Shown here piece by piece: positions 1 through 64,000 of a stretch of DNA of 64,000 nt (positions within the stretch are counted from its first letter, which is position 1; every line of letters starts with the position of its first letter). This DNA comes from an uncultured Nitrososphaerota archaeon. Lineage in GTDB: Archaea > Thermoproteota > Nitrososphaeria > Conexivisphaerales > DTJL01. The position numbers and the translations under genes were made by a program. Location of the stretch: contig CAWJIE010000003.1 of assembly GCA_963842885.1 (NCBI GenBank), positions 420,253-484,252 on the forward strand, given 5' to 3'. The notes beneath the pieces are model-generated. The model was not told the DNA's origin. It worked only from the letters and a program-made list of their open reading frames with translations, and made no database searches.

Positions 1-505
1 TTCCACGGACTCCTCGTGGATGAGGACCTCTATGATGCTGGGATCGGCCTCCTTCAGCTTCTTTTCGATCTGCTCAGAGACCTTGCTGGCCTGCCTCAGG
101 GTGAGGTTGGCGCTCACCTCTAGGTGGAAGTCTATGCCCAGCTTCCCGTTGACCTTGTGGATGTGGATGTTGTGGGCACCTCGCGAACCGGGGACGGTCT
201 CGGCGATCTCCTTGACAAGCTTCCATATGTGGTCCCTGTCACTCCCGGCGGGCTCCGTGCGGATGAGAGACACGGGAGTTCGGCAGGATGCCCTTCACCT
301 CGTTCTCTATCTTCAGGGCGACCTTGTGGGTTTCCTCGTAGGTGGACTTGGAATCCAACCAGACGACCACCACCACGACGGGCTTCTTGCCTGTCAGGTC
401 GACCCTCACCCGCCTGACGCTCAGGACGTTCCCTATGTATCGGACCTTCCTCTCGATCATCCGGGAGAGCTCGGACTGGGAACGTTCGAAGAAGGGGATA
501 GGCAT
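1..505 (-). CDS. Soluble protein with two tandem cation-efflux C-terminal (ZT_dimer-like) domains. Frame is disrupted near 274-276 and the 3' end runs off the window.
   Basis: ORF 239..505 (RYIGNVLSVRRVRVDL...ETHKVALKIENEVKGILPNSRV) continues after a +1 shift as VSLIRTEP...GAHNIHIHKVNGKLGIDFHLEVSANLTLRQASKVSEQIEKKLKEADPSIIEVLIHEE to base 1. Both halves fit the VHxLRxR...HxxV...IHxEP pattern of CDF cytoplasmic domains. No TM segments are seen. Confidence 0.45.
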
Positions 506-582
506 TATCTGGACGATACTTGACTTTCCATCTTAGATAAACCTTGACGGCGAAGAACGACGGCGCTGATGGTCGCGCCAGC

Positions 583-1373
583 TCACGTGCACAGCTCGCC
601 AGCGAGGACGGTGACGGCCCTCCCTCCCAGGAAGACGCGGCGGCCTCTGACCTTCACCGACACGACCCCTCCTCTTGACGAGGCTTGATAGCCCACCATC
701 TCCGTCTTGCCAAGACGTCGTCCCCAGAAGATGGCAAGGCAGCAGTGCGATGAGCCGGTCACCGGGTCCTCGTTGACTCCGACGGCCGGGGCGAAGAAAC
801 GCGAGATGAAGTCGTATTCCTTCGACTTGGACCGGCATGTTACGATCGTCCCCCTAGTGTCCGCCTTGGCGAGAGCCCGAAGTCAGGCTCCATCCCGCGG
901 AGCTCCTCCTCACTTCCGACCTCGACGAGGTAATCGTCCAGGCTTCGGCCGAAGGACTTCGCCCTGACCCCCAGCGCCTCGAGCAGCCCCTCCGGCGGTT
1001 TAGACGGCGCGGCCTTCCTGGCCGGGAAGTCGAGCTCGATGAGCCCGCCGTTCCGACGCGCAGTCAGTTTCCCGCTCTTCGTATGGAACACAATGTCCTC
1101 CGCCTCCGGGACCACACCTGCCTCCCAAAGCACGTGCGCGCTGGCGAGAGTAGCATGCCCGCATAGGCTGACTTCCACTTTAGGCGTAAACCACCGCAGC
1201 CTGAACCCGCCCTCCTCCGGGCAGAGGAAAGCCGTCTCGGAGAGGTTCATTTCGGTCCCGACGCTCTGCATCCACCTTTCCTCGGCGGGGCTGGGCAGCA
1301 GGCAGACGGCGGCGGGGTTCCCGGCGAACCTACGGTCGGAGAATGCATCAACGTGGTACAGCTTGACGGACAT
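583..1373 (-). CDS. PhzF-family (phenazine biosynthesis-like) isomerase, frame-disrupted near 876-878
   Basis: The N-terminal part is in ORF 840..1391 (MSVKLYHVDAF...GNPAAVC...ETAF...RWFTP..EV.LCGHATLASAHVLW). The C-terminal part reads in another frame: TIVTCRSKSKEYDFISRFFAPAVGVNEDPVTGSSHCCLAIFWGRRLGKTEMVGYQASSRGGVVSVKV...AVTVLAGEL, with its stop at 583. The span length is 3n+2, consistent with a missing base. Confidence 0.8.
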
Positions 1374-1520
1374 GGCAACGAGAAGTGACACATAGGGGTA
1401 GATAACGAGTGCTTTGGGAGCGCAGGCTCGGTGGGGCTAGGAGGAGCTCAAATTTCTGAGCCTGGAAAGCCTGATGCAAGGCTTAATTACTAAGGGCTTT
1501 CGCGTACGGAGAAGGCACAC

Positions 1521-2963
1521 ATGAAGTACAAGTGGACAGTGCTCACCGTGACCTCGGTTGGGGTCCTGATGTCGGGCATCGATTCCAGGATTGTCATAGT
1601 AGGACTCCCCCAGGTCGCCGCTGCTTTGGGCGCCGACGCGGAACAGGCCATATGGTTCACCCAGTCCTACACCCTGGGGAGCACCATCGCCTTATTGCTA
1701 ATTGGGCGGGTCACGGACATGTTTGGCAGGGTCAAGATCTACAACATCGGCTTTGCCGTGTTCACGCTTGGGTCGGCGTTGACGAGCCTGTCGCTCAGTC
1801 CCGAGATGGTAATTATTTTCAGGTGCTTGCAGGGCCTGGGATCGGCCATGCTCTTCACCAACAGCGTAGCTTTGATAACGGACTCGACGCCGTCCGAGGA
1901 GTTAGGCCTTTCCCTGGGCGTCAACCAGCTCTCCTTCAGGTTCGGGGCGATGGCCGGGCTGACGCTCAGCGGTATCATCCTGGCCGTCCTAGACTGGAGG
2001 GCCCTCTTCTACATCAACGTCCCTATAGGCATATTCGGGACTGTATGGGCCCACAGACGGCTGAGGGAGACGGCGCAGATGGATAGGGGGGTGCCAATCG
2101 ACTGGATAGGTTTCGCCACCTTCACCATCTCCATCTCAAGCTTCCTCTTCGCTCTCACATTTGCGGCCTATGGGTTCTCAGAGGACAAGTTCGTCTTCCT
2201 GCTGAGCATCATATCCGCCGCGACCTTCCTGACTTTCGTCTACCAAGAGAGGAGGACGCCGCATCCTCTACTGGACCTCGGGCTTCTCAAGATTCGAGAG
2301 TTCACCGGCGGCGTCCTGGCGCAGCTGCTCAACGCCATCGCCTGGGGGGCCGTCATCCTCCTCCTGAGCTTATATTTCCAGCTGGTGCAGGGCATGAGCC
2401 CGTTCGACGCAGGTATCAGAATACTCCCCTTCGAGCTCCTCTTCCTGCTCTTCGGCCCTTTGAGTGGGAGATATTCAGACAGGTACGGTCCGCTGCCGTT
2501 CGCGACGACGGGCCTGGCCGTCACCAGCGTCTCCCTGCTACTCCTTTCTACCACGACGCCCTCCACCCCATATATTGACCTCGTCGTTTACATGGGACTG
2601 ATGGGCGCTGGCACCGGCCTCTTCTCCTCGCCCAACATGAGCTCCATCATGGGCTCCGTGCCCCCCAACAGAAGGGGCATCGCCTCCGCCTTCCGCGCCA
2701 CCTTCTTTAACTTGGGTTTCACCATCTCGCTGAACGTGGCTATCCTGATCATGGCCTCCATCATCCCGTACTCCGTCGTGTCTTCCATCATCTCTTCGAT
2801 AAACCCCGCCGGGATATCGGTCCTCGACAGGAATCTGTTTTCAGCCGCCCTCGACCGTGCATACCTCTGGATGGCGGGCGTGAACACCGTAGCGATCCTT
2901 CCATCGCTTATGAGAGGGAAGAGGGTCGGCCGAAACACGGCCTCCTCCCCAGCGCACGAATGA
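1521..2963 (+). CDS. MFS transporter, DHA2/EmrB-like (about 14 TM segments)
   Basis: 480-aa ORF with many hydrophobic segments. Motifs typical of drug:H+ antiporter MFS proteins: GRVTDMFGRVKIYNIGFAVFTLGS and LQGLGSAMLF. Confidence 0.9.
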   Translation: MKYKWTVLTVTSVGVLMSGIDSRIVIVGLPQVAAALGADAEQAIWFTQSYTLGSTIALLLIGRVTDMFGRVKIYNIGFAVFTLGSALTSLSLSPEMVIIFRCLQGLGSAMLFTNSVALITDSTPSEELGLSLGVNQLSFRFGAMAGLTLSGIILAVLDWRALFYINVPIGIFGTVWAHRRLRETAQMDRGVPIDWIGFATFTISISSFLFALTFAAYGFSEDKFVFLLSIISAATFLTFVYQERRTPHPLLDLGLLKIREFTGGVLAQLLNAIAWGAVILLLSLYFQLVQGMSPFDAGIRILPFELLFLLFGPLSGRYSDRYGPLPFATTGLAVTSVSLLLLSTTTPSTPYIDLVVYMGLMGAGTGLFSSPNMSSIMGSVPPNRRGIASAFRATFFNLGFTISLNVAILIMASIIPYSVVSSIISSINPAGISVLDRNLFSAALDRAYLWMAGVNTVAILPSLMRGKRVGRNTASSPAHE

Positions 2964-2965
2964 GC

Positions 2966-3523
2966 TCAGTCGGTCTCGTCGGCTAGGGCCTTGAGCTCAT
3001 CGCCGAAGCCCCATTCCTCCGCCAGGGCATCACATTCTTCCTCCCTCGTGGCGGAATCGTCCGGTGCGACGTTGTCGTTGAGCCAAGCATGGGCCAGCTC
3101 ATGGGCGACCACGGCCACCCTTGACATCTCCGACAGCTGCAGCATCATGTCCAGATAGAGCTCGATCTTCTGCACAACGACTTCATCCGTCCTGGTCTTC
3201 CCGAGCCCGAATCGGACGGTCCTTTCATATGTGATCCTTCTTGTGGGACCCGCCAGGGAACCGCCCTCGGAAGTCTTCTTTGAAGTGATTAAGCGGAGTG
3301 TAGGGACATCCGAGGCCTCAGGAGGAAGCCTAGTCAGGGCCTCGTCCACTGCCAGGCGAACCGCTGCGCCCCGGACATCCACTCTGACGCCGCTGAGGAG
3401 CTCCTCCTTTCGTACGGCAGACCCTCCACGATTCAACTTCACGGCGCTTTCGGGGACATGGGACTGAGCTACCCTTTTCAGCCATGCTGTCAAAACCCAT
3501 GCCCGCCACCCCCTCATCACCAT
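2966..3523 (-). CDS. Small HExxH metallopeptidase-like protein, family unassigned
   Basis: 185-aa ORF with VAVVAHELAHAWLND followed by an acidic tail (EEECDALAEEWGFGDE). No closer family could be recognised by eye. Confidence 0.5.
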   Translation of the reverse strand: MVMRGWRAWVLTAWLKRVAQSHVPESAVKLNRGGSAVRKEELLSGVRVDVRGAAVRLAVDEALTRLPPEASDVPTLRLITSKKTSEGGSLAGPTRRITYERTVRFGLGKTRTDEVVVQKIELYLDMMLQLSEMSRVAVVAHELAHAWLNDNVAPDDSATREEECDALAEEWGFGDELKALADETD

Positions 3524-3698
3524 TCATGAGTATTCGGCATATGATGAAAGGCGGCTCGTCTTATATCGGGCAGCCCTCCTCTATCGAATTGGCGAATAAT
3601 TCCTTGCTAATAGGGCGTCGGGAGACAAGAGCTCGGTCCAGGGGGTCGTCCGCTCCTTGGCCTTGCCTCCCAGAAGATTGCTCCGGAGGTGACGCCGA

Positions 3699-3995
3699 AT
3701 GAGCCTCAGGTTGCTCAAACCCTGGGAGAGGCGACTGTGGGCAGAGATGGAGCATCAAGGAAAGGGGGCCGCCCAAGACTCTACGTCTGAATGGTGCTCG
3801 TTGTCCCCGCTTCAGCTGAGGGAGGAAATCGATAGGCTCAAGACGAACTTTCACGCGAATTGGAAGCAGATAGCGTACCTCGAAGGCCACCTGCAAATCG
3901 CGGACGAACGGTTCCGCGACAGACGGCACTTCGGGGCCAGCTTTAGAGGGTACCTCGAAGCTGCAAGGACGAAGTCATTGAAAGAGTGGCTCTAG
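3699..3995 (+). CDS. Hypothetical small protein (weak call)
   Basis: 98-aa ORF lying between the HExxH gene and the nuclease gene. The composition looks coding and a helical region (LQLREEIDRLKTNFHANWKQIAYLEGHLQIADERF) is present. No motif was recognised. Confidence 0.3.
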   Translation: MSLRLLKPWERRLWAEMEHQGKGAAQDSTSEWCSLSPLQLREEIDRLKTNFHANWKQIAYLEGHLQIADERFRDRRHFGASFRGYLEAARTKSLKEWL

Positions 3996-4065
3996 GGAAA
4001 GGTTGGGGGTAGGAGCGGCACGGAAGGGCACTCCTTTTATCCCCAATAAACTCAGACAATATGCC

Positions 4066-4476
4066 ATGCGCCGAGGCTTGTTTGTGTCTCTGGGCACGAG
4101 TTCGGACGTGGGGGACTTCCTGGAGAAGACCGTGGCCCAGAACCTCCGGAACAGGGGGTTCACGTTGAAGACGAACAGGCGCGGGTGCGACGTAGTGGGC
4201 GAGCGCGACGGAAAGAAGGTGATAATAGAATGCAAGATGAACGTCCGCCGAAGCAACTGGTTTCAGGTCCTCAACCAGGTTCGCAGGTACAGGGAGGAGC
4301 TGAAGCCAGATGTGACCGTCCTCCTGGTGGGCAACATGCGCGTGTTCGGCCCCCTGTGGGACGCCTGCTCTCGAGAGGGCATACGCCTCCTTCCCTGCTG
4401 GTCCATCTATGACGAAGCGTTTCCATTCGTGACCTTCGACAGTGCGAAAGGGAAGCTTGAAAGGGCGGAGTCCTAG
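4066..4476 (+). CDS. PD-(D/E)xK nuclease, Mrr-cat / Hjc-like
   Basis: The internal Met of ORF 4003..4476 is taken as the start. The sequence shows E...D...ExK spacing (DFLEKTV..NRGF...GCDVVGERDGKKVIIECK), typical of restriction-endonuclease-fold proteins, and is the size of a Holliday junction resolvase. Confidence 0.55.
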   Translation: MRRGLFVSLGTSSDVGDFLEKTVAQNLRNRGFTLKTNRRGCDVVGERDGKKVIIECKMNVRRSNWFQVLNQVRRYREELKPDVTVLLVGNMRVFGPLWDACSREGIRLLPCWSIYDEAFPFVTFDSAKGKLERAES

Positions 4477-4521
4477 GCTGGAGCCTTCAATCAGAGGAAT
4501 ATCAAATGAGGTGGTTGTGGC

Positions 4522-5385
4522 TTACTGCTTCGGGGCTTCCTTCGCGAGCTCCATGAGCTTGAAGGCGTCCAGCTCCGCGTTCTTCAGGATGGCGGCGGCT
4601 GTGTCCTTGGTGACGTAGTTCGCCTTTGCTGCTACGGCCAGCGCCTTCGCCATGGAATCCACCAGTATGATAGTAAGGACCTCCTTGGCCGGGTATTTGG
4701 CTTCAAAGGCGACGTTGAACGCCTGCCTGGCGGAGAGGCCAATGTCGCTGACGAAGGCGTCGATGTTCAGCCTGACGTCCTTCTCGGCAATCAGGAGGCC
4801 GTTCCAGTACACCATGGTGAGCGCCATTCCAGCCTTGATGGGCTTCATGTTCAGCTTCGACATGAGAGAGGCCAGCTTGGGGTTGATGACTTCCCCTGAG
4901 TTGGCCACGACGGTGTCCTTGGTGATCCAGATGCTCCCGGACTCGATCTTGGTAATGACCTTGGCGTCCTTGAATTCGCTCAGCACTGGGCCGGGCGGGA
5001 TGCCGGTGTTGCCTGCGGGGATGAGTATCTCCTCAGTGGCGATGTCTCCTGCCTTGGCGGGGAGGTAGATCTTGCCCCTCTCGAGGAGGAGGTTGAGCTT
5101 GAAGGGGTTCATGTTGGTGAAGAGGAAGAGGTTCTGGCCCGTGAGAGAAGTGTTCAGGGACTTCAGGTTCTTCTTCTTGACCGTGTCGAGTGCCTTGGTG
5201 GCGATGCGGTTCTTCGCGACCGCCAAGACCAGCTCTCCCCTGAACTTGCGCCTCAGCTCCATTATCTGCGTGGAGCGGACCTTGTTAAGGCTGGCCAGAG
5301 CGACGACGTCGTACTTCGCCGCCAGCTCCTTAATCCTATTGAACTGCTTGACCTTGCTCTCGGGGAACTGCTTGGCTGTTGACAA
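4522..5385 (-). CDS. rplP0: 50S ribosomal protein uL10 (P0), short form without the acidic C-terminal tail
   Basis: 287-aa ORF with a TTG start. It sits at the conserved position after L1. N-terminal uL10 signature: KVKQFNRIKELAAKYDVVALASLNKVRSTQIMELRRKFRGELVLAVAKNRIATKAL. Confidence 0.9.
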   Translation of the reverse strand: MSTAKQFPESKVKQFNRIKELAAKYDVVALASLNKVRSTQIMELRRKFRGELVLAVAKNRIATKALDTVKKKNLKSLNTSLTGQNLFLFTNMNPFKLNLLLERGKIYLPAKAGDIATEEILIPAGNTGIPPGPVLSEFKDAKVITKIESGSIWITKDTVVANSGEVINPKLASLMSKLNMKPIKAGMALTMVYWNGLLIAEKDVRLNIDAFVSDIGLSARQAFNVAFEAKYPAKEVLTIILVDSMAKALAVAAKANYVTKDTAAAILKNAELDAFKLMELAKEAPKQ

Positions 5386-5390
5386 CCGAG

Positions 5391-6042
5391 TCAGGCTCCT
5401 GTGCCCTTGGCGATGCCGCCCATGGCGAGCTTCACACCGTACTTCTTGACGCTCTTGATGCCGCCGGGAAGCTTCTTCTCAAGGCTCTCGAGGACGGCCA
5501 GGGCATTGGCTGCCAGCTTGTCGGTCTCCATGTCTTCAGTACCTATCTTGCATGAAACTGCGCTGTGGGCCCTCGTCCTAACGCGGACGCTGCTCCTCAG
5601 CCTTTCTATCATGGCCTCCAACGGAGAGTTCACCGTGATGGGGAGGGGCATCTTCCCTCTGGGACCCAGGATAAGGGCCGAGGGACTTGCCGACCTTGGG
5701 CATAAGGGAGGTATCCGCCAAGAAGAAGTCGCTGTCCCTGGCCAGCTTCTTGGCGTCCTTCTTGTTCGTCCCCAGCCTGTCCAGCTCGTCGGGGGCGACA
5801 ATCTGTTCGACGTTGGCCTTCTTGGCCCTGAGGGCCAGATCGCCTGAAGCCAGGACGCAGACCGTGGCCTTCGTTGCGACCTTGTTGGGGAGGTTGACGA
5901 CCTCGTTGATGTTGACGTCGGCTGCCTTTACCTTGTAAGGGTCCAGTATCACGTAGAGCTCCACCGACTGGTTGAACTTGCGCTTGGTGGCCTTCGCCTT
6001 GGCTTCGTCTATCATCTTGATGAACGAATTCTTGTCCGCCAA
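5391..6042 (-). CDS. rpl1: 50S ribosomal protein uL1, frame-disrupted near 5671-5675
   Basis: ORF 5578..6042 carries the N-terminus up to ...MPKVGKSLGP. ORF 5391..5801 carries ILGPRGKMPLPI... to the C-terminus. The coding strand reads ctc ggc cct t atc ctg ggt, so one extra base is present. Span length is 3n+1. Confidence 0.9.
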
Positions 6043-6044
6043 TT

Positions 6045-6540
6045 CTAACTACCCTGACCTGCCAGGGCCTGGTCCCACTTCCCCTCCTCGACTTCCTTGA
6101 GGAACAGGCGGGGGTCCTTTCCCTCGACGGTGATGCCCATGCTGACGCAGGCGCCCAGGATCTCCCTGGAGCGCCGACTTGTAGGTCGTAGCATAGGTCT
6201 TCCCGAACTTGATCTTGGCCAGCTTGAGGAGCTGATCTACGGTGAGGTTGCCAGCGAAGGTGGCCTGAGGCGTGCCCGATCCCTTGTGGATACTGGCCTC
6301 CTTCGCGATGAGAGCGGATGTTGTGGGGAGGCCCACCTCCACTTCGAAGCTCTTCTCCTCGATGTCGACGGAGACCTTCACGGGGACGCGCATCCCCGAA
6401 TAATCACCCGTCAGCTCGTTGATCCTCTTGACGACCGCCACGACGTTGACCCCAAAAGGGCCGAGGGCAGGTCCCAGCGGCGGCCCAGCGTTGGCCTCAC
6501 CACCGGTAACCAAGAGGCTGATGACCTTGTTTTCACCCAA
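6045..6540 (-). CDS. rpl11: 50S ribosomal protein uL11, frame-disrupted near 6167-6170
   Basis: ORF 6049..6540 is a good uL11 ([21 protein letters not shown]...) up to ...TYKSAL. The conserved C-terminus [33 protein letters not shown] is in the +1 frame and ends with TAG at 6045-6047. The coding strand reads gcg ctc c agg gag. Confidence 0.9.
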
Positions 6541-6615
6541 AGCTCAATCCCTTCTTACCGTAAGCGCACTGACTCCCTTTACACTGGCACTTAAAAGTTA
6601 TCCCCGAAGGTTCCA

Positions 6616-7085
6616 CTACTTGCCGGCCGAGACCAGCTTGAGGTACCCCGCGTCTATGGTGACCTGCAGCTGGTAGGGGGCGTCGATGAGGGTGACCGTG
6701 GCCTCCTTCTTGGCCTGGTCGTACCTGACGACCTTGGCCCTCATGCCCTTGAACGGGCCTCCCGTCACCTCGACTATCTGGTCCACCTTGAGCTCCTCGA
6801 TGACAGGCTTCACGGCGATGAGGCTGGCGACGTCGGAGATGGTCATGACCCCCGGAACGTAGCTTCTCACATGCTTCACGCCCCCCACGCCGTCGCTGAC
6901 AGCCTGGGCTGAGCCGGCTTCTATGAGGAGGTAACCCTTCATCTTCTCGCTATAGATGAGGGAGAGGATGGGAGTCTTCCTTGCCTCGACCCTGTTGGCC
7001 ACGAGATTCACGACGTTCCTTTCCTGTCCCCCGGTGACCTTGACGACGAAGATGTGGGTCGGGGACGTCTTGACTTCTGTGGCCA
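6616..7085 (-). CDS. spt5: Transcription elongation factor Spt5 (archaeal NusG)
   Basis: NGN domain (IFVVKVTGGQERNVVNLV...YLLIEA) plus a KOW motif (IVEVTGGPFKGMRAKVVRYD). A GTG start at 7085 lies just after the secE stop. The upstream part of ORF 6616..7434 is out-of-frame overlap with secE. Confidence 0.85.
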
Positions 7086-7088
7086 CCT

Positions 7089-7328
7089 CTAGGCCACCAG
7101 CCCGAAGAGGACGGCGACTATGGCGGCCGCCTTCGGCGCGAGGAAGTTGCTGATCATCGTGGCGACGATATGTATGACAAATCCCACTCCGCCTACGACC
7201 GCGACTCCAAGGATGACGAGCTTTAGGTAGAGCATGTATTCTGTGCTGTCGCTCTTCTTGCTGTACTTCAGGGTGTTCACGAGCTCCCTGATGGAGTTGG
7301 AGATGTTCATCGACGGAATGACAGACAT
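7089..7328 (-). CDS. secE: Preprotein translocase SecE / Sec61-gamma
   Basis: The last 79 codons of ORF 7089..7514 give a single C-terminal TM helix preceded by an amphipathic segment (IRELVNTLKYSKKSDSTEY). The gene sits at the conserved position upstream of spt5-L11-L1-P0. Confidence 0.7.
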   Translation of the reverse strand: MSVIPSMNISNSIRELVNTLKYSKKSDSTEYMLYLKLVILGVAVVGGVGFVIHIVATMISNFLAPKAAAIVAVLFGLVA

Positions 7329-7632
7329 TTCTCGGCATTTTAAGCGTTTTGTCGTCATGCCGAATCGGTCTTGCAGGAAGTCGATGAGAAGCGGGACTTC
7401 TGGCTGAAGATGGAATCTTTTCAAGATAGCACAATCGTGGACGAGATGAGGGGAGAGCCGGTGCGGCCCTAGACGCCCTGGCTCCCGGTCTCCCGCAGAG
7501 TCGGTTTCAAGCACTTTGGCCTAGCTAGACCTCCAACCCAGCCCCAAGCGGACCGGCGGGAGACTGGGTACAGATGATGAGACTGTCGAGGCGCAGGCAA
7601 AGCTTAAAGTTTGACGATGCCCGACGGAGGGG

Positions 7633-8544
7633 ATGAGAATGAAGAAGGACTTTCTCTCGGTGGGCGACCTAAGCAAGAAAGAGATGGAGAGGCTGTTCCA
7701 GATTGCCAAAGAGCTGAAGCGGAAGCCATACGGCACGGCCCTCAAGGACAAGACTATTGTGCTACTCTTCGAGAAGGCTTCGACGAGGACCCGCCTGAGC
7801 TTCGAGGCCGGGATCGGCCATTTGGGAGGGAGGTCCATCTATGTCGATGCTTCGACATCTCAGCTTGCTCGTGGCGAAACGGTGGAGGACACTGGCCGGG
7901 TAATGGAACGCTTCGTGGATGGGATCGTGGCCCGCGTCTACAAACATGAGATGTTGTTAGGCTTGGCAAAGAACTCCCGGATCCCCGTCGTCAATGCCCT
8001 CTCTGACTTGGAGCATCCGTGTCAGGCAATCGCAGACCTCTTCACGGTTCTGGAGAAGGCAGGGAGCTTCAAGGATCAGAAGGTGGCCTTCATTGGTGAC
8101 GGGGACAACGTCTGCAATTCGCTCATGTTGGGCTGCGCCATCTTGGGGGTGGAATTCTCGGCCGCGACTCCCCCCGGGTACAAGCCCAACGCGGAGATCC
8201 TCGCCAAGGCGAAGAAGCTGGCCGGCAGCAAGATCCAGATATTCGACGACCCAGTCAAGGCTGTAAACGACGCCTCCTTCGTTTACACCGATGTTTTCGT
8301 GAGCATGGGCAACGAAGCCCAGAAGGAGGAGAGGCTCAAGATCTTCGTACCCAAGTACCAAGTGACCCGCGAGCTCATGAGGCATGCGAGGAAGGAAGCA
8401 CTGTTCATGCACTGTCTCCCGGCCCACAGGGGGCAGGAGGTGGCTGCCGACGTCATCGACGGCAAGAGCTCCATAGTGTTCGACCAGGCAGAGAACAGGA
8501 TGCATACGCAGAATGCGCTGCTGAAGATGCTGTACTCCCGATAG
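7633..8544 (+). CDS. argF: Ornithine carbamoyltransferase
   Basis: 303 aa with STRTRLSFE, HPCQ, DGDNVCNSL and FMHCLPAHRGQEV motifs. The last two are characteristic of OTCase. Confidence 0.9.
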   Translation: MRMKKDFLSVGDLSKKEMERLFQIAKELKRKPYGTALKDKTIVLLFEKASTRTRLSFEAGIGHLGGRSIYVDASTSQLARGETVEDTGRVMERFVDGIVARVYKHEMLLGLAKNSRIPVVNALSDLEHPCQAIADLFTVLEKAGSFKDQKVAFIGDGDNVCNSLMLGCAILGVEFSAATPPGYKPNAEILAKAKKLAGSKIQIFDDPVKAVNDASFVYTDVFVSMGNEAQKEERLKIFVPKYQVTRELMRHARKEALFMHCLPAHRGQEVAADVIDGKSSIVFDQAENRMHTQNALLKMLYSR

Positions 8545-9450
8545 CTAGCCCAATATCTTGTCGACGAGCCAGATGGAGTCGAAGGCCTGCAGGTCTTCGT
8601 ACGACTGTCCGACGCCGAGATAGAGGATGGGGGTCTTGGTCACGTACGCGACGCTCACGGCGGCCCCTCCCTTCACGTCGGCGTCGGCTTTGGCTAGAAT
8701 GACGGCGTCGAAACCAATCCTGTCGTGGAACTCTCGGGCCTGGTTGATCAGGTCGTTCCCTGCGAGGGCGTCGCCTACGAAGATCTTCAGGTCGGGCTGG
8801 ACCACCTTGACGACCTTGTTGAGCTCGTCCATCAGGTTCTTGGAGGTCTGCATCCTACCGGCGGTATCCACGAGGACCACGTCGTAGCCATGCTGCTTGG
8901 CGAATAGTATCGAATCACGGGCGACGGCGGCCGGGTCCGCCCCGTACCTCTGGTGGATGGACTTCAGTCCCAGGCGGGAGGCGTGGGTTTCGAGCTGCTC
9001 GATGGCCCCTGCGCGGAACGTGTCCGCCGCCGCCAGAAGGACCTTGTACCCCCTCCCGGTCAGCCTGTGAGCGAGCTTGGCGATCGACGTCGTCTTGCCT
9101 GTGCCGTTGATGCCGAGGAAGACGATGATATAGGGCTCCTTCGCCGCGTTCCTCCTCTTGATCCTTTCCTCGAGGTCAATCCTCTCCCCCGTGGGGAAGA
9201 GCTGGAGCAGAGACGACCTGAGGGTGGAGTCGACGAGCTTCTGGAGATCGCTTCCCCTCTCGACCCTCCTTCCGACCAGCTCCTTCTTGATGGAGGCCTC
9301 CATGAACTCCACCGCTTCGAGGGCCACTTCGCTTTCAAGGAGGGCGACCTCGAATTCGTTGAGGGTGGAGGTCAGGTCCTCCTCCGAAAGGGTCTTGGTG
9401 GTTACGCTCTCCTTGAAACCCTCTATCGCCTTTCGGAGCTTCTCGAACAA
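8545..9450 (-). CDS. ftsY: Signal recognition particle receptor FtsY
   Basis: 301 aa with the SRP-GTPase motifs GINGTGKTTSIAKLA, DTAGR and AKADAD. Confidence 0.92.
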   Translation of the reverse strand: MFEKLRKAIEGFKESVTTKTLSEEDLTSTLNEFEVALLESEVALEAVEFMEASIKKELVGRRVERGSDLQKLVDSTLRSSLLQLFPTGERIDLEERIKRRNAAKEPYIIVFLGINGTGKTTSIAKLAHRLTGRGYKVLLAAADTFRAGAIEQLETHASRLGLKSIHQRYGADPAAVARDSILFAKQHGYDVVLVDTAGRMQTSKNLMDELNKVVKVVQPDLKIFVGDALAGNDLINQAREFHDRIGFDAVILAKADADVKGGAAVSVAYVTKTPILYLGVGQSYEDLQAFDSIWLVDKILG

Positions 9451-9466
9451 GGATAGGACCTTCTTC

Positions 9467-9916
9467 CTAGGTGTCGCCCGGAGGCTGGTCGGAGCTCTGG
9501 GTCCCTTCCGTCGGCGTCTGTGAGAGTTCCAGCTGTTGCTGGTAGGCCTGAAGCCTTTCGGCGACCTCCTTCTTCTGGGACGAGATCTTCCCCAGTGTGT
9601 CCTCGATCTCCTTGATCCTCTCCTTCAGGAAGGACACGGCGTCTTCAGGGGACTTCTCCAGCGCCACCCCCGACCCCACTTCCACAACGACTTTCCCCCC
9701 TCCCGTGAAGGAGACGGGCAGGTGCGCGCCTCCCCCTATGGGGACGAGGAGCTCGGCCGACTTCGTGTCCTTCAGGGCGGTCACCGAAGCCAGGGACGCC
9801 TTGTCCTCTCGATAGAGCCGGACCAATATGGACTCCCGATTGGAAAGGTCCTGATAGTACTCTTCCAGAAGCCTGAGCTGCACCGCGATGGCCTGCGCGC
9901 TTTCATCGTCACTCAA
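9467..9916 (-). CDS. pfdA: Prefoldin alpha subunit
   Basis: 149-aa coiled-coil / beta-hairpin / coiled-coil layout (LVPIGGGAHLPVSF). It sits at the conserved position between aIF6 and ftsY. Confidence 0.85.
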   Translation of the reverse strand: MSDDESAQAIAVQLRLLEEYYQDLSNRESILVRLYREDKASLASVTALKDTKSAELLVPIGGGAHLPVSFTGGGKVVVEVGSGVALEKSPEDAVSFLKERIKEIEDTLGKISSQKKEVAERLQAYQQQLELSQTPTEGTQSSDQPPGDT

Positions 9917-9953
9917 TTACAAGAACACCGAGATTACTGGAGGGGCTCCTATT

Positions 9954-10619
9954 CTAGACCTTAAAGGCTTTTCCCAGTATGAAGAGCTCAGGACCAGTCG
10001 TAGAAGTCCCCACGATGGCAGCCCTGCTGTTGACCAAGACTCCGGATGCGACGAAAGGGACCCCGCCGTTGATGGAGCTGACGTCACAGTCGACATGGAG
10101 GGCTCCCTTAATCCACTTTAGGTCCTCCTCGCTGGCCCTGGGGTGCACCAGAGCTCCGCTGTTGGAAGCGGCGACGACGGCGCCCAGCTGATAGTAGCCG
10201 GCTATTCTCCCCTTCTCCACGGGGACGCCGAAGACCTCCTTGATCTGCTTGACCTCTGCGCCGGAGAACACATCGCCGACGGCCGCGCCGTAGTCGTTGA
10301 CTGCCACCAGGTTGCCGACGGAGGAGTAGAGTGAATCAAGACGCTCGACGTTGAGGCCCGTCTCCCTCTTCAGCATGATGATCTCGTCATCTTCGGCGAA
10401 CCTCGAAAGGAGGAGGCCGTTGCTGTTGGCCGCCATCAGCGGTCCCAGTAAGCGGGTGCCGCCGACGCTGGCGTGCAGGAGCTTGACTCCGAGAAGAGAG
10501 GCCAGCCTCTCCGACTTCAGCTCGGAGTAGGCGACGGGCATGATGAGGATCTTCTCGTTGGCCTTAGAGAAGATGCCTAGGTTGGGGTTCCTGTAGACAT
10601 CGGAAAGATAGACACCCAA
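9954..10619 (-). CDS. eif6: Translation initiation factor 6 (aIF6)
   Basis: 221 aa with the pentameric repeat pattern of eIF6 (NPNLGIF..AN, GTRLLGPLMAANSNGLLL, VGNLVAVNDYGAVV, GAVVAASNSGALVH, GVLVNSRAAIVG). Confidence 0.9.
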   Translation of the reverse strand: MGVYLSDVYRNPNLGIFSKANEKILIMPVAYSELKSERLASLLGVKLLHASVGGTRLLGPLMAANSNGLLLSRFAEDDEIIMLKRETGLNVERLDSLYSSVGNLVAVNDYGAAVGDVFSGAEVKQIKEVFGVPVEKGRIAGYYQLGAVVAASNSGALVHPRASEEDLKWIKGALHVDCDVSSINGGVPFVASGVLVNSRAAIVGTSTTGPELFILGKAFKV

Positions 10620-10835
10620 ACGCTAGGGACCGCCCAGACTAGAGGTAGCTTTCGTCGTCAATGGCCAGAGCTGCCGGCGAGAGTTATTTTAACGTTGACG
10701 TTGATGGTGCTGAGCCTACGCATCCACGGCGAATGACTGGAACCTCCCCCTGAAGGGCCGCAGCCCCAAGCGACAATCCAAGCTAGCGCTGGACCTTCGC
10801 GAATCAGAACGTTTTGAACGATGGACCTATTCCTT

Positions 10836-11258
10836 CTAGGCTTCGGCGGGCTGTTCCGCCTCGGCTACGGCCTTCTCCTCCGGCTTCTCTTCAAGCGCCG
10901 GGGGCTTCGTCGCCTCAACCTTGGGCTCCTCCTTCTTCTCCTCCTTTGCTTCCTTCTTCGCTTCCTTCTCCTCCTCTTCCTCTTTCTCGTCGGGGAGCTT
11001 CACGGTGACTACGCCCTCGGCGTCCTTGGTGACCTTGACGGAGATTCTCGGCAGCCTTGACCTCTTGCCTTCAGTCCAAAGCTGCTCGTTGAGCTTCTGG
11101 CTGATCTTCACTTCGTCCTCCTCGACCTTCATGTGGTGGGCGACTTGCTCCTTCAGCACGTTTACGATTCGGTCGGTGCGCCTATACCTCGGCGTGGGCT
11201 TGGCGCGCGAAAGTGAAATCGTCATCAGTTTCTCAGCCGTCTCTTCGGCTTCAGACAA
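10836..11258 (-). CDS. rpl31e: 50S ribosomal protein eL31 with a roughly 50-aa Lys/Glu-rich C-terminal extension
   Basis: The N-terminal 90 aa match eL31 (TISLSRA..TPRYRRTDRIVNVLKEQVAHHMK...KISQKLNEQLWTEGKRSRLPRISVKV). The tail is EKEEEEEKEAKKEAKEEKKEEPK... Confidence 0.85.
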   Translation of the reverse strand: MSEAEETAEKLMTISLSRAKPTPRYRRTDRIVNVLKEQVAHHMKVEEDEVKISQKLNEQLWTEGKRSRLPRISVKVTKDAEGVVTVKLPDEKEEEEEKEAKKEAKEEKKEEPKVEATKPPALEEKPEEKAVAEAEQPAEA

Positions 11259-11271
11259 TGCTCAGTTCCCT

Positions 11272-11427
11272 CTAAATCTTCAGCTTGCGAGAACGCCAAT
11301 TCCTCTGCTTGGGGTTGCGAGAAACCTTCCTGTTAGTCTTTACGACTACCCATGTGGGGGCACTCGAGTTCTGATTAAGGGCCTTCATGAGACGTTTCTT
11401 CTCCCCAGAAGTCTTGTGGCTGCTCAT
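11272..11427 (-). CDS. rpl39e: 50S ribosomal protein eL39
   Basis: Translated by hand; it is below the ORF-track size cut-off. Product: [51 protein letters not shown]. This is the typical eL39 sequence, at the conserved position next to L31e. Confidence 0.85.
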
Positions 11428-11444
11428 CCTTCGTCCTCATTCCT

Positions 11445-11741
11445 CTAAATATACCTGATTTTAAACTCTCTTCTAGGCTCGTCGAACCGGCCTAGCATAT
11501 CCTTGAGCTCCTCGTCGGTGACGGGATGGCCCATCTTGCCGGCGGCCCCCAACTTGATAATCTGGTCCTCTATTGCCCCCGCCAAGTCGGGCTTTACCAG
11601 CTTCACGTTGTTAAGCCTGGACCTGGCCTCGGGGGTGAAGAACATTCGTAGGTACTGCTCCTTGAGCTTGGCCCTCTTCAGCTCTTCCTCTTCATCCTTG
11701 GAGTCGCCGCGTTGTGGCTTAGACATTCGTCCGACCTCCAT
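11445..11741 (-). CDS. PDCD5/TFAR19-like DNA-binding protein
   Basis: 98 aa. The segment LKEQYLRMFFTPEARSRLNNVKLVKPDLAGAIEDQIIKL matches the archaeal PDCD5 homolog family. It has the conserved neighbours S19e and L39e. Confidence 0.8.
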   Translation of the reverse strand: MEVGRMSKPQRGDSKDEEEELKRAKLKEQYLRMFFTPEARSRLNNVKLVKPDLAGAIEDQIIKLGAAGKMGHPVTDEELKDMLGRFDEPRREFKIRYI

Positions 11742-11763
11742 CGCTCCCGTCTGGGGAACTTGT

Positions 11764-12219
11764 TTAAGAAACTATCTTGCCAAGTTCCTTGTTGTCCTTG
11801 GCCATTTCCTTGAAGACCTCGGTGCTGAGCTTGTCGAGGAGCCTCCTTCCTTCGGCAGAAACGACGCGTCCTTTGGTCGTCTTCTGCAGGAAACCCGCGG
11901 CCTGGAGTTGGGCGATTACCTTCCTTATGCTGGAGCTTCCGGCATCCCTGTGATGGGCGAGGGTGTAGCCAACGGCAGTCAGGCCGCCGTATTCGGTCCT
12001 AAGATCGCTTACGCCGATGGGGCCATGGAGGTAGAGCTTCCTAAGAACTGAAGCGGCTCTGAAGTACCACCAATCCTTGTTCTGGGGGGGTCTTTCGGCC
12101 TGGGAGCCGGTCTTGACGTATGCGGCCCAGACGGGTGGCTGCACCTGGGACACCCGCTTGAGGTGGTCGGCCAGCTTCTCGATTAGCCTGTTCGCGGGGA
12201 CGTCGTAAACTGTTGGCAA
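11764..12219 (-). CDS. rps19e: 30S ribosomal protein eS19
   Basis: 151 aa. MPTVYDVPANRLIEKLADHLK...PPVWAAYVKTGSQAERPP...WWYFRAASVLRKLY is typical of eS19. Confidence 0.9.
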   Translation of the reverse strand: MPTVYDVPANRLIEKLADHLKRVSQVQPPVWAAYVKTGSQAERPPQNKDWWYFRAASVLRKLYLHGPIGVSDLRTEYGGLTAVGYTLAHHRDAGSSSIRKVIAQLQAAGFLQKTTKGRVVSAEGRRLLDKLSTEVFKEMAKDNKELGKIVS

Positions 12220-12366
12220 ATCTACTCGTCCTCATAGTCGCCCTCAGAGACGTATTTTAAAGTTTGGCGGGCCTCTTCCTCCGCAGCCAGAGCGAATGCG
12301 GAAGTGCGGGCTTGGGAAACCTCAAGATGTCGATTCCAACTAGTTTCGTTGAGGCGAATCTCGGCG

Positions 12367-12635
12367 GTGTCTCAGACGAAGGGTGTCTCGACTCTGCAGA
12401 TGGGCAACCTTCTGGCATTCCTTACTGTGGTGGTCGTCAACGCCTTGGCAGCCGCGCGCTGGTCGCCAAGAGAGACCTGGCCTATGGTTTGGTGATCGCA
12501 TGGGCGCTAGCAGGGATAGCCGCGAATCAGGGAGGGCACCCCGAAGTGGCCTCCCTAGCGCAAGCGGGCGCGCCGGCCATCGCGATGGCAATCCTCTTGC
12601 TGGGGCTTGTAGGGGCAATGAAGCGTATGAAATGA
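12367..12635 (+). pseudogene. Internally deleted, out-of-frame remnant of a paralog of the membrane protein gene at 21189..21977
   Basis: One frame gives VSQTKGVSTLQMGNLLAFLTVVVVNALAAA (compare MSLKRGVSALQMGNALAFVAVVVVNALAGG at 21189). About 12451-12465 it joins in another frame to KRDLAYGLVIAWALAGIAANQGGHPEVASL... (compare RRDIAYGLVVVWALAGITANQGGHPQVALA near 21795). The roughly 170 central codons are missing. Confidence 0.6.
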
Positions 12636-12651
12636 TGGCGGAAGGAAGGAG

Positions 12652-12961
12652 CTACTTCCTCTTTCGAGAGGGCAACGGAAGCAGCTTCTTGCGGTAAACG
12701 CCCCCACACCTGGAGCATCTGATGACGAGCCAGCCATTGCGGACCCTTATGGTGGAGTACTTTGGCGGAGGTGAAAACTCCTTGCACTTCTTGCAAAAGA
12801 AGAGCTTCAGCTCGTAAGGGGAACGGACGCGGGAGCGCAGCCTCAGCCTCTTGGCATTGAGGGCCTGCTTCTCTGCCATCTTGGGGTCGCTTTCCAGGGA
12901 GCGGGCTGCGGCGTAACGTCCACTTCTCCACTTCCCGCCTGATGGTGGCCTTATCCGGCAA
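12652..12961 (-). CDS. rnp4: RNase P protein component 4 (Rpp21/Rpr2), frame-disrupted near 12905-12913
   Basis: ORF 12652..12879 carries the Zn-ribbon half (FFCKKCKEF...VIRCSRCGGVYR). The expected N-terminal helix (LPDKATIRREVEKWTLR) is in another frame upstream, from a TTG at 12961. The coding strand reads tta cgc c gca gcc. Span length is 3n+1. Confidence 0.65.
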
Positions 12962-12980
12962 GCCCTCTTCGTCGCAACGT

Positions 12981-13001
12981 AGAATAACCGCCGATATAAA
13001 A
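12981..13001. promoter_or_regulatory. AT-rich divergent promoter region (TATA-like boxes) between rnp4 and nep1
   Basis: The sequence agaataaccgccgatataaaa is the only AT-rich stretch between the two divergent starts. TTTATATC on the minus strand lies about 30 nt from the rnp4 TTG. AGAATAAC on the plus strand lies about 25 nt from the nep1 ATG. Confidence 0.4.
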
Positions 13002-13010
13002 CATGGCTGA

Positions 13011-13694
13011 ATGGCGGAGAGAAGCTTCATCCTCGTCTTGGCTGAGACGGCCCTCGAGACGATACCGGAGGAGCTGAAGAAGCATCCGGCTGTGAAGGCC
13101 GACGTGGAGAAGAGGGGGAAGCCGGCAGGGGAGATACTCCTCGACAGGAGCCTCCATCATGCCGCGATGCTGAAGCTGAAGGACGGGGAATCGAGAGGGA
13201 GGCCGGACATAGCCTACCACGTGCTCCTGGACGTCACGTCGTCTCCCATCTACAGGGCCGGGATGCTCGACCTCTACATGCACACAAGGGGCGACTTGGT
13301 GCTGAGCTTCTCGAAAGGGCTGAGGCCGCCGCGGTCCTACGATCGCTTCAGGAGCCTGATGGAGCAGCTCCTCAAGGAGGGAAGGGTCGGAGGGGAGGCT
13401 GACCTGATCACCGCCGGGAAGGGCTCTTTCAAGGAGGTCTTCAGGGAGGCCAGGCCCTCCGCGGTCGTCGGCCTCTCCAAGCTTGGGAAACGCATGACCC
13501 TCCCCGATGCCGTGTCTTCCGCCCGCGGGGCCAGACCATGCTTCGTGGTCGGGGGGTTCCCCTCGGGCCACTTCAGCGAGGAGATTGAGAGGACGTTCGA
13601 CTCCCTGGTTTCGATAAGCCCGCAGGGGCTGGACGCCAGCCTCGTGGTCTGCCGGCTTGTCTACGAGATGGAGAGGGCCCTCGGCCTCGAATAA
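13011..13694 (+). CDS. nep1: 16S rRNA pseudouridine N1-methyltransferase Nep1 (EMG1 family)
   Basis: 227 aa. FILVLAETALETIPEE...LLDRSLHHAAM...RGRPDIAYHVLLDV..SP....G.L.LYMHT...PPRSYDRFRSLMEQLL is the Nep1 SPOUT pattern. Confidence 0.85.
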   Translation: MAERSFILVLAETALETIPEELKKHPAVKADVEKRGKPAGEILLDRSLHHAAMLKLKDGESRGRPDIAYHVLLDVTSSPIYRAGMLDLYMHTRGDLVLSFSKGLRPPRSYDRFRSLMEQLLKEGRVGGEADLITAGKGSFKEVFREARPSAVVGLSKLGKRMTLPDAVSSARGARPCFVVGGFPSGHFSEEIERTFDSLVSISPQGLDASLVVCRLVYEMERALGLE

Positions 13695-13697
13695 CGC

Positions 13698-13703
13698 TTA
13701 TAT
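13698..13703 (+). promoter_or_regulatory. TATA-like box upstream of the tRNA at 13733
   Basis: TTATAT lies about 30 nt upstream of the first tRNA base. Confidence 0.4.
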
Positions 13704-13732
13704 CCACAATGAAATCTGAAATTCGCTTTGTG

Positions 13733-13824
13733 CGACAGTCGTCCAGCCTGGTCTAGGACATCAGCCCTCCATGATGTGAATCGGGGAAAGCTGGTAACAC
13801 GGGTTCAAATCCCGTCTGTCGCAC
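13733..13824 (+). tRNA. Intron-containing tRNA. Splicing guided by the bulge-helix-bulge motif gives anticodon UCC (Gly) with an unusual C33. A Trp(CCA) reading is possible only with a one-base register change.
   Basis: Hand-folded cloverleaf:
- acceptor GCGACAG / CUGUCGC, discriminator A
- D arm GUCC-AGCCUGGUCUA-GGAC
- anticodon stem UCAGC / GCUGG
- T arm ACGGG-UUCAAAU-CCCGU
The 17-nt intron at 13773..13789 sits at the canonical 37/38 site in a clean bulge-helix-bulge. CCUC pairs with GGGG, the bulges are CAU and AAA, and an inner helix GAU/AUC is capped by a GUGA tetraloop. Confidence 0.8.
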
Positions 13825-13947
13825 CTTGATGCCCGAATTGATCTGTGTTGACAGCTGGAAGACCTTTTCAATTGATTTTTTCCCTCGGGCTATGTCCCGT
13901 CATTGACCGGCGAAAGCGTCTGCCTGGAGACGCCCGTATAGCTCCGG

Positions 13948-14095
13948 CTAAAGGAATTCGACGAAGCCTAGGTCGCGAAGGACCTTGAGCTGCTGCCTGA
14001 TCTTCGCCTTTATGTTGCGGTTGTCAGGATGAAGCCCTCAACGACGCTCCGAACTGATATATCTTGTCAAAGGTGAACTGGGCAAACAGTCGTAT
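13948..14095 (-). pseudogene. C-terminal fragment of a restriction-endonuclease-associated winged-helix domain (gene remnant)
   Basis: The minus strand reads ...FAQFTFDKIYQFGASLRA, then after a frame change HPDNRNIKAKIRQQLQVLRDLGFVEFL with a stop at 13948. The xNxxAKIRQQLQxLRDxGxxEF pattern is one I associate with C-terminal wHTH domains of type II restriction enzymes and Dam-replacing family proteins. No intact upstream ORF exists. Confidence 0.4.
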
Positions 14096-14127
14096 GTGCG
14101 TTGGCAAGGCACGTCCCGGGATCTGCA

Positions 14128-14242
14128 AGCGTTCTCTCGCGTTCCTATCACGTTCTACCCACGTTCTCTCCACGTTCCGTGGGCGTTCCACACTCAGTCC
14201 CATTCGTTCCTCGCCGTTCTACGACGTTCCCCACGTTCTTTT
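14128..14242 (+). repeat. Array of 11 direct-repeat slots phased at about 10.5 bp, core (A/G)CGTTC(C/T)
   Basis: CGTTC starts at 14130, 14140, 14151, 14162, 14173, 14184, 14205, 14215, 14225 and 14234. Spacings are 10, 11, 11, 11, 11, 21, 10, 10 and 9. The 21-bp gap holds a degenerate copy, CTCAGTCC. Confidence 0.85.
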
Positions 14243-14474
14243 GGCATGGCGGCAACCTTCCCTGCCATGTGCCTGCAGCGAGCTCATTAGAGGCCGAAAA
14301 CAGGCTAATGACGGACAGGAAGAAAGAACTGCAGATGCGGGGATCCAGCAACAGCCACTTGGTCGACTAGGCGTCGGAGAACGTCGTCTGTTCCCCGAAT
14401 CGCTATCCGACCCAGCGACCGACCCTCGACGGGGCTGCTGGCAATCGGGGACCTTGCAACACCTTCGCAGCAAT

Positions 14475-14486
14475 TATTTAAATATA
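14475..14486 (+). promoter_or_regulatory. TATA box upstream of the first TFB gene
   Basis: tatttaaatata ends about 20 nt before the ATG at 14506, and a second box (atttaaactta) follows. It is the strongest AT-rich element in this GC-rich intergenic region. Confidence 0.5.
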
Positions 14487-14505
14487 ACTCATTTAAACTT
14501 ATAGG

Positions 14506-15486
14506 ATGTCATATATTTCTTGGCGACCCATTTTGTCCTCTAGGAGAGAGCAGTTTCCCAGCGATCAGAACGCGCAGACGGAGCGCTGCCCACGTTGCGG
14601 CAGGCGGCCCATGGTCATCGACTCTGCCAAGGGGGAGATGGTCTGCAGCTACTGCGGATTCGTCGTCAAGGAACGCATCGAGGAGACGGGTCCGGAGTGG
14701 CGCGCCTTCTCCAAGGAGGAGAAGGATGACAGGAGCAGGGTGGGGATCCCCACTTCTCTCGCCATGCACGACTATGGCTTGGCCACGGTCATCGGTTCGG
14801 AGAACAGGGATGCCTCCGGTAAGAACCTGGCTGGCAGCGTCAGGTCGGCCATCGAGAGGCTCAGGACCTGGGACGGGAGGAGCCAGGTCCACGAACCTGT
14901 GGACAGGAACCTGCGCCAGGCCTTCAGCGAACTGGACAGGTTGGCCGACAAGCTGAGCATCTCCGACGTCGTCGTCGAAAGGTCTGCCTACATCTACAGG
15001 AAGGCTCTGGATAAGGGCCTCGTGAGGGGAAGGAGCATCGGTGCCCTCATCGCAGCGTCCACCTACGCCGCCTGCAGGGTGACGGAGACCCCGAGGACCT
15101 TGAAAGACGTTGCGGCTGCCAGCGGCATGAAGAAGAAGGACGTGGCCAGATGTTATCGGCTCCTCCTACGTGAGCTTGAGCTGAGGATGCCCGTGACGGA
15201 CCCCGTGAAATGTGTCTCCAGGATCGCCAGCAAGTCAGGCCTTACTGAGAGGACGCAGAGGCGCGCGGTGGGCATATTGAAGAGGGCCATCGAATCCAGG
15301 ACGAGCGCAGGAAAGGACCCCATGGGCCTGGCTGCGGCGGCCCTCTACGTAGCCTGCGTGCTTGAAGGCGAGAACAAGACTCAGAAGGACATCGCCGAGG
15401 CTGCGGCTGTCACGGAAGTCACCATTAGGAATAGATACAAGGGGCTGAAGATGGCGTTGAAGATACAAGAGCCGGCGAAGGCATAG
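14506..15486 (+). CDS. tfb: Transcription initiation factor TFB (TFIIB homolog), copy 1
   Basis: 326 aa. It has an N-terminal Zn ribbon (CPRCGRRPMVIDSAKGEMVCSYCGFV), a B-reader/linker (GPEWRAFSKEE) and two cyclin-fold repeats (AYIYRKALDKGLVRGRSI...; AAAALYVACVLEGENKTQKDIAEAAAVTEVTIRNRYK). Confidence 0.9.
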   Translation: MSYISWRPILSSRREQFPSDQNAQTERCPRCGRRPMVIDSAKGEMVCSYCGFVVKERIEETGPEWRAFSKEEKDDRSRVGIPTSLAMHDYGLATVIGSENRDASGKNLAGSVRSAIERLRTWDGRSQVHEPVDRNLRQAFSELDRLADKLSISDVVVERSAYIYRKALDKGLVRGRSIGALIAASTYAACRVTETPRTLKDVAAASGMKKKDVARCYRLLLRELELRMPVTDPVKCVSRIASKSGLTERTQRRAVGILKRAIESRTSAGKDPMGLAAAALYVACVLEGENKTQKDIAEAAAVTEVTIRNRYKGLKMALKIQEPAKA

Positions 15487-15511
15487 GGGTCGATCATGCC
15501 GCACGGCGACC

Positions 15512-15516
15512 TTTTT
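15512..15516 (+). terminator. Oligo-T tract after TFB copy 1 (possible archaeal terminator)
   Basis: A TTTTT run lies about 25 nt downstream of the stop codon at 15486. Confidence 0.3.
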
Positions 15517-15942
15517 CACAGCTTCGAGCGGTGATGTCCCCCAAGCGAATCAACGGGATTGGCTCGAGTCTAGATGAGACGGCCTAGCGGGGAGGCCCTA
15601 GGAACATAGGAATTGATTCGTCCTTAGAGCCAGGGATCTCCGAGAATCAAGTAGGACAGCAACCCCTATTAGCCCCGTCTTTCGGTCTAGAGTGTGGAAG
15701 AAACCGTACCCTCATGCTCCAGGCACAACATACGCATGAGACGGTCGGGTAAGGGCTTCGAATGCCCGGTTTGTGTTCAGATAGACGAACAGCAGCGAAT
15801 GTCCAGAAGCCGAAGAAGACGATAGACTACGTCCAACCTTTTGTCGGACTTTGGTCCAGCTTGGGCTCCGAGACCGGGAGGTCTGCAGGAACCCGTCGTC
15901 AGGTCGCACTACAAGAGCGAGTTCACGCGGTGAGCTGTCCAA

Positions 15943-16881
15943 TTGATTCATTCGACGGCATCCCGAAGATGCCCGAGATGTTCGGCCCAGACCTCCGTCT
16001 TCGATTCGACCAGCGGAGAGTACGTCTGTAACAGCTGTGGGTTCGTCCTTGAGGACAGGGCCCAGGAATCAGGCGTCGGATGGAGGGCCTTCTCCCCAGA
16101 AGAGAAGGACGCGTTGAGCCACACGGGAGCTCCTGAGTCGCTCTCCAGGCACGATATGGGGCTGTCTACCGTGATAGGGAACGAATACAAGGACGCCGGA
16201 GGCGCCAGGCTTTCGTCGGCGGCGAGGAACGCAGCGCAGAGGATGCGCACGTGGGACAACCGCAGCGTATACCGGAAGCCTAAGGACAAGAACCTGATGA
16301 TTGCCTTGAGCGAACTCTCTAGGTTGGTGGAGAAACTCAATGTGGGCCCAAACGTTGCAGAGCGTGCTGCCTACATCTATCGAAAGGCCCTTGAGATGAA
16401 TCTCGTCAGGGGGAGGACGATAACAGGGATGGTCTCCGCTTCTCTCTATGAAGCCTGCCGCAGCACTTCGACTCCCAGGAATCTGAAAGACGTCGCTGGC
16501 GTCAGCGACATGAAGAGGACGGACCTGGCCAGGTGCTATCGCCTCCTGTTGAGAGAGCTCAACCTGGCGATGCCCGTGGTGGACCCGTCAAGATGTGTCA
16601 CACGCATCGCTAGCAAGGCTGGGATGTCCGAAAGGAACCAGAGGAAGGCGCTCGAGATCCTTGCCGCCGTAAAGGATTCGAGGGGGATGTCCGGGAAGGA
16701 CCCCATGGGGCTCGCGGCTTCCGCCCTCTACCTTGCAAATACCATGATCGAAGACGAGACTCATGTGACCCAGAGGGACGTAGCCGAGGCTGCGGGCGTG
16801 ACCGAGGTGACGATAAGGAACAGGAGCAAGGGCATGCTTGAGATCATGGGCGATTTGGGCCTGAGCGCGACAGACGCATAG
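15943..16881 (+). CDS. tfb: Transcription initiation factor TFB (TFIIB homolog), copy 2
   Basis: 312 aa with the same architecture as copy 1 (CPRCSAQTSVFDSTSGEYVCNSCGFV; GVGWRAFSPEEKD; AAYIYRKALEMNLVRGRTI; VTEVTIRNRSK). The start (TTG at 15943) is uncertain. Confidence 0.88.
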   Translation: MIHSTASRRCPRCSAQTSVFDSTSGEYVCNSCGFVLEDRAQESGVGWRAFSPEEKDALSHTGAPESLSRHDMGLSTVIGNEYKDAGGARLSSAARNAAQRMRTWDNRSVYRKPKDKNLMIALSELSRLVEKLNVGPNVAERAAYIYRKALEMNLVRGRTITGMVSASLYEACRSTSTPRNLKDVAGVSDMKRTDLARCYRLLLRELNLAMPVVDPSRCVTRIASKAGMSERNQRKALEILAAVKDSRGMSGKDPMGLAASALYLANTMIEDETHVTQRDVAEAAGVTEVTIRNRSKGMLEIMGDLGLSATDA

Positions 16882-17199
16882 GGATCGACAACACAATCAA
16901 GGCCGGCTCGTCCTGACTGTTGCCCCCCGTCGAACGATCATCGCCTGACAGAGCTCTCCTGTGTCGGCGCGGAGTTGTCTTCGCGGCGACCATTCAAATC
17001 GAGAGACCGCCTTCACTAGACCCAGACAGGCTTGCAACACCCTAAGTCAGCCGTTTGGTTTTTCGGACCATAGACACGGCTAGGAGATGATGGTTGATGG
17101 CGGAACAAAAAACCCCTCCGCCCATTCTCGTGGTCGATTTACGTCCATTCTAGACCCGTGGAGAGGATTTCGCCCCTCCCGCATCTACCTGTACGTAAT

Positions 17200-17538
17200 C
17201 TACTGTGTCTTCCCAGCAGGCTCGGCATCTGTCGATGCGGGAGCATCCGCCGGTTGCGATGTCGTGTTTGTCGCGGGGGAAACGATCTCGGCGCTAGCGT
17301 ACCTGTTCGATACGTTAGTGATCTTAACCCTCAGCTTCTGTCCGGTCTTCGCGCCGACAACAAAGATGATGAATCCCTGTATCTTTGCGATACCGTCACC
17401 GCGTCTCGAGATCTCAGTGATCTCGACGTCGTACTCCTCGCCAGCCTTGACTGGCTTTGGAGCGAAACTGCTTGGGCCACCGAAGCTACCGTAGCTCCGC
17501 CTGGCACCGTATCCGCCGCTGCGATTTCCGTAACTCAT
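17200..17538 (-). CDS. TRAM domain protein
   Basis: 112 aa. A Gly/Ser/Arg-rich N-terminus is followed by PVKAGEEYDVEITEISRRGDGIAKIQGFIIFVVGAKTGQKLRVKITNVSNRYASAEIV, the typical archaeal stand-alone TRAM fold. Confidence 0.85.
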   Translation of the reverse strand: MSYGNRSGGYGARRSYGSFGGPSSFAPKPVKAGEEYDVEITEISRRGDGIAKIQGFIIFVVGAKTGQKLRVKITNVSNRYASAEIVSPATNTTSQPADAPASTDAEPAGKTQ

Positions 17539-17695
17539 GTCGTATTCGTCACTAGGCGCTTATTGGCTGGTTATATTAAGCTGTTGGCTCCTCCCCTCCT
17601 TTCCTGTAAGGCAATCGGCCGACGGCGGCCCGCCTGACGGAACTCCAACTATACACCCTTATGGCAGGACATCCGACCAGCTGACGAGGTTCCTG

Positions 17696-18166
17696 TTGGC
17701 GGACCCTGCTCCCAGAGATTCCACTTCGTCGCCTACACCGGGCAGGAACGTCTGCTTTGAACACAGATGCATAAGCTGCTGCCAGGGGACGGCCATGGCC
17801 CTCTCCGAAGAAGACATGCGAAGGATAGAGTCGCTGGGTTACAAGGAGGAGTCCTTCGCGGTCGAATCGAAGGGGCTTGTAATCTTGAAGAACGCGCATC
17901 ATCGGTGCGTCTTCCACGATGGCACCCGTTGCACCATCTACGAAGCGAGGCCCAAGGGATGCAGGCTCTATCCGGTGGCTTTCGCTGAATACTCGGGACG
18001 CGCTACGATGGACCACTTGTGCCCGTTCTGGAGTGAGTTCTCTTGCACGCCTGAATCCGGCCGCGCATCAAGGGACCTACACCGTCTACTGATCGAGGAG
18101 GCCAGGCAACGGAAGAGGTCTCGCCTGCCGAAGTCTAAGGGCGGTCACGACCGAGGGAATCGCTGA
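17696..18166 (+). CDS. YkgJ-family (UPF0153) cysteine-cluster protein
   Basis: CFEHRCISCC....LSEEDMRRIE...HRCVFHDG.RCTIYEARPKGCRLYP matches the CxxCxxCC...C.IY..RP..CR.YP pattern. The ORF-track start at 17537 would overlap the divergent TRAM start, so the in-frame TTG at 17696 is proposed. The start is uncertain. Confidence 0.55.
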   Translation: MADPAPRDSTSSPTPGRNVCFEHRCISCCQGTAMALSEEDMRRIESLGYKEESFAVESKGLVILKNAHHRCVFHDGTRCTIYEARPKGCRLYPVAFAEYSGRATMDHLCPFWSEFSCTPESGRASRDLHRLLIEEARQRKRSRLPKSKGGHDRGNR

Positions 18167-18179
18167 GCCAGGCAGTCCG

Positions 18180-18574
18180 CTAGCGCCTGTATTCGCCCTC
18201 TATGTAGTAGAGGAATGAGCCCCTATAGTGGAAGGAGCCTCCAGAGCCGTCCAGAGGGTAGACCACTAGCTCTTCCCCGACCACCTCAATTCGTAGAGAT
18301 GTAGGTTGTGCTCGAACTTCCCGTACGGCGTCACGACGTGTACGGCCTTCGCCAGCCTTGGCGATCCGACGAGGTTGTCCGAGAAGTCGGAAGTCTCTTG
18401 TGAACCGCTCATGTATTCCCTCCACTTCGGGCATGAGGCCGGCTGGTCCGAGCAGTATGGAGATCCATCCTTGTAGAAAGCGCACTGCAGGAAGTATGAG
18501 CAGCGCAGGGTCCTCTCCGGGGCGCTCTCGGGTTCTCTCCTCTCGACGAACCTCTGTTTACCGCTTGGAGCCAA
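18180..18574 (-). CDS. Hypothetical Cys-rich protein, possibly frame-disrupted near 18266-18300
   Basis: ORF 18266..18574 reads CSYFLQCAFYKDGSPYCSDQPASCPKW...VTPYGKFEHNLHLYE. The overlapping frame 18180..18485 ends with a protein-like IEVVGEELVVYPLDGSGGSFHYRGSFLYYIEGEYRR. There is no homology anchor, so the join is a guess. Confidence 0.35.
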
Positions 18575-18748
18575 ATGATCTCAGCAGTGCAAGCAAGCAT
18601 GCAAATGGTATTTTACGTTCGATGTATTCTAACGTTGCATCTGTGCGCAAAAACTATTGACATGTCGAACCTTTCACGAATGGCTATGGAGCTACCCGCT
18701 CGCAACTTGCAGAAGAATATCAAGAATCTGCCGGTGAACCAATGATTC

Positions 18749-20017
18749 CTAAGCTGTGTCGGACTTCAGGCGCTTGACTATCTCCACTACCTTGTCATAG
18801 GTGACCCTGGGCTCCTTCTCGATCTCCTCGACCACCTTCGGTATCAGGTCCACGGGGGCGCCGGCCATGACAGCAAGGTTCCTGGCGTGGAGCCTCATGT
18901 GCCCCCTGCTGATGCCTTCCGTGGCCAGGACGCGCAGGGCGGCCAGGTTCTGCGCAAGGCCGACGGAGGCCATCACGCACGCCAACTCCTGGGCAGTCTT
19001 GACCCCCAACATCCTGATGGCTGCCTTCGCGACGGGATGGGTGGAGGTGGCTCCGCCTAGGATGCCCGACGCTATGGGAAGCTCGATGCTGCCGACGATG
19101 TCGCCGTCGGCGTTCTTCTCGTACTTGGTGAGAGAGGAGTAGTGACCGCTCCTGGCTGCATAGGCGTGGGCGCCTGACTCTATGGCGCGCGTGTCGTTGC
19201 CCGTTGCGAGAGCCACCGAGGATATGCCGTTCATTATGCCCTTGTTGTGGGTGGCGCATCGGAAGGGGTCGGCCTCGGCGAAGGCGTATGCGTCAAGTAT
19301 TCCCTCGACGACGTCAGGACCTCCCAGGTCATCCTTGCCGAATGTTGCCCAAGATCTGGCCAGCCTCTTCGTGGCCAAATTGGAGAGGATCCTGAGCCTC
19401 ACCCTCCCGCCGATCAGGCTCTCGATGAGGGGTGCGACAGTCTCGGCCATGGTGTTGACGGTGTTGGCTCCCATCGCGTCCCTGCAGTCGGCCGTAATCT
19501 CAGTTATCACCATCTTCCCGCGGCTGGTATCTATGACGCGCGCATCGAGGTCCACGGCTCCGCCTCCCACCTTGACCAGCGTCGGGTTCGTCTCGTTGCT
19601 GATTTCGAGTATCTTGTCGGCATGGGCCAGGACCTTATGCACGGCGGCGTAGGGGTCGGCGACGCCGACCGATTGTATCTGGGCGACCATGAGGGGCCTG
19701 CTTGCGACGGCGTGGAAGCCTCCCTTGGCCCTTGTCATCTTCGCCGCGTTGGAGGCGGCCGCGATGACGCTGGGCTCCTCGATGGCCATCGGCACGGCAT
19801 ACTCCTTTCCGTTGATCATGAAGTTGGTGGCTACGCCAAGAGGCAGCTGAATGGCGCCTATCACGTTCTCAATCATTCGGTCGGCGACGTCTCTCTTCAA
19901 AGCTGTCATGGAGAAGATGGAGTCGGCTTCATCGTCGGTGATCCCAGTCATCTCCTTCACCCGCCGAATCCTTTCACCCATTTCAAGCTTGTAGAGGCCA
20001 GAAAGCGAAGAGCTCAT
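18749..20017 (-). CDS. hmgA: HMG-CoA reductase, class II type
   Basis: 422 aa with ENVIGAIQLPLG, EEPSVIAAASNAAK, DAMGANTVN, ATHNKGIMNGI and TGNDTRAIESGAHAYAA. This motif set resembles the Pseudomonas mevalonii-type class II enzymes. Confidence 0.92.
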   Translation of the reverse strand: MSSSLSGLYKLEMGERIRRVKEMTGITDDEADSIFSMTALKRDVADRMIENVIGAIQLPLGVATNFMINGKEYAVPMAIEEPSVIAAASNAAKMTRAKGGFHAVASRPLMVAQIQSVGVADPYAAVHKVLAHADKILEISNETNPTLVKVGGGAVDLDARVIDTSRGKMVITEITADCRDAMGANTVNTMAETVAPLIESLIGGRVRLRILSNLATKRLARSWATFGKDDLGGPDVVEGILDAYAFAEADPFRCATHNKGIMNGISSVALATGNDTRAIESGAHAYAARSGHYSSLTKYEKNADGDIVGSIELPIASGILGGATSTHPVAKAAIRMLGVKTAQELACVMASVGLAQNLAALRVLATEGISRGHMRLHARNLAVMAGAPVDLIPKVVEEIEKEPRVTYDKVVEIVKRLKSDTA

Positions 20018-20113
20018 TCGAAGTGTCGTTTAACCATACGTCAGTGGCGAGTACATAAACCATGTGAGAAGAGCGCCAATCGTTCGTCAGTCGATGGGTC
20101 ATGGCCGAAAAGG

Positions 20114-20120
20114 TTTAAAT
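20114..20120 (+). promoter_or_regulatory. TATA box upstream of the tRNA at 20149
   Basis: TTTAAAT lies about 30 nt upstream of the first tRNA base. Confidence 0.5.
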
Positions 20121-20148
20121 CGTTTCTCAAGAGGAGCTTAACGAAGAA

Positions 20149-20246
20149 GGGCCGGTCGTCTAGCCTGGTCTTGGACGTCGCTCTGACTCGCGTTGTCGAC
20201 GCGCAGAAGACGGCGAAGATCACAGGTTCAAATCCTGTCCGGCCCA
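20149..20246 (+). tRNA. Intron-containing tRNA, most likely Val(GAC)
   Basis: Hand-folded cloverleaf:
- acceptor GGGCCGG / CCGGCCC, discriminator A
- D arm GUCU-AGCCUGGUCUU-GGAC
- anticodon stem UCGCU / GGCGA
- T arm ACAGG-UUCAAAU-CCUGU
There are 29 nt between the anticodon-stem strands. Removing 20188..20209 (22 nt) leaves the loop CUGACAC. The intron contains a CGCGU/ACGCG helix. Confidence 0.8.
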
Positions 20247-20528
20247 TTGCAGGTCATATCCAGTGCGTGCCCTGATTCCGAACTTCAAGACCTCAAGTTG
20301 AGTCGCCTTGGAACCGCCCTCAGCCTTGCTGGCGTCTTCTCCTCCCTGATTAGGGAATCCAGGATATTGGAGGTCCGAGTGTGATGCTGAAAACAGAAAG
20401 ATGCATCTCCGAGTGTTCGCCTATCGGATGCTGCCGGCAAAGAACCTCACGGATTGACGTCCCAGATCCCCATACTAGCTGGCTGCCTTAATCGGCCTCT
20501 TCCTTGAGCCTAGTTCGAAAGGAATCAT

Positions 20529-21041
20529 CTAGGGAGGAACTTCCACGGCGACCTCATTCCTACGCAAGAACCAAGGGGTGAAGGGAGCGTTGTACCTCAT
20601 GGAGAACACCTCGCCTCTGATTCCAATCCCCGCATTCTGCAGCTCACCCAGCATTTCCTTGGATCTGGCATCGAAGACACCCTTGCTCCATCTTCCGGAG
20701 AACCTGAGGACGGCCAAATTCCTGGCAGGGATCTCCACAATCTTGACGCGCTCATCAACGGGCACGGGCGTTGTCTCGACTGTGTAGGATTCAGGCATGA
20801 CGAAGGCTATCGATCCTCCGCCCGAGAGGACCGGCGCGGTCATCGGAATCTTCTCCGAAAGGACAGGAGCGGTCATTGCGACCTTTGCCTTCTGGCTGTT
20901 CTCGCCGGTGATGAACCTGAACAGCAGGTTGAAGCCACCGTCTCCGTAACCGTCCACCCTGGCAATTACCATTCGCGGGTAACTTCTGATTTCCACCTTC
21001 CCTAGCTTCTTCACGACTCTGTAGCCCAGTGTCTCTACCAT
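20529..21041 (-). CDS. SOUL heme-binding family protein
   Basis: 170 aa. Y.V.KKLGKVEIRSYP...FNLLFRFITGEN....KVAMTAPV...IPMTAPV....FVMP..Y....P.P.D..V.I.EIP....AVLRFSG...PFTPWFLRRNEV fits the SOUL/HEBP pattern. Confidence 0.8.
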   Translation of the reverse strand: MVETLGYRVVKKLGKVEIRSYPRMVIARVDGYGDGGFNLLFRFITGENSQKAKVAMTAPVLSEKIPMTAPVLSGGGSIAFVMPESYTVETTPVPVDERVKIVEIPARNLAVLRFSGRWSKGVFDARSKEMLGELQNAGIGIRGEVFSMRYNAPFTPWFLRRNEVAVEVPP

Positions 21042-21188
21042 TTGGAATCGCGATGGCCAATCTGAATGTTCGGCACCATATAATCTCGCTGAATTATCCG
21101 TAGCTTCGGCGCCCTTGCAGGCTGGCTCGCGGGCATGGGAATCCTTAGATATTCATCCCAGCATGTTCGGTCTTGAGGAAGCTGACTG

Positions 21189-21977
21189 ATGTCTCTAAAG
21201 AGAGGTGTTTCGGCTCTGCAGATGGGCAATGCTTTAGCGTTTGTCGCGGTGGTCGTCGTTAACGCCCTGGCGGGCGGCACCAAGCTGTTGAATGGTAGGA
21301 ACACCGCTGACGTGTCCGCTGCCTATCCGACGCTTATCACACCGGCTGGTTTCACCTTCTCAATCTGGGGCGTAATCTACGTGCTGCTGTTCGCCTTCAT
21401 CTTCTTCCAACTGGTGCCGCGGCACAGGGAGGACTCGTTCAATGGGCGGGTAAGCTACTTGTTCATACTGAGCAGCGTGTTCAACATCGCGTGGCTGTTC
21501 CTTTGGCAGTACGACTACATCGTGGCGTCAGTCCCACTGATCTTTGGGCTGTTGGCGTCGTTGATTGCCATCTATCTCCGTTTGGATGTGGGCAGGTCGA
21601 AGGCGCCTCGCGGCGAGAAGATCTGGGTCCATCTGCCGTTCAGCGTCTACCTTGGCTGGATTACGATAGCTTCCATTGCGGATGTCTCGTCCGCCCTAGT
21701 TTCATTGAATTGGGGTGGTTGGGGGATCGCTCCAGCCGCTTGGGCTGAGCTCGTCATCGTCGTAGCACTAATCATCACACTTGCGGTGTTGGGCACCAGG
21801 AGAGACATTGCCTATGGCCTGGTCGTCGTCTGGGCTCTTGCAGGGATAACGGCGAACCAGGGCGGGCATCCCCAAGTGGCCTTGGCCACAGAGGCTTCCG
21901 CAGCCATCGTAGCTGCAGCGATTCTGGTCGTCGCTTTCATTAGATTCGCCCGGGGTCCTACGAAGCCATCGGTATAG
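21189..21977 (+). CDS. Multi-pass membrane protein, TspO/MBR-related (tentative)
   Basis: 262 aa with about 7 hydrophobic segments. The N-terminal pattern NALAGG...SAAYPTLITPAGFTFSIWGVIYVLL resembles proteins commonly annotated as tryptophan-rich sensory protein-like. Confidence 0.5.
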   Translation: MSLKRGVSALQMGNALAFVAVVVVNALAGGTKLLNGRNTADVSAAYPTLITPAGFTFSIWGVIYVLLFAFIFFQLVPRHREDSFNGRVSYLFILSSVFNIAWLFLWQYDYIVASVPLIFGLLASLIAIYLRLDVGRSKAPRGEKIWVHLPFSVYLGWITIASIADVSSALVSLNWGGWGIAPAAWAELVIVVALIITLAVLGTRRDIAYGLVVVWALAGITANQGGHPQVALATEASAAIVAAAILVVAFIRFARGPTKPSV

Positions 21978-22135
21978 GGCGGAGGACGGGGCCCCTACAT
22001 CACCAATCCGTCGCGGTAGTTCAGCCCGCTGCTGCGCTGGAATGATCCTGCCGCGTAGCGTAGAGGATGACCGGCGCGATCGCCACGGCGATGGATGAAG
22101 GCCAGAAGAGCCCGTCGGCGCGCCGACGACGCTTT

Positions 22136-22696
22136 CTACTTCTTCCTCTGGGCCAACAGGTAACCCAGTCCGCCAAGGATGGCGCCTGCCACAGCCATCA
22201 CTATGAAGTAGCCGACCGGGTTTATCAGCTGGCTGAGTATCTGAACGTGTATCTGTCCCGTCGTGAGGCCTCCGCCTCCGCTCGAAACCGGGGCTTGGGC
22301 CACTCCAGCCGTGTAGCCCCCCCACATGAGCAGGAAGCAGGCTCCGGCGACCCCTACGTTCATCAGTATTATGTGAGCCCAAGCCAGATAGGAGGTTAAC
22401 TCGCTGTAAACCTTGCCCAGGACAGATTCGATGTAGAAGTAGAAGATCGCCGTAACGGCGACCGCCACTACTCCGACCAGAACATATGACATGTAGCCGA
22501 CGAAGAACCATGTGCCAGCTCCCCCTCCCGAGATGACCTTGGAAGGGCCATAGGTCAGGTACGGATCGATTATGAAGAGCGTCCACAGCACCGCAAGGAA
22601 ACCCTGTAAGATAGAGGCCCAGATGAACCTCCCAGCCCATTTACCACGCACTAAAGTTGAAGCCGCCATGTCCCTGTCGCGGCTGAAGCGACTCAT
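22136..22696 (-). CDS. Hypothetical membrane protein (4-5 TM segments)
   Basis: 186-aa ORF with long hydrophobic stretches and Gly-rich loops. No motif was recognised. Confidence 0.5.
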   Translation of the reverse strand: MSRFSRDRDMAASTLVRGKWAGRFIWASILQGFLAVLWTLFIIDPYLTYGPSKVISGGGAGTWFFVGYMSYVLVGVVAVAVTAIFYFYIESVLGKVYSELTSYLAWAHIILMNVGVAGACFLLMWGGYTAGVAQAPVSSGGGGLTTGQIHVQILSQLINPVGYFIVMAVAGAILGGLGYLLAQRKK

Positions 22697-22827
22697 TTCA
22701 TATAAAAGCTACACACCAAATCCAACCCTACCTCCGACGGAAGACGGTCCGGACAGATCTTGATCGGGCACCCTGGCTTGAAAAAGTAGAAATAGACGGC
22801 GTCCACCGAAGTCTCGGCTGAACGAAG

Positions 22828-23409
22828 ATGGAGGAGAGAGATCGACGAATCCTCGAATGCCTAGCAGACAGGAAGACGGCGGCCTCGGCGGAGATCGCGG
22901 CCTCCCTGGGCATGGACCTGAAGAGCGTCAACGAGAGCTTCAACGTCCTGTACGCCGCGGGTCTCCTGCAGTTCGCTGACAGGACGGGGTTCCTGAGCAG
23001 CAGGAACGAGTTCATACTGGCTAGGATAACCGAACAGGGGATATTGGCTGCGCATCAGAGCCGCACCCAGTCCGGGGCCCCTCCTGGCGGTCAAGGCGGA
23101 ACACGCCCGGCCGCGGGGGAAGGGAACGTCGCCGCCGGAGCTGACCAGGTGCAGGCTACCCTGCAGAGAAACGCAGGCGACTTCCTCGGAGATATCTTGA
23201 GCCTGATTGATTCGAGGCCTGACATCAGTGACTACGAAAGAGGCGACCTGAAGAAGAAGGTGGAGGACCTCGGGGAGGCCATTTCAAAGGAGGATAAAGC
23301 GAAAGCGGACCAGATTCAGAGCTGGATGTCGAAGTACGCCCCTTGGATCGCCTCTTCTCTTGCGACCCCTGAGGCCCAGGAAGCCATCAAGAAAGCAGTC
23401 AGTCCCTAG
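22828..23409 (+). CDS. Winged-helix DNA-binding protein with a low-complexity linker and helical C-terminal domain
   Basis: The N-terminus RRILECLADRKTAASAEIAASLGMDLKSVNESFNVLYAAGLLQF is MarR/ArsR-like wHTH. The remainder is unassigned. Confidence 0.5.
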   Translation: MEERDRRILECLADRKTAASAEIAASLGMDLKSVNESFNVLYAAGLLQFADRTGFLSSRNEFILARITEQGILAAHQSRTQSGAPPGGQGGTRPAAGEGNVAAGADQVQATLQRNAGDFLGDILSLIDSRPDISDYERGDLKKKVEDLGEAISKEDKAKADQIQSWMSKYAPWIASSLATPEAQEAIKKAVSP

Positions 23410-23483
23410 GGTCGAGGCTAATCAGGCTTCCATAGTTCTCTGCGCGTAGCTCTGTCCAGCCTCCTTCACAAGGGCGGCCGGCT

Positions 23484-23894
23484 CTAGCTCTGTTGCCCAC
23501 TGGCTGTTGGATGGTCTCCGCTGCCCCCGGGCTTGGGCTTCTTGATCACCATCTTCAGCTTCGCGTCCGTCGGGGGGTACATCTGGGTCTGGGACAGTCT
23601 CAGCTGATAGGTCCCGGCGACATCAACGGGGTACACGAAATGCAGCTTGGAAGAAGGCGGAGGGCTCAGGACAGGCTCATGGACCGCGCCGCTGGGATCC
23701 TTCCTGAAGAGGTGCGCCATTACGTTCACGACCGACGAGGCCGACACCTCCAGGACCATCCCGGGCTGAAGCTCCTCCGGCACCCTCATGATATAGGAGG
23801 ACTGCCAGGCTGGCGGACGCGGAGGCACCACTTGCATTAGTTTCACCAATTGCTCGTAGACTACTTCTTCGTACTCGACTGGAGCGGCTGCCAA
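23484..23894 (-). CDS. Hypothetical protein
   Basis: 136-aa ORF co-directional with the upstream surface-protein operon. No motif was recognised. Confidence 0.35.
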   Translation of the reverse strand: MAAAPVEYEEVVYEQLVKLMQVVPPRPPAWQSSYIMRVPEELQPGMVLEVSASSVVNVMAHLFRKDPSGAVHEPVLSPPPSSKLHFVYPVDVAGTYQLRLSQTQMYPPTDAKLKMVIKKPKPGGSGDHPTASGQQS

Positions 23895-23975
23895 TGACCC
23901 TAACCCCTCAGACTTCGCCTGGCTTGCGAGGAATATTAGGCTTTCGACGAGCTTCCCTGCGCCCCACGGAAGCGA

Positions 23976-25973
23976 TCAGAACCGCCAAGAGAGCCACCCC
24001 TGCCGACACAGCGACCCCGATGGGGAACCAGTCGGTCGTTCAGGTGGTTCGCGTCCGCGGGGGGAAGGGAGGCCCCCGCCGACCCGCTGGTGCGTCACTT
24101 CTGCCAACGTCGTCCTATTCTTGGGTGCTAATTGCCACCAAGAGGACGCATATATCTTCAAAGCTTCGGTCAAGCGACCAAGCGTGCTGTCCTCCTTCGT
24201 CTGGAGCATGACGAAGGCACCGGATGCGACGATCAAGGCAGCCGCCACGATCACGACGATGTCGAGCACGTTGATCGCGAAGGAGCCCTGAACGCTCATG
24301 GGCGAGCTCACTGGTATGGGTTGAGGTCCAGTTCCGCTCAGTGCCCCAGACCAGCCTTCGAACGAATACAGGAAAGAGGGGGCCGGCGCGAGGGACACCG
24401 TGGCGCCGCTCGGGACGTAGATCGTCCCGTTCGTGCCAGATGCGACGGATCCGGATGTGGAACCATAGGTGTAGCTCACCGATCCCCCATCACTGGCCGC
24501 GATGGTCAGGCCGGGGTAGAACTCGGCGACCTCCGTGATGGGCGAGGAAACCGTCAAGGAAGCGCTACCACCAGTCCCCGTGTAGGAGCCCGTCCCCGTG
24601 TAGGAGCCCGTCCCCGTGCCCTCCCATCCGGCTAACTCCCATCCTGGGGATGGTAAGGCGGTGAGGGTGAGCGGAGCGCCCACGCCGTACCAGCCGCCCG
24701 AAGAAGAGACACTCCCCCCATCCGAGGAACTTGGCGCGACGGTGACCGAGAACTGTTGGTAATAGGTGACGGAGATGAGCGTTGAAGACGAGACCGTCCC
24801 AGCAGCTGAGCTGTTGTCCGCCATCCACCGCACTGTAGAGTTTGAGCCTACTAGAGGGTTGGTCACGGACCACGATTGACCGGAGTCCACCCAGGAGTCC
24901 ACGGGAGAGCCTGTGAGCGTCGCAGAGAAGGAGCCGCCGAACTGTTCCGCCGTCAATGTCGGAGAGGAGGGGCTCCCTCCACCGGCCAAAGCATATTCCA
25001 GCTTGAAATCGTATTGGTGATAGAAGTTAATCGTCAGGTTCGCTCTTGGAGAGGCATTCCCGACTGAACTCGGCGTCATCCACCTTTCGGAGGCTCCGGA
25101 GCCGCCCAACAGACCAGTGACCGACCACGACGAGCCAACATCGAGCCAGAGGGACTGGGGCGCTTGGTTCAAGCTGACAGATGAAGAGGTGCCGAGGCTC
25201 ACGTAGGTCAGCTGGGGTGGCGACGGTGTCCCCTCGCCAACCACCGAGTAGGAAAAGGAGCCCTCGAACTGCTCGGTGAAATTGAGAACCACGGATGCCT
25301 GCGGAGAGTCGACGAGCAATACCCCCGAGGACTGGTTCGCGGCATATCTAGTCCCTTCCCCCACCGATGAAGGAGGCACGGTCCAATTGTATTGTCCGTA
25401 AGGCAGGTTTGCCTGAGCGACAAAAGAGCTCTGGCTCGAAGAGAAGCTCTGGCCGTTGAGGATGACTGACCAGGCCGTACCGCTGGGCAGGCCGTCTTCG
25501 GCGAATGAGACGGTCTCATTTCCTGGTTCTGTGATGGGCCTGTAGGTCACGAGGAATTGGACGGTATTGCTCGTCACCTCGGTCGTGTCCATGATAGACG
25601 TGACGGCGCGAAACACGCCATCCATGGGGATGTATAATTGGTACAAGTATCCCCCTGTATCGTTCGATTGCAACCTGAAGTTCGACCAGCTGCCGTCGGG
25701 CCAGGTGAGGGTGAGGAGGATGCCGGCTACACGTCCAGGTGTCAACACGCCTTCGAAGGTGATCGTATCGTAGACGTGAACCGAAGTGCTGTTGATGCCA
25801 AGGGTAAGGGTTTCGTTCGAAGGCTGAGCCTGCGGAGGTTTGGCGATCTCGGCCCGAGCGACCTGAGCGCGGATGGCGCCAAGGTTGGAGGCGAAGGGGC
25901 CCGGCTGGCCAAGGACGCCTCCGATCAGGAAGAGGGCGCTAGCCAACACCAAGTACCGATAGAAGGTATGCAA
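23976..25973 (-). CDS. Secreted, C-terminally membrane-anchored surface protein with repeated beta-rich modules
   Basis: 665 aa:
- N-terminal signal-like segment (YRYLVLASALFLIGGVLG)
- repeated modules of about 85-90 aa (F.Y.V.G.G.PS.P.LTY...G.......W.D.GS.WSV...L.GS...ERW...YY.Q[YF])
- a divergent InlB B-repeat-like module (GGSVSSSGGWYGVGAPLTLTALPSPGWELAGWEG)
- many N-x-S/T sites and a C-terminal TM helix (IVVIVAAALIVASGAFVML). Confidence 0.75.
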   Translation of the reverse strand: MHTFYRYLVLASALFLIGGVLGQPGPFASNLGAIRAQVARAEIAKPPQAQPSNETLTLGINSTSVHVYDTITFEGVLTPGRVAGILLTLTWPDGSWSNFRLQSNDTGGYLYQLYIPMDGVFRAVTSIMDTTEVTSNTVQFLVTYRPITEPGNETVSFAEDGLPSGTAWSVILNGQSFSSSQSSFVAQANLPYGQYNWTVPPSSVGEGTRYAANQSSGVLLVDSPQASVVLNFTEQFEGSFSYSVVGEGTPSPPQLTYVSLGTSSSVSLNQAPQSLWLDVGSSWSVTGLLGGSGASERWMTPSSVGNASPRANLTINFYHQYDFKLEYALAGGGSPSSPTLTAEQFGGSFSATLTGSPVDSWVDSGQSWSVTNPLVGSNSTVRWMADNSSAAGTVSSSTLISVTYYQQFSVTVAPSSSDGGSVSSSGGWYGVGAPLTLTALPSPGWELAGWEGTGTGSYTGTGSYTGTGGSASLTVSSPITEVAEFYPGLTIAASDGGSVSYTYGSTSGSVASGTNGTIYVPSGATVSLAPAPSFLYSFEGWSGALSGTGPQPIPVSSPMSVQGSFAINVLDIVVIVAAALIVASGAFVMLQTKEDSTLGRLTEALKIYASSWWQLAPKNRTTLAEVTHQRVGGGLPSPRGREPPERPTGSPSGSLCRQGWLSWRF

Positions 25974-26400
25974 GGATCACCACTTGGAAGTAGATTAGGC
26001 CGGCATAAAAACCCAGAAGGTAGAGCATGGAGGTCTTGGAGCCGCTGGCAGCTGCCACGTGCTGTTTGGTCGGGCACCCTCCGGCGAGGACTGAGAAGAG
26101 CCCGAAGCCTATTCCGCCTATGAAGATCAGTAACATCGTATCAAGCGTGAGGCCCGGGGTATTGAGCAGTGAGAGGAAGTTGCCTTCGTTAGGGCTGAAG
26201 GACTTCAGGACGACGAACCCAATAAGGGCACCCACGAACATCCCCAGGACCGTCTTCAGCAGGTAGGTGTCCTTGAAGAGGTAGAAGTCCCTGTAGCCGG
26301 AGATGGAGCAAGCCTTCGAGCGCTGCCACAAGTAGCCTATGATCCCGCCGGCGATCAGCGTCGCGACGTTGATCTCTAGTCCCGTGCTTTCACCCTCCAT
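25939..26400 (-). CDS. YeeE/YedE-family sulfur-compound transporter component (second half)
   Basis: 153 aa, 4 TM segments. Conserved Cys-containing motifs QRSKACSISGY and LAGGCPTKQH are typical of YeeE/YedE repeats. Confidence 0.7.
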   Translation of the reverse strand: MEGESTGLEINVATLIAGGIIGYLWQRSKACSISGYRDFYLFKDTYLLKTVLGMFVGALIGFVVLKSFSPNEGNFLSLLNTPGLTLDTMLLIFIGGIGFGLFSVLAGGCPTKQHVAAASGSKTSMLYLLGFYAGLIYFQVVILAYLLSVLGVG

Positions 26401-26786
26401 TTGACATAGCGGCAGGCGAGGACCACCCCTATGAGGATCCCGACCAGCCCGGGCACGGCCAGGAGGTTCCCGTACGCCAGCAACATGATCGCCCTGACCG
26501 AGCAGAAGCCCATGAGCATGCCGAAGTTGGCTACCGCGAAGCCGTATACCACAGGGGAGGCGCGGTCAGGGACCGACCTGAGCCGCAGCTCCTTCTTCTG
26601 GTATGCCGAGAGGGCCGCCCCGAACACGATGCCAACATAGGTCAGCACAGGGATGACGAGGGAGTAATTCGAGAGAAAGAAGTTGGTGCCGAAAAGCTTG
26701 TTGAAGACGAAGTCGATCATGTCCCTCGGGTGAGATATGCCGCAGATGCCGAAGGCCTCGGGGACGTCCATCGCCAGGATCCCCAC
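26376..26786 (-). CDS. YeeE/YedE-family sulfur-compound transporter component (first half)
   Basis: 136 aa from a GTG start. The frame stays open upstream to about 26870, so the true start may be earlier. Motifs FGICGISHP and MGFCSVRA are present. It overlaps the next gene by 25 nt. Confidence 0.65.
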   Translation of the reverse strand: MGILAMDVPEAFGICGISHPRDMIDFVFNKLFGTNFFLSNYSLVIPVLTYVGIVFGAALSAYQKKELRLRSVPDRASPVVYGFAVANFGMLMGFCSVRAIMLLAYGNLLAVPGLVGILIGVVLACRYVKWRVKARD

Positions 26787-26856
26787 CGCGATCGCGGCCC
26801 AGAGGCCGGTGGCGAGGCCTGCAATCAGGGGGGTGATCCTAAAGGGCTTCGAAAGC

Positions 26857-27384
26857 TCAACCGCCCCCCATCATCAGCTGGAGTAACGAGATCGTGCCCT
26901 TTCCGTGGCACTTGGGGCACGGGAGTGTCACCGTCGTGTTGCTGGCCTGGAAAACTGCAGCGGAGAAGGACAGCGTCGGGAGGACGGGAACGTTGTTGAT
27001 GGCGACCTGGGCAGGGTACTGTGCGTGGGCGACGAAATTCGAAGCATTGGCAGGGACCACAAAGGTATAGAAAGTCTTGGAGATGAGGGACCCGGTTTCG
27101 CTGTAGCTGGTGTTAAGGAGGACGGACGCGTTGATTGGGACCGTGGCGACATTGGAGAAGGTGAAGGTCAGGTTGGTCGTGTACACCGCATACGTGCCGC
27201 ATCCCAGTCGCACGGTGCCAACCACCAGCGTGCTCAAGTCCACGAGCCTGATATTCTCCATCCCCACGACGCTTAGGTTAACCACCCCTGTCCCGTGGCA
27301 CTCAGGGCATTGCACTGGGTAGACCGCGGGGACCGCTATCATGACGGCAAGTATCGTGAAGAGCGAGAAGAGCTTGAGGCTCAA
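26857..27384 (-). CDS. Signal-anchored protein whose beta-rich domain is bracketed by two DnaJ-type CxxCxGxG motifs
   Basis: 175 aa with an N-terminal hydrophobic segment. CPECHGTG lies near the N-terminus and CPKCHGKG near the C-terminus. Several N-x-S/T sites are present. The TTG start overlaps the upstream stop (TTGA). Confidence 0.5.
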   Translation of the reverse strand: MSLKLFSLFTILAVMIAVPAVYPVQCPECHGTGVVNLSVVGMENIRLVDLSTLVVGTVRLGCGTYAVYTTNLTFTFSNVATVPINASVLLNTSYSETGSLISKTFYTFVVPANASNFVAHAQYPAQVAINNVPVLPTLSFSAAVFQASNTTVTLPCPKCHGKGTISLLQLMMGGG

Positions 27385-27785
27385 GGCGATCCCTCCGCCA
27401 GCTTCACGATTCTCCGTGGAAAATCGTAGACGAGTTTGTAACTACCAAGGAGGCTTTGGCCTATTACGAAATCGACACCGAGGTTCTCGGTCAGGTCCTG
27501 AGCCGCCGTCAGAACGTTCTTCACGACGAACTTGCCCACTTCGATCTTGTCGATCGTAATGAAAGGAACTTTGATCAAGTAATGGGGCGTGATTATCTTC
27601 GTGTTCACGTTGGGTGCTTCCGGAATGTAGAACGCGTTGTAGCCCAAGTCGGTGGCATCGCTTCTCTGGATCAGGCAGAGCTCCGACGCCGTATCGATGA
27701 CCGCCCGCAGTTCACGCACGCCCTTGGGGCCATGAATCCTGACGAAGAAGGTCCCATCCGGACGAAGACGCAACACCAGGCCCAC
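27381..27785 (-). CDS. Retropepsin-like (clan AA) aspartic peptidase with a variant DTAS active-site motif
   Basis: AVIDTASELCLIQRSDATDLGY and GVDFVIGQSLLGSYKLVYDFPRRIVKL match the bacterial/archaeal retropepsin-like pattern (xxDTGAsxxxi...a..LGl ... g.d.iLG.d.L....l..D). A GTG start at 27785 is proposed, overlapping the upstream stop. The ORF track extends to 27836. Confidence 0.55.
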   Translation of the reverse strand: MGLVLRLRPDGTFFVRIHGPKGVRELRAVIDTASELCLIQRSDATDLGYNAFYIPEAPNVNTKIITPHYLIKVPFITIDKIEVGKFVVKNVLTAAQDLTENLGVDFVIGQSLLGSYKLVYDFPRRIVKLAEGSP

Positions 27786-28024
27786 TAAACCATCACCTTT
27801 GCGACCCGGGGTTTCTCCAAGGCTTGGAAGACGCACAGGTCCTTCTCGGCCAGCTTGGCCAACTCGTGCGAAAGGTTCCTGCGAGTGATGTGTTGACAGA
27901 CGACGACGCCCTTGGTGGGCTGCCCATGTTCGTCCCTCGCCGTGACCCTGACCGCGTACCAGAACGGTGGGTACTTGCCGTCTATGTCGGTCAAGTCCAT
28001 TTCCATATGATTGTCTGACGTCAT
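27785..28024 (-). CDS. Hypothetical small protein, first gene of the 28024-to-23976 co-directional string
   Basis: 79-aa ORF directly downstream of the AT-rich promoter-like spacer at 28025-28150. No motif was recognised. Confidence 0.4.
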   Translation of the reverse strand: MTSDNHMEMDLTDIDGKYPPFWYAVRVTARDEHGQPTKGVVVCQHITRRNLSHELAKLAEKDLCVFQALEKPRVAKVMV

Positions 28025-28150
28025 GTCACACCCGCCATAATATATGATTTATCTTAATAGACAATTTACTATAAGGCCTATAGGTCTTGCTTAATAGAAT
28101 AAATAAAAAGGGGTGTTGGGGATGAAGCGACAAACTCCATCCTCAACTTC

Positions 28151-29110
28151 CTACGTCAGTATCGCTCTGCTTACTAGAGTCTGGACGATGTTAACCTTGT
28201 AGTGGTTGTTGGTCATCGGAACGGCGTCGGCTACTGCGGCTGCTCCAGCGGCCGCTGCTACTGTGGAACTGATGGCGTTGCCTTTCAGGGCGGTCTCTGC
28301 TCCAGTCGCCTCGATCGGAGTCGGAGCGACTCCACCCAGCCAGATGTTGGCCGTGGTGATGGTCGATGTCGCCGGCGCACACATCAGGCCCACGCTCGCG
28401 ATGGCGAAGTCGAAGCTCTGCCTGAGCTGTTGCTTGATGAAGACCTGCTTGTTGCCCGTCGGAGGAGTCGGCACGTCTATTTCAGTAATGATTTCGTCGG
28501 CGGCGAGGACGTGACCCGGAGAGAGGTCCTTGAAGAACTGGCTGATCGGTATGGTCTGCTTGCTCGTCTTGACCGATGCCCCGAGGGCGAGCAGCGCGAT
28601 GGCAGTGTCCGACGCGGCCACGGCGTTGCAACCTCCAGCTCCGCCGAATATGCTGTGGAATGTGTTGTCTCCAGCCGTCGCGTAGCATGTGCTTCCTCCC
28701 TTCCTCAGGCAGTTGAACAGGTCGTACTCCCAGCGGTAGTACCAGCACCAGACCTCCTGGCTGATGTTTCCACCTATGGTCCCTATGTTCCTGATGTTCG
28801 GAGTGGCCACCCAGTTGGCGGCCGTGGCGAGCATGGGGTAGGTGCTAAGGATCGTCGAGTTGGTGGCGACGCTCGCCAGGGTGGCGAGGGCCCCCACGTG
28901 CAGCCCAGACGAATCCGAAGTTATCGCATCGAGGCCAGGAATCGTCTTGAGGTTGATGAGGTAGTCGGGGAGATCATTTCTGATGAACCCCTTCAACTGG
29001 TGAGTCAGGTCCGTCCCTGCGCCTATGACCTTGGCTGCGCTTCCGTACTTGTCCAGCATCGCAACTGCGTCGGCTACCGATGTCGCGTCATAGTGATTGA
29101 TGACTTTCAT
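28151..29110 (-). CDS. Molybdenum hydroxylase FAD-binding (medium, CoxM/XdhB-like) subunit, set 1
   Basis: 319 aa. KVIGAGTDL...IPGL...L.VGALATL...IRNIGTIGGNI fits the FAD_binding_5 plus CO_deh_flav_C layout. It lies directly downstream of the large subunit. Confidence 0.85.
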   Translation of the reverse strand: MKVINHYDATSVADAVAMLDKYGSAAKVIGAGTDLTHQLKGFIRNDLPDYLINLKTIPGLDAITSDSSGLHVGALATLASVATNSTILSTYPMLATAANWVATPNIRNIGTIGGNISQEVWCWYYRWEYDLFNCLRKGGSTCYATAGDNTFHSIFGGAGGCNAVAASDTAIALLALGASVKTSKQTIPISQFFKDLSPGHVLAADEIITEIDVPTPPTGNKQVFIKQQLRQSFDFAIASVGLMCAPATSTITTANIWLGGVAPTPIEATGAETALKGNAISSTVAAAAGAAAVADAVPMTNNHYKVNIVQTLVSRAILT

Positions 29111-29114
29111 TCTA

Positions 29115-31347
29115 CTACACCACCTTTCCTAACGCCGCCAGAACCTTCCATGGCGTTGCCGGCTGCGACCTGACCCATTTCCCTGTCGCGTTGTAGATTG
29201 CGTTGACGATTGCAGCTGCTGGGGGCGACAGCGGCGGCTCCCCCAAGCCCTTGGCGCCAAACGGACCGATGGCATCATTCGACTGGACGACGATTGGAGT
29301 GAAGCTGTCCGGGGGCGGTATGTCCATGCTGGTGGGGAACCTGTGGCCCAGGAAGCTGGGGTTCAGCGGAACTCCGTTGTTCTGGTCGACGTACCATTGC
29401 CACATCAGCTCGTACCCAATGGACTGCACCGTTCCGCTTTCGATCTGACCTTCGCAGGCCAGCATTGAGTCGGCCGTTCCCACGTCGTCGGACTGCACCA
29501 CTCTCGTGACCTCGACGGCACCCGTGTCTTCGTCGACCGCGATCTCGACTGCTGCGGCGGACGTCGTCCTGATGACCTTCGATGTGTCATATGGCGTGTA
29601 CCCGTAGCCCACGATGGGTGACGTAGACGCGGCCAGGACGGCCGCGTGCGTCACGAACTTGGTCGAGTCGCTCGTGAGGTAGATCTTCCCTAATTTGGCG
29701 GAAAGCTTGTCGGGCGTGGTATTCAGCATCGGGGCGGCGACCGCGAAGAGCTGTGCTAAGACGCTCTCGCCTGCAGCCTTTACGGCGTGTCCCGATGTGA
29801 CTGTCCTCGTGCTTCCACCTTGTCCCCCGCAGTTCTGGGTTACCGCCGTGTTGCCGTATTCGCCAACCTTCACGTCCCCTGCGTTGGCGCCCAGCGCTTC
29901 AGCCGCGACATAGGACAAAGAGGAGACCGACGCCTGTATGCTCGACTGGCCGACGTTCAGGAAGAACCCGCCGTCGGCAGTCGTCGTGATGATGGCACAG
30001 TCGACTTCGCCTCCCCACTGACCCTTGTTGCAGACATATCCGCTGATGCCGATTCCATAATACCTGCCGTCGGGGAGCACCACGGTGCCCGGAGCTTTGT
30101 GCTTTGTCGACCATCCGATGCTGGTGGCCACGTCCTGGATGTTATGATTCAGGGCCATGCTTCCGAAGGGCAATCCCTGCACGCCGGTGTTGAGGCCCAA
30201 TGACCCGTTGTCCAAGTCGCCCAGTTTCTTTATGTTCTTGAGCATGAACGCAACCTTGTCCATGCTCAGCTTCTCGCACAACTGTTCGATTACGGGCTCC
30301 ATGTCGAAGAGGCCGCCTGGCTCTCCTACGCACCTCCAGTACGCGCCCTGGGGCTTGTTCGTGACGATCGTGTGACCGGTGAAGCTGGCGTTGGGCACAT
30401 TGAAGGTAATCTGCAGAGGCGATATCGCGTCGCCCACTGCCGGCCACGGGAAGGCCCCGATGTCGGTCCAGAATGTGGCCTGTATGGCCATGAGCGTCCC
30501 GTCGCTCTTGGCGCCCAGCTTTATGTCACCCCTGTCGGCGTACTGCTGCGTTGCGGATAGGTAGTTCTGGTGCCTGGTCAGTTGGTACTGCACTGGGGCC
30601 CCCGCCTTCTTGGCAAGGACCGCAGCCACGACATTGTGCGTGTTGAAGTTAAGGTCACCGAACGCCCCACCGGTGCCGTGGGTGATGACGGTCACGTTGT
30701 TCAAAGGAATGTTTAGGGCCCCGGCTAGGGTGGCCCGGAAGGAGAACGGGTTCTGAGAGTTCGTGTAGACGGTGAGTTGGTCCTGATTGCTTTGGTCCCA
30801 AACGGCGATGCAGGCCCTAGGCTCGAAGGGTCGAATGCTGGTATGACGCTGACATCCCTATGGTGTCTTCGACGACTACGTCCGAGGCGGCGAAGCCTGC
30901 GTTGACGTCGCCCCAAGTTGCCGTCAGAGGCTCTCCTACTTCGTTGGTGTTCGGGATGAGTCCGGTCAGCGGCGCGCCAGAGGCCATTGCCTTGTCGATG
31001 TCCACAACCCACGGCAGCGTCTGATACGTCACATTGACCAGTTTCAGGGCTTGGGAAGCGATGTGCTCGTCCGTGGCGGCTACGCCGCACACCTCTTGAC
31101 CTACATAGAAGAGCTCCTGGGTCATTATGGGGCAGTCCACGTACGTCGTGACTGCCTTGACGCCCGGAAGGGCCATCGCGGCGCTGGTGTCTATGGCGGT
31201 TATCTTCGCATGGGGGTACGGGCTGCCTAGCATCCTCGCGTAGAGCTTGCCTTCGAAGACGTGGTCGGTCGAGAAGTCGTGCTTGCCCGTTGCCTTCTGC
31301 AGTCCAAGCTTGTCTGGGTTAGCATTGCCTAACACATTGAGAGACAT
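29115..31347 (-). CDS. Molybdenum hydroxylase large (molybdopterin-binding) subunit, set 1, frame-disrupted near 30822-30830
   Basis: ORF 30817..31347 is the N-terminal domain (LYARMLGSPYPHAKITAIDTSAAMALPGVKAV...) ending ...YQHSTL. The conserved continuation EPRACIAVWDQ...LTVYTNSQNPF... runs in another frame into ORF 29115..30704. The coding strand reads acc ctt c gag cct. Span length is 3n+1. Confidence 0.85.
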
Positions 31348-31349
31348 GT

Positions 31350-32330
31350 CTAGCTACCTCCCACTGACGCTATAGCCATCTCTATCTTCCTGTAGTTGCC
31401 ACAACAGCACATGTTGCCCGATATGGCCTGTTGTATCTGAGCCATCGTCGGGTTGGGGTTGGCAGTCAGAAGCGCCTTCGCTTGCATTATCATGCCTGGA
31501 GTACAGTAGCCACACTGAGATCCTTCGTACGTTAGCCATGCCGTCTGCAGTGGATCAAGGTTGTTCCCATAGTTGCTTAACCCTTCTAGGGTCGTTATCG
31601 CGTGGCCTTCCGCTTCAATCGCCAGGATCTGGCACGAGTTGACAGCCATTCCATCCATCATGACGGTGCATGCCCCGCATTCGCCCAATGAGCAGCCATC
31701 CTTCACTGAGAAGAGGTGGAGCTGCTCCCTGAGCACTTCCAAGAGAGACCAGTTGGCCTGTACCAGGAGCGTCTCAGGGTTCCCGTTCACGGTGAGCGTC
31801 ACTACTTTGGACGCCACCGGCGGAACTGGCGTCGGAGCGCCGGTAACCATCACCGTCGCAGTGCCGTAGCCCTGCATCCCGTTGCTGTCGGTGACGGTCA
31901 CGAGGGCCGTGTAGTTCCCGCCAGCCGTATACGTGTGAGACCCGCTCGCAGTCAGGGTGCTTCCATCGCCGCATGCGATGCTTATGGTGTATGGAGAAGT
32001 CCCACCGCTTGGAGTAGCGGTGAGCGTGACGGAGGAACCTGCTGAAACGGTGCCCGGAGTGGCCGCCAGTGCGACGGTGACTGCCGGTGGCACCACCGTC
32101 TTCGTGGTCGTTGCCGTTGCTGTAGTTGTTGCCGTGGTCGTTGATGTGGTCGTACCACCCGTGATCGTCTTAGTCGACGTGGATGTGGATGTCTTTGACG
32201 GCAGGCCCGGTATCCTTATCCCTTCCTCGACACCTGCCACAACTACGGCGCCCACCACTGCGCCTGCTCCTGCTCCCTTCAAGAAGTCCCTTCTCGTCGT
32301 TTGCTTCTTTTCGGTAGTTTCTGTTGTCAT
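31350..32330 (-). CDS. Molybdenum hydroxylase 2Fe-2S (small, CoxS/PaoA-like) subunit carrying an N-terminal Tat signal, Thr-rich linker and PKD domain
   Basis: 326 aa:
- twin-arginine motif TRRDFLKGAGAGAVVGAVVVAG
- Thr-rich linker TSTSTSTKTITGGTTTSTTTATTTATATTTK
- PKD-like domain (TATPSGGTSPYTISIACGDGS...SHTYTAGGNYTALVTVTDSNG)
- 2Fe-2S domains (DGCSLGECGACTVMMDG.AVNSC; QCGYCTPGMIM). Confidence 0.85.
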   Translation of the reverse strand: MTTETTEKKQTTRRDFLKGAGAGAVVGAVVVAGVEEGIRIPGLPSKTSTSTSTKTITGGTTTSTTTATTTATATTTKTVVPPAVTVALAATPGTVSAGSSVTLTATPSGGTSPYTISIACGDGSTLTASGSHTYTAGGNYTALVTVTDSNGMQGYGTATVMVTGAPTPVPPVASKVVTLTVNGNPETLLVQANWSLLEVLREQLHLFSVKDGCSLGECGACTVMMDGMAVNSCQILAIEAEGHAITTLEGLSNYGNNLDPLQTAWLTYEGSQCGYCTPGMIMQAKALLTANPNPTMAQIQQAISGNMCCCGNYRKIEMAIASVGGS

Positions 32331-32339
32331 CTAGGAGCT

Positions 32340-32345
32340 ACCTCC
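32340..32345 (-). promoter_or_regulatory. Shine-Dalgarno-like GGAGGT upstream of the Tat/PKD 2Fe-2S gene
   Basis: The minus strand reads ctaGGAGGTagctcctagATG, placing the motif about 9 nt from the start codon. Confidence 0.45.
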
Positions 32346-32784
32346 TAGTTGACAAAATCGTTTTCCTCTAGTAAGGAGAAAATTCATGGTCGTGAGTATT
32401 ACACTCTCCGAACGCTTATGCGGCTTCGCAGCTAATAAGCATTTGAAGCACCAAAAGTTATACATATAGCGCGCTGTTTGTGTAGACCGTCTATGGTAAA
32501 CTGTGTCGTTTCCCTGGTAAGCTAGACCGTTTGCCTCAGCCATGGGTCGTGGTTCCCAGACCTGCGAAAATCACTCATCAGGAAGACCTTGGAGCTCAAA
32601 GGTGTTCCTTTTCGGGGTTCATGTGACTGCGCATTCGCACATGAAGGGAATGGTCGCTCAACAACGACAATCTGACTGCGGCGGCGATCGACCAGGCTCT
32701 TCCTGACCCTCTTTACGACGGCGGCTGGCGCGCCTGCGGGAGAGTGTGTTGTCTTCCCATTTGCAGCAGGAAGGTCCGAGCCTT

Positions 32785-33786
32785 TCATGGTTCTGGCTTC
32801 CGCGCGACCGCGAACCAGAGCCCGCTCCCGACCGGGAGGAACCGCAGGCGCCTGAATCCTGCCTCGCGCAGAAGGCCGATCAGCTCCGACCTGGAAAGGA
32901 AGCTAGCCCCCAGCAGAGCGAAGTCCAGTTGCATTCCTCTCATCAGCCCGTATGTGGCTCCCCTCCAGCCCTCCTTGTCGTCCAGAAGGCCCTCCGCCAC
33001 GACCAGGGCGCCTCCCGGACTCAGGGCCTCCCAGCACTTCTTCAGTGCCTTCGTCCTCTGACTCATCACGCAGAGCACCTCCCCGAGGTAGACCAGGTCG
33101 AATTCGTTCGAAAATGGCATCTCCTCGGCCGCCCCCGACATGAACCGTACCGAAGCTGGGCCCGCGTCTTTGACCCTGTCCACCGCTTTCTTCATGGCGA
33201 CGGGGTCCGATTCGACGCCGGTGTAGGCAGGGAGAGGGAAGGATGCGCTCATGCGGAGGACCCAGTCTCCGGTCCCAGACCCCACGTCCAGTATCTTCGT
33301 CCTTCTGTGGAATACGGACCTCACATCGGGGACTCCGGGCAGGACCACCTCTAGGAAGCACGTATGGTCCCATCTGGTGGCCTCCTTGAACGCCTCGACC
33401 AAGTGTGGAGCGTTCCCAGATACCGTGCCGTCCTTGAAGAACCCGTCGAAGGCGTCGTAGTCGAGGCTCCTGAGGGCTAGGTACGACGCCTGCCCTCCCA
33501 GGTAGTCTCTGTGCGTTTCCTCAACCAGAAGCTCCTCCATCCCGCGGGCCAGGCGATACTTGCCCCCCCGTCTGGTGACGATGCCCAACGAATAGGCGGC
33601 TTCGCACCAGAGGTTCAGACCTTTGAAATACAATCCGGTCCTCTTGGCCAGATCGTCCGTGGTCACGGGGCCGTTCGACTTCACGAAGGCGCGCAGGATG
33701 CCATACCTCCGACCAAGATGTATGACCCAGATTCGGTAGAAGCCCAGCGAGCTCTGCAGGAGTCGATCGAAGTCCAAGGGCCGCAT
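32785..33786 (-). CDS. Class I SAM-dependent methyltransferase with an N-terminal winged-helix (O-methyltransferase-like dimerisation) domain
   Basis: The start is taken at internal Met MRPLDFDRLL, because the upstream 90 codons of ORF 32785..34056 overlap the DUF47 gene in antisense. Motif I is ILDVGSGTGDW; post-I is YTGVESD. Confidence 0.75.
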   Translation of the reverse strand: MRPLDFDRLLQSSLGFYRIWVIHLGRRYGILRAFVKSNGPVTTDDLAKRTGLYFKGLNLWCEAAYSLGIVTRRGGKYRLARGMEELLVEETHRDYLGGQASYLALRSLDYDAFDGFFKDGTVSGNAPHLVEAFKEATRWDHTCFLEVVLPGVPDVRSVFHRRTKILDVGSGTGDWVLRMSASFPLPAYTGVESDPVAMKKAVDRVKDAGPASVRFMSGAAEEMPFSNEFDLVYLGEVLCVMSQRTKALKKCWEALSPGGALVVAEGLLDDKEGWRGATYGLMRGMQLDFALLGASFLSRSELIGLLREAGFRRLRFLPVGSGLWFAVARKPEP

Positions 33787-33991
33787 GAAAGCGCCTCGTC
33801 GAGGTATATATCGTTGGCACATATTGTGGGGCATCCGCCTGCGATGGGGGCATGGTCGTTGGGTAGATCGGCGGAGTGGAGCGCCCTCACCATGGTCGAC
33901 GCCCAAGTCAAATCCAATGCGACGTTTGATGGCATGACAGCACCAAGACGTTAATAGGGAATCGGCGGGAGTGTAGGCAAAGGCAAAACGC

Positions 33992-34661
33992 ATGAACCTT
34001 CGGGGTTGGTTCCGTTCCTTCAGGGCGGGAGAGGTGGAAATCCTCGCCCTGCTCAAGCGACATGTCGAGCTGAGCCTTAAGGCGTCCAGGCTGATTCAGA
34101 GACGTGTTTGACCGTCTGGCAGCGGGGGACCATGCAGCTGCCTACGTGTCTTACCTTGAAATCGACAAGGTCGAGACAGAAGCGGACGGCGTGCATAGGG
34201 AGCTCGTCGACAAGCTGAGCACAGGGGTGTTCTTCGCCAACCTCGGCACGGACTTAATGAGCTTGGCCGAGAACGTCGACGGCGTGGCCGACAGCGCCAA
34301 GGCAGCCGCCAAGATACTCATCCAGCGGCACCTCGGGGCGGCCGAGCTGGCCTCCATAAAGGAGAAGGTGACCGAGCTACTGGCGGTGACCGTCAAGGCG
34401 GTGTCGTCGTTGGAGATTGCCATCGAGGACTTGGGGAGAGGGAAAGGTGACCTTGTCATGCGTGCGCATGAAGTCGAAGAGTACGAGGAGTCGGCCGACG
34501 TGCTCAAGGAGGCCCTCATAGAGCACATCTTCACGCTGGACCTCCCCGTGCTCTCCGTGCTTCAGCTGAGGGACTTCGTGAACATGGTGGACAACGTCTC
34601 CGACAGCGCCGAAGACGGCGCTGACGTCTTGTTCATCTTGGCGTCGAAGGGGTACAGTTGA
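33992..34661 (+). CDS. DUF47 / PhoU-like phosphate-transport regulator, frame-disrupted near 34098-34104
   Basis: The ATG at 33992 gives MNLRGWFRSFRAGEVEILALLKRHVELSLKASRLIQ, a typical DUF47 N-terminus. The frame then shifts into ORF 34104..34661 (FDRLAAGDH...YLEIDKVETEADGVHRELVDKL...). Span length is 3n+1. A PiT gene follows, as is usual for this family. Confidence 0.75.
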
Positions 34662-35563
34662 TCCTCCCGGACGCGGTCCTGCTCCTTGTCGCATTCGTCT
34701 TCGGGGCGAACAACATAGGCGTCATCAGATCGTCCTTCCAATACTTGTCGGGGAGGGACACCGGTCTGTACCTTGGAGCAAGCTCGCTGGCCTTCGCCGT
34801 AGGCTACCTCGTGGAGGGCTCCAAGGTCAAGGCGACCTTCACGACGAGCCTGACGTCGGCGGGCGGAGGTGCGTCGCTGGTGGCCCTGTCCACGGTACTG
34901 GTGCTGATGACCGTCTTCACCCTGCTAAAGCTCCCTGCCAGCATTTCGAGTACCGTGTTGGGAGCCATGGTGGGCGTTTCGCTCGCCATGAACGCCCGGC
35001 TTCAGGTGAACTTGATGAGTTCGGTGATCGTGGCTTGGCTGGTCGCCCCGCTGTCTGCTGGCCTCATCGCCCTTCTCCTCCACAGGACCTTCCTGTCGGC
35101 GGTGGGGAGGGGTTCTCTCGTCTCGGCGGCGTCATCGTCTAGGTACATGGGGATTGCCGCCCTCCTTTTCACCAGCTATACCCTCGGCGCCAATAACTTG
35201 GGCATGATGTTGGGATTCTCATCGGGTCCCGCGGTTTCCGTCCTCGTCGTCCTGGTGGCCATCGGGGGCGGCCTCCTCTTCAGCAGGTCGGTGGCCTGGT
35301 TGCTCGGATGGAAGATGGCCGTCCTGAGTCCCTCGGAGTACCTTTCGGCCCTCCTGGGGGCCAGCCTGACCCTTTGGGTCTACACGGAGCTCGGCATCCC
35401 CAGCAGCCTCACGCAGGCCATCGTGGGGGCCATGGTGGTCCTCTCCATCGAAAGGAAGCCCTCCATCGTCAACCTGAAGGTGCTCTACGAGGTCCTGGGC
35501 TCATGGGTCTTCCTCCTGCTCTCCTCTCTGGTGGTGGCCTTCCTGACCAGCCTGCTCCTATAG
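34658..35563 (+). CDS. PiT-family (inorganic phosphate transporter-like) permease, divergent (GANN instead of GAND in both signature repeats)
   Basis: 301 aa, multi-TM. The two repeats FVFGANNIGV and YTLGANNLGM sit at the positions of the PiT GANDVAN signatures. The gene overlaps the DUF47 gene by 4 nt. Confidence 0.65.
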   Translation: MILPDAVLLLVAFVFGANNIGVIRSSFQYLSGRDTGLYLGASSLAFAVGYLVEGSKVKATFTTSLTSAGGGASLVALSTVLVLMTVFTLLKLPASISSTVLGAMVGVSLAMNARLQVNLMSSVIVAWLVAPLSAGLIALLLHRTFLSAVGRGSLVSAASSSRYMGIAALLFTSYTLGANNLGMMLGFSSGPAVSVLVVLVAIGGGLLFSRSVAWLLGWKMAVLSPSEYLSALLGASLTLWVYTELGIPSSLTQAIVGAMVVLSIERKPSIVNLKVLYEVLGSWVFLLLSSLVVAFLTSLLL

Positions 35564-35642
35564 GTCCCTCCTCCTTCGTCGGGGTCATGAGACTGAGCGC
35601 CCCGACGTCTCCAACTTTATAGCTTCCCTCGGCCCATCGCTG

Positions 35643-36143
35643 GTGCCCTTGCCCAAGCTGCTGATATTCTGCGGCATCCCGGGGACAGGTAAATCGACGA
35701 TCGCCAGGCTCGTGGCGGCAAGGCTAGAGGGCACGGTGCACATTCAGACAGACGCGGTCAGGTGGATGATTTACCATCCCACATACACCAACGAGGAGTC
35801 GGAGTTCGTCTATGCGGTCTGTATCATGCTGGCGGGGGAGGCCCTCCAACGAGGCTACAACGCCATCTTGGACGGCACGTTCCTCAGGGAAGAGTATAGG
35901 GAGGAGGCCTTGAGACAGCTTCGCGGCGCATACGACTCCTACCTTGTGGTATACGTCCACTGCGACGTAAGGACCGCCTATATGAGGAACATGTCGCGCG
36001 AGGCAAGCGTCCCCCAAGACAGGTTCAACCAGATGCTTTCTCGACTGCAGGAACCTGCCAGCGCCTTGAAGGTAGACTCGGAGAAGACGTCGGCCGAGCT
36101 CGCCGCCGAGGCAGTTCTCGCCCAGATAAGCGGAAGCGGCTAG
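35643..36143 (+). CDS. P-loop kinase-like NTPase (AAA_33 / PSTK-like)
   Basis: 166 aa. The Walker A motif is FCGIPGTGKSTIARLVA and the size is that of a small kinase fold. The specific substrate is unknown. Confidence 0.6.
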   Translation: MPLPKLLIFCGIPGTGKSTIARLVAARLEGTVHIQTDAVRWMIYHPTYTNEESEFVYAVCIMLAGEALQRGYNAILDGTFLREEYREEALRQLRGAYDSYLVVYVHCDVRTAYMRNMSREASVPQDRFNQMLSRLQEPASALKVDSEKTSAELAAEAVLAQISGSG

Positions 36144-36428
36144 GAATCGTCACGAATGATTCGAGGGGACGTCACGACAGGGAGGAAGCCCATTGCCCTG
36201 GTTTCTGGAAAGCCAATACCGTCATTCGTCACACACAACGCCAAGTGAATCCGAGCGCCTTGACCGGTAGGACTGCAGAGAGCTCATTTGACAGCGGCTC
36301 ATACTGCATCTGCAGGCGACATAGACAACATGGCTACACGGCTTATGGGAACCTTCCAGGAGCACACTTCGAAGCATGGCTATGAGCTTCACTCTGACCC
36401 GGCTAGCGCAGTTCCGGGGATCTCCTGC

Positions 36429-37382
36429 TCATAGGCTGACGTAGCTCAGCTTCAGCCTTTCGTATTTCAGGGTCAGCTGTATCGCGAAGTCCGAAGCCTC
36501 GATGGCCACGGCCGGAGAGGGCACCTTTGATGCGCTTCTTGGGGTCGCTCGCACTCCAGCCCGCGCCTTAGTGAGCTTGAGATACTTCACTCGCTCCTCT
36601 TCGTCCAACATCGTCAGAGTGTCCACCAGGAAATGGAGGTGATATACTGCTTGACTGACGTCCAGCGCCAGAGCACGCACTTCGGGAGTTGGGTAGCCCA
36701 GGGCGTATTCGTCCGGCTTCAGCATCCTCTGGAGCAGGTCGGTGCTGTCCGAACCGAGAGCCGTGGACAGCCAGGCGCCTCCGACCTCGCCTGCGACGGT
36801 GACCCAGTCAGCCAGCACATCCTCCAACAGCTGGCCGGACATCTCGACGGACGCCATGTAGTCGCCGCGTGCAAGGGCGTCCTCGGAGGCCAGGGCGGTC
36901 TCCCTCCAGGTTTGGTTCTTAATCTGAAGGGCGAGCGACAGGTCCTTCCAAGGCACTCCGATGACGTTTTCACAAAGCGTCACAATGAGCTGCTCCACTT
37001 CGTCGACCCTTCCTGAGACATCTGAATCTATGAGCGCCTGGTGGTAGATAGCATTCCTTGCATTTTCGACGGCCCAGACCAGGCTCAGCTGCTCCTCGCT
37101 CAGGGCCGAGTCCGGCGCCACCTTGTTCACGACCTTCCTGGCGTCCTCGACTAAATTGACGAACTTCATCTTGTCGATTCCCTCGAAATATTGACCGGAG
37201 AATCCGAGGGTGTGTCCGTTCTCGCGCAATACCGACCTGAACGTCCATTCCAGGGCCTGATGCGCCTCGAGGATGGACAGCATCTGGTTGAATCTCGCGT
37301 CGACGGTCGAGTTGTATACGGCGCTTTCGACCAGAGCCCTCAGCAACAGGAGCTTCTCCTTGACGCCTGCGGAGGCCTTCAT
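36429..37382 (-). CDS. Hypothetical all-helical protein with an N-terminal HEPN-like domain (RNxxxH motif)
   Basis: 317 aa. The N-terminal 150 aa or so are predicted helical, with VWAVENARNAIYHQ (R-N-x3-H) on the third or fourth helix, as in HEPN RNase domains. The C-terminal half is unassigned. Confidence 0.4.
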   Translation of the reverse strand: MKASAGVKEKLLLLRALVESAVYNSTVDARFNQMLSILEAHQALEWTFRSVLRENGHTLGFSGQYFEGIDKMKFVNLVEDARKVVNKVAPDSALSEEQLSLVWAVENARNAIYHQALIDSDVSGRVDEVEQLIVTLCENVIGVPWKDLSLALQIKNQTWRETALASEDALARGDYMASVEMSGQLLEDVLADWVTVAGEVGGAWLSTALGSDSTDLLQRMLKPDEYALGYPTPEVRALALDVSQAVYHLHFLVDTLTMLDEEERVKYLKLTKARAGVRATPRSASKVPSPAVAIEASDFAIQLTLKYERLKLSYVSL

Positions 37383-37567
37383 GGCGACGATTCGGACTTT
37401 CTTCCTGTATTACTTAAGCGTTGAAGTCGTTGACCCGAAAAGGAATCTGTCGTAGGCCCATCACACAAGGAGAGTTTCACATCCCACTAGTACGGGTCAC
37501 TTCAAGGAGGTAACCCGAATCGCTCAAATAGCCGCGTTAGCTCATAGGTGATCCCGTCACTAGGTGG

Positions 37568-38092
37568 ATGCTGTTGCAAGCCGAGCCCCTGGATTCGTTG
37601 CTCAAGGAGATATTGAATAGGTACAACGAGAGCCCCGGGGGCTGGAGGATCTTCGCCGACGCCAAGGGCAATATGCTCGTCCTGGGGCCGGGGACGGGCT
37701 ACAGGTTGAAGCTGCTGTCCCTCAATCCGGCCGAGGTCACGGGGGTCGGAGTCGACATCTCCTCGGAGGAGGCCCCGGGCATGCCGCTCGACGTTCCCTC
37801 CTACGGCTACCGGCCCCTCTCCCACGTTGATGTGGTCCAGCTCTTCTCATCCTTACGGCGAAACGCGCCGGTGCCGCAGGGGCTCGTTGACGGCCTCCTA
37901 GGCATAAAGCCCGTGCCCACTTGGGACTTGAAGGGGGAGAGCTCCCACGGCGTCTTGACCGGGCCCATCATAGCTCACCCCGACCTGGCCTCAATCTCCC
38001 GAGGACAGAGGGAGCTCGACGCGAAGCTGACCTTGGAGGCGGACAGGCTCTTCAGGACCAAGTATCCCTTCAGGGCCGGCATCTACGGCTAG
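37568..38092 (+). CDS. Hypothetical protein with a methyltransferase motif-I-like segment (possibly truncated or degenerate)
   Basis: 174 aa. MLVLGPGTGYRL...VTGVGVDISSEE resembles SAM-MTase motifs I and II, but the rest of the Rossmann fold is not evident. Confidence 0.35.
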   Translation: MLLQAEPLDSLLKEILNRYNESPGGWRIFADAKGNMLVLGPGTGYRLKLLSLNPAEVTGVGVDISSEEAPGMPLDVPSYGYRPLSHVDVVQLFSSLRRNAPVPQGLVDGLLGIKPVPTWDLKGESSHGVLTGPIIAHPDLASISRGQRELDAKLTLEADRLFRTKYPFRAGIYG

Positions 38093-38311
38093 CCAAGCCT
38101 ACATCCAGCCAAGGCACTGGACACAATGGCGTCCATCAATACCTAGCTCCCGAGCCATGATGGTGGCGGAGGCAAAAGGCCTTAAGATGATTTGGAAGTA
38201 TTCCTTCATGGAGGAGGCTTCGACGCGCCTCCGCCGATAGTCTCCCTGCACCCATGTGCCCCTTGAGCTCTCGGGTCGGGAGTCCCGTTAGGTTTCTGTG
38301 ACGCCCATTAA

Positions 38312-38959
38312 ATGGTGGTCAGCGGTGACGTCTCCGAATCCGGCATGAGCATGGTCCAGTATAACGGGCGGAGCTTCTTTCTGGCCAGCGGCGAATCGGA
38401 CGTGGGAGTCGTGCTCGTCCACCAGATCCACGGCCTGGATGACTACATAAAGTCCGTCTCTACCAAGCTCGCTGCGGCGGGCTTCAGCGCGGCGGCGGCC
38501 GACCTGCAGGAGGGGATGAAACTCCGGGAGGCCGTCACTAGGGAGGAGCTGCTGTCGGCCTTCGAGAGCGGCATGAACCTTCTCATGGATCGCACCGGAG
38601 CAGGCGTGAAGGTGGGGTCGATGGGCTTCTGCATGGGAGGGGGCTTCGCGCTCCAGGGAGCCTGCGACCTCGACATGAAGTTCTGTGTAGACTACTACGG
38701 GATGATAAATGACGTCGAGGAAGTGAAGGGCCTCAGGGGACCTGTCCTCTTGATCCTTGGGAGTGACGACGAAAGGGTCACGCCCTGGGCGTTCCAAGCC
38801 TTCCTGCCTTCTGCGGTGAAGTACAAGAAGCGGGTGGACGTGCACCTCTATCCTAACGCAAGGCACGCCTTCCACGACCCCGGCTGGGAGGGATACAATC
38901 CCCAGGCCGCCGAAGACGCGTGGAAGAAGACGCTGCTCTTCCTGTCACAGTTCAAGTGA
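38312..38959 (+). CDS. Dienelactone hydrolase family protein
   Basis: 215 aa. GVVLVHQIHGLDDYIK...A..GF.A.A.DL, the nucleophile motif GFCMGGG and C-terminal YPNARHAF are typical of the DLH family. Confidence 0.85.
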   Translation: MVVSGDVSESGMSMVQYNGRSFFLASGESDVGVVLVHQIHGLDDYIKSVSTKLAAAGFSAAAADLQEGMKLREAVTREELLSAFESGMNLLMDRTGAGVKVGSMGFCMGGGFALQGACDLDMKFCVDYYGMINDVEEVKGLRGPVLLILGSDDERVTPWAFQAFLPSAVKYKKRVDVHLYPNARHAFHDPGWEGYNPQAAEDAWKKTLLFLSQFK

Positions 38960-38960
38960 C

Positions 38961-39132
38961 CATGTCGTTCGCGTGTTCGCGTCCATGTTCGCATGTTCGT
39001 TCGCGTACTCTAGTTCTTCCGGCATACACGCCCAGAGCAGGATTGTTCTGCTCATCTTTTAGCCTGTCCATTGCATGACACGAACATCTGGTCTGTGGTT
39101 CGATAACATGCGAACGAACACCCGAACAGGAC
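38961..39132. repeat. Cluster of TGTTCG / CGAACA motifs forming an imperfect inverted repeat of about 24 nt (arms 38981-39004 and 39110-39132)
   Basis: The left arm is gtccatgttcgcatgttcgttcgc. The reverse complement of the right arm is gtcctgttcgggtgttcgttcgc, with an 11-nt perfect core TGTTCGTTCGC. Extra copies start near 38967, 38975, 39081 and 39098. The cluster lies in the 386-nt convergent intergenic region. Confidence 0.7.
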
Positions 39133-39345
39133 TCTGACACTGACTCAGGCAGCAGCTGTAGCTAGTGGATTGGGTGTCCTGAAGCTAACATGAATTCAAG
39201 CCTTCCGCAAGGGTAGGAACTTCGAACCTGTCTCTTTGGACAGGACGAGATGCATACCTGTTACGGGTTCAAGTACAGCAGGGGCGTCGAATTCCGGCTA
39301 CCTAATCAACAGGAAAGTGGCCAAGTCAAAGGAGGTCTCGAAAAT

Positions 39346-39831
39346 TCAGTCGGCGTGCTGCAGCTTCGAGACCTTGTGACGTGCCTCCAGAGCCGCCTTC
39401 GTTATCTCTAAGTAGGCCCCGCAGCGGCACAGGTTTCCTTCGACGGCCGTCTTGATCTCATCCTCCGAGCAGAGGGGCTTCTCCTGGATTAGGGCGTAAA
39501 GGGTGATCAGGAATCCGGGAGTACAGTAGCCGCACTGAAGCGCGTTGGATTCAGTGAAGCGCCGCTGCAACCTCTTTACGAGCTCATCTTCGGCTAGGCC
39601 TTCCAGGGTGATTACGCTCCTTCCCTTCACCTTCGCGGCCAACACCAGGCAGGAGTTGACCGGCAGTCCATCCATCAGGACCGTGCAGGCCCCGCATTCG
39701 CCGGTTTCGCATCCCCTCTTGACGCTGACCACGCCGAAGCTGTGCTTGAGGACGTCGAGGAGCGAGCTGCCGGGATGGACGTCCGCCTCCACTTTGGTGC
39801 CGTTGAGCCTAAAGGCGATGTGTAACTCCAC
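39346..39831 (-). CDS. Molybdenum hydroxylase 2Fe-2S (small) subunit, set 2
   Basis: 161 aa. RGCETGECGACTVLMDGLPVNSC and QCGYCTPGFLI motifs are present, and no signal peptide. Confidence 0.9.
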   Translation of the reverse strand: MELHIAFRLNGTKVEADVHPGSSLLDVLKHSFGVVSVKRGCETGECGACTVLMDGLPVNSCLVLAAKVKGRSVITLEGLAEDELVKRLQRRFTESNALQCGYCTPGFLITLYALIQEKPLCSEDEIKTAVEGNLCRCGAYLEITKAALEARHKVSKLQHAD

Positions 39832-39833
39832 CC

Positions 39834-40685
39834 TTATTCGCCTCCGGCCCTCTCCACCGCTGTGCGAAGCGCCTTCTCAGTAAGCACCGCCGCCATCTTC
39901 TCCCTGTATGCGGCGCTCGCCCTCACATCTCCGATCGGCGATATGTCTCTCGACACCAGCTTCGCCGCGGCTCTCAGGCTCTCCCTCGATGCGATCCTTC
40001 CGTGGAGATAGGCTTCTACGTGCGTCGCCCTCACCGGAGTGGGGGCTGCGCTCCCAAGGAACACTCGGACCTGGCCCACCTTTCCGCCAGACAGCCTGAC
40101 GAGCGCCGCCACGCTGACGACAGCCAATATGCTGGCTTGCCTCTTGCCCAGCTTGACGAAGGCACACCCGCCGCGGGGCTTCGGAATCGAGACCCGGGTG
40201 ACGAGATCTCCGTCTTGCAAGACCGTCTTCCCAGGACCCAAGAAGAACTTCTCCAAGGGAATCGTGACCTCGTCGTCGCCTCGCCTCACCGACAGCCGCG
40301 CGCCGTAGGCCAGCAGGGGCGGCGCCGAATCCGCCGCCGGCGACGCGTTGCATAGGTTCCCCCCCAGCGTAGCCAAGTTGCGCACCTGCCATGCAGCGAA
40401 GAGGTCCGACGCTTCCTTTAGTGCGACGAGCTCCCTGGCGACGACCGATGAGCGTCGCACTTCCTCTATGGTAGTGAAGGCGCCGATCGCTATGAAGTCG
40501 CCTTCGTCATTTATCCCTGACATGCCATTCGCGGCGGAGACGTCAATGAGGTACTCCGCCTTGGCCTTACCACTGCGCAGCTGCACCATAAGGTCAGTGC
40601 CTCCCCCCATGTAACGCGACACTCCCTTCTGCGATGCGGCGAACTTGACCGCTGCCGCTGGGTCACTGAAGGCCCTGTATTCCAC
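39834..40685 (-). CDS. Molybdenum hydroxylase FAD-binding (medium) subunit, set 2
   Basis: A GTG start at 40685 (VEYRAFSDPAAAVKF...YMGGGTDLMVQLR) lies 8 nt after the large-subunit stop. The upstream part of ORF 39834..41243 is out-of-frame overlap with that gene. ATLGGNLCNASPAADS is present. Confidence 0.85.
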   Translation of the reverse strand: MEYRAFSDPAAAVKFAASQKGVSRYMGGGTDLMVQLRSGKAKAEYLIDVSAANGMSGINDEGDFIAIGAFTTIEEVRRSSVVARELVALKEASDLFAAWQVRNLATLGGNLCNASPAADSAPPLLAYGARLSVRRGDDEVTIPLEKFFLGPGKTVLQDGDLVTRVSIPKPRGGCAFVKLGKRQASILAVVSVAALVRLSGGKVGQVRVFLGSAAPTPVRATHVEAYLHGRIASRESLRAAAKLVSRDISPIGDVRASAAYREKMAAVLTEKALRTAVERAGGE

Positions 40686-40693
40686 ACGAGGTA

Positions 40694-43042
40694 TCAGGAA
40701 GGTTCGCCTCCATGGATGAGCCCGTAAACACGCTCCGGCGTGAGCGGTATCTCGTCGGGGGCCTTCCCCACGGCGTCCTTGACCGCATTGGCGATGGCCG
40801 CGGCCATGGGGATAAGGGCCATTTCGCCTACCCCCTTCGCTCCGAAGGGGCCATAGCTGAACAGGTCTTCCGAGCAGACGAGCTCCTCCACTGGGGGCAT
40901 GTCCCTGACCGTGGGCACCAAGTAGTCTGTGAAGTTGGGATTGAGCACCCTGCCCTCCTTGGTGACCACCTCCTCCATCAAAGCGTAGCCCATCCCCTGG
41001 GCCACCGCACCGTGTACCTGAGCCTCCACAAGGCCGGGGTTCAGTATTCTGCCGGAAGCCAGGCCGGGCCAGACGCGCTGGACGGACACGGCGCCCGTCT
41101 CCGTGTCGACCTCGACCTCTACGATGACCGCCATATAGCTGAAGGCAGGGTAGGCGAAGCCGCTGCCCTTCTCCTCGTCGAACTTGCCTTTCGGCACGAA
41201 GAAGTAGCCGGTGGAGGCGGTCTCCACCCCCGTGGTGTAGCATTCATTGATCAGGTCGCCCCAAGCGACCTTCCTCTGCCTGAACCTCGAGTCGAAGACG
41301 AATCCCTTCTGAATCATCACGTTCTTGGGTTCGCAATCGAGCATCTTGGCGGCCGCTCCCTCCAAGTTCCTTCTCAGGCGAGAAGCCGCGACCAACATTC
41401 CGGCCATACCGACGCTTGAGCCTCTTGAAGCGTGGGTTGCCCCCGTGTCCGGGGCGTCCGACGTGCCCATATGCATGGTTATCGCGTCGATGTCCACGCC
41501 TAGGACTTCAGATATGACCTGCGCCGTGCTCGTCGTAGTGCCCTGCCCCATCTCTACGATGCCTGTGTAGGCATCTACGCTTCCGTCCCTCCTGATGACG
41601 ATGTATCCGCTTGACCAATCGGGGACTCCCCTGCTGGTGCTAATCCCGTGCCAGGCGCAGGCGACGCCAATCCCTTGGGCCCTGCCGTTGGCAGCCCAGG
41701 CAGGCCTCCTCCTCTTGGCGCTCCAGGAGCTTCCCGTGGCCGTCTTCTCTAACGCTTCGTAAATCCCCACCGAGTCGACGAGCCTCTGGCCGGTAATCGT
41801 CAAGGATCCCTCCCTTAGGAGATTCTTCAGCCTCAGCTCCACGGGGTCCATCTCCAACCTGTCGGCTATGGCGTCGATGTTGGATTCGGCAGCCAGTTGA
41901 ATCGAAGGGTTGCCGAAGCCACGGAAAGACCCTCCGTAAATCATGTGTGTGTAGACAAGCCGCCCGTCCACCTTCGCGTTGGGGACGAAGTACGGGCCGG
42001 AGGCATGCATCGTGGCCCGCCAGAGGGTGAAGGGGCCCCTATTGGCGTAGGCTCCCGCATCGAATAGGATGTTCACGTCGATGGCCTTGAGCAGGCCATC
42101 GGAGGAGGCTCCGGTCTTGTATCTGATTATCGTCCTCTCACGCTTGCAGTGAGAGCTGAAGCTGTCCTCTCTGCTGTAGTTTAACATGACCGGCCGGCGC
42201 AGCTTATGGGCTGCCACCGCCGCCTGGGCCGAGACAATTGGGCCCATGTCGTCCTTCCCTCCGAATCCCCCCCCGATGGCCGACTGGACAATCCTGACTT
42301 CCCTCTGCTGCCACCCAAGGACCCGGGCGACAATCTTCTGCGCAAGATGAGGGTACTGGCTGCATGAAATGACTGTCATCCCTTCGGAAGTCGGCATGGC
42401 CAAGGCCCCTTCCGCCTCGATGTATGCGTGGTCTTGGTAACCGGTCCGGTACGTCCTTTCTATGATTACGTCGGACTGGGAGAAGCCCGTCTCTATGTCG
42501 CCCCTCCTCACCCTGGTTTCGATGGCCACGTTGGACTTGTGCTCTTCATGCACCAGAACCTTGGAGTCAGCGGCTTCGGAGGGATCGTAGACCGCCGCCT
42601 TCTCTTTCAGCTCGACCTTGACGGAAGCAGTCGCCTCCTCGGCGGCCTCGGGCGACTGGGCGACGGCCAGGCCGACGGGCTCCCCGTGGAACCTGAGTAC
42701 CCCGTCGGCGAACGCGGGCTGGTCGAGAATGAAGTAGCCGACCTGGTTCTTGCCTGGCACGTCCCGAGCCGTTATGCCAGCTACGAAGCCTGGGACCTTC
42801 GCCGCTTCGTCGAATCGCACTCCGAGGAGGTGAGCCGAGCTGACGGGGCTCTTGACGATCCTCGCGAAGAGCATGTCGCGGGAGAAGTTATCCTCCATGA
42901 ACTTCCCCTTCCCCAGGACCTTCTCCATGGAGTCGACCCTCGTGACCGACTTCCCGACGACGACGAGATCCTTGGCGTGGAGCCATCGATCTAGGAGCCC
43001 TTGATAGTCCTCCATCTCCGTCTTCGACACGCTGGTGCTCAT
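40694..43042 (-). CDS. Molybdenum hydroxylase large (molybdopterin-binding) subunit, set 2
   Basis: 782 aa. Motifs: AIGGGFGGKDD, HAYIEAEGA, GQGTTTSTAQVISEVLGV and GPFGAKGVGE. This is the canonical xanthine dehydrogenase / aldehyde oxidase family. Confidence 0.9.
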   Translation of the reverse strand: MSTSVSKTEMEDYQGLLDRWLHAKDLVVVGKSVTRVDSMEKVLGKGKFMEDNFSRDMLFARIVKSPVSSAHLLGVRFDEAAKVPGFVAGITARDVPGKNQVGYFILDQPAFADGVLRFHGEPVGLAVAQSPEAAEEATASVKVELKEKAAVYDPSEAADSKVLVHEEHKSNVAIETRVRRGDIETGFSQSDVIIERTYRTGYQDHAYIEAEGALAMPTSEGMTVISCSQYPHLAQKIVARVLGWQQREVRIVQSAIGGGFGGKDDMGPIVSAQAAVAAHKLRRPVMLNYSREDSFSSHCKRERTIIRYKTGASSDGLLKAIDVNILFDAGAYANRGPFTLWRATMHASGPYFVPNAKVDGRLVYTHMIYGGSFRGFGNPSIQLAAESNIDAIADRLEMDPVELRLKNLLREGSLTITGQRLVDSVGIYEALEKTATGSSWSAKRRRPAWAANGRAQGIGVACAWHGISTSRGVPDWSSGYIVIRRDGSVDAYTGIVEMGQGTTTSTAQVISEVLGVDIDAITMHMGTSDAPDTGATHASRGSSVGMAGMLVAASRLRRNLEGAAAKMLDCEPKNVMIQKGFVFDSRFRQRKVAWGDLINECYTTGVETASTGYFFVPKGKFDEEKGSGFAYPAFSYMAVIVEVEVDTETGAVSVQRVWPGLASGRILNPGLVEAQVHGAVAQGMGYALMEEVVTKEGRVLNPNFTDYLVPTVRDMPPVEELVCSEDLFSYGPFGAKGVGEMALIPMAAAIANAVKDAVGKAPDEIPLTPERVYGLIHGGEPS

Positions 43043-43070
43043 GAAGACCTGAAAGAGGAGCCGCTATACG

Positions 43071-43078
43071 TTATATAA
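43071..43078 (-). promoter_or_regulatory. TATA box for the set-2 Mo-hydroxylase operon
   Basis: The minus strand reads AATTGCTTATATAACG, centred about 30 nt upstream of the ATG at 43042. A similar AATTGCTTAT element precedes pyrB (about 44103-44112). Confidence 0.45.
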
Positions 43079-43140
43079 GCAATTAAGGGGGAATGCTCCG
43101 TGATGCCCGTCCCTATTACACATGTAATAACCCGGAGTCG

Positions 43141-44070
43141 CTACTTCCCGAGTATCTCCTTAATCAAGGCCGCCCTGACGAACATTCCATTCCGGGCCTG
43201 GTCGAAGTACTTAGCGATGGGCAGGCCGTCCAGGTCCGTGCTCAATTCGTCCACACGCGGGAGAGGGTGCATGAGGAAGGGCACCTTCTTGAAAGGGGCG
43301 AGTGAAGATCGACTGAGCTGGTACGAGCCTTTGAGCCTTTCATATTCCGTCAGGTCGGCGAATCTCTCCTTCTGAAGCCTTGTGACGTAGAGGAAGTCCA
43401 GCCTCTCGACCACCTCCTGGTATGTTTCGGCGAAAGAGGACTTGGCACTCCTGAGAGATGCGACTACCTCCGGCCTCACTTGTAGCTCTCTTGGGGCTAT
43501 GTAGGTGATTTGAACGCCGTCGAACTTGTCCAGGGCGTATGACAGGCTGCTGGTGGTGCGGCTGTGCATCAGGTCGCCCATCATGCCTATCTTCACGCCG
43601 TCGATCGAACCCCTCACGCGCTTGATGGTGTAAAGGTCGAGCATGGCCTGGGTGGGATGCTCGTTGGATCCGTCGCCGGCGTTCACGACAGGGGCCATGC
43701 AGATATCGGCCGCCACGCCGGCCGCTCCCGGCGTCTTGTTCCTAACCGCGATGACGTCAGGCGAATATCCATCCACCATCCGCATGGTGTCTTCGAATGT
43801 CTCCCCCTTGGCGATGGAAGCGGCCTCAGCCAACCCGAAGTCTATCACATGGCCGCCTGCCTTGACCATGGCGAACTGGAAGCTCAACCTCGTCCTAGTT
43901 GAAGGTTCGAGGAAGACGGTGGCCAGGAGCTTTCCTCGCAGGAGGTCCAGCATCCCTTCGCGCTCCATGGCGAGCCGGATGCCATCCGCATCCGTCAGCA
44001 GGCCGTCTAACGCTTCGCGCCCTATCTCCTTGGTCGAGATAACGTCTTTGCCAGCAAAAGGCGAGGTCAT
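43141..44070 (-). CDS. pyrB: Aspartate carbamoyltransferase catalytic subunit
   Basis: STRTRLSFQFAM, HPTQ and HPLPR motifs are present. The start is taken at MTSPFAGKDVIS (internal Met of ORF 43141..44112). No pyrI gene follows. Confidence 0.9.
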   Translation of the reverse strand: MTSPFAGKDVISTKEIGREALDGLLTDADGIRLAMEREGMLDLLRGKLLATVFLEPSTRTRLSFQFAMVKAGGHVIDFGLAEAASIAKGETFEDTMRMVDGYSPDVIAVRNKTPGAAGVAADICMAPVVNAGDGSNEHPTQAMLDLYTIKRVRGSIDGVKIGMMGDLMHSRTTSSLSYALDKFDGVQITYIAPRELQVRPEVVASLRSAKSSFAETYQEVVERLDFLYVTRLQKERFADLTEYERLKGSYQLSRSSLAPFKKVPFLMHPLPRVDELSTDLDGLPIAKYFDQARNGMFVRAALIKEILGK

Positions 44071-44301
44071 GGGTCCTACGAGCAAAAGCGCCCCGGGCCA
44101 GCTAATAAGCAATTCAAATCCTTGTACTATGTAACCCCATTCAGGAGAACCCTCTGAGGGCCGTCGATGCAGTTTCCTCTACCAGCGCGGAGGACGCGGA
44201 CAAGAGCTGGAGGCGCGCCTTTGTTGAAATGCGGACTTGAATCCGACCACAGCGCAAGACTCCAGCAAATGCTTTAACGTCGCGATGGATTCCGCAGTCG
44301 T

Positions 44302-45659
44302 ATGCGTGAAGGCGAAGTCTTGGTTTCAGGCGGGACCGTCGTCACCTCTGATTCTGTCTTCAAGGCCGATGTCCTCGTGACCGGAGGGCGCATAGCGAAG
44401 GTTGGCAGGAACCTGATGGCCGATGGAGGAAGGGTCTTGGATGCCACCGGGCTCTTCGTCCTCCCGGGTGCCATCGACGGGCACGTACACATGAGGGACC
44501 CGGGGCTCACCGAGAAGGAGGACTTCTCCAGCGGGACGGCCGCCGCCGCAGCCGGCGGGGTCACCACTGTGTTGGAGATGCCCAATACGCTCCCTCCGGT
44601 GGAATCCGTGCAGAGGCTTCTGGAGAAGAAGGAGGCCCTTTCGCCCAAGGCCGTCGTCGATTTCGGCCTCTATAGCCGTGCTTTATGACGGCAACGCCAG
44701 CGAAGTGGTGGGCATCGCAAGGGCTGGGGCCGTGGGCTTCAAGGCTTTCATGGGCCCCACCACCGGGAACATACCGCCTCCCTCCGATGCCTCCATCTTC
44801 GAGTCCCTTTCTGCTCTCAGGCCGCTGGGGGTGCCCATCGCCTTCCATGCGGAGAACCAGTCCATGATCACCTACTACACCAACAAGGTCAGGGCCACCG
44901 GGAGGATGGACCCCAAGGCCCATTGCGATGCCCGGCCCCCAATCTGCGAGACCGAGGCCGTCAACAGGGTCTCCTTCTTGGCCAGCAGGTCCGGAGGGAA
45001 GGCTCACATCGTCCACATCAGCACGGGGGAGGCGATGCGGCTGGTGGAGGAGCACAGGGCCAGGGGGGCATCCATCACCTGCGAGACCAACCCACAGTAT
45101 CTCTCCATGACAGAGGAGGACATGGCCAGGCTGGGCGGCTTGGGCAAGAATCAACCCTCCGCTGCGAACTGAAGCCGACCGGAACGCGCTGTGGGATGGG
45201 ATTGCTAATGGCATGGTGGAGTGCATAGGCTCCGACCACGCACCCCATCTCGTGTCGGAGAAGCTTGGGACGAACATCTGGGACGTTCCCTCCGGTTTCA
45301 TCGGGGTCGAGACCCTTCTGCCCATCATGCTGGACTTCGTAAGCCAGGGGAAGATCTCCCTGCAGAGGGTGGTAACGCTGCTATCTAGGAACCCGGCTAG
45401 GCTATATGGGATTGCCGAAAGGAAGGGCGAGATCAAGGAGGGCGCCGATGGTGACCTCGCCATCGTGGACCTGACCCAGGAGCGGATAATCAGGGCGGAC
45501 CTCCTTCATAGCAAACAGAAAGTTACCCCCTTCGAAGGGAGGAAAGTCAGGGCCACCATCAAATATACGATAGTCAGAGGGAACGTTGTCTACGACGGTG
45601 AGGTCCTGGCCCCCGCCGGCGAATGGGTCAGGCCGAGCTGGGCCGACGCGACCTCGTAG
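44302..45659 (+). CDS. pyrC: Dihydroorotase (cyclic amidohydrolase), disrupted by two frame changes near 44671-44677 and 45146-45152
   Basis: Three consecutive ORFs (44302..44688, 44678..45172, 45213..45659) together give a complete enzyme: DGHVHMRDPG...; GFKAFMG...; (K)INPPLRTEADRNALWDGIANGMVECIGSDHAPH... Extra bases appear at tat a gcc and aag a atc. Span length is 3n+2. Confidence 0.85.
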
Positions 45660-45714
45660 GATAGCTTCTTCGACGGCCGGATACCTGCCCCTGCAATGTT
45701 AATGACTTCCTTTC

Positions 45715-46670
45715 ATGAGATTCTATGCAATGCACATCGCGGTCTTCGGTACCGGCAGAGTGGAGCGGCCCACGGCCTTCGCCATCATGCTGAAAGACGT
45801 CGCGGACGAGCTGACCGTGTGCGACACCAAAGCTAACCTCGCAAGAGCCGTTAGAAACGACCTTTCACACGCGGCTCCTGGGTATCACCTTGACACGAAG
45901 TTGTATGCGACCGAGAAGGATGAAGACGTCACCGGGGCCGACGTCGTGGTCATCACCGCCGGCTTCCCCAGGCCCCAGGGGTCCACATCAGCCGAAGGGA
46001 CTTGGCGTCGAAGAACGCCTCCATAGTCGCACAGGTAGCTTCCGCGTCCAGGGACAGGAACCCAGGCGCGAAGTACGTCGTCGTCACCAACCCTGTCGAC
46101 TCCATGGCCATGGTTTGCCATAGGTTCACCGAAGCATCCTTCGTAATCAGCACCGGGACCAACCTGGAGTCGCAGAGGCTCAGGAGCACGCTCGCAGAGA
46201 AGCTTGATGCACCAGCATCGGCTATACAGGGTTGGGCTGGCGGCGAACATGGGGAGAAAGCTGCCGTCCTGTGGTCCACCGTCCGAGTGGAAGGTCTTTC
46301 CTTTGAGGATGCGACCGCCAAAGTGGGCACGGCCCTCACGAGAGAAGATGTGGCCAATCATATCCGGGCCGTTTCGGAGACGATAGTTGACGGCTTGGGC
46401 ACGACCGAATACGGTCCTGCGGCCTCCTTCTCGAGGATTGTCAACGCCATAGTGAGAAATACCGATGAGGTGCTGGCAATTGCCACGCCCCGTCGGATTC
46501 CGGGAATCGAGGAAGACGTCTGGGTGAGCGCACCTGTCAGGGTAGGGCAGCGGCTGGATACGTCGCCCTTTGAGGCGCTTCTCCCAGAGGAGAAAGGGCT
46601 GGTCGCTGACGCGGCCTGGGCCATTTACGAGACGTTCAACGTGGCCTCCGCCTCGCTCGCATCCAAGTAA
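45715..46670 (+). CDS. mdh: Malate/L-lactate dehydrogenase family protein, frame-disrupted near 45966-45980
   Basis: ORF 45715..46026 reads IAVFGTGRV...DVVVITAGFPR, then PGVHISRRDLASKNASIVAQV...YVVVTNPVDSM... continues in ORF 46002..46670. Span length is 3n+2, consistent with a missing base. The start may be the Met at 45730. Confidence 0.8.
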
Positions 46671-46707
46671 AAGGCAATTAAGCCACAGATAGGGACCTAG
46701 GGACGAC

Positions 46708-48852
46708 TTGAACGGAGTCGAATCCTTCTTCTCCCCCCGTTCCATCGCCATAGCCGGCGCTTCCGTCGATCCCTTCAAGGTCGCTTCGGTCATCTTTTCC
46801 AACCTCATCAGGAACGCTAAGAGCGGTCTGCTGAAGGCTTCGGTCTACGCCATCAATCCTCGATACCGGAAGATTGGGGACGAGCCATGCTATAGGGACG
46901 TGGATTCCCTCCCTGAAGCCCCGGAGCTTTTCGTCGTGGCCGTGCCTCTGGGCCTGACGGTCGACTTGGTAAGACAAGCCTGTAACAGAGGTTCGAAGGC
47001 CATCATCATAATCACCGGCGGGTTCGGCGAAGCCGGCCACGAAGACCTTGAAGCTGAGATAAGGTCAATCACTTCAGCGAAGGGGGTCAGGGTCCTGGGA
47101 CCGAACACGATCGGCCTCCTTGACACGACCTCGGGGGTCGACACCCTCTTCCTTCCCACGACCAAGAAGCTTCCCTCCGGAAGAGAGGTTGTTTCGCTTA
47201 ATCCGCCGTCCAAGGGCGGGGTGGTCATCGTCACCCAGAGCGGCCACCTAGGTGAAATCATCGCCGAGGAGCTCGGCGCCAATCAAATAGGTGTGCGGGC
47301 GCTAGTGGGGGTGGGCAACCAGCTGGACGTCTCCATCGGGGATGTCGTGGAGCACTTTGCCGACGACCCGCAGACCAAGGTGGTGGCCCTCTACCTTGAA
47401 GGTCTGAAGGACGGTCGCCGCTTCCTCAGAGAGGTCTCCCGCGCCGCCAAGAGCAAACCTGTGGTCGTGTTCAAGCTGGGCAAGTCGCAGGCAGGCGCAA
47501 GAGCCGCCCTTACGCACACCGCCTCCATGGTGGGCGACTACCAGGTCTACCGCGCTGCCTTCAGGAAGGCCGGCCTTCTGGAGGCCGAGACATTGGAGGA
47601 CCTAGTGGATTACTGCACGGCCCTGTCGTTGGCCCCTGCGGCCTCCGGGAACAGGATCCTCATCATCACCAACGCCGGCGGCTCCGGCGCCATAGCCGCC
47701 GACAGGAGCGATAGGATGGGCCTGCGAGTGGAACCCCTGAGCGAAAGGGCGGTCAGCGGGATCAGGTCAGCGTTCGCAGATTCCAGCTTCATCAGGATCG
47801 TGAGCCTGAATAACCCTCTCGATCTCACGGCGACGGCCACCACGGAGGAGTTCGTCGCCATCTCTGAATACCTCGTCACGTCGCCCGACTACGACCTCAT
47901 GGTGGTCGTTCCCACGCACCAGCCTCCCTCCATCGAGTATGGCATCGTGGAAGGCATCGTGAAGGTGGCGAAGAAGACGAAGAAACCAGTAGTCGTGTGC
48001 GTCATGGGCACCTCAGAGCTGGCCCACATGTTGCACTCCGAGTTCCTCTCCAACGGGGTGGCGAGCTTCCCGTCCCCCGAGAGGGCTATCGGAGCGCTCT
48101 GGGCGCTCGTCCAGAGCCAGAAGCTCAGGGCCGGGATTTCGCCGCCGGAGGAGCTCCGGAGCGACGACAGGGTCTCCTGGCTGAAGGAAAGGAATGGGTT
48201 CCTTCTGCAGCTCGACGCCAGCAGGCTGCTCGCTGAATACGGCATCGACTCCGGGCGGTGGATCGTAGCATCGTCAAAGGAGGATCTCGCAAAGGCCGTA
48301 CGCACAATCGGTTTCCCGCTGGTCTGCAAGTTGCTCTCGAAGGACCTCATCCACAAGACCGAGAAGAATGCAGTGAGGCTGAACGTCAAGAGCAGGGCCG
48401 AGCTTGCCTCCACATTCGAGGAGCTTCGTGCCCTGGCCGCCCAGTCCAAGCTTCATTTTGACGGCGTGCTAGTGCAGGAGATGCTGGAGAAGGGCGTGGA
48501 GATGATACTCGGCAGCCTTCGGGATCCCACCTTCGGCCCCACGGTGATCCTGGGAATGGGTGGTGTCTACACCGAGGTGTTGAAGGATTTTGCCATGGGG
48601 GTGGCGCCGGTCGACGAATCGGAGGCCGCCGACATGATAGCCAGCCTCAGGATGCGCACGTTGTTGCGAGGGTTTCGAAACCTTCGCAAGACGGACGAGG
48701 CGGCCCTGGCTGCCGTCGTAGCAAAGTTCTCCAGGATGCTGGTCGAAAACCCCAGCCTGAAGGAGGCGGAGATAAACCCCCTCATCGCCGTCGGCGGGAG
48801 GATGGTCGCGGTGGATTCTCGAATCATCGTCCGCCAGCGTCTTCCCAGGTGA
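46708..48852 (+). CDS. acd: ADP-forming acetyl-CoA (acyl-CoA) synthetase, fused alpha-beta type
   Basis: 714 aa. It has a CoA-binding N-terminus (SIAIAGASVDPFKVASVIFSNL), succinyl-CoA-synthetase-like ligase domains (ALTHTASMVG) and a C-terminal ATP-grasp. The start is TTG. Confidence 0.9.
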   Translation: MNGVESFFSPRSIAIAGASVDPFKVASVIFSNLIRNAKSGLLKASVYAINPRYRKIGDEPCYRDVDSLPEAPELFVVAVPLGLTVDLVRQACNRGSKAIIIITGGFGEAGHEDLEAEIRSITSAKGVRVLGPNTIGLLDTTSGVDTLFLPTTKKLPSGREVVSLNPPSKGGVVIVTQSGHLGEIIAEELGANQIGVRALVGVGNQLDVSIGDVVEHFADDPQTKVVALYLEGLKDGRRFLREVSRAAKSKPVVVFKLGKSQAGARAALTHTASMVGDYQVYRAAFRKAGLLEAETLEDLVDYCTALSLAPAASGNRILIITNAGGSGAIAADRSDRMGLRVEPLSERAVSGIRSAFADSSFIRIVSLNNPLDLTATATTEEFVAISEYLVTSPDYDLMVVVPTHQPPSIEYGIVEGIVKVAKKTKKPVVVCVMGTSELAHMLHSEFLSNGVASFPSPERAIGALWALVQSQKLRAGISPPEELRSDDRVSWLKERNGFLLQLDASRLLAEYGIDSGRWIVASSKEDLAKAVRTIGFPLVCKLLSKDLIHKTEKNAVRLNVKSRAELASTFEELRALAAQSKLHFDGVLVQEMLEKGVEMILGSLRDPTFGPTVILGMGGVYTEVLKDFAMGVAPVDESEAADMIASLRMRTLLRGFRNLRKTDEAALAAVVAKFSRMLVENPSLKEAEINPLIAVGGRMVAVDSRIIVRQRLPR

Positions 48853-49452
48853 TTAGGCCGGTCCGGCTGACGCCGCCGCTTTCAGCCCGGCGTGGAACAC
48901 TTCGACAGCTGCCTCTCCCCTCTTCCCTAGCACATTCCCGATGGCAACCTCGACGGACTCCGTCGGGAGGAGACTGGAAAGGCCGCAGAGGACCCCCAGC
49001 ATATAGACGTTCGCGGACCGAGGCTGACCCAGCCGGCTGGCCTCCTTTCGGGCTTCAATCACGTGCACCCTCCCGCCCCGACTCCCCAAGGCCTTCAACA
49101 TCTCATTGACAGCCGGGAACTTCTCCTTCTTGGTGATGGTGGTTATTGTCTCCTTAATCTCGGGGTCCACGAGGACCAGGGCGCCCTTTTTCAGGTACCC
49201 GAACGATCGCACCGCCTCGGATGTCTCGAGCGCCAGCATCACGTCGGCCGAATCTTGGGGGAACAGCGGGCTCCTGACCTCCTTCCCTATCCTGACGAAA
49301 CTCTGGACGCTACCTCCTCGCTGGGCCATTCCAAGCGTTTCGCCCGTCCTCACGGAGAGGCCGGCATCGACGGCCGCCTCGGCGAGTATCCTCGACAGCG
49401 TGAGGCCTCCCTGCCCTCCCACGCTGGCTATCAGGATGTTGAGCTCGTTCAT
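48853..49452 (-). CDS. iorB: Indolepyruvate:ferredoxin oxidoreductase beta subunit
   Basis: The start is at MNELNILIASVGGQGGLTLSRILAEAA (ATGA overlap with the iorA stop). About 199 aa, typical of the family. The upstream part of ORF 48853..49587 is overlap with iorA. Confidence 0.88.
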   Translation of the reverse strand: MNELNILIASVGGQGGLTLSRILAEAAVDAGLSVRTGETLGMAQRGGSVQSFVRIGKEVRSPLFPQDSADVMLALETSEAVRSFGYLKKGALVLVDPEIKETITTITKKEKFPAVNEMLKALGSRGGRVHVIEARKEASRLGQPRSANVYMLGVLCGLSSLLPTESVEVAIGNVLGKRGEAAVEVFHAGLKAAASAGPA

Positions 49453-51311
49453 TCTTCCTTGACCTCGATGATGGCCTTGTAGGGACACACACCTGCGCAG
49501 AGACTGCATCCTACACAGTCCTCTTCGATGATCCTGACCTTGTCGCCATCCAACGTCAGAGCAGGGCAGCCGAGGAGGTTGGTGCACACGTCGCAGCCCG
49601 TGCAGAGGTCAGGGACGATGGAATAGGTCCGATGCTCTCCTCCCCTCTTCGTCAGGATGGCGCAGGCGCGCTCGACGATTATCACGCTTACGCCGGGGGA
49701 GCCCAGAGCCTCCTTCACCGACTCGGTTAGCTTCCGAGGCTCGTAGGCATCCATCTTGTAGATCTTCTCCACGCCCAGCCCCTTCACGAGCTGCTCCAGC
49801 AGCACTGGCTGCATCTCACGACCGCTGTCGCTCAGCGCGTCGGCAGGGGTGGTCTGATGTCCTGTCATGGCCACCGTGGAGTTGTCCAGTATCATTACGA
49901 CCACGTCCAGCTTCTTGTGGATGGCTTCGATGAGAGGTTGCACCCCAGAGTGTAGGAAGGTGGAGTCGCCTATGACGGAGACCACCGGCCCCTTGAATCC
50001 TGCCGCCTTCAGGCCGGCGGCCATCGAAATGCTAGCCCCCATGCTATGCTCCGTCCAGATCGCCTCGAAGGGAGGGTTAAGGGCGAGGGCATAACATCCG
50101 ATGTCACCGAAGATGGGGACTTCACTCTTCTTGAAGCCGGCCTTCGAGATGCCGCGCAACAGGCTGAAGTAGCTCCCTATGTGTGGGCAGCCTGGGCACA
50201 TGGGTGGGGGCCTGGAGGGCAGCTTCAGTGGCATCTCGATGGCGGAGGAGACCGTCGCCGGCAGGCCTAGACACGCGGCGATGGCCGCCCTGACGTCACC
50301 CGTGTTCAGCTCTCCCACCTGAGGCAATAGTCCCTCGCTCTTGCCGACGATTTCCACGCTCAGTTTGGCGTCATGACAGGCGGCCTTCAGCTTGACCTCA
50401 AGATATGGATCAATCTCTTCAACTACCAAAATCTTGTCGTAGGACCGGGCATATTCGAGGAGCGACGCCTCGTCAAGCGGATAGAGGAGGCCCAACCTGA
50501 ATAGTCCGCATTCGGCGCCCAGCTCGTCCATGGCGTCGAGGGTGTAGTTGACGGGAGCCCCGGCGGCGACGATGCCCAGGCGCCTGTCCCCCCCCTTCCT
50601 CTCAACTCCGTTGAGCTTGAACGGGGCTGCCATCGCGGGGAACGCCGCCAGCTGTCCCAGTAGCCAGGAGTGGCGGGCCCTGTTCCATCCCATCGAAGCC
50701 CTGACGAACCTGGGAGCGTCACGCTCAAACTTGATTTCGGAAGCGCGAGGTGACCTTGGCGAAGGCTCGACTTCGCCCACCGCATGGTTCACCCGAGTGG
50801 TGGTGCGGAGGAGGATGGGGAGCTTTGATAACTCTGAAAGCTCGATCGCCTTCTTCACATATTGGCGTGCCTCGTCCGGGCTGGCCGGCTCGATCATGGG
50901 CAGCTTCGCCAAGTCGGCAAACCATCTGCTGTCCTGCTCCGTCTGGGTGGTGATCGGCCCGGGGTCGTCGGCCACAAGTATGACCATCCCCCCGTTGACG
51001 CCGCAGTAGGCCGCCGAAAGAAGAGGGTCGGCGGCCACGTTGACGCCCGGCCCCTTCATAGTGACCATGGAGCGGGCTCCCCCTATCGCAGCACCTAGGG
51101 CGAGCTCGAGTCCCACCTTCTCGTTGACCGCCCACTCCACATAGCGGACGGAACCCACGCCTTCCTTGATGAAAGAGAAGAGGGCCTCGATTACCTCACT
51201 CGATGGCGTTCCCGGGTACCCTGTGACGAACGCCATGCCGGACTCGAGGGCTCCGAGCGCTATCGCCTCGTTCCCCATGAGGGGGACCTTCTTACCGGGT
51301 TCTAGCGGCAA
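49449..51311 (-). CDS. iorA: Indolepyruvate:ferredoxin oxidoreductase alpha subunit
   Basis: 620 aa. TPP-binding domains (GDSTFLHSG) and two C-terminal 4Fe-4S motifs (CTGCDVC...CP; CVGCSLCAGVCP). Confidence 0.92.
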   Translation of the reverse strand: MPLEPGKKVPLMGNEAIALGALESGMAFVTGYPGTPSSEVIEALFSFIKEGVGSVRYVEWAVNEKVGLELALGAAIGGARSMVTMKGPGVNVAADPLLSAAYCGVNGGMVILVADDPGPITTQTEQDSRWFADLAKLPMIEPASPDEARQYVKKAIELSELSKLPILLRTTTRVNHAVGEVEPSPRSPRASEIKFERDAPRFVRASMGWNRARHSWLLGQLAAFPAMAAPFKLNGVERKGGDRRLGIVAAGAPVNYTLDAMDELGAECGLFRLGLLYPLDEASLLEYARSYDKILVVEEIDPYLEVKLKAACHDAKLSVEIVGKSEGLLPQVGELNTGDVRAAIAACLGLPATVSSAIEMPLKLPSRPPPMCPGCPHIGSYFSLLRGISKAGFKKSEVPIFGDIGCYALALNPPFEAIWTEHSMGASISMAAGLKAAGFKGPVVSVIGDSTFLHSGVQPLIEAIHKKLDVVVMILDNSTVAMTGHQTTPADALSDSGREMQPVLLEQLVKGLGVEKIYKMDAYEPRKLTESVKEALGSPGVSVIIVERACAILTKRGGEHRTYSIVPDLCTGCDVCTNLLGCPALTLDGDKVRIIEEDCVGCSLCAGVCPYKAIIEVKEE

Positions 51312-51415
51312 TCGGGATCACCTGACCACAGAGGCGGACTTGCAATATTAAGCATTTCAGCCCGAAATTCTGGAAGTTCCAGATGAGGTGTCACTGGATG
51401 GCGTTCACGCTCCGG

Positions 51416-51886
51416 CTATCGCTTTGACCTCTTGTCCGCGGCAGCCATAATTCCTTTCACGATGTTGGTGTAACCCGTGCACCGGCAGAGGTTCCCCTTC
51501 AAGGTCTCCCTGATCTCGGACTCCGTCGGAGCCCGATTCTCCCTGAGCAGCGCCTCCGAGACTAACACTATGCCGGGCGTACAGTAGCCGCACTGGACGC
51601 CGCCTTCTTCCAACAGGCTCTCCTGCGTGTCGGTCAGCCCTTCCGCCGCTATCCCTTCGATGGTCGTCACGTTTCTGCCGTCCGCGTCCGCGGCCAGGAT
51701 GAGGCATGAGAGAACCGGCTCCCCGTCTAGGAGCACCGTGCAGGCCCCGCATTCCCCTATGCCGCAGGCATACTTTGTTCCCGTCAGCTCGGCTTCCTCC
51801 CGGATGATGTTCAAGAGGAGTGCGTTGTCCTGGATCTCGAACTTGCGCTCCCTCCCGTTCAGGCTGAGCCTCAGCATCCTGGTCAT
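51416..51886 (-). CDS. Molybdenum hydroxylase 2Fe-2S (small) subunit, set 3
   Basis: 156 aa. YACGIGECGACTVLLDGEPVLSC and QCGYCTPGIVL motifs are present. Confidence 0.9.
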   Translation of the reverse strand: MTRMLRLSLNGRERKFEIQDNALLLNIIREEAELTGTKYACGIGECGACTVLLDGEPVLSCLILAADADGRNVTTIEGIAAEGLTDTQESLLEEGGVQCGYCTPGIVLVSEALLRENRAPTESEIRETLKGNLCRCTGYTNIVKGIMAAADKRSKR

Positions 51887-52744
51887 AGAGTAGCCCCCCT
51901 GGCCCGGTCACGCGCCTGAACCAACGTGCGCCTGACAAGGACCGAGACCAGCCTCCTCCTGTACTCGGCGGTTGACCTTACGTCGGTAATGGGTCGGGCC
52001 TCCTTCGATGCCTCCGCCGCCGCCTTCCGGAGGAGCTCATCCGAAGGGACTCCCCCCACCAGGACCCTTTCGGCAGCAACGGCTCTCATGACCGTCGGCG
52101 CCACGGCGCCCAGTGCCACTCTGGCGCTCGAAACCTTTTCACCATCCATGGTCAGGGCGGTGGCGACGTTCACTTTCGCCAGGTCCATGTCGGTCCGTGA
52201 GATGCGGGCGAAGGCAGTTCCCGTGCGCGCTGGGAGGTACGGAATAGAAACGCCAGTGAGGAGTTCATGCCGGCGCCAGGGCGGTCTTCCCCGGTCCCAA
52301 GAAGAATTCGGATAGAGGGACGGACCTCGTTCCGCGAAAGCCGGCCACGTGAGCCGTCGAGTCCAATGCAAGGAGGGCCACCGAGCCGTCGGCGGCGGGG
52401 GACGCGTTGCATAGGTTTCCTCCGATGGTAGCCATATGGCGTATCTGGATGGAGCCCACCGCGGAAGCGGCTTCTGCCAGAAGCGGGAAGGATCGCCTCA
52501 CAACCTCCGACCTCTCCAGCTGGACAATCCTGACGGCGGCACCGATGTGGAGGCCATCCCTATGCTCTTCGATGCGAGCTAGGGAGGGGATTTTCCTGAT
52601 GCTCACGACGGCGGAAGGCTCGACGCCGCGCTGCTTGGCCTTGACCAGCAGGTCAGTGCCACCGGCCAATACGGCGACTCGCCCACCCTGGCCGCTCAGC
52701 AGCTTCAGAGCCTCCTCGAAGGCTGTCGGGGCAGTAATATTCAA
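51883..52744 (-). CDS. Molybdenum hydroxylase FAD-binding (medium) subunit, set 3, frame-disrupted near 52268-52275
   Basis: ORF 52265..52744 (VLAGGTDLLVKAK...ATIGGNLCNASPAADG...FFLGPGKTALAP) continues as ELLTGVSIPYLPARTGTAFARISRT... in ORF 51883..52371. The coding strand reads gcg ccg g cat gaa. Span length is 3n+1. Confidence 0.85.
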
Positions 52745-52800
52745 ACGACACAGGCACCATGCGCGTGTTGACGTTGTTTATGTCCTTCAAAGGAACACCT

Positions 52801-55152
52801 CTAGGCTCCCTCGGGCCCTCCCTTCCGTCCAAGGGCCTCAATCAGGCGTTCGGGCGTCACCGGAAGCTCGTAGAACCTCAGGCCCACGGCGTTGTGGATG
52901 GCGTTGACCACGGCGGCGGCCACCGGGTTGTAGGAACCCTCGCCTAACCCCTTGGCGCCGAAGGGCCCCGTGGGCTCGTAGGTGTGCGCGAAGAACGACT
53001 GGAAGTCCCCGACGCTGGGGAGGTCGGGCGCCGTAGGCAGCTTGTAGTCCGTCAGCATCCCCCTGTTCATGAAATCTCCCGTGCGCTCGTCATACGGAGT
53101 GTCCTCCAGGATGGCCATGCTCCAGCCCATGGCGAAGCCCCCCTGCAGCTGCCCCTCGGCCATCTGGGGGTTGATCACGGTCCCTACGTCCGCGGCAGCC
53201 ACGACCTTCAAGGGTCGGACCTCCCCCGTCTCTGTGTCCACCTCCACCTTCACGAAGTATGTCACGAAGTGAGGGGGGCCAGAGGTGGGCCTGTAGCTGT
53301 CGATGGCCGCCACCGTGCCCCAGTTCTTCTGCCGTGCATAGGAGGTGACTTCGCCGACCGTGGCCCTCTTGTGTGGGAGCGACTCGGCCAGGATCACACC
53401 CTGACCCAGCTCTTCGTCGGGGATTATCTTCAGTGCACTCTGGTTGACCTCCAACATCTTCGAAGCGTAGGCCAGGAGCTTCTCCCTCGCCTGGAGCGCC
53501 ACCTTGAGGACAGCTCCGCCGCCAGCGTACACGCCGCGAGAGGCGTGCGTGGCGACGTCATAGATGGTCGTCTGAGAGTCGCTCTGCACGATGGTTACGT
53601 TGTCTAGGGGCACGCCCAGGGCCTCAGCGGCGATCTTGGCAAGCGCCCTGTACGTCCCCCCGCCGTGGTCCACCAGCGCCGTCACTACGTCCACCGTGCC
53701 ATCCTCGTTTATCTTGACCATGGCACCGGAGTAGTCTATGACTGCGCCGGAGATGGGCGACCCTGCGCTGGAGGTGTGGAAACCCCTCGCCATGCCGATT
53801 CCTTCCCTGAGGACTCCCCCCTTCGACTCCGGCGCTCCCCTGTCCTTCCACCCGATCATTTCGGCGCCCTTCACGAGCATCTCCTCTACTCCGCAGCTCT
53901 GTATGATCGTCTTGACGGTTATTCCCTGCCCGTAGAAGACATCTCCCTTGCCGACGTAGTTCTTCAGCTTGAGATCCAGCGGGTCCATGCCCAGCTTGTC
54001 CGCCAGCTCGTCCATGAACGTCTCCACCATCCACGACGTCTGGGGGTTTCCGTAGCCCCTCATGGCGCACGACGGGACCTTGTTGGTGTACACCGCCCGG
54101 CCGTCGTACCTGAAGTTCCTCCACTTGTAGTAGGAGGCCCACCAGCCGAAGACGGTGCTCAGGAGAGGATACGCCTGGACCTGATGGGCCCCTATGTCCA
54201 TGATCATCTCCAGCGTCGAGGCCGTGAGCGTGCCATCCTTCTTGGCGCCCACCTTGAGCTTGAAGTTCATCGAGAAGGAGGCGTGGTCGCGCATGTCCTC
54301 CTCCCTTGTGTACACGATTTTGACGGGCCTCCTGGCCTTGATCGCCACCGCGACCGCGATGGGCACGAGGATGTTCGTGTGGATGCTGGAGCCGAAGCTG
54401 CCTCCCAGAGAGGGCTTCTTCACGTTGATCTTGTTCATGGGGATGCCGAAGATCTCGTGAATCAGGATTCTGGTGTTGTGGATGGTCTGGGTGGTGGCCC
54501 AGATGGTGAAAATACCGCTCGACTCGGGGATGACGAGCGCCGCCTTGGTTTCGAGCTGAGAATGATACCTCCTGCTGGACCGATACTCCCTTTCAAGGAT
54601 GACGTCAGCCTGGGAGAAACCTTCCTCCGGGTCGCCGTTCTCGACCTTCATCGCGCAGGCGACGTTCCTTTCGATGGTCAGAGGCCTGTCCGCCAACAGT
54701 ATCTTCTCATGCACCAGACGCTTGCCCGACAGGGCCTCCTCCGTGTCCATCACCGGCTTCAGCACTTCGTAATCTATCTTGATCAGCTCGGCGGCCCGCT
54801 GGGCCGCCTCCTCCGACTCCGCTGCGACGACGGCGATGGGCTCGCCGACGTAGTTGGGCTCGTCGGTCAGGACCCTCCAGTCCTTATACGTCGTCTCGTC
54901 CGTGCTGGCAAGGCGGGGGTTGAACTGCTTCCGCGGCACGTCCTTGTAGGTCAGACACAGGGCCCCTGCCTTCTCGGCCTCCGACGTGTCTATGGACCTC
55001 ACCTTGGCCCTGGGGTATGAGCTCCTGACGATTCGCCCGTACAACATGTAAGGAGCTCTCATGTCGGCCGCGAACCCGCTGCTCCCCAGTGCCTTGGGGA
55101 CGGAGTCGAGCGCCCCGACATCCTTCCCAATCACATGAAAGGGCTCCGTCAT
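52801..55152 (-). CDS. Molybdenum hydroxylase large (molybdopterin-binding) subunit, set 3
   Basis: The start is taken at MTEPFHVIGKDV (internal Met of ORF 52801..55419), preceded by a TATA-like atatattatt about 30 nt upstream. Motifs: SLGGSFGSS, HSQLETKAA and GPFGAKGLGE. Confidence 0.88.
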   Translation of the reverse strand: MTEPFHVIGKDVGALDSVPKALGSSGFAADMRAPYMLYGRIVRSSYPRAKVRSIDTSEAEKAGALCLTYKDVPRKQFNPRLASTDETTYKDWRVLTDEPNYVGEPIAVVAAESEEAAQRAAELIKIDYEVLKPVMDTEEALSGKRLVHEKILLADRPLTIERNVACAMKVENGDPEEGFSQADVILEREYRSSRRYHSQLETKAALVIPESSGIFTIWATTQTIHNTRILIHEIFGIPMNKINVKKPSLGGSFGSSIHTNILVPIAVAVAIKARRPVKIVYTREEDMRDHASFSMNFKLKVGAKKDGTLTASTLEMIMDIGAHQVQAYPLLSTVFGWWASYYKWRNFRYDGRAVYTNKVPSCAMRGYGNPQTSWMVETFMDELADKLGMDPLDLKLKNYVGKGDVFYGQGITVKTIIQSCGVEEMLVKGAEMIGWKDRGAPESKGGVLREGIGMARGFHTSSAGSPISGAVIDYSGAMVKINEDGTVDVVTALVDHGGGTYRALAKIAAEALGVPLDNVTIVQSDSQTTIYDVATHASRGVYAGGGAVLKVALQAREKLLAYASKMLEVNQSALKIIPDEELGQGVILAESLPHKRATVGEVTSYARQKNWGTVAAIDSYRPTSGPPHFVTYFVKVEVDTETGEVRPLKVVAAADVGTVINPQMAEGQLQGGFAMGWSMAILEDTPYDERTGDFMNRGMLTDYKLPTAPDLPSVGDFQSFFAHTYEPTGPFGAKGLGEGSYNPVAAAVVNAIHNAVGLRFYELPVTPERLIEALGRKGGPEGA

Positions 55153-55448
55153 TTGCGGGACTGAGTTGTCCTTCGAATAATATATACATTTGAAACGCTT
55201 GAGAGCCTTCGGTCCGCGGAGATACTGGACCTGAACAAAGGTGATGATTAATAGTCGGCTTCTCAAGAGACGGACAGGGATGCTATGCAGATAACAATCC
55301 AAAGGAGGTATCTCAAATACGTTGAAGCTTTGCTCGAAACGGGAATACTGACGGAGAACAATGGACTGGCCAAACCACTTAAGCAAACTCTGCGGTCTTC
55401 TCTTTGGAGAAAACAACACGATCTACGCGAATCTCGAAGGCGGCTCTC

Positions 55449-56936
55449 ATGAGTAGCCGCTACCAGGTGGGACTGCGGAGGAGAACGAAGATAGTCTGCA
55501 CGATCGGTCCGGCTTCGAATACAGCCGCTACGATAGAGAGGCTCGTCAGGGCTGGGATGGACTGCGCCAGGCTGAACTTCTCACACGGAACGCCTGACGA
55601 ACACTTTGAGGTCATCGAGAAAGTAAGGAAGGCGTCCCAGGTGACTGGGAGACGGGTTGCTGTGATGCAGGATCTGCCTGGGCCGAAACTGAGGGTGGGG
55701 AAGTTAAGAGGAGGCTCCATGCAAATCGCGAAGGGATCGACGGTCTTTTTGACCACCAAGCCGGCGTCAGGCGGCATCTCGACGATACCGATTCGGTCGA
55801 AGAATCTGCCGAGGTATGTGAAGGTGGATGGCACAATCTTCCTCTCCGACGGTTCCATCAAGCTCAAGATTCTGGACACCACGGAGACGGATATCAGGTG
55901 CAGGTGCGAAATAGGGGGAACTCTCCTCTCGGGAAAGGGCGTCAACATCCCAGATCTGAAGCATGGTCTCAAGACGTTCACGGAGCGTGACAGGAGGTAT
56001 CTGGCCCTCGGCCTTGAGCATGGGGTCGACCTTGTAGCTGTCTCCTTCGTTAGGACGGCCAGCGACATCGAGGAAGTGAGGGAATTCATCAGGAAGAAGA
56101 GGAGTGAACCCATGATCGTGGCCAAGATAGAGAAGAAGGAGGCTGTGGATAACATGGACCGGATTATTGAAGCAACGGATGCGGTGATGGTCGCGAGGGG
56201 AGACATGGGCGTAGAGAACCCGATCGAGGAAGTCCCGGAACTACAGAAGTCGATAATCTCGAAGTGCAGGTCGAAGGGCGTGCCGGTAATCACCGCTACC
56301 CAAATGCTCGAGTCGATGGTTGACAACGCGAGCCCCACCAGAGCAGAGGTCACGGACGTGGCGAACGCAATTCTGGATGGTACAGATGCAGTGATGCTGT
56401 CAGAAGAGACGGCTGTCGGAAAGTATCCTGTAGAATGTGTAGAAGTCCTGAACAGGGTGGCTCTCAAAGCGGAAGAGATGATGCTTGATGGTGAGAAGAC
56501 CGGAAGGTTGGGCAGCCCTCGACGTGAGAGTCCTGCTGATGCCCTGAGCGAGGCTGCCTACCAGATCTCGCAGGACATAGGCGCAAGTGTCATCGCGGTT
56601 CAATCTGAAACCGGAGCCGTTCTCCCAAGGATCTCCAGATTCCGCCCGAGAGCACCGATATTCTTCGCCTCGGAGAGCGAAGCGAAACTGAGAAGATCTA
56701 AGATGATCTGGGGCGTCTATCAGGTCGAGCCCGGAGAAACAAGAGGCTTCGAGTCATCGGTTGAGTTGGTGCAACGCCTCGCGAAGGACAAGTTCGTAAG
56801 ACGAGGCGACAGTGTTGTGGTAATCCGTGAGACCGCTGAGCCAGCGAAAGAACCAGGGTTTTCATTATCCGTTTCGATCGTCGGCGAGGGGAAGAAGCAA
56901 GACTCGGGGGAAGTCTCTCCGCGATCATCGGTCTAA
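55449..56936 (+). CDS. pyk: Pyruvate kinase
   Basis: RRTKIVCTIGPAS, NFSHG, MVARGDMGVE and ATQMLESM motifs are present. The start is either 55449 (MSSRYQ) or the ORF-track start at 55404. Confidence 0.9.
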   Translation: MSSRYQVGLRRRTKIVCTIGPASNTAATIERLVRAGMDCARLNFSHGTPDEHFEVIEKVRKASQVTGRRVAVMQDLPGPKLRVGKLRGGSMQIAKGSTVFLTTKPASGGISTIPIRSKNLPRYVKVDGTIFLSDGSIKLKILDTTETDIRCRCEIGGTLLSGKGVNIPDLKHGLKTFTERDRRYLALGLEHGVDLVAVSFVRTASDIEEVREFIRKKRSEPMIVAKIEKKEAVDNMDRIIEATDAVMVARGDMGVENPIEEVPELQKSIISKCRSKGVPVITATQMLESMVDNASPTRAEVTDVANAILDGTDAVMLSEETAVGKYPVECVEVLNRVALKAEEMMLDGEKTGRLGSPRRESPADALSEAAYQISQDIGASVIAVQSETGAVLPRISRFRPRAPIFFASESEAKLRRSKMIWGVYQVEPGETRGFESSVELVQRLAKDKFVRRGDSVVVIRETAEPAKEPGFSLSVSIVGEGKKQDSGEVSPRSSV

Positions 56937-57180
56937 ATCAATGAATTCTATGTATGCCTTTCTCGTGTGCTAATTCAGTTGGGCCTCCGAACCGAAGGTC
57001 GCTCCACAAGGCGCACAATAATGGAAAAGACAATCTCCAAAGAATCCGGGTCGCAATCGTAAAGGCTATGAAGAGCTGGGCCGCGGTGCCCCCAAGTCTA
57101 AGGAATCAAGCCCGCGGTTCTCAGGAGGCCTTCGTGACGAACTCAGAGGTTCCGGCCCACAGCACGTCATAGTCGATCAA

Positions 57181-59589
57181 TTATGATGTCTTTGGACTCT
57201 CGATTGGGACCTGGTCATGCTTACCTTTGGATTGCCTCGGCAACACGACCTTCCAAAGGACGATTCCCACCGCCACTAGGATGATAGCTATCAGAATGGA
57301 CGTGTTGATCCAATCTATCGAGAAGCTTGCCTGCAGGCTCTCGGGCGAGTTCACTGCTATGCTGACTCCAGTCTGGCCTGAAGATGTCGCTCCCGACCAC
57401 CCGTCAAATTTGAACAGGAAGAGCTCAGGGCTGGCTGTAAGCTGGACTGTTGACCCCAAGGGCACGAATAGTGTCTTATTGGTCGAGCTTTCAACTCTGC
57501 CAGTGAGCGAGGATGAGCCATAGGAGACGCTTCCGAAGCTCGAAGTGTCAACTGAGAGACCAGGATAGAACACAGCGCTCTCGATAATTGGATTCTGGAC
57601 CGTAATGGTATACGGATTGCTCGTTCCGTCATAAGAGCCGACTCCCGAAGCGTTCCAAACCACGAACTGCCACCCCTCGTTTGGATTCGCAGAAAGCTGA
57701 ATCTGTTCGCTGGAATTGTACCAGTCAGTCTGAGGAGACACCAACCCGCTCTGCTCAGGATTGAGGAGGATTTGAACGTAATACTGATGATAATAGAGGG
57801 GAGACAAGACGACGGCCGAGCTCACCGAACCTGTGGTTGCCTGTGCCAGGACCGACCATCTCTCGTTCGAAGAAGCATAGGCAGCTCCGTCGTAGCTGAA
57901 AGACGTACCTGCGTCAAGCCAATTGGGACTGGGGGTTGCGGCTATCGGAGAAGCGGCTGACACTCCGAAAGCGGTTCCAGACAACACCGGAGAATTGGGG
58001 CTCCCGCCACCCATGACGACATATCCTACGGAGATGGCGAATTGGTGATAGTACATCACAGAGAATGAGGCACTGGATCCAACCACGCCTGTCGCGGACT
58101 GAGTGGCCCACCGTTCGTTTCCGGACGATCCCGGCAACGGATTCTGAAAGGAATACGATGAGCCAGCGTCCACGAAGACCGAAGAACCGAGTGTAATGTA
58201 CGCAGGCGACCCGAACTCGCTGACGCTCACGCTTGGCTGCGAGTAACCGGTGCCACCGTTCGCGACGCCATAGAGGAAGGATGCGCGAAACTGGTGGAAA
58301 TACACGAAGCTCAACCTCATGCCATTAGTGGGAGTGCCACTGGTCTGCTGTTGCGTGTCCCAAATCTCGTTCGAGGTTGAGCCGGACAGCACGCCGTCCG
58401 CGCTCCACGAAGACCCGCTGTCCAGGTAGATGGTGCTAGGAGCAGTGGAAAGCTGGATGCTGTACCGAATACCGCCGAAAGTGTATGTGAAGGATGGTGG
58501 AGAATATCCACTTCCACCGCCTTGAACCGAATAGCTCACGGTAACCCTGTCAAGGTTGTATCCTCCTGTGATGAACAGATACGCGTCCGAAGCCTCCGTG
58601 GCGCCGTTGGAAGAGAAAAACTGCAACGTGTTCGGATTAGTGTAAGAAACGACGCCCGTGGAGACCGAGAACAACACCTGGCTAGTGCCCGGCACATATT
58701 CATCTATCCACATCCAGGCTGAAGATTTCGCTATGTCGTTTTCCCAATACGTCACAGTTGCCTCTCCTCCATAGTAAGCAGAGGAATGGTACCATTCCGT
58801 CATGAGCCCAGTGAAGAAACCTTTGCTACTGGAAAACGATGAAGCGAGACCTACGAAAGAGGAAGAGCCCTCCTGGCTGAACGTCTGTTCGGCGCCTGCC
58901 CCCGTGCTGTAGTCATGTGCCAGCATCACTACGTTGCCGCCGGAGAAATACAAGTTAAGGAGGACCGTATCCCCCTGGTTGACGGTCCCTGAGAAGGATT
59001 GTACTCCACCTCCTCCACTTGCTGGGTAGATTGAATGGCCACTTGAGTCAAAGACTTCGTAGAGCATCTTGAAGCCCGAGGTGTCGGGCCAATTCCACGT
59101 GAGGCCCACCTGATACCAGTATCCCTGGTCGGTAAGGCCATTCAGCAGATAGCCTGGGCCGTACCCATCGCTGTCCACCTGAGCCACGGCGGTGACGTTG
59201 TAGGCCATGCTTGTGAAGCTCTGGGTGAAAGTCAATCCCAGCTGTTCGTCGTAGGTCGGGGATGGATCGTCAAGTGGGTGATTTGGGCTGATTGCAGGTG
59301 GCAGCTCCAATCCAGCGAACCGATAGCCTTGTTGTTGGTCCGAGACGGAATTGGGGCTGACGGGTGCCAATATCGTGGGACGGCACAGCGAGCAAGAGTA
59401 AGAACCGGCTGATCCCGGTGCCGTTGAAATTTCAGCCCCCGTTGCGGAGGGATTCATTACAGAGGGAGTTGCTCCAATGGCGGCCCCATGAGGTGCTGCC
59501 CAGCCAAGAGCGACCAGCATTACGACTACCAGAACGCAGGCAGGTAACCTCTTGCTAATCCGCCTGATCAGGCAGCCATGGACCTTCAT
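57181..59589 (-). CDS. Secreted, C-terminally anchored surface protein: thermopsin-like / beta-sandwich peptidase-like N-terminal domain plus repeated modules
   Basis: The start is taken at MKVHGCLIRRISKRLPACVLVVVMLVALG (signal-like). The N-terminal domain (YLLNGLTDQGYWYQVGLTWNW...MLYEVFDSSG...GDTVLLNLYFSGGNVVMLAHDYSTG) tentatively resembles thermopsin or glutamic-peptidase folds. After it come 5-6 modules of the same type as in 23976..25973 (...W.D.GS.WS...GS..ERW...YYHQ[YF]), an InlB-B-repeat-like module and a C-terminal TM helix. Confidence 0.65.
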   Translation of the reverse strand: MKVHGCLIRRISKRLPACVLVVVMLVALGWAAPHGAAIGATPSVMNPSATGAEISTAPGSAGSYSCSLCRPTILAPVSPNSVSDQQQGYRFAGLELPPAISPNHPLDDPSPTYDEQLGLTFTQSFTSMAYNVTAVAQVDSDGYGPGYLLNGLTDQGYWYQVGLTWNWPDTSGFKMLYEVFDSSGHSIYPASGGGGVQSFSGTVNQGDTVLLNLYFSGGNVVMLAHDYSTGAGAEQTFSQEGSSSFVGLASSFSSSKGFFTGLMTEWYHSSAYYGGEATVTYWENDIAKSSAWMWIDEYVPGTSQVLFSVSTGVVSYTNPNTLQFFSSNGATEASDAYLFITGGYNLDRVTVSYSVQGGGSGYSPPSFTYTFGGIRYSIQLSTAPSTIYLDSGSSWSADGVLSGSTSNEIWDTQQQTSGTPTNGMRLSFVYFHQFRASFLYGVANGGTGYSQPSVSVSEFGSPAYITLGSSVFVDAGSSYSFQNPLPGSSGNERWATQSATGVVGSSASFSVMYYHQFAISVGYVVMGGGSPNSPVLSGTAFGVSAASPIAATPSPNWLDAGTSFSYDGAAYASSNERWSVLAQATTGSVSSAVVLSPLYYHQYYVQILLNPEQSGLVSPQTDWYNSSEQIQLSANPNEGWQFVVWNASGVGSYDGTSNPYTITVQNPIIESAVFYPGLSVDTSSFGSVSYGSSSLTGRVESSTNKTLFVPLGSTVQLTASPELFLFKFDGWSGATSSGQTGVSIAVNSPESLQASFSIDWINTSILIAIILVAVGIVLWKVVLPRQSKGKHDQVPIESPKTS

Positions 59590-59781
59590 CAAACCTGGTT
59601 CCAGCCCTCTCACAAATCGGCCGCAGACTGACTGCAAGTGACGCATGAATAGCCGGCGGCTTCCGGGCGCTGAAGGCCCGACAAGTGGGAATCCCTTGCG
59701 AGAAGCGAGCCGAACATGGAGTTCCTTATGAGCCTCGTGAAACACGTGCTAATAGACCCCCGGGTAGAAGGGAACATAGTT

Positions 59782-61017
59782 TCAAAGGCCCTTGACACTT
59801 TGATCGGCGGCGTACTTTATCTGCCGCTCAAGCATAGGCGGAAGGCCGGGCACCTTGACTTCTAGGAAGCCCCTGACTAGCACTGACACAGCCTCGTCCC
59901 TCCTCAGGCCCTTTGACATCAGGTAGAAGATCTCTTCTTCGGCCAGCTTCCCTACGGCTGCCTCATGCGTCAACTCTACGTCGCTTGCTGTGGAGTCGAG
60001 CTCCGGGACCGCCGTTATCCTAGAGGTGTCGCTCAGCATCAGCCCACGGCATTCGATGTGGCCCTTGCTGCCGCTGGACCTGGCATGGATTCTGGCCCTC
60101 GCCACGATCCTGGAGTGGTCCTTCGAAATGCACTTCGAAATGATCTCGGCCTTCGATTCCTTGCCCGTCATCAACACTGAAGAGCCCAAGTCTATGTCGG
60201 CGGAGGCCTTCCCCACGACGAGCGACGACAGAAAGGCCCTCGCTTTGTCCCCTTTGAGATGCACCGAAGGGTACATCTGGATGCTGGCGAGACCTTTGGA
60301 GCTCAGATTGATGTAGCTGCTTATGAAGGCGCCCCCGTCTTCGACCACGGCGGCCGTCCTGGGACGGACGTTCGTCGTAGGGGCCCAGTCATGTATCATC
60401 GTGAAGGTGACCGTTGCCCCCTTCTTGACGTAGAATTCAGTTATCCCGACGTGTAGACCCACCGCTTCGGGCACTATCCCACAGCCGGTCACGACGTGAA
60501 CGGTCGACCCCTCCTCCGCCACCACTACGTTGTGGGGGGCCTGGAAGGAAATGGGGGACTTGATGAAGAGGCACGTCTGCACAGGGAGCTCCACCACCTG
60601 CCCCGGCTTCGTAAGTATGACGTAGCCCGCCTTGCCGAAGAGCTTAGCTGACGCTGTGAACTTGTCCTGCCCCACATCGATCAGTTTCCAGTAGTAGTCC
60701 TGGACGAAGTGCTCGTCCTGCAGCGCCTCCTCCAAGGTGAGGAGTTCGAGATTCGGATACAGCTTCTTCCTGTAGATGACCGAATTATCAAACTGGACGT
60801 ACGTCCCCGCCTTGGACTGCTCATTGGAGTCGATTCCGATGCCGTTCAACTGTCTCAGTGTGCCATCGGGCAGGTCCTCCATCCTTTCGATCTTCTCGGA
60901 GGTCTCAGTCGGGCCCACGTATTTCCGTACGTCGACGTAAGAGCCGAACGCGGGCTCTACAGCCAATGACCCCTTGGCTCGCGTATTCAGTTCGTCTGTC
61001 CGGCGAAGCTCGCTCAT
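59782..61017 (-). CDS. sufB: Fe-S cluster assembly scaffold SufB (SufBD family)
   Basis: 411 aa. GHIECRGLMLSD.SRITAVPEL......VELTHEAAVGKLAEEEIFYLMSKGLRRDEAVSVLVRGF is the SufB/SufD beta-helix C-terminal signature. It overlaps sufC by 4 nt. Confidence 0.85.
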   Translation of the reverse strand: MSELRRTDELNTRAKGSLAVEPAFGSYVDVRKYVGPTETSEKIERMEDLPDGTLRQLNGIGIDSNEQSKAGTYVQFDNSVIYRKKLYPNLELLTLEEALQDEHFVQDYYWKLIDVGQDKFTASAKLFGKAGYVILTKPGQVVELPVQTCLFIKSPISFQAPHNVVVAEEGSTVHVVTGCGIVPEAVGLHVGITEFYVKKGATVTFTMIHDWAPTTNVRPRTAAVVEDGGAFISSYINLSSKGLASIQMYPSVHLKGDKARAFLSSLVVGKASADIDLGSSVLMTGKESKAEIISKCISKDHSRIVARARIHARSSGSKGHIECRGLMLSDTSRITAVPELDSTASDVELTHEAAVGKLAEEEIFYLMSKGLRRDEAVSVLVRGFLEVKVPGLPPMLERQIKYAADQSVKGL

Positions 61018-61811
61018 CCGAGGTCAGCTCCTCCTTCCTTGGCAGGCTCTCCGGCCGCCGGCTGCCGTCTTCCGTAGCACTGGACGCACCAGTCGAAGCC
61101 GTGCTTCATGACGTCGTTCACCAGGCCCTCCGTTTCTCCATAGCAGATTATCTTTCCGCTTTGCATCAGGTAGGTCCTCTGGGCCAATACGTATCTTGAT
61201 ATGTGTCCCGTATGCGTCACTATCAGCGCCGAAGGTCTTTCGCCCGCGTTTCCAGGACCGGGGCCTATGAGTTCGTTGATGGCTCCGCCCACAGTGGCCA
61301 TATTCTCCACATCCACGCCCGAATCTGGCTCATCTATCAACGAGAGAGTGGGCCTCTGGAGCAGGAGGAAGAAGAGCTCCGCCCGCTTTATCTCGCCACC
61401 ACTGAAGCCGACGTGAATGTCCCTGTCGAGGAAGCCGCTGAGGCTCAGGAGAGAAGCTGCCTTCTCCACGTTTGCCTGGCCACCCTGGGTATGTTGGAGC
61501 CTATTGGCCAAGCTTCGTAACGTGACGCCTCTTATCCTGGGTGGGAACTGGAAGGACACGCCCAGACCAAGCAACGCCCTTTCCTCGGTCGGCAACGATG
61601 TTACGTCTTTCCCATTGAAACGGATGGTCCCACTCTTTACCTTGTAGTTCGGATGTCCCAGTATAGAAAGGATCAGAGATGACTTCCCGGAGCCGTTGGG
61701 TCCCATCAGCAAGGCCGTCTCCCCGAAGCCTATCGACAGTGACAGGTCGTTGAGGACCCTCTTGCCCTCGACGTCTACTGTGAGGCCACTTACGTCTAGC
61801 AACATCGGCAT
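61014..61811 (-). CDS. sufC: Fe-S cluster assembly ATPase SufC
   Basis: 265 aa. Walker A GPNGSGKSSL, the ABC signature FSGGEIKRAEL and Walker B LSLIDEPDSGVD are present, with a short Cys-containing C-terminal extension. Confidence 0.92.
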   Translation of the reverse strand: MPMLLDVSGLTVDVEGKRVLNDLSLSIGFGETALLMGPNGSGKSSLILSILGHPNYKVKSGTIRFNGKDVTSLPTEERALLGLGVSFQFPPRIRGVTLRSLANRLQHTQGGQANVEKAASLLSLSGFLDRDIHVGFSGGEIKRAELFFLLLQRPTLSLIDEPDSGVDVENMATVGGAINELIGPGPGNAGERPSALIVTHTGHISRYVLAQRTYLMQSGKIICYGETEGLVNDVMKHGFDWCVQCYGRRQPAAGEPAKEGGADLG

Positions 61812-62058
61812 GGTGATTGGATGCCCCGATAGTTAATCCTTCTGCGAAGCGAGGGCGGAGGTGAGTAGAGAGCTGGTCAGGTGGGAGCTGCGGAGCTTGG
61901 CTCCACTTTGAAAGGGACGCCATAAGGGCCTCGAAGGCCACGGTCTCCATTTACGGCTGTGATACCGATGCGCTCTCGTCTATGTACGGGCTTCTGGTCA
62001 GGAATGGGACGAACGGGCATGAGGGATACGGCTTTACGAATACACGAGGCAACTATTA

Positions 62059-63137
62059 TGGCAAGACCCAACTTAGCGGCCATCTTCGTACCTTCGGCGG
62101 CCTCGCCCCCTAGACTGCTTGTCGGCCTTCTTCTGCTCGACCTGTGTGCCGTTAAATGTCGTGAGAAGCTCTTACTTTGGACCTTGAAGGAGGGGTTTCA
62201 CTATGTTTACGAGCGCAACGGGAACGGCAGGGAGCGCTACGTCTATTATTGTTCGGCCTGCTCGTGCGTCCTGGGCGTCAGGAAGGAGGTCCAGTCCGTC
62301 GGCGACCTGATGGACGGCCTCGAAGGGAAGTGCCCCGGATGCGGGAACACTTTGGAAGGGTCGATGGAATGCCGCTTCATCAAGGTGGCCGACGAATGGT
62401 CGGACATCGACCTGGCTCCACCTCGCAGGAGCAACGGGGAGCGCGTCGCCTTCCACCGGGCGTCCACGCTCATGCCCTTCTCGCTTGGCTTCCCAAAGCT
62501 CGACCTGCTGGTCCAGCCCTTGGGCCCCGGCAAGCTGCTGATGCTCACAAGCGGCGGCGCGCCCGTCGCAGCGGAGCTGGCGACGCTCAGGGCCCAGCTA
62601 TCATATGAGAGGGGAGGCCTCGATTCGACTTCGGTCTTCGTGGACGGGGGGAACTGCTCCCATCCGTACCTGTTCGCCTCCTTCGCCCGCCAGCATGGAA
62701 TGGACCCGAAGAGGGCTCTGAGGAGGGTCGTGACGTGTAGGGCCTTCACGATGTACCAGTTGGCTGACCTCGTTTCGAACCATTTGATTGATGCCGTAGA
62801 CGAGAACGCGTCGAAGCTCGTAGTCATAGCCGACCTCCTTGGCACATTCAACGAGCCGGGGCTGGACTGGAGGGAGGCCGGACGGCTCCTGGACGCCGTG
62901 AAGGGCGGCCTAGACAGGCTGCTGGCCAGGGACGTACATGTCCTCTGCACTCTCGCCTCTCCCAGTAGGCTAGACAATCTGGTCTTCCCCTGGGCGGACA
63001 AGCTTGTGGAGATGCCCGTCCTGAACGGAACGGTGCGCGCTAGGCTTGTCAGGGGGACCCCGAAGTTCAGGGCGACATGCGATTTCAAGATGGAAGACCT
63101 GCTCAGGTCTGCCTTGGTCAGGGCGGTGGCCCGCTGA
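62059..63137 (+). CDS. Zn-ribbon protein with a RadA/RadB-like RecA-fold core lacking a Walker A lysine
   Basis: The start is taken at MARPN (a TATA-like ctttacgaata lies about 25 nt upstream); the ORF track starts at 61959.
- Zn ribbon: CSACSC...CPGCG
- FPKLDLLVQPLGPGKLLMLTSGGAPVAAELA where GxxGxGKT is expected
- SVFVDGG...FARQHGMDPKRALRRVVTCRAFTMYQL (compare RadA YIDTE..F.PER...GLDP..L..I..ARA)
- KLVVIADLL (Walker B-like). Confidence 0.55.
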
Positions 63138-63397
63138 TGGGGAGGACCGTTCCTTCTTTCAGGATCGCTGAGGCCCAAGAAGCCGAAGAGTGGAAGGCCT
63201 TCAGGAGGGCTCTCCCCAAGGGAGAGAGAAAGCTCTTCGACGAAATGCTGGACACCGCCCGGCTCTACATTTCAGCCTCTTCCTCCGCCGTGAGGACCTC
63301 TCGATTCGAAGGCGTGGCCATGGCCCTCCTCTTCCATCACTTCAGGGAACTCAGGGAGATCATGGAGCTCACCGGAGAAGGGAGGGGCGCCGTGTGA
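63137..63397 (+). CDS. Small helical protein, paralog A (unknown family)
   Basis: 86 aa. The ATG overlaps the upstream TGA by 1 nt. It shares the pattern W+.F..AL....R.LF.EM....(about 20 aa)..E.[LV].M.L.F..H with the next gene. Confidence 0.5.
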   Translation: MGRTVPSFRIAEAQEAEEWKAFRRALPKGERKLFDEMLDTARLYISASSSAVRTSRFEGVAMALLFHHFRELREIMELTGEGRGAV

Positions 63398-63645
63398 GCC
63401 TGGACGGAGGGGAGATGCTCAAGGAGATGGAGAGCTGGAGGGGCTTTGGGGACGCCCTTCGCGCGGAGGACAGGGAGCTCTTCAGAGAGATGATGAGGCA
63501 ATGCCAGGAGCTCCTCCCCGCCATGGAGGCCAAGTCCTCCCCCTTCCCCAGCGAGGCGCTCTTCATGGGCCTCATCTTCCTCCAGCACAAGACCATCCTC
63601 TGGCTGCAGAAGGAAGTGGAAAGGCTCGGGCGCGAGCGGGGATGA
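63394..63645 (+). CDS. Small helical protein, paralog B (unknown family)
   Basis: 83 aa from a GTG in a GTGTGA overlap (or the ATG at 63415). It aligns by eye along its whole length with paralog A. Confidence 0.5.
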   Translation: MSLDGGEMLKEMESWRGFGDALRAEDRELFREMMRQCQELLPAMEAKSSPFPSEALFMGLIFLQHKTILWLQKEVERLGRERG

Positions 63646-64000
63646 ATGGCTGGGTCCTTGACCTCTACCCGGGGGACCCCGGTGAGATGGTCGTCTGGCT
63701 GAAGGAGGGGGCTAACAGGGCGACCAGGCTCGTGGACCGATGGACTCCCCCGTTCTACGTGGCCTGCGACTCCAAGGACGATTTAAGGGCCCTGGCCGGA
63801 GAGGAATGGCTGGCTTCGGAGGCGGAACGGTTGGCCTTCGTCGCCAGATATGCGAAGGTCACCGACAGGGAGAGGAGCGAAGTCCTCGAGATCAAGGTCA
63901 GGGACGCCAAGGCCATGCTGCGCCTCGCCGCCAAGGTGGAGGGCTCGAAGCCCTTCGGCTTCTACAGGATATACAATGCCGACGTGCCCCCCGCGCAGAC
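63642..64000 (+). CDS. polB: Family B DNA polymerase, N-terminal region (partial; continues beyond the window)
   Basis: ATGA overlap with the previous gene. GWVLDLYP....EMVVWLKEG...R...RWTPPFYVA............V....R.......EIKV...........V.......YRIYNADVPPAQ follows the N-terminal domain pattern of PolB enzymes (ILD.DY...G.P.I.L.......PYFY.......IYE.DI.F..RY). Confidence 0.6.
   Translation, partial: MNGWVLDLYPGDPGEMVVWLKEGANRATRLVDRWTPPFYVACDSKDDLRALAGEEWLASEAERLAFVARYAKVTDRERSEVLEIKVRDAKAMLRLAAKVEGSKPFGFYRIYNADVPPAQ

Follow-up and report, generated by a model that had tools for sequence, protein, structure and literature searches.

A helically phased array of CGTTCY repeats, a putative protein-docking site at the edge of a variable slot behind tRNA-Gly in a Nitrososphaerota archaeon

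Between a tRNA-Gly gene and the first of two tandem TFB genes on the chromosome of a Nitrososphaerota archaeon, ten CGTTC(C/T) units follow one another on the same strand at the pitch of the DNA helix. We consider it highly probable that they form a phased array of protein-binding sites. The fuller explanation, a putative protein-docking array that is tied to the traffic of mobile elements, is the one we prefer and is offered tentatively, as somewhat short of an even call. In bacteria and phages, phased direct-repeat arrays dock plasmid centromere proteins, excision factors and replication initiators; for Nitrososphaerota (Thaumarchaeota) we know of hardly any described example. The kind of array is known; what is new here is the motif, the host phylum and the orphan status of the array at the edge of an island slot. 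The mobile elements of Nitrososphaerota are known from genome comparisons only (PMC6563490), and none of their cis-acting sites is known to have been mapped.

Anatomy and setting of the array

The window, the whole 64,000-nucleotide stretch of DNA that was analysed, is a core chromosomal region with a G+C content of 59%. Its closest matches are Conexivisphaerales MAGs and it is also found in peat metagenomes. The genes that it carries include those for L10, Spt5, FtsY, eIF6, S19e, Rpr2, Nep1, tRNA-Gly(TCC), two TFBs (14506-15486 and 15943-16881), a TRAM protein and HMG-CoA reductase; a look-up for proteins identical to Nep1 and to TFB1 gave no record. The neighbours of the array are tRNA-Gly, a dpnI_C relic, the two TFB genes, and genes for TRAM and CxxCxxCC proteins. 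The features are, in order:

13732..13825, + strand: tRNA-Gly(TCC) with an intron; anchors the apparently hypervariable integration slot
13953..14127, - strand: dead 3' fragment of a dpnI-like gene, with the winged-helix DpnI_C domain (PF17726, E = 7.5e-17)
14085..14416, no strand assigned: array-bearing module, present in relative L201 at 77% identity and in relative L230 at ~98% across the region, absent from relative L204
14099..14103, + strand: in-phase near-copy CGTTG, 31 bp (three turns) 5' of unit 1
14130..14238, + strand: array of 10 CGTTC(C/T) units, mean slot 10.4 bp, best-fit period 10.55 bp
14130..14188, + strand: array block 1, 6 units with steps of 10, 11, 11, 11 and 11 bp
14189..14204, + strand: skipped slot, a 21-bp core-to-core interval equal to two helical turns
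14205..14238, + strand: array block 2, 4 units with steps of 10, 10 and 9 bp, then TTTT
14370..14396, + strand: 27-nt block identical in the window and L201, holding one inverted unit, GAACG at 14379
14470..14505, + strand: TFB1 promoter region, TATA-containing, with TTTAAATATA ~20-29 nt 5' of the ATG; assigned from sequence
14506..15486, + strand: TFB1, with a TFIIB zinc ribbon and two cyclin-like repeats; the 3' neighbour of the array

On the + strand, CGTTC begins at 14130, 14140, 14151, 14162, 14173, 14184, 14205, 14215, 14225 and 14234. The core-to-core steps are 10, 11, 11, 11, 11, 21, 10, 10 and 9 bp, and the ten same-strand copies and spacings of the original prediction are confirmed. 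C or T follows the pentamer in all ten copies, as had been noted, while the A or G said to precede it is present in eight only. When the ten units are aligned, the five core columns are invariant (2 bits each), the sixth, a pyrimidine, carries 1 bit and the spacer columns are near-random (0.15-0.5 bits), with the information content of the CGTTCY motif being ~11 bits. A period fitted to the start positions is best at 10.55 bp (resultant length R = 0.90) and poorer at 10.0 bp (0.41) and 11.0 bp (0.64). As steps of 9, 10 and 11 bp are mixed and the fit is 10.55 bp, all sites fall on one helical face over 104-105 bp, in agreement with what had been proposed.

The 21-bp interval was previously thought to hold a degenerate copy. 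The pentamer at 14195 is merely CAGTC, which matches the core at three of five positions and is CAATC in L201, i.e. not conserved, and the interval is better described as an empty slot, giving an order of six units, one skipped turn and four units. The near-copy CGTTG at 14099 is a perfect CGTTC in L201. The 27-nt block at 14370..14396 can pair with unit 9 at all but one of 12 positions, a match of marginal significance (estimate ~0.05), and an inverted repeat that flanks the array (14114-14127 / 14330-14343) is not conserved in L201 and probably arose by chance.

CGTTC as such occurs 82 times on the + strand and 71 times on the - strand of the window, near the expectation from base composition. 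Within any 120 bp of the window away from the array, two copies are the maximum. The pattern CGTTC-N4-6-CGTTC-N4-6-CGTTC has six matches in the window, all within the array, and none in 100 dinucleotide-preserving shuffles; the clustering is, as claimed, far beyond chance. In ~0.9 Mb of related DNA there are essentially no two CGTTC copies 10-11 bp apart on one strand. The window and 101 loci, together ~1 Mb of related thaumarchaeal DNA, were also scanned for 5-mers clustered in helical phase; nothing but the array was found, and the few remaining clusters have six copies at irregular spacing. The motif is not, then, a common dispersed feature. The array is present in at least six independent assemblies, which excludes an error of assembly.

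From the array it is 268-376 nt downstream to the TFB1 start codon (14506) and 305 nt back upstream to tRNA-Gly, consistent with the initial placement of the array between a tRNA and the first TFB gene. The 680 bp from tRNA-Gly to TFB1 contain no intact gene. GC content is steady at 0.54-0.55 over 13750-14500, with the ~35-bp TFB1 promoter as the only AT-rich stretch, and a search that allowed up to 3 mismatches in 25 nt found no copy of the tRNA-Gly 3' end that could form an element boundary.

Coding potential and selection

The repeats could belong to a gene product, as a peptide repeat in a spanning ORF or as part of a structured or sponge non-coding RNA with CGUUC motifs. All three + strand frames are open over the array, a - strand frame (14024..14203) leads from the array into the winged-helix relic, but is broken, and phage arrays of similar appearance, described below, do sit in coding linkers. 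A Pfam scan of the ORFs that span the array (e.g. 14064..14504, + strand) gave no match, however, the ORF frames are shifted and interrupted across the L201 copy, and substitutions between the window and L201 have no third-position excess, with the second codon position varying most in ORF 14064. A peptide repeat is, in addition, impossible given the 11-nt period. As regards RNA, an Rfam search of the array found no family even at E <= 1, the two strands fold no better than shuffled sequence (z = -0.47 and -1.27), and no promoter from which RNA across the array could be transcribed is conserved between the window and L201. No RNA run was listed that contains the region, which is weak evidence. 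A gene product is largely refuted and scarcely credible, and the original description of the region as non-coding stands.

Between the window and L201, 2 of 50 core positions and 19 of 59 spacer positions have changed (Fisher test, p = 1.6e-4). Over the same comparison, the flanks of the module differ at 16/45 positions on the left and 40/178 on the right (56/223 together), and the four-fold degenerate sites of Nep1 at 24/107. Judged by these counts, the spacers and flanks appear to drift at about the neutral rate and the cores do not. Contigs from six metagenomes, when aligned to the array, provided four diverged variants with 82-92% identity, and these were compared over 14146-14238, the region readable in all four. 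Cores vary at 7 of 40 positions and spacers at 31 of 53 (p = 1e-4), and no variant has an indel within the array, although there are several in the flanks. Both statistics carry some ascertainment bias, with cores defined as perfect in the window, and on the L201 branch alone the excess of core conservation is weaker (estimated p ~0.08). Single lineages have lost one to four cores, and the core at 14215 is CGTAC in three of the four variants. Purifying selection on the CGTTC cores and their spacing across diverged lineages is, from these alignments, real if not absolute. Conserved cores, variable spacers and the absence of indels point to a sequence-specific protein that binds once per helical turn, and selection on the cores and spacing argues that the array is not a freely decaying relic.

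These data bear on two further explanations. The array might be a neutral leftover, a functionless 11-bp minisatellite generated by slippage in decaying DNA, and it does lie in a degraded segment beside a pseudogene, is missing from the close relative L204 and has lost cores in some lineages; Tandem Repeats Finder calls only 2.6 units of it as a tandem repeat. Decay should, however, hit cores and spacers alike, whereas the cores are invariant in ten units in which the spacers are near-random, and between lineages core variation is about three times below spacer variation. The 9-, 10- and 11-bp steps also average the helical repeat, with no indels across lineages, and we consider a minisatellite very unlikely. 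The array might, secondly, give archaeal histones or some other chromatin protein a rotational setting through a TT step every 10.5 bp at the slot border, and this would fit a period of 10.55 bp maintained over ~105 bp with spacers that vary freely. For this, a dinucleotide periodicity would suffice, with no need for an invariant pentamer plus pyrimidine on one strand, and there is no second such array in the ~1 Mb of related DNA. We consider a positioning signal very unlikely.

The slot behind tRNA-Gly

Orthologous slots were retrieved from metagenomes with the single-copy Nep1 gene as the anchor. In L201 (~89% in Nep1), the tRNA is followed by 118 nt, the array module, a 565-bp cassette that carries a small SHOCT-domain membrane ORF, and then the TFB1 promoter. 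In L204 (~93% in Nep1), the order is tRNA, ~110 nt, SHOCT cassette and TFB1, without the array, and as L204 lives without it the array must be dispensable. In L200 (98%), a divergent tyrosine recombinase gene begins ~50 nt past tRNA-Gly, on a contig that stops after 600 nt. Two homologues of this recombinase carry the NCBI name 'site-specific integrase', and P0036, a homologue of full length, has a hit to the archaeal XerA model at E = 8e-8 and is encoded directly after a tRNA-Ala. The ENA contig L230 is ~98% identical to the window over 13954-14743, with an identical array. On its tRNA side, L230 has an RNase H-like gene and then an HmaA/HmaB/HmaC defence system, and this island ends at the dpnI relic and the array. 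L202 (81%) is syntenic as far as the tRNA, with a breakpoint right after it, beyond which are genes that in the window sit ~50 kb away and inverted. Conservation in sister genomes is partial, with the array present in L201, L230 and the four variants and absent from L204. The differing contents of L200, L201, L202, L204 and L230 mark the position right behind tRNA-Gly as a hot spot of integration and rearrangement, with the array at its inner, TFB-side edge.

The segment next to the array is degraded, as had been recognized, and is occupied on the - strand (13953-14127) by the frameshifted DpnI_C relic. The PF17726 match spans profile positions 19-63 of 70, and the 5' boundary of the relic is within ~10 nt of the first array unit. 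The frameshift, of 2 nt, is near 14031-14040, and a GA insertion at 14031 in one relative restores the frame. The gene is non-functional in both the window and L230 and has decayed further in L201. Homologues of the relic take the form of 52-102-aa ORFs, or of 3' fragments from dpnI-like restriction genes, located in defence islands, and no repeat array was found beside other dpnI_C fragments. The relic as the array's own binding protein is not supported, given that the gene is dead and that its homologues have no adjoining array; a trans-acting paralogue may bind there. In other genomes, the same ~200-nt dpnI 3' fragment recurs in the gaps that separate toxin-antitoxin cassettes lying downstream of an intact dpnI gene, and these repeats look like displaced copies of an attachment site. 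The 3' end of the fragment differs between the window and L230, which is consistent with loss of the island from the window by recombination between two copies of the fragment.

Wherever it is present, the array is upstream of TFB1 in a constant orientation, and this holds for all lineages that have it. It might then be a host regulatory or architectural element for TFB1, on which a chromosomal regulator polymerises to activate, repress or insulate the promoter, for instance by screening it from DNA inserted in the slot. The cores are also under selection where there is no island, as a resident function would explain, and the persistence of that selection leaves this explanation some weight. 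Archaeal regulators usually act beside the BRE/TATA, whereas the array is 230-350 bp upstream of the TFB1 TATA region. The TFB1 promoter region is conserved both in L201, with the array, and in L204, which retains promoter and gene at 91% identity though the array is missing, and L201 has 565 bp between array and promoter. A CGTTC cluster was found upstream of TFB homologues at none of 80 loci from GTDB genomes, with none syntenic upstream of TFB, although these loci are paralogues or lie in other contexts and so are uninformative on conservation of the array. The absence of CGTTC doublets at 10-11 bp from the ~0.9 Mb of related DNA also counts against a role at TFB1. We consider an element for TFB1 rather unlikely, and the original suggestion of a live regulatory site for TFB, a gene with its own conserved promoter, is not sustained.

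An accessory site of integrative elements is favoured by the location of the array in an integration slot and by its direct junction with the dpnI 3' fragment. The anatomy has what looks, by analogy, to be the signature of a protein that reads a single major-groove site in each turn and forms head-to-tail polymers, as do Cox, ParR and iteron initiators. A small sequence-specific winged-helix or ribbon-helix-helix protein would bind with one subunit or dimer per turn. Binding would be cooperative and head-to-tail, and the product would be a short filament or a nucleoprotein complex in which the DNA is wrapped and bent. Given its context, the array would serve integrative elements as they enter and leave the slot behind tRNA-Gly, with an excisionase or Cox-type recombination-directionality site in an att arm as our first choice and iterons or a centromere of an element formerly in the slot as the second. 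The binding protein would presumably be encoded in trans, on the island where one is carried or elsewhere in the chromosome. The original view of the array as a relic of a lost element is plausible in that the slot holds an integrase in L200 and a defence island in L230, but the array is not decaying freely.

Candidate partner genes are not found nearby, as was also concluded originally for partition and initiator genes. Genes of the par, rep, xis and int kinds are missing from the surroundings of the array in the window, no xis/cox-like gene or att core was identified in the window, and no actin-like, ParA, ParB or RHH gene is among the neighbours of the array. Integrative elements occur at tRNA genes in Thaumarchaeota, and thaumarchaeal conjugative elements pair TFIIB with ParB (PMC6563490). 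There is no ParB or conjugation gene after the TFB genes of the window, and the array was rejected as the centromere of such a TFB-bearing conjugative element. The literature examined describes no phased cis-arrays for thaumarchaeal integrated elements (PMC6563490).

Several points count against an accessory site of integrative elements, among them the missing partner genes, the missing copy of the tRNA 3' end, the loss of two to four cores in some lineages, and the lack of arrays beside other dpnI_C fragments and in the searches described below. Ten sites exceed the usual excisionase arrays, and the cores are kept under selection in lineages without an island, which is unexpected if the array served only a lost element. 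Selection in island-less lineages (the window and L201) favours either a resident function or recurrent use. One resident function would be that of a host-maintained 'landing-pad' or boundary element, in which a filament on the ten CGTTCY sites marks the inner border of the slot. Such a filament could aid the recombinases that load and unload defence islands, or could insulate the TFB gene from inserts. Such a cis-site, of a type not known to be described in archaea, would explain selection both with and without an island while the tRNA side turns over; we think it quite unlikely.

With a motif of ~11 bits, strict geometry, evidence for selection and natural alleles with and without it, the array is a practical bait for its protein, and identification of this protein could show how islands exchange at tRNA slots in uncultured archaea. 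Even as a mere relic, the array would show where an integration hot spot ends on its inner side and would help to delimit islands in metagenome-assembled genomes.

Comparison with known systems

A blastn search of the array module against PLSDB plasmids and GenBank phages gave no match, and scans of IMG/VR for the conserved 27-mer and for a pattern of two units gave nothing or single chance matches. A scan of IMG/VR for CGTTC(N6)x4 gave more than 119 matches, mostly perfect 11-bp tandem repeats, which are unrelated. Seven IMG/VR contigs that have CGTTC every 11 bp with variable spacers were examined, and in six of these the array is in or beside replication genes, within DnaD-like or O-like initiator genes in L160, L085, L090 and L126 and beside primases in L155 and L094. 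These look-alikes have the CGTTC core by design of the search and are analogues, not homologues, of the window array. No relatives of the integrase were found in IMG/VR, and there are no arrays in L221 and L222, contigs with integrase relatives that are ~53% identical.

The original comparison of the array with iterons, centromeres and regions wrapped by regulators is borne out at the level of anatomy, as the phased direct repeats are those of protein-binding arrays. CRISPR repeats are 24-48 bp, with unique spacers of like length, whereas the period here is 10-11 bp, and the earlier exclusion of a CRISPR array is upheld. The repeats of archaeal ORB and mini-ORB origins flank an unwinding element by orc1/cdc6, unlike the window repeats, which are all direct; a Pfam scan of the ORFs up to ~43 kb of the window showed no orc1/cdc6. 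In Lrp/FFRP regions, imperfect palindromes of ~13-15 bp are placed 2-3 turns apart at the promoter, whereas the array has a single asymmetric 5-6-mer in each turn, always on the same strand and >230 bp from a promoter.

The pho boxes are 11-bp direct repeats to which the winged-helix domains of OmpR/PhoB-type proteins bind head-to-tail; they number 2-8 and overlap the -35 region of the regulated promoter. OmpR/PhoB-type boxes and the window array have in common 11-bp direct repeats, a conserved core of 5-7 bp, free spacers and, by analogy, one winged-helix domain for each box. Unlike pho boxes, the window array has no promoter within 230 bp, and the nearest one does not depend on it, as L204 illustrates. 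Iterons of 11 bp are found in rolling-circle plasmids, an example being the bind locus of RepB in pMV158, and the anatomy of a core plus free spacer is common to the window array and the iterons of phage initiators (lambda O-type, DnaD-like). Unlike replication iterons, the window array has no adjoining initiator, primase, helicase or AT-rich unwinding element; there is no rep, initiator, primase or helicase gene within ~5 kb, and no AT-rich unwinding element adjoins it.

The closest numerical match, in count, period and division into two blocks, is parC of plasmid R1, which has ten ~11-bp direct repeats in two sets of five on one helical face, with about one ribbon-helix-helix ParR dimer bound per repeat (PMC2241845). 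The blocks are 6 + 4 in the window and 5 + 5 in parC. The parC clusters flank the parMR promoter with a gap of 39 bp, whereas the gap in the window is one skipped slot (21 bp core-to-core) that has no promoter in it. The window array is also chromosomal rather than on a plasmid, and there is no parM/parR-like or ParA/ParB gene near it.

Cox of phage P2 is a small winged-helix protein that recognizes at least six boxes, 10-11 bp apart over at least 70 bp, with one protomer to each helical turn. The cox-boxes lie at Pc, at P4 PLL and, within an attachment-site arm, at attP, and the Cox filament wraps or bends the DNA (PMC3936717). The window array differs from Cox/Apl/Xis-type sites in its archaeal host, in having ten sites all in one orientation, in its motif, CGTTCY as opposed to TTAAAG/CNCA, and in the conservation of its cores in lineages without an element. 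With regard to an arm-type site, the array is within the tRNA-Gly slot and abuts the dpnI 3' fragment, but there is no duplicated tRNA end. The likeness to Cox/Apl/Xis-type sites is in the short boxes repeated every 10-11 bp, in the window ten boxes over 105 bp, and in the location of the array beside an integration slot, where it abuts a gene fragment of the junction type.

Strain variation behind the tRNA-Gly

The region from the tRNA-Gly (13732-13825) to TFB1 is occupied differently in close relatives. In the ENA contig L230, a strain ~98% identical to window 13954-14743, the slot from the tRNA-Gly to the dpnI-like relic and the CGTTC array holds an RNase H-like gene and an apparently complete Hma defence system, with HmaA helicase, HmaB adenine methylase and HmaC ATPase (L230:837-9922). 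A defence island thus fills this slot in some near-identical strains and is missing from others. A divergent tyrosine recombinase/integrase gene is located at L200:961-1569, ~50 nt past the tRNA-Gly of another strain, 98% identical, in the place of the window's relic and array (equivalent to just after window 13825). A homologue with 53% identity, P0036 (L221:10001-10942), lies directly 3' of a tRNA-Ala. The integrase family goes unrecognised by Pfam and may therefore be under-annotated.

In L202, an 81% relative, the tRNA-Gly is followed by an ORF that, assigned by eye only, resembles a family-B polymerase, and by two neighbours (L202:5812-9067). These genes correspond to window 62733-64000, ~50 kb away from 13826, and are inverted. 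The two sequences thus differ by an inversion or rearrangement of ~50 kb, with one breakpoint exactly at the 3' end of the tRNA-Gly. Elsewhere in the window, a second tRNA (20149-20246; 98 nt) is matched by Rfam with 47 bits, is not reported by ARAGORN, and presumably contains an intron.

The TFB1 side of the slot

Two TFB paralogues are arranged in tandem in the window:
14506-15486, TFB1
15943-16881, second TFB paralogue

TFB1 homologues in related MAGs (L001-L005, L015) have 87-93% amino-acid identity and gene neighbourhoods entirely unlike that of the window, and several of these MAGs have two copies each. Thaumarchaeal mobile elements reportedly often carry TFIIB genes (PMC6563490).

A cassette of 565-690 bp, missing from the window and from L230, codes for a 121-aa membrane protein whose SHOCT domain is C-terminal. 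In two relatives it separates the tRNA or array from the TFB1 promoter:
L201:3484-4048, SHOCT cassette
L204:about 700-1275, SHOCT cassette
Window about 14412-14416, insertion point

A 27-nt block at window 14370-14396 is unchanged between the window and L201, whereas its surroundings are ~22% diverged between these two sequences. At 145 bp downstream of the array, this block carries a single inverted unit (GAGAACGTCGT).

Comparable arrangements elsewhere

In other genomes, of 58-60% G+C, a ~200-nt 3' piece of a dpnI-like restriction gene is present in 2-3 copies:
L223:2873-4192, repeated fragment
L226:2578-5194, repeated fragment
L228 and L229, repeated fragment

The fragment begins at ...ARGWTLDVLNVVR, and its copies are separated by toxin-antitoxin cassettes (HEPN/MNT, ParD or Phd/PIN). 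In L226, an intact dpnI lies upstream of the fragment copies and cassettes. From this layout, the dpnI 3' end looks like a target of serial small-cassette integration.

Phage replication-initiator genes (DnaD-like or O-like) on IMG/VR contigs also carry such cores:
L160:6614-7495
L085:5719-6552
L090:8990-9940
L126:2358-2816

Each has 4-8 GAACG/CGTTC cores with 11-bp spacing inside a low-complexity linker (...ER..N..ER...), and the family recurs among IMG/VR contigs of ~5 kb. These sets of cores look like origins embedded in the initiator genes, and are analogues rather than homologues of the window's array.

Follow-up and report, generated by a model that had tools for sequence, protein, structure and literature searches.

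A very probable PolB2 mutasome operon with two PPB2 genes and a zinc-ribbon iRadA in a Nitrososphaeria archaeon

The 64,000-nucleotide stretch of DNA analysed here (the window) ends in an iRadA–PPB2a–PPB2b–PolB2 operon, whose products very probably form a PolB2 "mutasome", a translesion DNA polymerase of the B family with several subunits. To our knowledge, no other multi-subunit translesion polymerase of this family has been predicted in prokaryotes, and we know of no PolB2 mutasome that has been purified or solved. The locus opens no new category, and it allows "hypothetical proteins" to be named as iRadA, PPB2a, PPB2b and PolB2. Its contribution is a clean four-gene form that is strongly conserved among mesophilic Nitrososphaeria of soil and peat. 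In this clade, the PPB2 with the arm and the PPB2 without it are encoded separately throughout, and iRadA has a zinc ribbon in addition. The clade is thus a natural setting in which to test the 1:2 PPB2 heterotrimer of the published models and the way in which the complex is recruited to DNA.

Makarova et al. 2014 (PMC4104785) were the first to draw attention to the operon of PolB2, iRadA and arCOG07300. In the AlphaFold-Multimer and AF3 models of Timinskas et al. 2025 (PMC11791011), its products assemble into a heteropentamer of PolB2, iRadA and a PPB2 trimer, a translesion complex termed the "PolB2 mutasome". Operon group 2 of the latter study is the form with duplicated PPB2 and includes a Nitrososphaera sp. 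(PMC11791011). An earlier note on this DNA had taken the module to be undescribed, but it is already the iRadA–PPB2–PPB2–PolB2 operon of these two papers (PMC4104785, PMC11791011). The note's guess of a polymerase holoenzyme or repair module pointed in the right direction, but its comparison with the PolB1-binding proteins of Sulfolobus fails because the polymerase is PolB2-type.

Gene overlaps and the start of the operon

The window contains four plus-strand open reading frames and three stop/start overlaps (Table 1). At the junction of iRadA and PPB2a, the ATG at 63137-63139 overlaps the TGA at 63135-63137, and at the junction of PPB2b and PolB2, the ATG at 63642-63644 overlaps the TGA at 63643-63645; these are the TGATG (63135-63139) and the ATGA (at 63642) that the earlier note had reported. 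The note had also described the junction of PPB2a and PPB2b as GTGTGA (63392-63397). The overlap there is real, but the GTG at 63392 still belongs to PPB2a, as its last codon, and the in-frame start of PPB2b is the second GTG (63394-63396), which overlaps the TGA at 63395-63397 as GTGA. Across the window and the fetched loci, which were reached through homologues of iRadA, the iRadA/PPB2a overlap is 1 nt in 42 of 45 measurable loci, the PPB2a/PPB2b overlap is 4 nt in 39 of 46 loci, and the PPB2b/PolB2 overlap is 4, 20 or 29 nt in nearly all loci. Because the overlaps are conserved across these loci, we conclude that they are not due to chance, and the proposed four-gene, overlap-coupled, co-directional operon is confirmed. 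The claim that expression is stoichiometric was a deduction from the overlaps, and the best published models for duplicated-PPB2 operons contain one arm-bearing PPB2a and two PPB2b (PMC11791011).

We also evaluated where gene 1 begins. The start previously suggested for it was an upstream ATG given as 62059, which in fact lies at 62058-62060. This start was rejected based on the lengths of homologues and the position of the promoter: iRadA homologues, with lengths of 309-317 aa, start where the TTG at 62184 lies, and the conserved motif GCCGTTAAATG falls within the extension that the ATG would add. The TATA-like TTAAAT within GCCGTTAAATG begins 32 nt upstream of the TTG; upstream of the motif, sequence conservation stops, and the upstream flanks of the 7 close relatives that share it are otherwise unrelated. 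Furthermore, in most of approximately 40 loci, a TATA-like hexamer precedes the iRadA start by 29-36 nt. iRadA most likely starts at TTG 62184, with a conserved TATA box a short way upstream, and GCCGTTAAATG with its TTAAAT would be the promoter. A TATA-like box 32 nt upstream of the TTG suggests a leaderless or near-leaderless transcript, and translation of the four genes on such a leaderless mRNA would be coupled.

Table 1. Coordinates of the operon features in the window
Feature	Coordinates	Strand	Description
Putative archaeal promoter GCCGTTAAATG	62147..62157	+	TATA-like TTAAAT at 62152-62157; motif invariant in 7 close relatives
iRadA (gene 1)	62184..63137	+	317 aa, TTG start, stop codon within range
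iRadA N-terminal zinc-ribbon domain	62232..62384	+	residues ~17-67; C23-x2-C26-x-C28 … C50-x2-C53 … C63
Degenerate P-loop (Walker A remnant) LTSGGAPVAAE	62544..62576	+	residues 121-131 of iRadA
PPB2a (gene 2)	63137..63397	+	86 aa, predicted three-helix, N-terminal MGRT arm with Arg3 and Arg9
PPB2b (gene 3)	63394..63645	+	83 aa, PPB2a paralogue without MGRT arm, GTG start
PolB2 (gene 4)	63642..64000	+	first 119 codons only; gene runs past window end

Features of the four encoded proteins

Gene 1 is predicted to encode a catalytically inactive RadA/Rad51 homologue (iRadA). Its RecA-like core spans approximately residues 97-309, and matches to Pfam Rad51 (25.2 bits against a cut-off of 22) and weak matches to the NCBIfam RadA models are confined to this core. 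When the AF2 model of iRadA (pLDDT 76) was searched against the PDB with Foldseek, the top matches were RadA/Rad51 ATPase cores (E 1e-13, target-normalised TM-score 0.78), which agrees with Pfam Rad51; the proposal that gene 1 is a zinc ribbon followed by a RecA/Rad51 fold is upheld. The window iRadA shares 30% identity (E 2e-35) with the iRadA published for N. gargensis and 33% with that of a Bathyarchaeum. The reading of a destroyed P-loop, with TSGGAPVAAE at the Walker A site, also stands: in the alignment of the iRadA family profile with RadA, the consensus opposite GEFGSGKT reads 'sgeaas' and then has a 3-residue gap at GKT, and no Lys or Thr stands at this site in any of 35 iRadA homologues. 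An active RadA/RadB recombinase paralogue was rejected because Walker A GxxxxGK[ST] is not intact and GKT is deleted in all of these homologues.

The N-terminus of iRadA consists of a zinc ribbon in place of the helical (HhH) domain of RadA. The six cysteines C23, C26, C28, C50, C53 and C63 are invariant in all 35 aligned iRadA homologues, AF2 models the region as beta-strands (pLDDT 75-82), and the ribbon would be expected to bind metal. The iRadAs of N. gargensis and other Nitrososphaera likewise have the CxxC…CxxC pair, which is absent from the published iRadAs of Sulfolobales, Bathyarchaeota, Thermoplasmatota, Loki- and Heimdallarchaeota; as judged from the sequences compared, the zinc ribbon on iRadA is restricted to Nitrososphaeria. 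The text and text supplements of PMC11791011 contain no mention of an iRadA zinc ribbon. A phmmer search with the domain alone against 1.84 billion representative proteins returned 17 representative clusters, all of iRadA length or shorter, of which the shorter ones are probably fragments, and this search provided no clue to the origin of the ribbon. By eye, no canonical PCNA-binding motif was seen at the C-termini of iRadA and PolB2, and no QxxLxxFF was visible at the C-terminus of the PolB2 of the related locus L001. Alignment by eye pairs KRTLSEFT, a weak motif of N. gargensis, with TRATCDFK of the window iRadA, in which the hydrophobic position 4 is not conserved. A C-terminal PIP motif on iRadA or PolB2 is optional and occurs in only a fraction of PolB2 systems (PMC11791011).

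We assign genes 2 and 3, based on their sequences, to the PPB2 family (arCOG07300, Pfam DUF8156). The earlier note had described them as helical paralogues that could be placed in no family. The first part of this description is correct, in that the two proteins share 30% identity (E 4e-6) and AF2 predicts PPB2a helices at 7-25, 28-47 and 54-78, at low confidence (pLDDT 66). The second part is superseded by the matches to published proteins: PPB2a is 50% identical (E 3e-28) to the Nitrososphaera PPB2a MCY1154021, PPB2b is 43% identical (E 1e-22) to PPB2b MCY1154022, and close homologues of PPB2a carry the precomputed label PF26485 (DUF8156). The local Pfam and NCBIfam libraries returned no family for either gene, a literature search on "DUF8156" found no paper, and an exact-sequence look-up of gene 2 found no match in the contig collection.

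PPB2a begins with MGRTVPSFR, and MGRT[VI]PSFR is kept in nearly every related locus; G2, R3, T4 and R9 show no variation across 14 loci, nor do M1-T4 and R9 across 32 database homologues. PPB2b begins with VSLDGG in the window and, armless, with M/V-[ST]-L in all related loci. The MGRT arm is on PPB2a only in every locus, which fits the published rule for duplicated PPB2. The dN/dS values of PPB2a (0.03-0.09) and PPB2b (0.08-0.21) are low, which indicates that both small open reading frames are under strong purifying selection. A Foldseek search of the PDB with the PPB2a model (pLDDT 66) gave no match with E below 5, and a search of PDB sequences with the PPB2 profile gave no solved structure even at E up to 10. 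Similarity of PPB2 to sigma-factor N-terminal domains was reported earlier (PMC11791011), and this likeness was not reproduced with the low-confidence PPB2a monomer.

Gene 4 is predicted to encode a B-family polymerase of the PolB2 clade, which would be the catalytic subunit of the complex. Its N-terminus in the window is 36% identical (E 2e-23) to the PolB2 of N. gargensis, which bears out the family B assignment made previously. With 119 codons in the window, the catalytic motifs were read in orthologues from loci with 90% and 83% iRadA identity, and the full-length orthologues are 752-758 aa long (L001 and L006 at 90%, L004 at 83%). In these orthologues, motif A (DFSALYPN) is intact, motif C reads HGIVDS, with DTD changed to IVD, and FD of Exo II is changed to FL. 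In the related loci, all 37 motif A matches retain the Asp, and all 32 motif C matches have lost the first Asp (31 IVD or IID, one TVD) and kept the second. The inspection of motifs and subgroup that had been recommended thus yields, in orthologues, the PolB2 pattern of a kept motif A Asp, IVD and a lost Exo II. The first 400 aa of a full-length orthologue are 45% identical to N. gargensis PolB2, and an orthologue is 32% identical to a Sulfolobaceae Dpo2, including motif B KW[IV]xVxSFGYLG. The nearest NCBIfam PolB models match the polymerase over its full length but below their cut-offs. Several orthologues contain LAGLIDADG inteins in the polymerase domain; inteins typically sit in functionally constrained sites.

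Distribution and related systems

The module is held, once per genome, by 45 species-level genomes of non-ammonia-oxidising Nitrososphaeria. The order iRadA, PPB2a, PPB2b, PolB2 is found in every locus with enough sequence, which upholds the linkage of genes 1-3 to polB. The earlier note had looked to Thermoplasmatota for this lineage, but the homologues place the host in Nitrososphaeria, and the genome closest to the window is labelled Conexivisphaerales. In five species, unrelated genes are inserted between PPB2a and PPB2b. The flanking genes vary, with SufC in the window and L005, TFIIB in L001, L002 and L006, and a MacB-type ABC transporter in L004. Around the module in the window, L001 and L004 lie housekeeping genes, among them Suf, pyruvate kinase and ribosomal genes; the large window open reading frames checked and the genes around L001 and L004 included no integrase, Cas1 or viral gene, and no orc1/cdc6, DUF72 or SRAP gene was found among the window neighbours. 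The GC content of the module is 61-63%, and that of this part of the window is 54-64%, with no anomaly.

PolB2 operon group 2, as represented by Nitrososphaera sp. MCY1154020-MCY1154023, has the same four genes in the same order as the window, an arm on the first PPB2 only, IVD for DTD in PolB2 and an iRadA without Walker A. Identity to the published proteins is 43-50% for the PPB2s and 30-45% for iRadA and PolB2. The window differs from published group 2 in its non-ammonia-oxidising Nitrososphaeria host. It also differs from the ammonia-oxidising Nitrososphaera loci that we fetched, in which iRadA is divergent from PPB2a-PPB2b-PolB2, whereas the same four genes are co-directional and overlapping in the window. 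Makarova and Koonin are said to have described in 2013 a Dpo2 locus with arCOG07300 and an inactivated radA. The S. islandicus Dpo2 locus (PMC4104785) has the same three families as the window, with an IxD motif C, a dead exonuclease, an MGRT PPB2 and an ATPase-dead iRadA. In contrast to the two PPB2s and the ribbon of the window, Sulfolobales have a single PPB2 and an iRadA of approximately 190 aa without a zinc ribbon; the PolB2 of Sulfolobales is also shorter, its exonuclease domain has decayed further, and it has only ~32% identity to thaumarchaeal PolB2 over palm and fingers.

The Sulfolobales system is the only one with experimental data, which concern damage induction, a translesion extender role and a requirement in mutagenesis. 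According to the Sulfolobus work cited in PMC11791011, DNA damage induces PolB2, which has no proofreading and acts chiefly in extending primer ends that are mismatched or lie opposite a lesion; in the studies cited there, Sulfolobales are the only group in which polymerase activity and damage induction are known. The complex also resembles the E. coli Pol V mutasome (UmuD'2C-RecA-ATP), in which a translesion polymerase is joined to a RecA-family protein via an oligomerisation-like motif and a small oligomeric subunit has an N-terminal arm that reaches the active site. However, Pol V is a Y-family polymerase, its RecA is the active cellular recombinase rather than a dedicated dead paralogue, and UmuD' is a dimer of a fold unrelated to PPB2; the apparent resemblance is one of analogy, not homology. 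Sulfolobus PolB1-PBP1-PBP2 likewise combines a B-family polymerase with two small accessory subunits, but PolB1 belongs to another, proofreading clade, and the PBP genes lie outside any polB operon with a RadA paralogue.

Alternative readings and a proposed assembly

One alternative is a catalytically inert regulatory complex, in which inactivated proteins would associate with stalled forks or origins to regulate replication, with no DNA synthesis of their own. Rogozin reportedly put forward the same hypothesis for PolB2 in 2008. An inert regulatory role was also proposed in Makarova et al. 2014 (PMC4104785). The losses of the first motif C Asp, the Exo II Asp and the iRadA Walker A are as this reading predicts, as is the altered motif B (N to V and Y to F). 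We nevertheless regard it as unlikely, since all related loci retain the motif A Asp and the second Asp of motif C, and inteins lie within the polymerase domain of several orthologues. Furthermore, among the studies cited in PMC11791011, S. islandicus Dpo2 is an active polymerase with the same IxD substitution, and Dpo2 is required for damage-induced mutagenesis.

The presence of two small proteins encoded beside a B-family polymerase could also suggest a replicative holoenzyme like that of Sulfolobus PolB1-PBP1-PBP2, in which the small proteins would be processivity or stability subunits of the main replicase. This reading was rejected because the exonuclease and motif C are degenerate, as is typical of a PolB2-type rather than a PolB1 polymerase, and because the match to S. 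solfataricus PolB1 (1s5j, E 2e-27) is limited to the polymerase domain, whereas matches to published PolB2s are far stronger and extend across the full N-terminal 400 aa. The PPB2 profile matches no PDB chain, and Thaumarchaeota already have PolB1 and PolD for replication (PMC4104785), which leaves a PolB1-like holoenzyme extremely improbable. A third reading, in which the four genes would serve the replication of an integrated mobile element (a casposon, pipolin or provirus), would fit the different flanks in closely related strains and the frequent horizontal transfer among archaea that the published PolB2 tree suggests (PMC11791011). The earlier note had raised this possibility, which is very unlikely given the housekeeping neighbours, the lack of integrase, Cas1 or viral genes among the open reading frames checked, the unremarkable GC content and the occurrence of the module once in each of 45 species genomes; the polymerase, moreover, is not protein-primed and groups with cellular PolB2.

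We favour the PolB2 mutasome, for which the published models suggest a mechanism. In these models, PolB2 binds one iRadA via a loop that mimics the Rad51 oligomerisation motif, and the PPB2 trimer docks asymmetrically, with one MGRT arm entering the PolB2/iRadA cleft next to the DNA (PMC11791011). Following the models, the complex would contain iRadA, PPB2a, PPB2b and PolB2 at 1:1:2:1. The zinc ribbon may provide a lineage-specific extra contact to DNA or a partner protein, which would reach, for example, DNA, PCNA, RPA or a damage sensor. Such a ribbon contact is proposed here for systems in which no canonical clamp-binding motif is visible. Tentatively, we propose that Nitrososphaeria possess an obligate four-protein PolB2 mutasome with a contact supplied by the ribbon, a PPB2 heterotrimer fixed at one PPB2a and two PPB2b, and assembly from two sub-modules. 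These sub-modules would be iRadA with PPB2a and PPB2b with PolB2, a split that is suggested by the insertions exactly between PPB2a and PPB2b in five species and by the divergent arrangement in Nitrososphaera.

Membership in the PolB2/iRadA/PPB2 family

That PolB2 (Dpo2) goes together with an inactivated RadA and with arCOG07300, a small helical protein, was first reported in 2013 and taken up again a year later (Makarova et al., 2014; PMC4104785). Timinskas et al. (2025; PMC11791011) renamed the partners iRadA and PPB2 and modelled a heteropentamer of PolB2, iRadA and three PPB2 subunits in 40 species. In those models, PPB2 has an N-terminal "MGRT" arm that reaches in between PolB2 and iRadA close to the DNA; operons with duplicated PPB2 carry the arm in one copy only, and their best models contain a trimer with one arm-bearing copy. 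The supplement also gives sequences for an operon group "2 (iRadA-PPB2-PPB2-PolB2)" in a Nitrososphaera sp. Direct comparisons with the published proteins therefore make our locus a member of this family in its duplicated-PPB2 form. The earlier note knew of no described module with this composition, and its view of the module as undescribed is wrong; its protein-level calls were good, and its four ORFs are confirmed. The locus brings to the known family one small lineage-specific addition, a zinc ribbon on iRadA, together with useful comparative detail.

Four plus-strand ORFs chained by overlaps fill the final 1.9 kb of the window, and all three overlaps were found in its sequence (table), which makes the earlier description right except for the start of gene 1. 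That start had been placed at ATG 62059; the ATG lies at 62058, and iRadA homologues (309-317 aa) have N-termini that match the position of TTG 62184. Gene 3 starts in frame at the second GTG (63394), the GTG at 63392 being the final codon of gene 2. The coupling is conserved: iRadA and PPB2a overlap by 1 nt in 42 of 45 measurable loci (window counted), PPB2a and PPB2b by 4 nt in 39 of 46, and PPB2b and PolB2 by 4, 20 or 29 nt in nearly all. Upstream, the motif GCCGTTAAATG (62147-62157) is invariant, conservation among relatives ends upstream of it, and, of about 40 loci, most have a TATA-like hexamer 29-36 nt 5' of the first iRadA codon. We infer from these sequences a leaderless or near-leaderless mRNA with its 5' end close to 62184.

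Many loci also share a CTCTC…CCAAA(T)-like motif, placed about 25-35 nt 5' of the TATA-like box and about 55-65 nt 5' of the iRadA start in related loci L009-L050 (e.g., L013 5922-5950). The window's own sub-clade lacks this motif, which may mark a regulator site or simply reflect upstream sequence that the loci have in common. An antisense 310-aa ORF overlapping iRadA (62246-63178, minus strand) is most likely a high-GC by-product and no gene.

Coordinates of junctions, inserts, intein-bearing polymerases and molybdoenzyme genes
Feature	Sequence	Coordinates	Strand	Remark
Gene 1/gene 2 junction	window	TGA 63135-63137 over ATG 63137-63139	+	
Gene 2/gene 3 junction	window	GTG 63394-63396 over TGA 63395-63397	+	
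Gene 3/gene 4 junction	window	ATG 63642-63644 over TGA 63643-63645	+	
PPB2a/PPB2b insert	L009	7206-9793		minus-strand aminopeptidase-like gene and AbrB/PIN-like pair, named by eye
PPB2a/PPB2b insert	L029	7200-9302	minus	M13-type peptidase-like gene, named by eye
Intein-bearing PolB2	L020	7443-11303		
Intein-bearing PolB2	L041	1802-5638		
Intein-bearing PolB2	L021	4931-8299		
Molybdoenzyme large subunit	window	29115-30704	minus	without N-terminal hammerhead domain
Molybdoenzyme large subunit	window	40694-43042	minus	
Molybdoenzyme large subunit	window	52801-55419	minus	

Properties of the four proteins

For gene 1 (iRadA), at least 184 homologues were found in the database; where a taxon label is given, it is Nitrososphaerales, Nitrososphaerota or Thaumarchaeota. 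Pfam Rad51 matched it barely above threshold (25.2 bits against a gathering score of 22), and NCBIfam RadA models matched weakly. When the AF2 model, which drew on 35 homologues (pLDDT 76), was searched against the PDB with Foldseek, the top matches were RadA/Rad51 ATPase cores (E 1e-13; target-normalised TM-score up to 0.78-0.80), which bears out the RecA fold proposed from sequence. Aligning the family profile with RadA placed a three-residue gap exactly at the GKT of GEFGSGKT, and because this position is deleted, the ATPase is predicted to be dead, as the note had anticipated. A Walker B-like hhhh-x-D strand is kept (D217).

The N-terminal 70 residues of gene 1 hold six invariant cysteines (CxxCxC … CxxC … C), a region that AF2 predicts as short beta-strands. 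Gene 1 is 30% identical to N. gargensis iRadA, including the CxxC…CxxC of the latter (E 2e-35), and 33% identical to the ribbonless iRadA of Bathyarchaeum (E 8e-23). No zinc ribbon is present on the published iRadAs of Sulfolobales, Desulfurococcales, Bathyarchaeota, Thermoplasmatota, Lokiarchaeota, Heimdallarchaeota and Micrarchaeota. Zinc or a ribbon domain is not mentioned in the text and text supplements of Timinskas et al. (2025; PMC11791011), and the ribbon is the sole aspect of the module for which we found no discussion. Searched alone against 1.84 billion representatives, it returned 17 clusters, all no longer than iRadA and probably fragments. A role in binding DNA or a partner is speculation. 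The Gagatemarchaeum locus has another RadA-like ORF, 442 aa long, directly upstream of iRadA (L035 4600-5925), which matches the iRadA profile over residues 157-376 (E 2e-42).

Genes 2 and 3 are 30% identical to each other (E 4e-6), and comparison with four relatives gave dN/dS values of 0.03-0.09 and 0.08-0.21, respectively, which indicate strong purifying selection and uphold the reading of the small ORFs as coding paralogs. Gene 2, which begins MGRTVPSFR, is 50% identical to published PPB2a MCY1154021 (E 3e-28), and gene 3 is 43% identical to published PPB2b MCY1154022 (E 1e-22). The PPB2a profile retrieved 2,964 proteins at E up to 0.001. Across loci, PPB2a carries the N-terminus [M/L]GRT[VI]PSFR in all but a few assembly-damaged copies, and PPB2b is armless in every one.

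The operon beyond the window end was viewed through relatives of gene 1: contigs at 99%, 90% and 83% iRadA identity hold the same four genes, with polymerases of 753-758 aa. The motif check proposed earlier was thus made on orthologues, and showed motif A kept and motif C and Exo II altered. In an alignment with Pyrobaculum PolB (structure 5mdn), the orthologue from L001 (90% iRadA identity) has an intact motif A (DFSALYPN), HGIVDS in place of YGDTDS at motif C, KWIGVTSFGYLG at motif B, FL for FD at Exo II and DxD for DxE at Exo I. Among related loci, the motif A Asp is retained in 37/37 hits and the first Asp of motif C is missing in 32/32 (31 HGIVDS or HGIIDS, one HGTVDS). Strong matches to B-family polymerases of the PDB are confined to the polymerase domain; the best NCBIfam models, NF004416 and NF004418 (short "type B DNA-directed DNA polymerase"), match at full length below cut-offs. 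The 119 aa of gene 4 are 36% identical to the N. gargensis PolB2 N-terminus (E 2e-23), and L001 PolB2 is 45% identical to N. gargensis PolB2 over the first 400 aa (E 1e-126) and 32% identical to that of Stygiolobus caldivivus (Sulfolobaceae) over 220 aa (E 7e-33). Some PolB2 reach 1,120-1,290 aa (table) because their polymerase domain contains inteins that carry LAGLIDADG homing-endonuclease domains; the L019 ORF is also long (959 aa).

The gene content, dead P-loop, Rad51 fold, arm/no-arm split, conserved gene coupling and conserved TATA-like box were computed here, and the PolB2 motif pattern was read in orthologues. Polymerase activity, damage induction and a translesion extender role are described for Sulfolobales PolB2, and the pentamer architecture is a prediction (PMC11791011). 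In our locus, we infer that a leaderless polycistronic mRNA would be translated into iRadA, PPB2a, PPB2b and PolB2, and that these would form a complex at 1:1:2:1.

Distribution and genomic surroundings

Scanning a single genome for each GTDB species gave 45 loci. Their hosts are all uncultured Nitrososphaeria, the closest (90%) labelled Conexivisphaerales and others including "Candidatus Gagatemarchaeum". The order iRadA, PPB2a, PPB2b, PolB2 occurred in every locus with enough sequence. iRadA also bears the CxxC…CxxC in 14 loci of the Nitrososphaera group, most of them from ammonia-oxidising Nitrososphaera spp., and is there divergent from PPB2a-PPB2b-PolB2. Thus, judging from both sets of loci, the set of four proteins, with iRadA carrying the zinc ribbon, appears to extend across the class. 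The published N. gargensis entry (operon class 1a) lists only a PPB2b-type PPB2 (PMC11791011), and a small PPB2a ORF may therefore be unannotated in that species.

In Nitrososphaera-group genomes, mostly labelled Nitrososphaera sp. (L052-L059, L061, L063), the zinc-ribbon iRadA and PPB2a-PPB2b-PolB2 diverge from an intergenic stretch of about 250 bp, and PPB2a often has a TTG start (LGRT…). Five species (L009, L029, L010, L012, L033) have unrelated genes inserted precisely at the PPB2a/PPB2b boundary, so that iRadA-PPB2a is split from PPB2b-PolB2. Four of the MAGs with MFD… isolate names (L008, L036, L045, L050) have iRadA, PPB2b or PolB2 over two or three frames, probably assembly frameshifts and not pseudogenes.

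The large window ORFs checked have ordinary chromosomal functions, among them an MFS transporter, the three molybdoenzymes of the table, an ADP-forming acyl-CoA synthetase, a 2-oxoacid:ferredoxin oxidoreductase and pyruvate kinase, and a SufC-like ABC ATPase gene lies immediately upstream of the operon. Operon GC is 61-63%, within a local window range of 54-64%, and no integrase or Cas1 was found among the genes checked near the operon. Flanking genes differ between close relatives, which fits the mobility proposed for PolB2 operons (Timinskas et al., 2025; PMC11791011) and does not thereby make the module a mobile element.

Elsewhere in the window, 26 kb hold three paralogous xanthine-dehydrogenase/CoxL-type molybdoenzyme large-subunit genes (table). 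Two tRNA genes, tRNA-Gly(UCC) at 13732-13825 and one at 20149-20246 found by Rfam and not ARAGORN, have lengths of 92-98 nt that point to archaeal introns. Two large Ser/Gly/Thr-rich proteins (57181-59745 and 23976-25973, minus strand), each with a divergent InlB B-repeat domain, look secreted or membrane-anchored from their sequences; the former has hydrophobic stretches near both ends.
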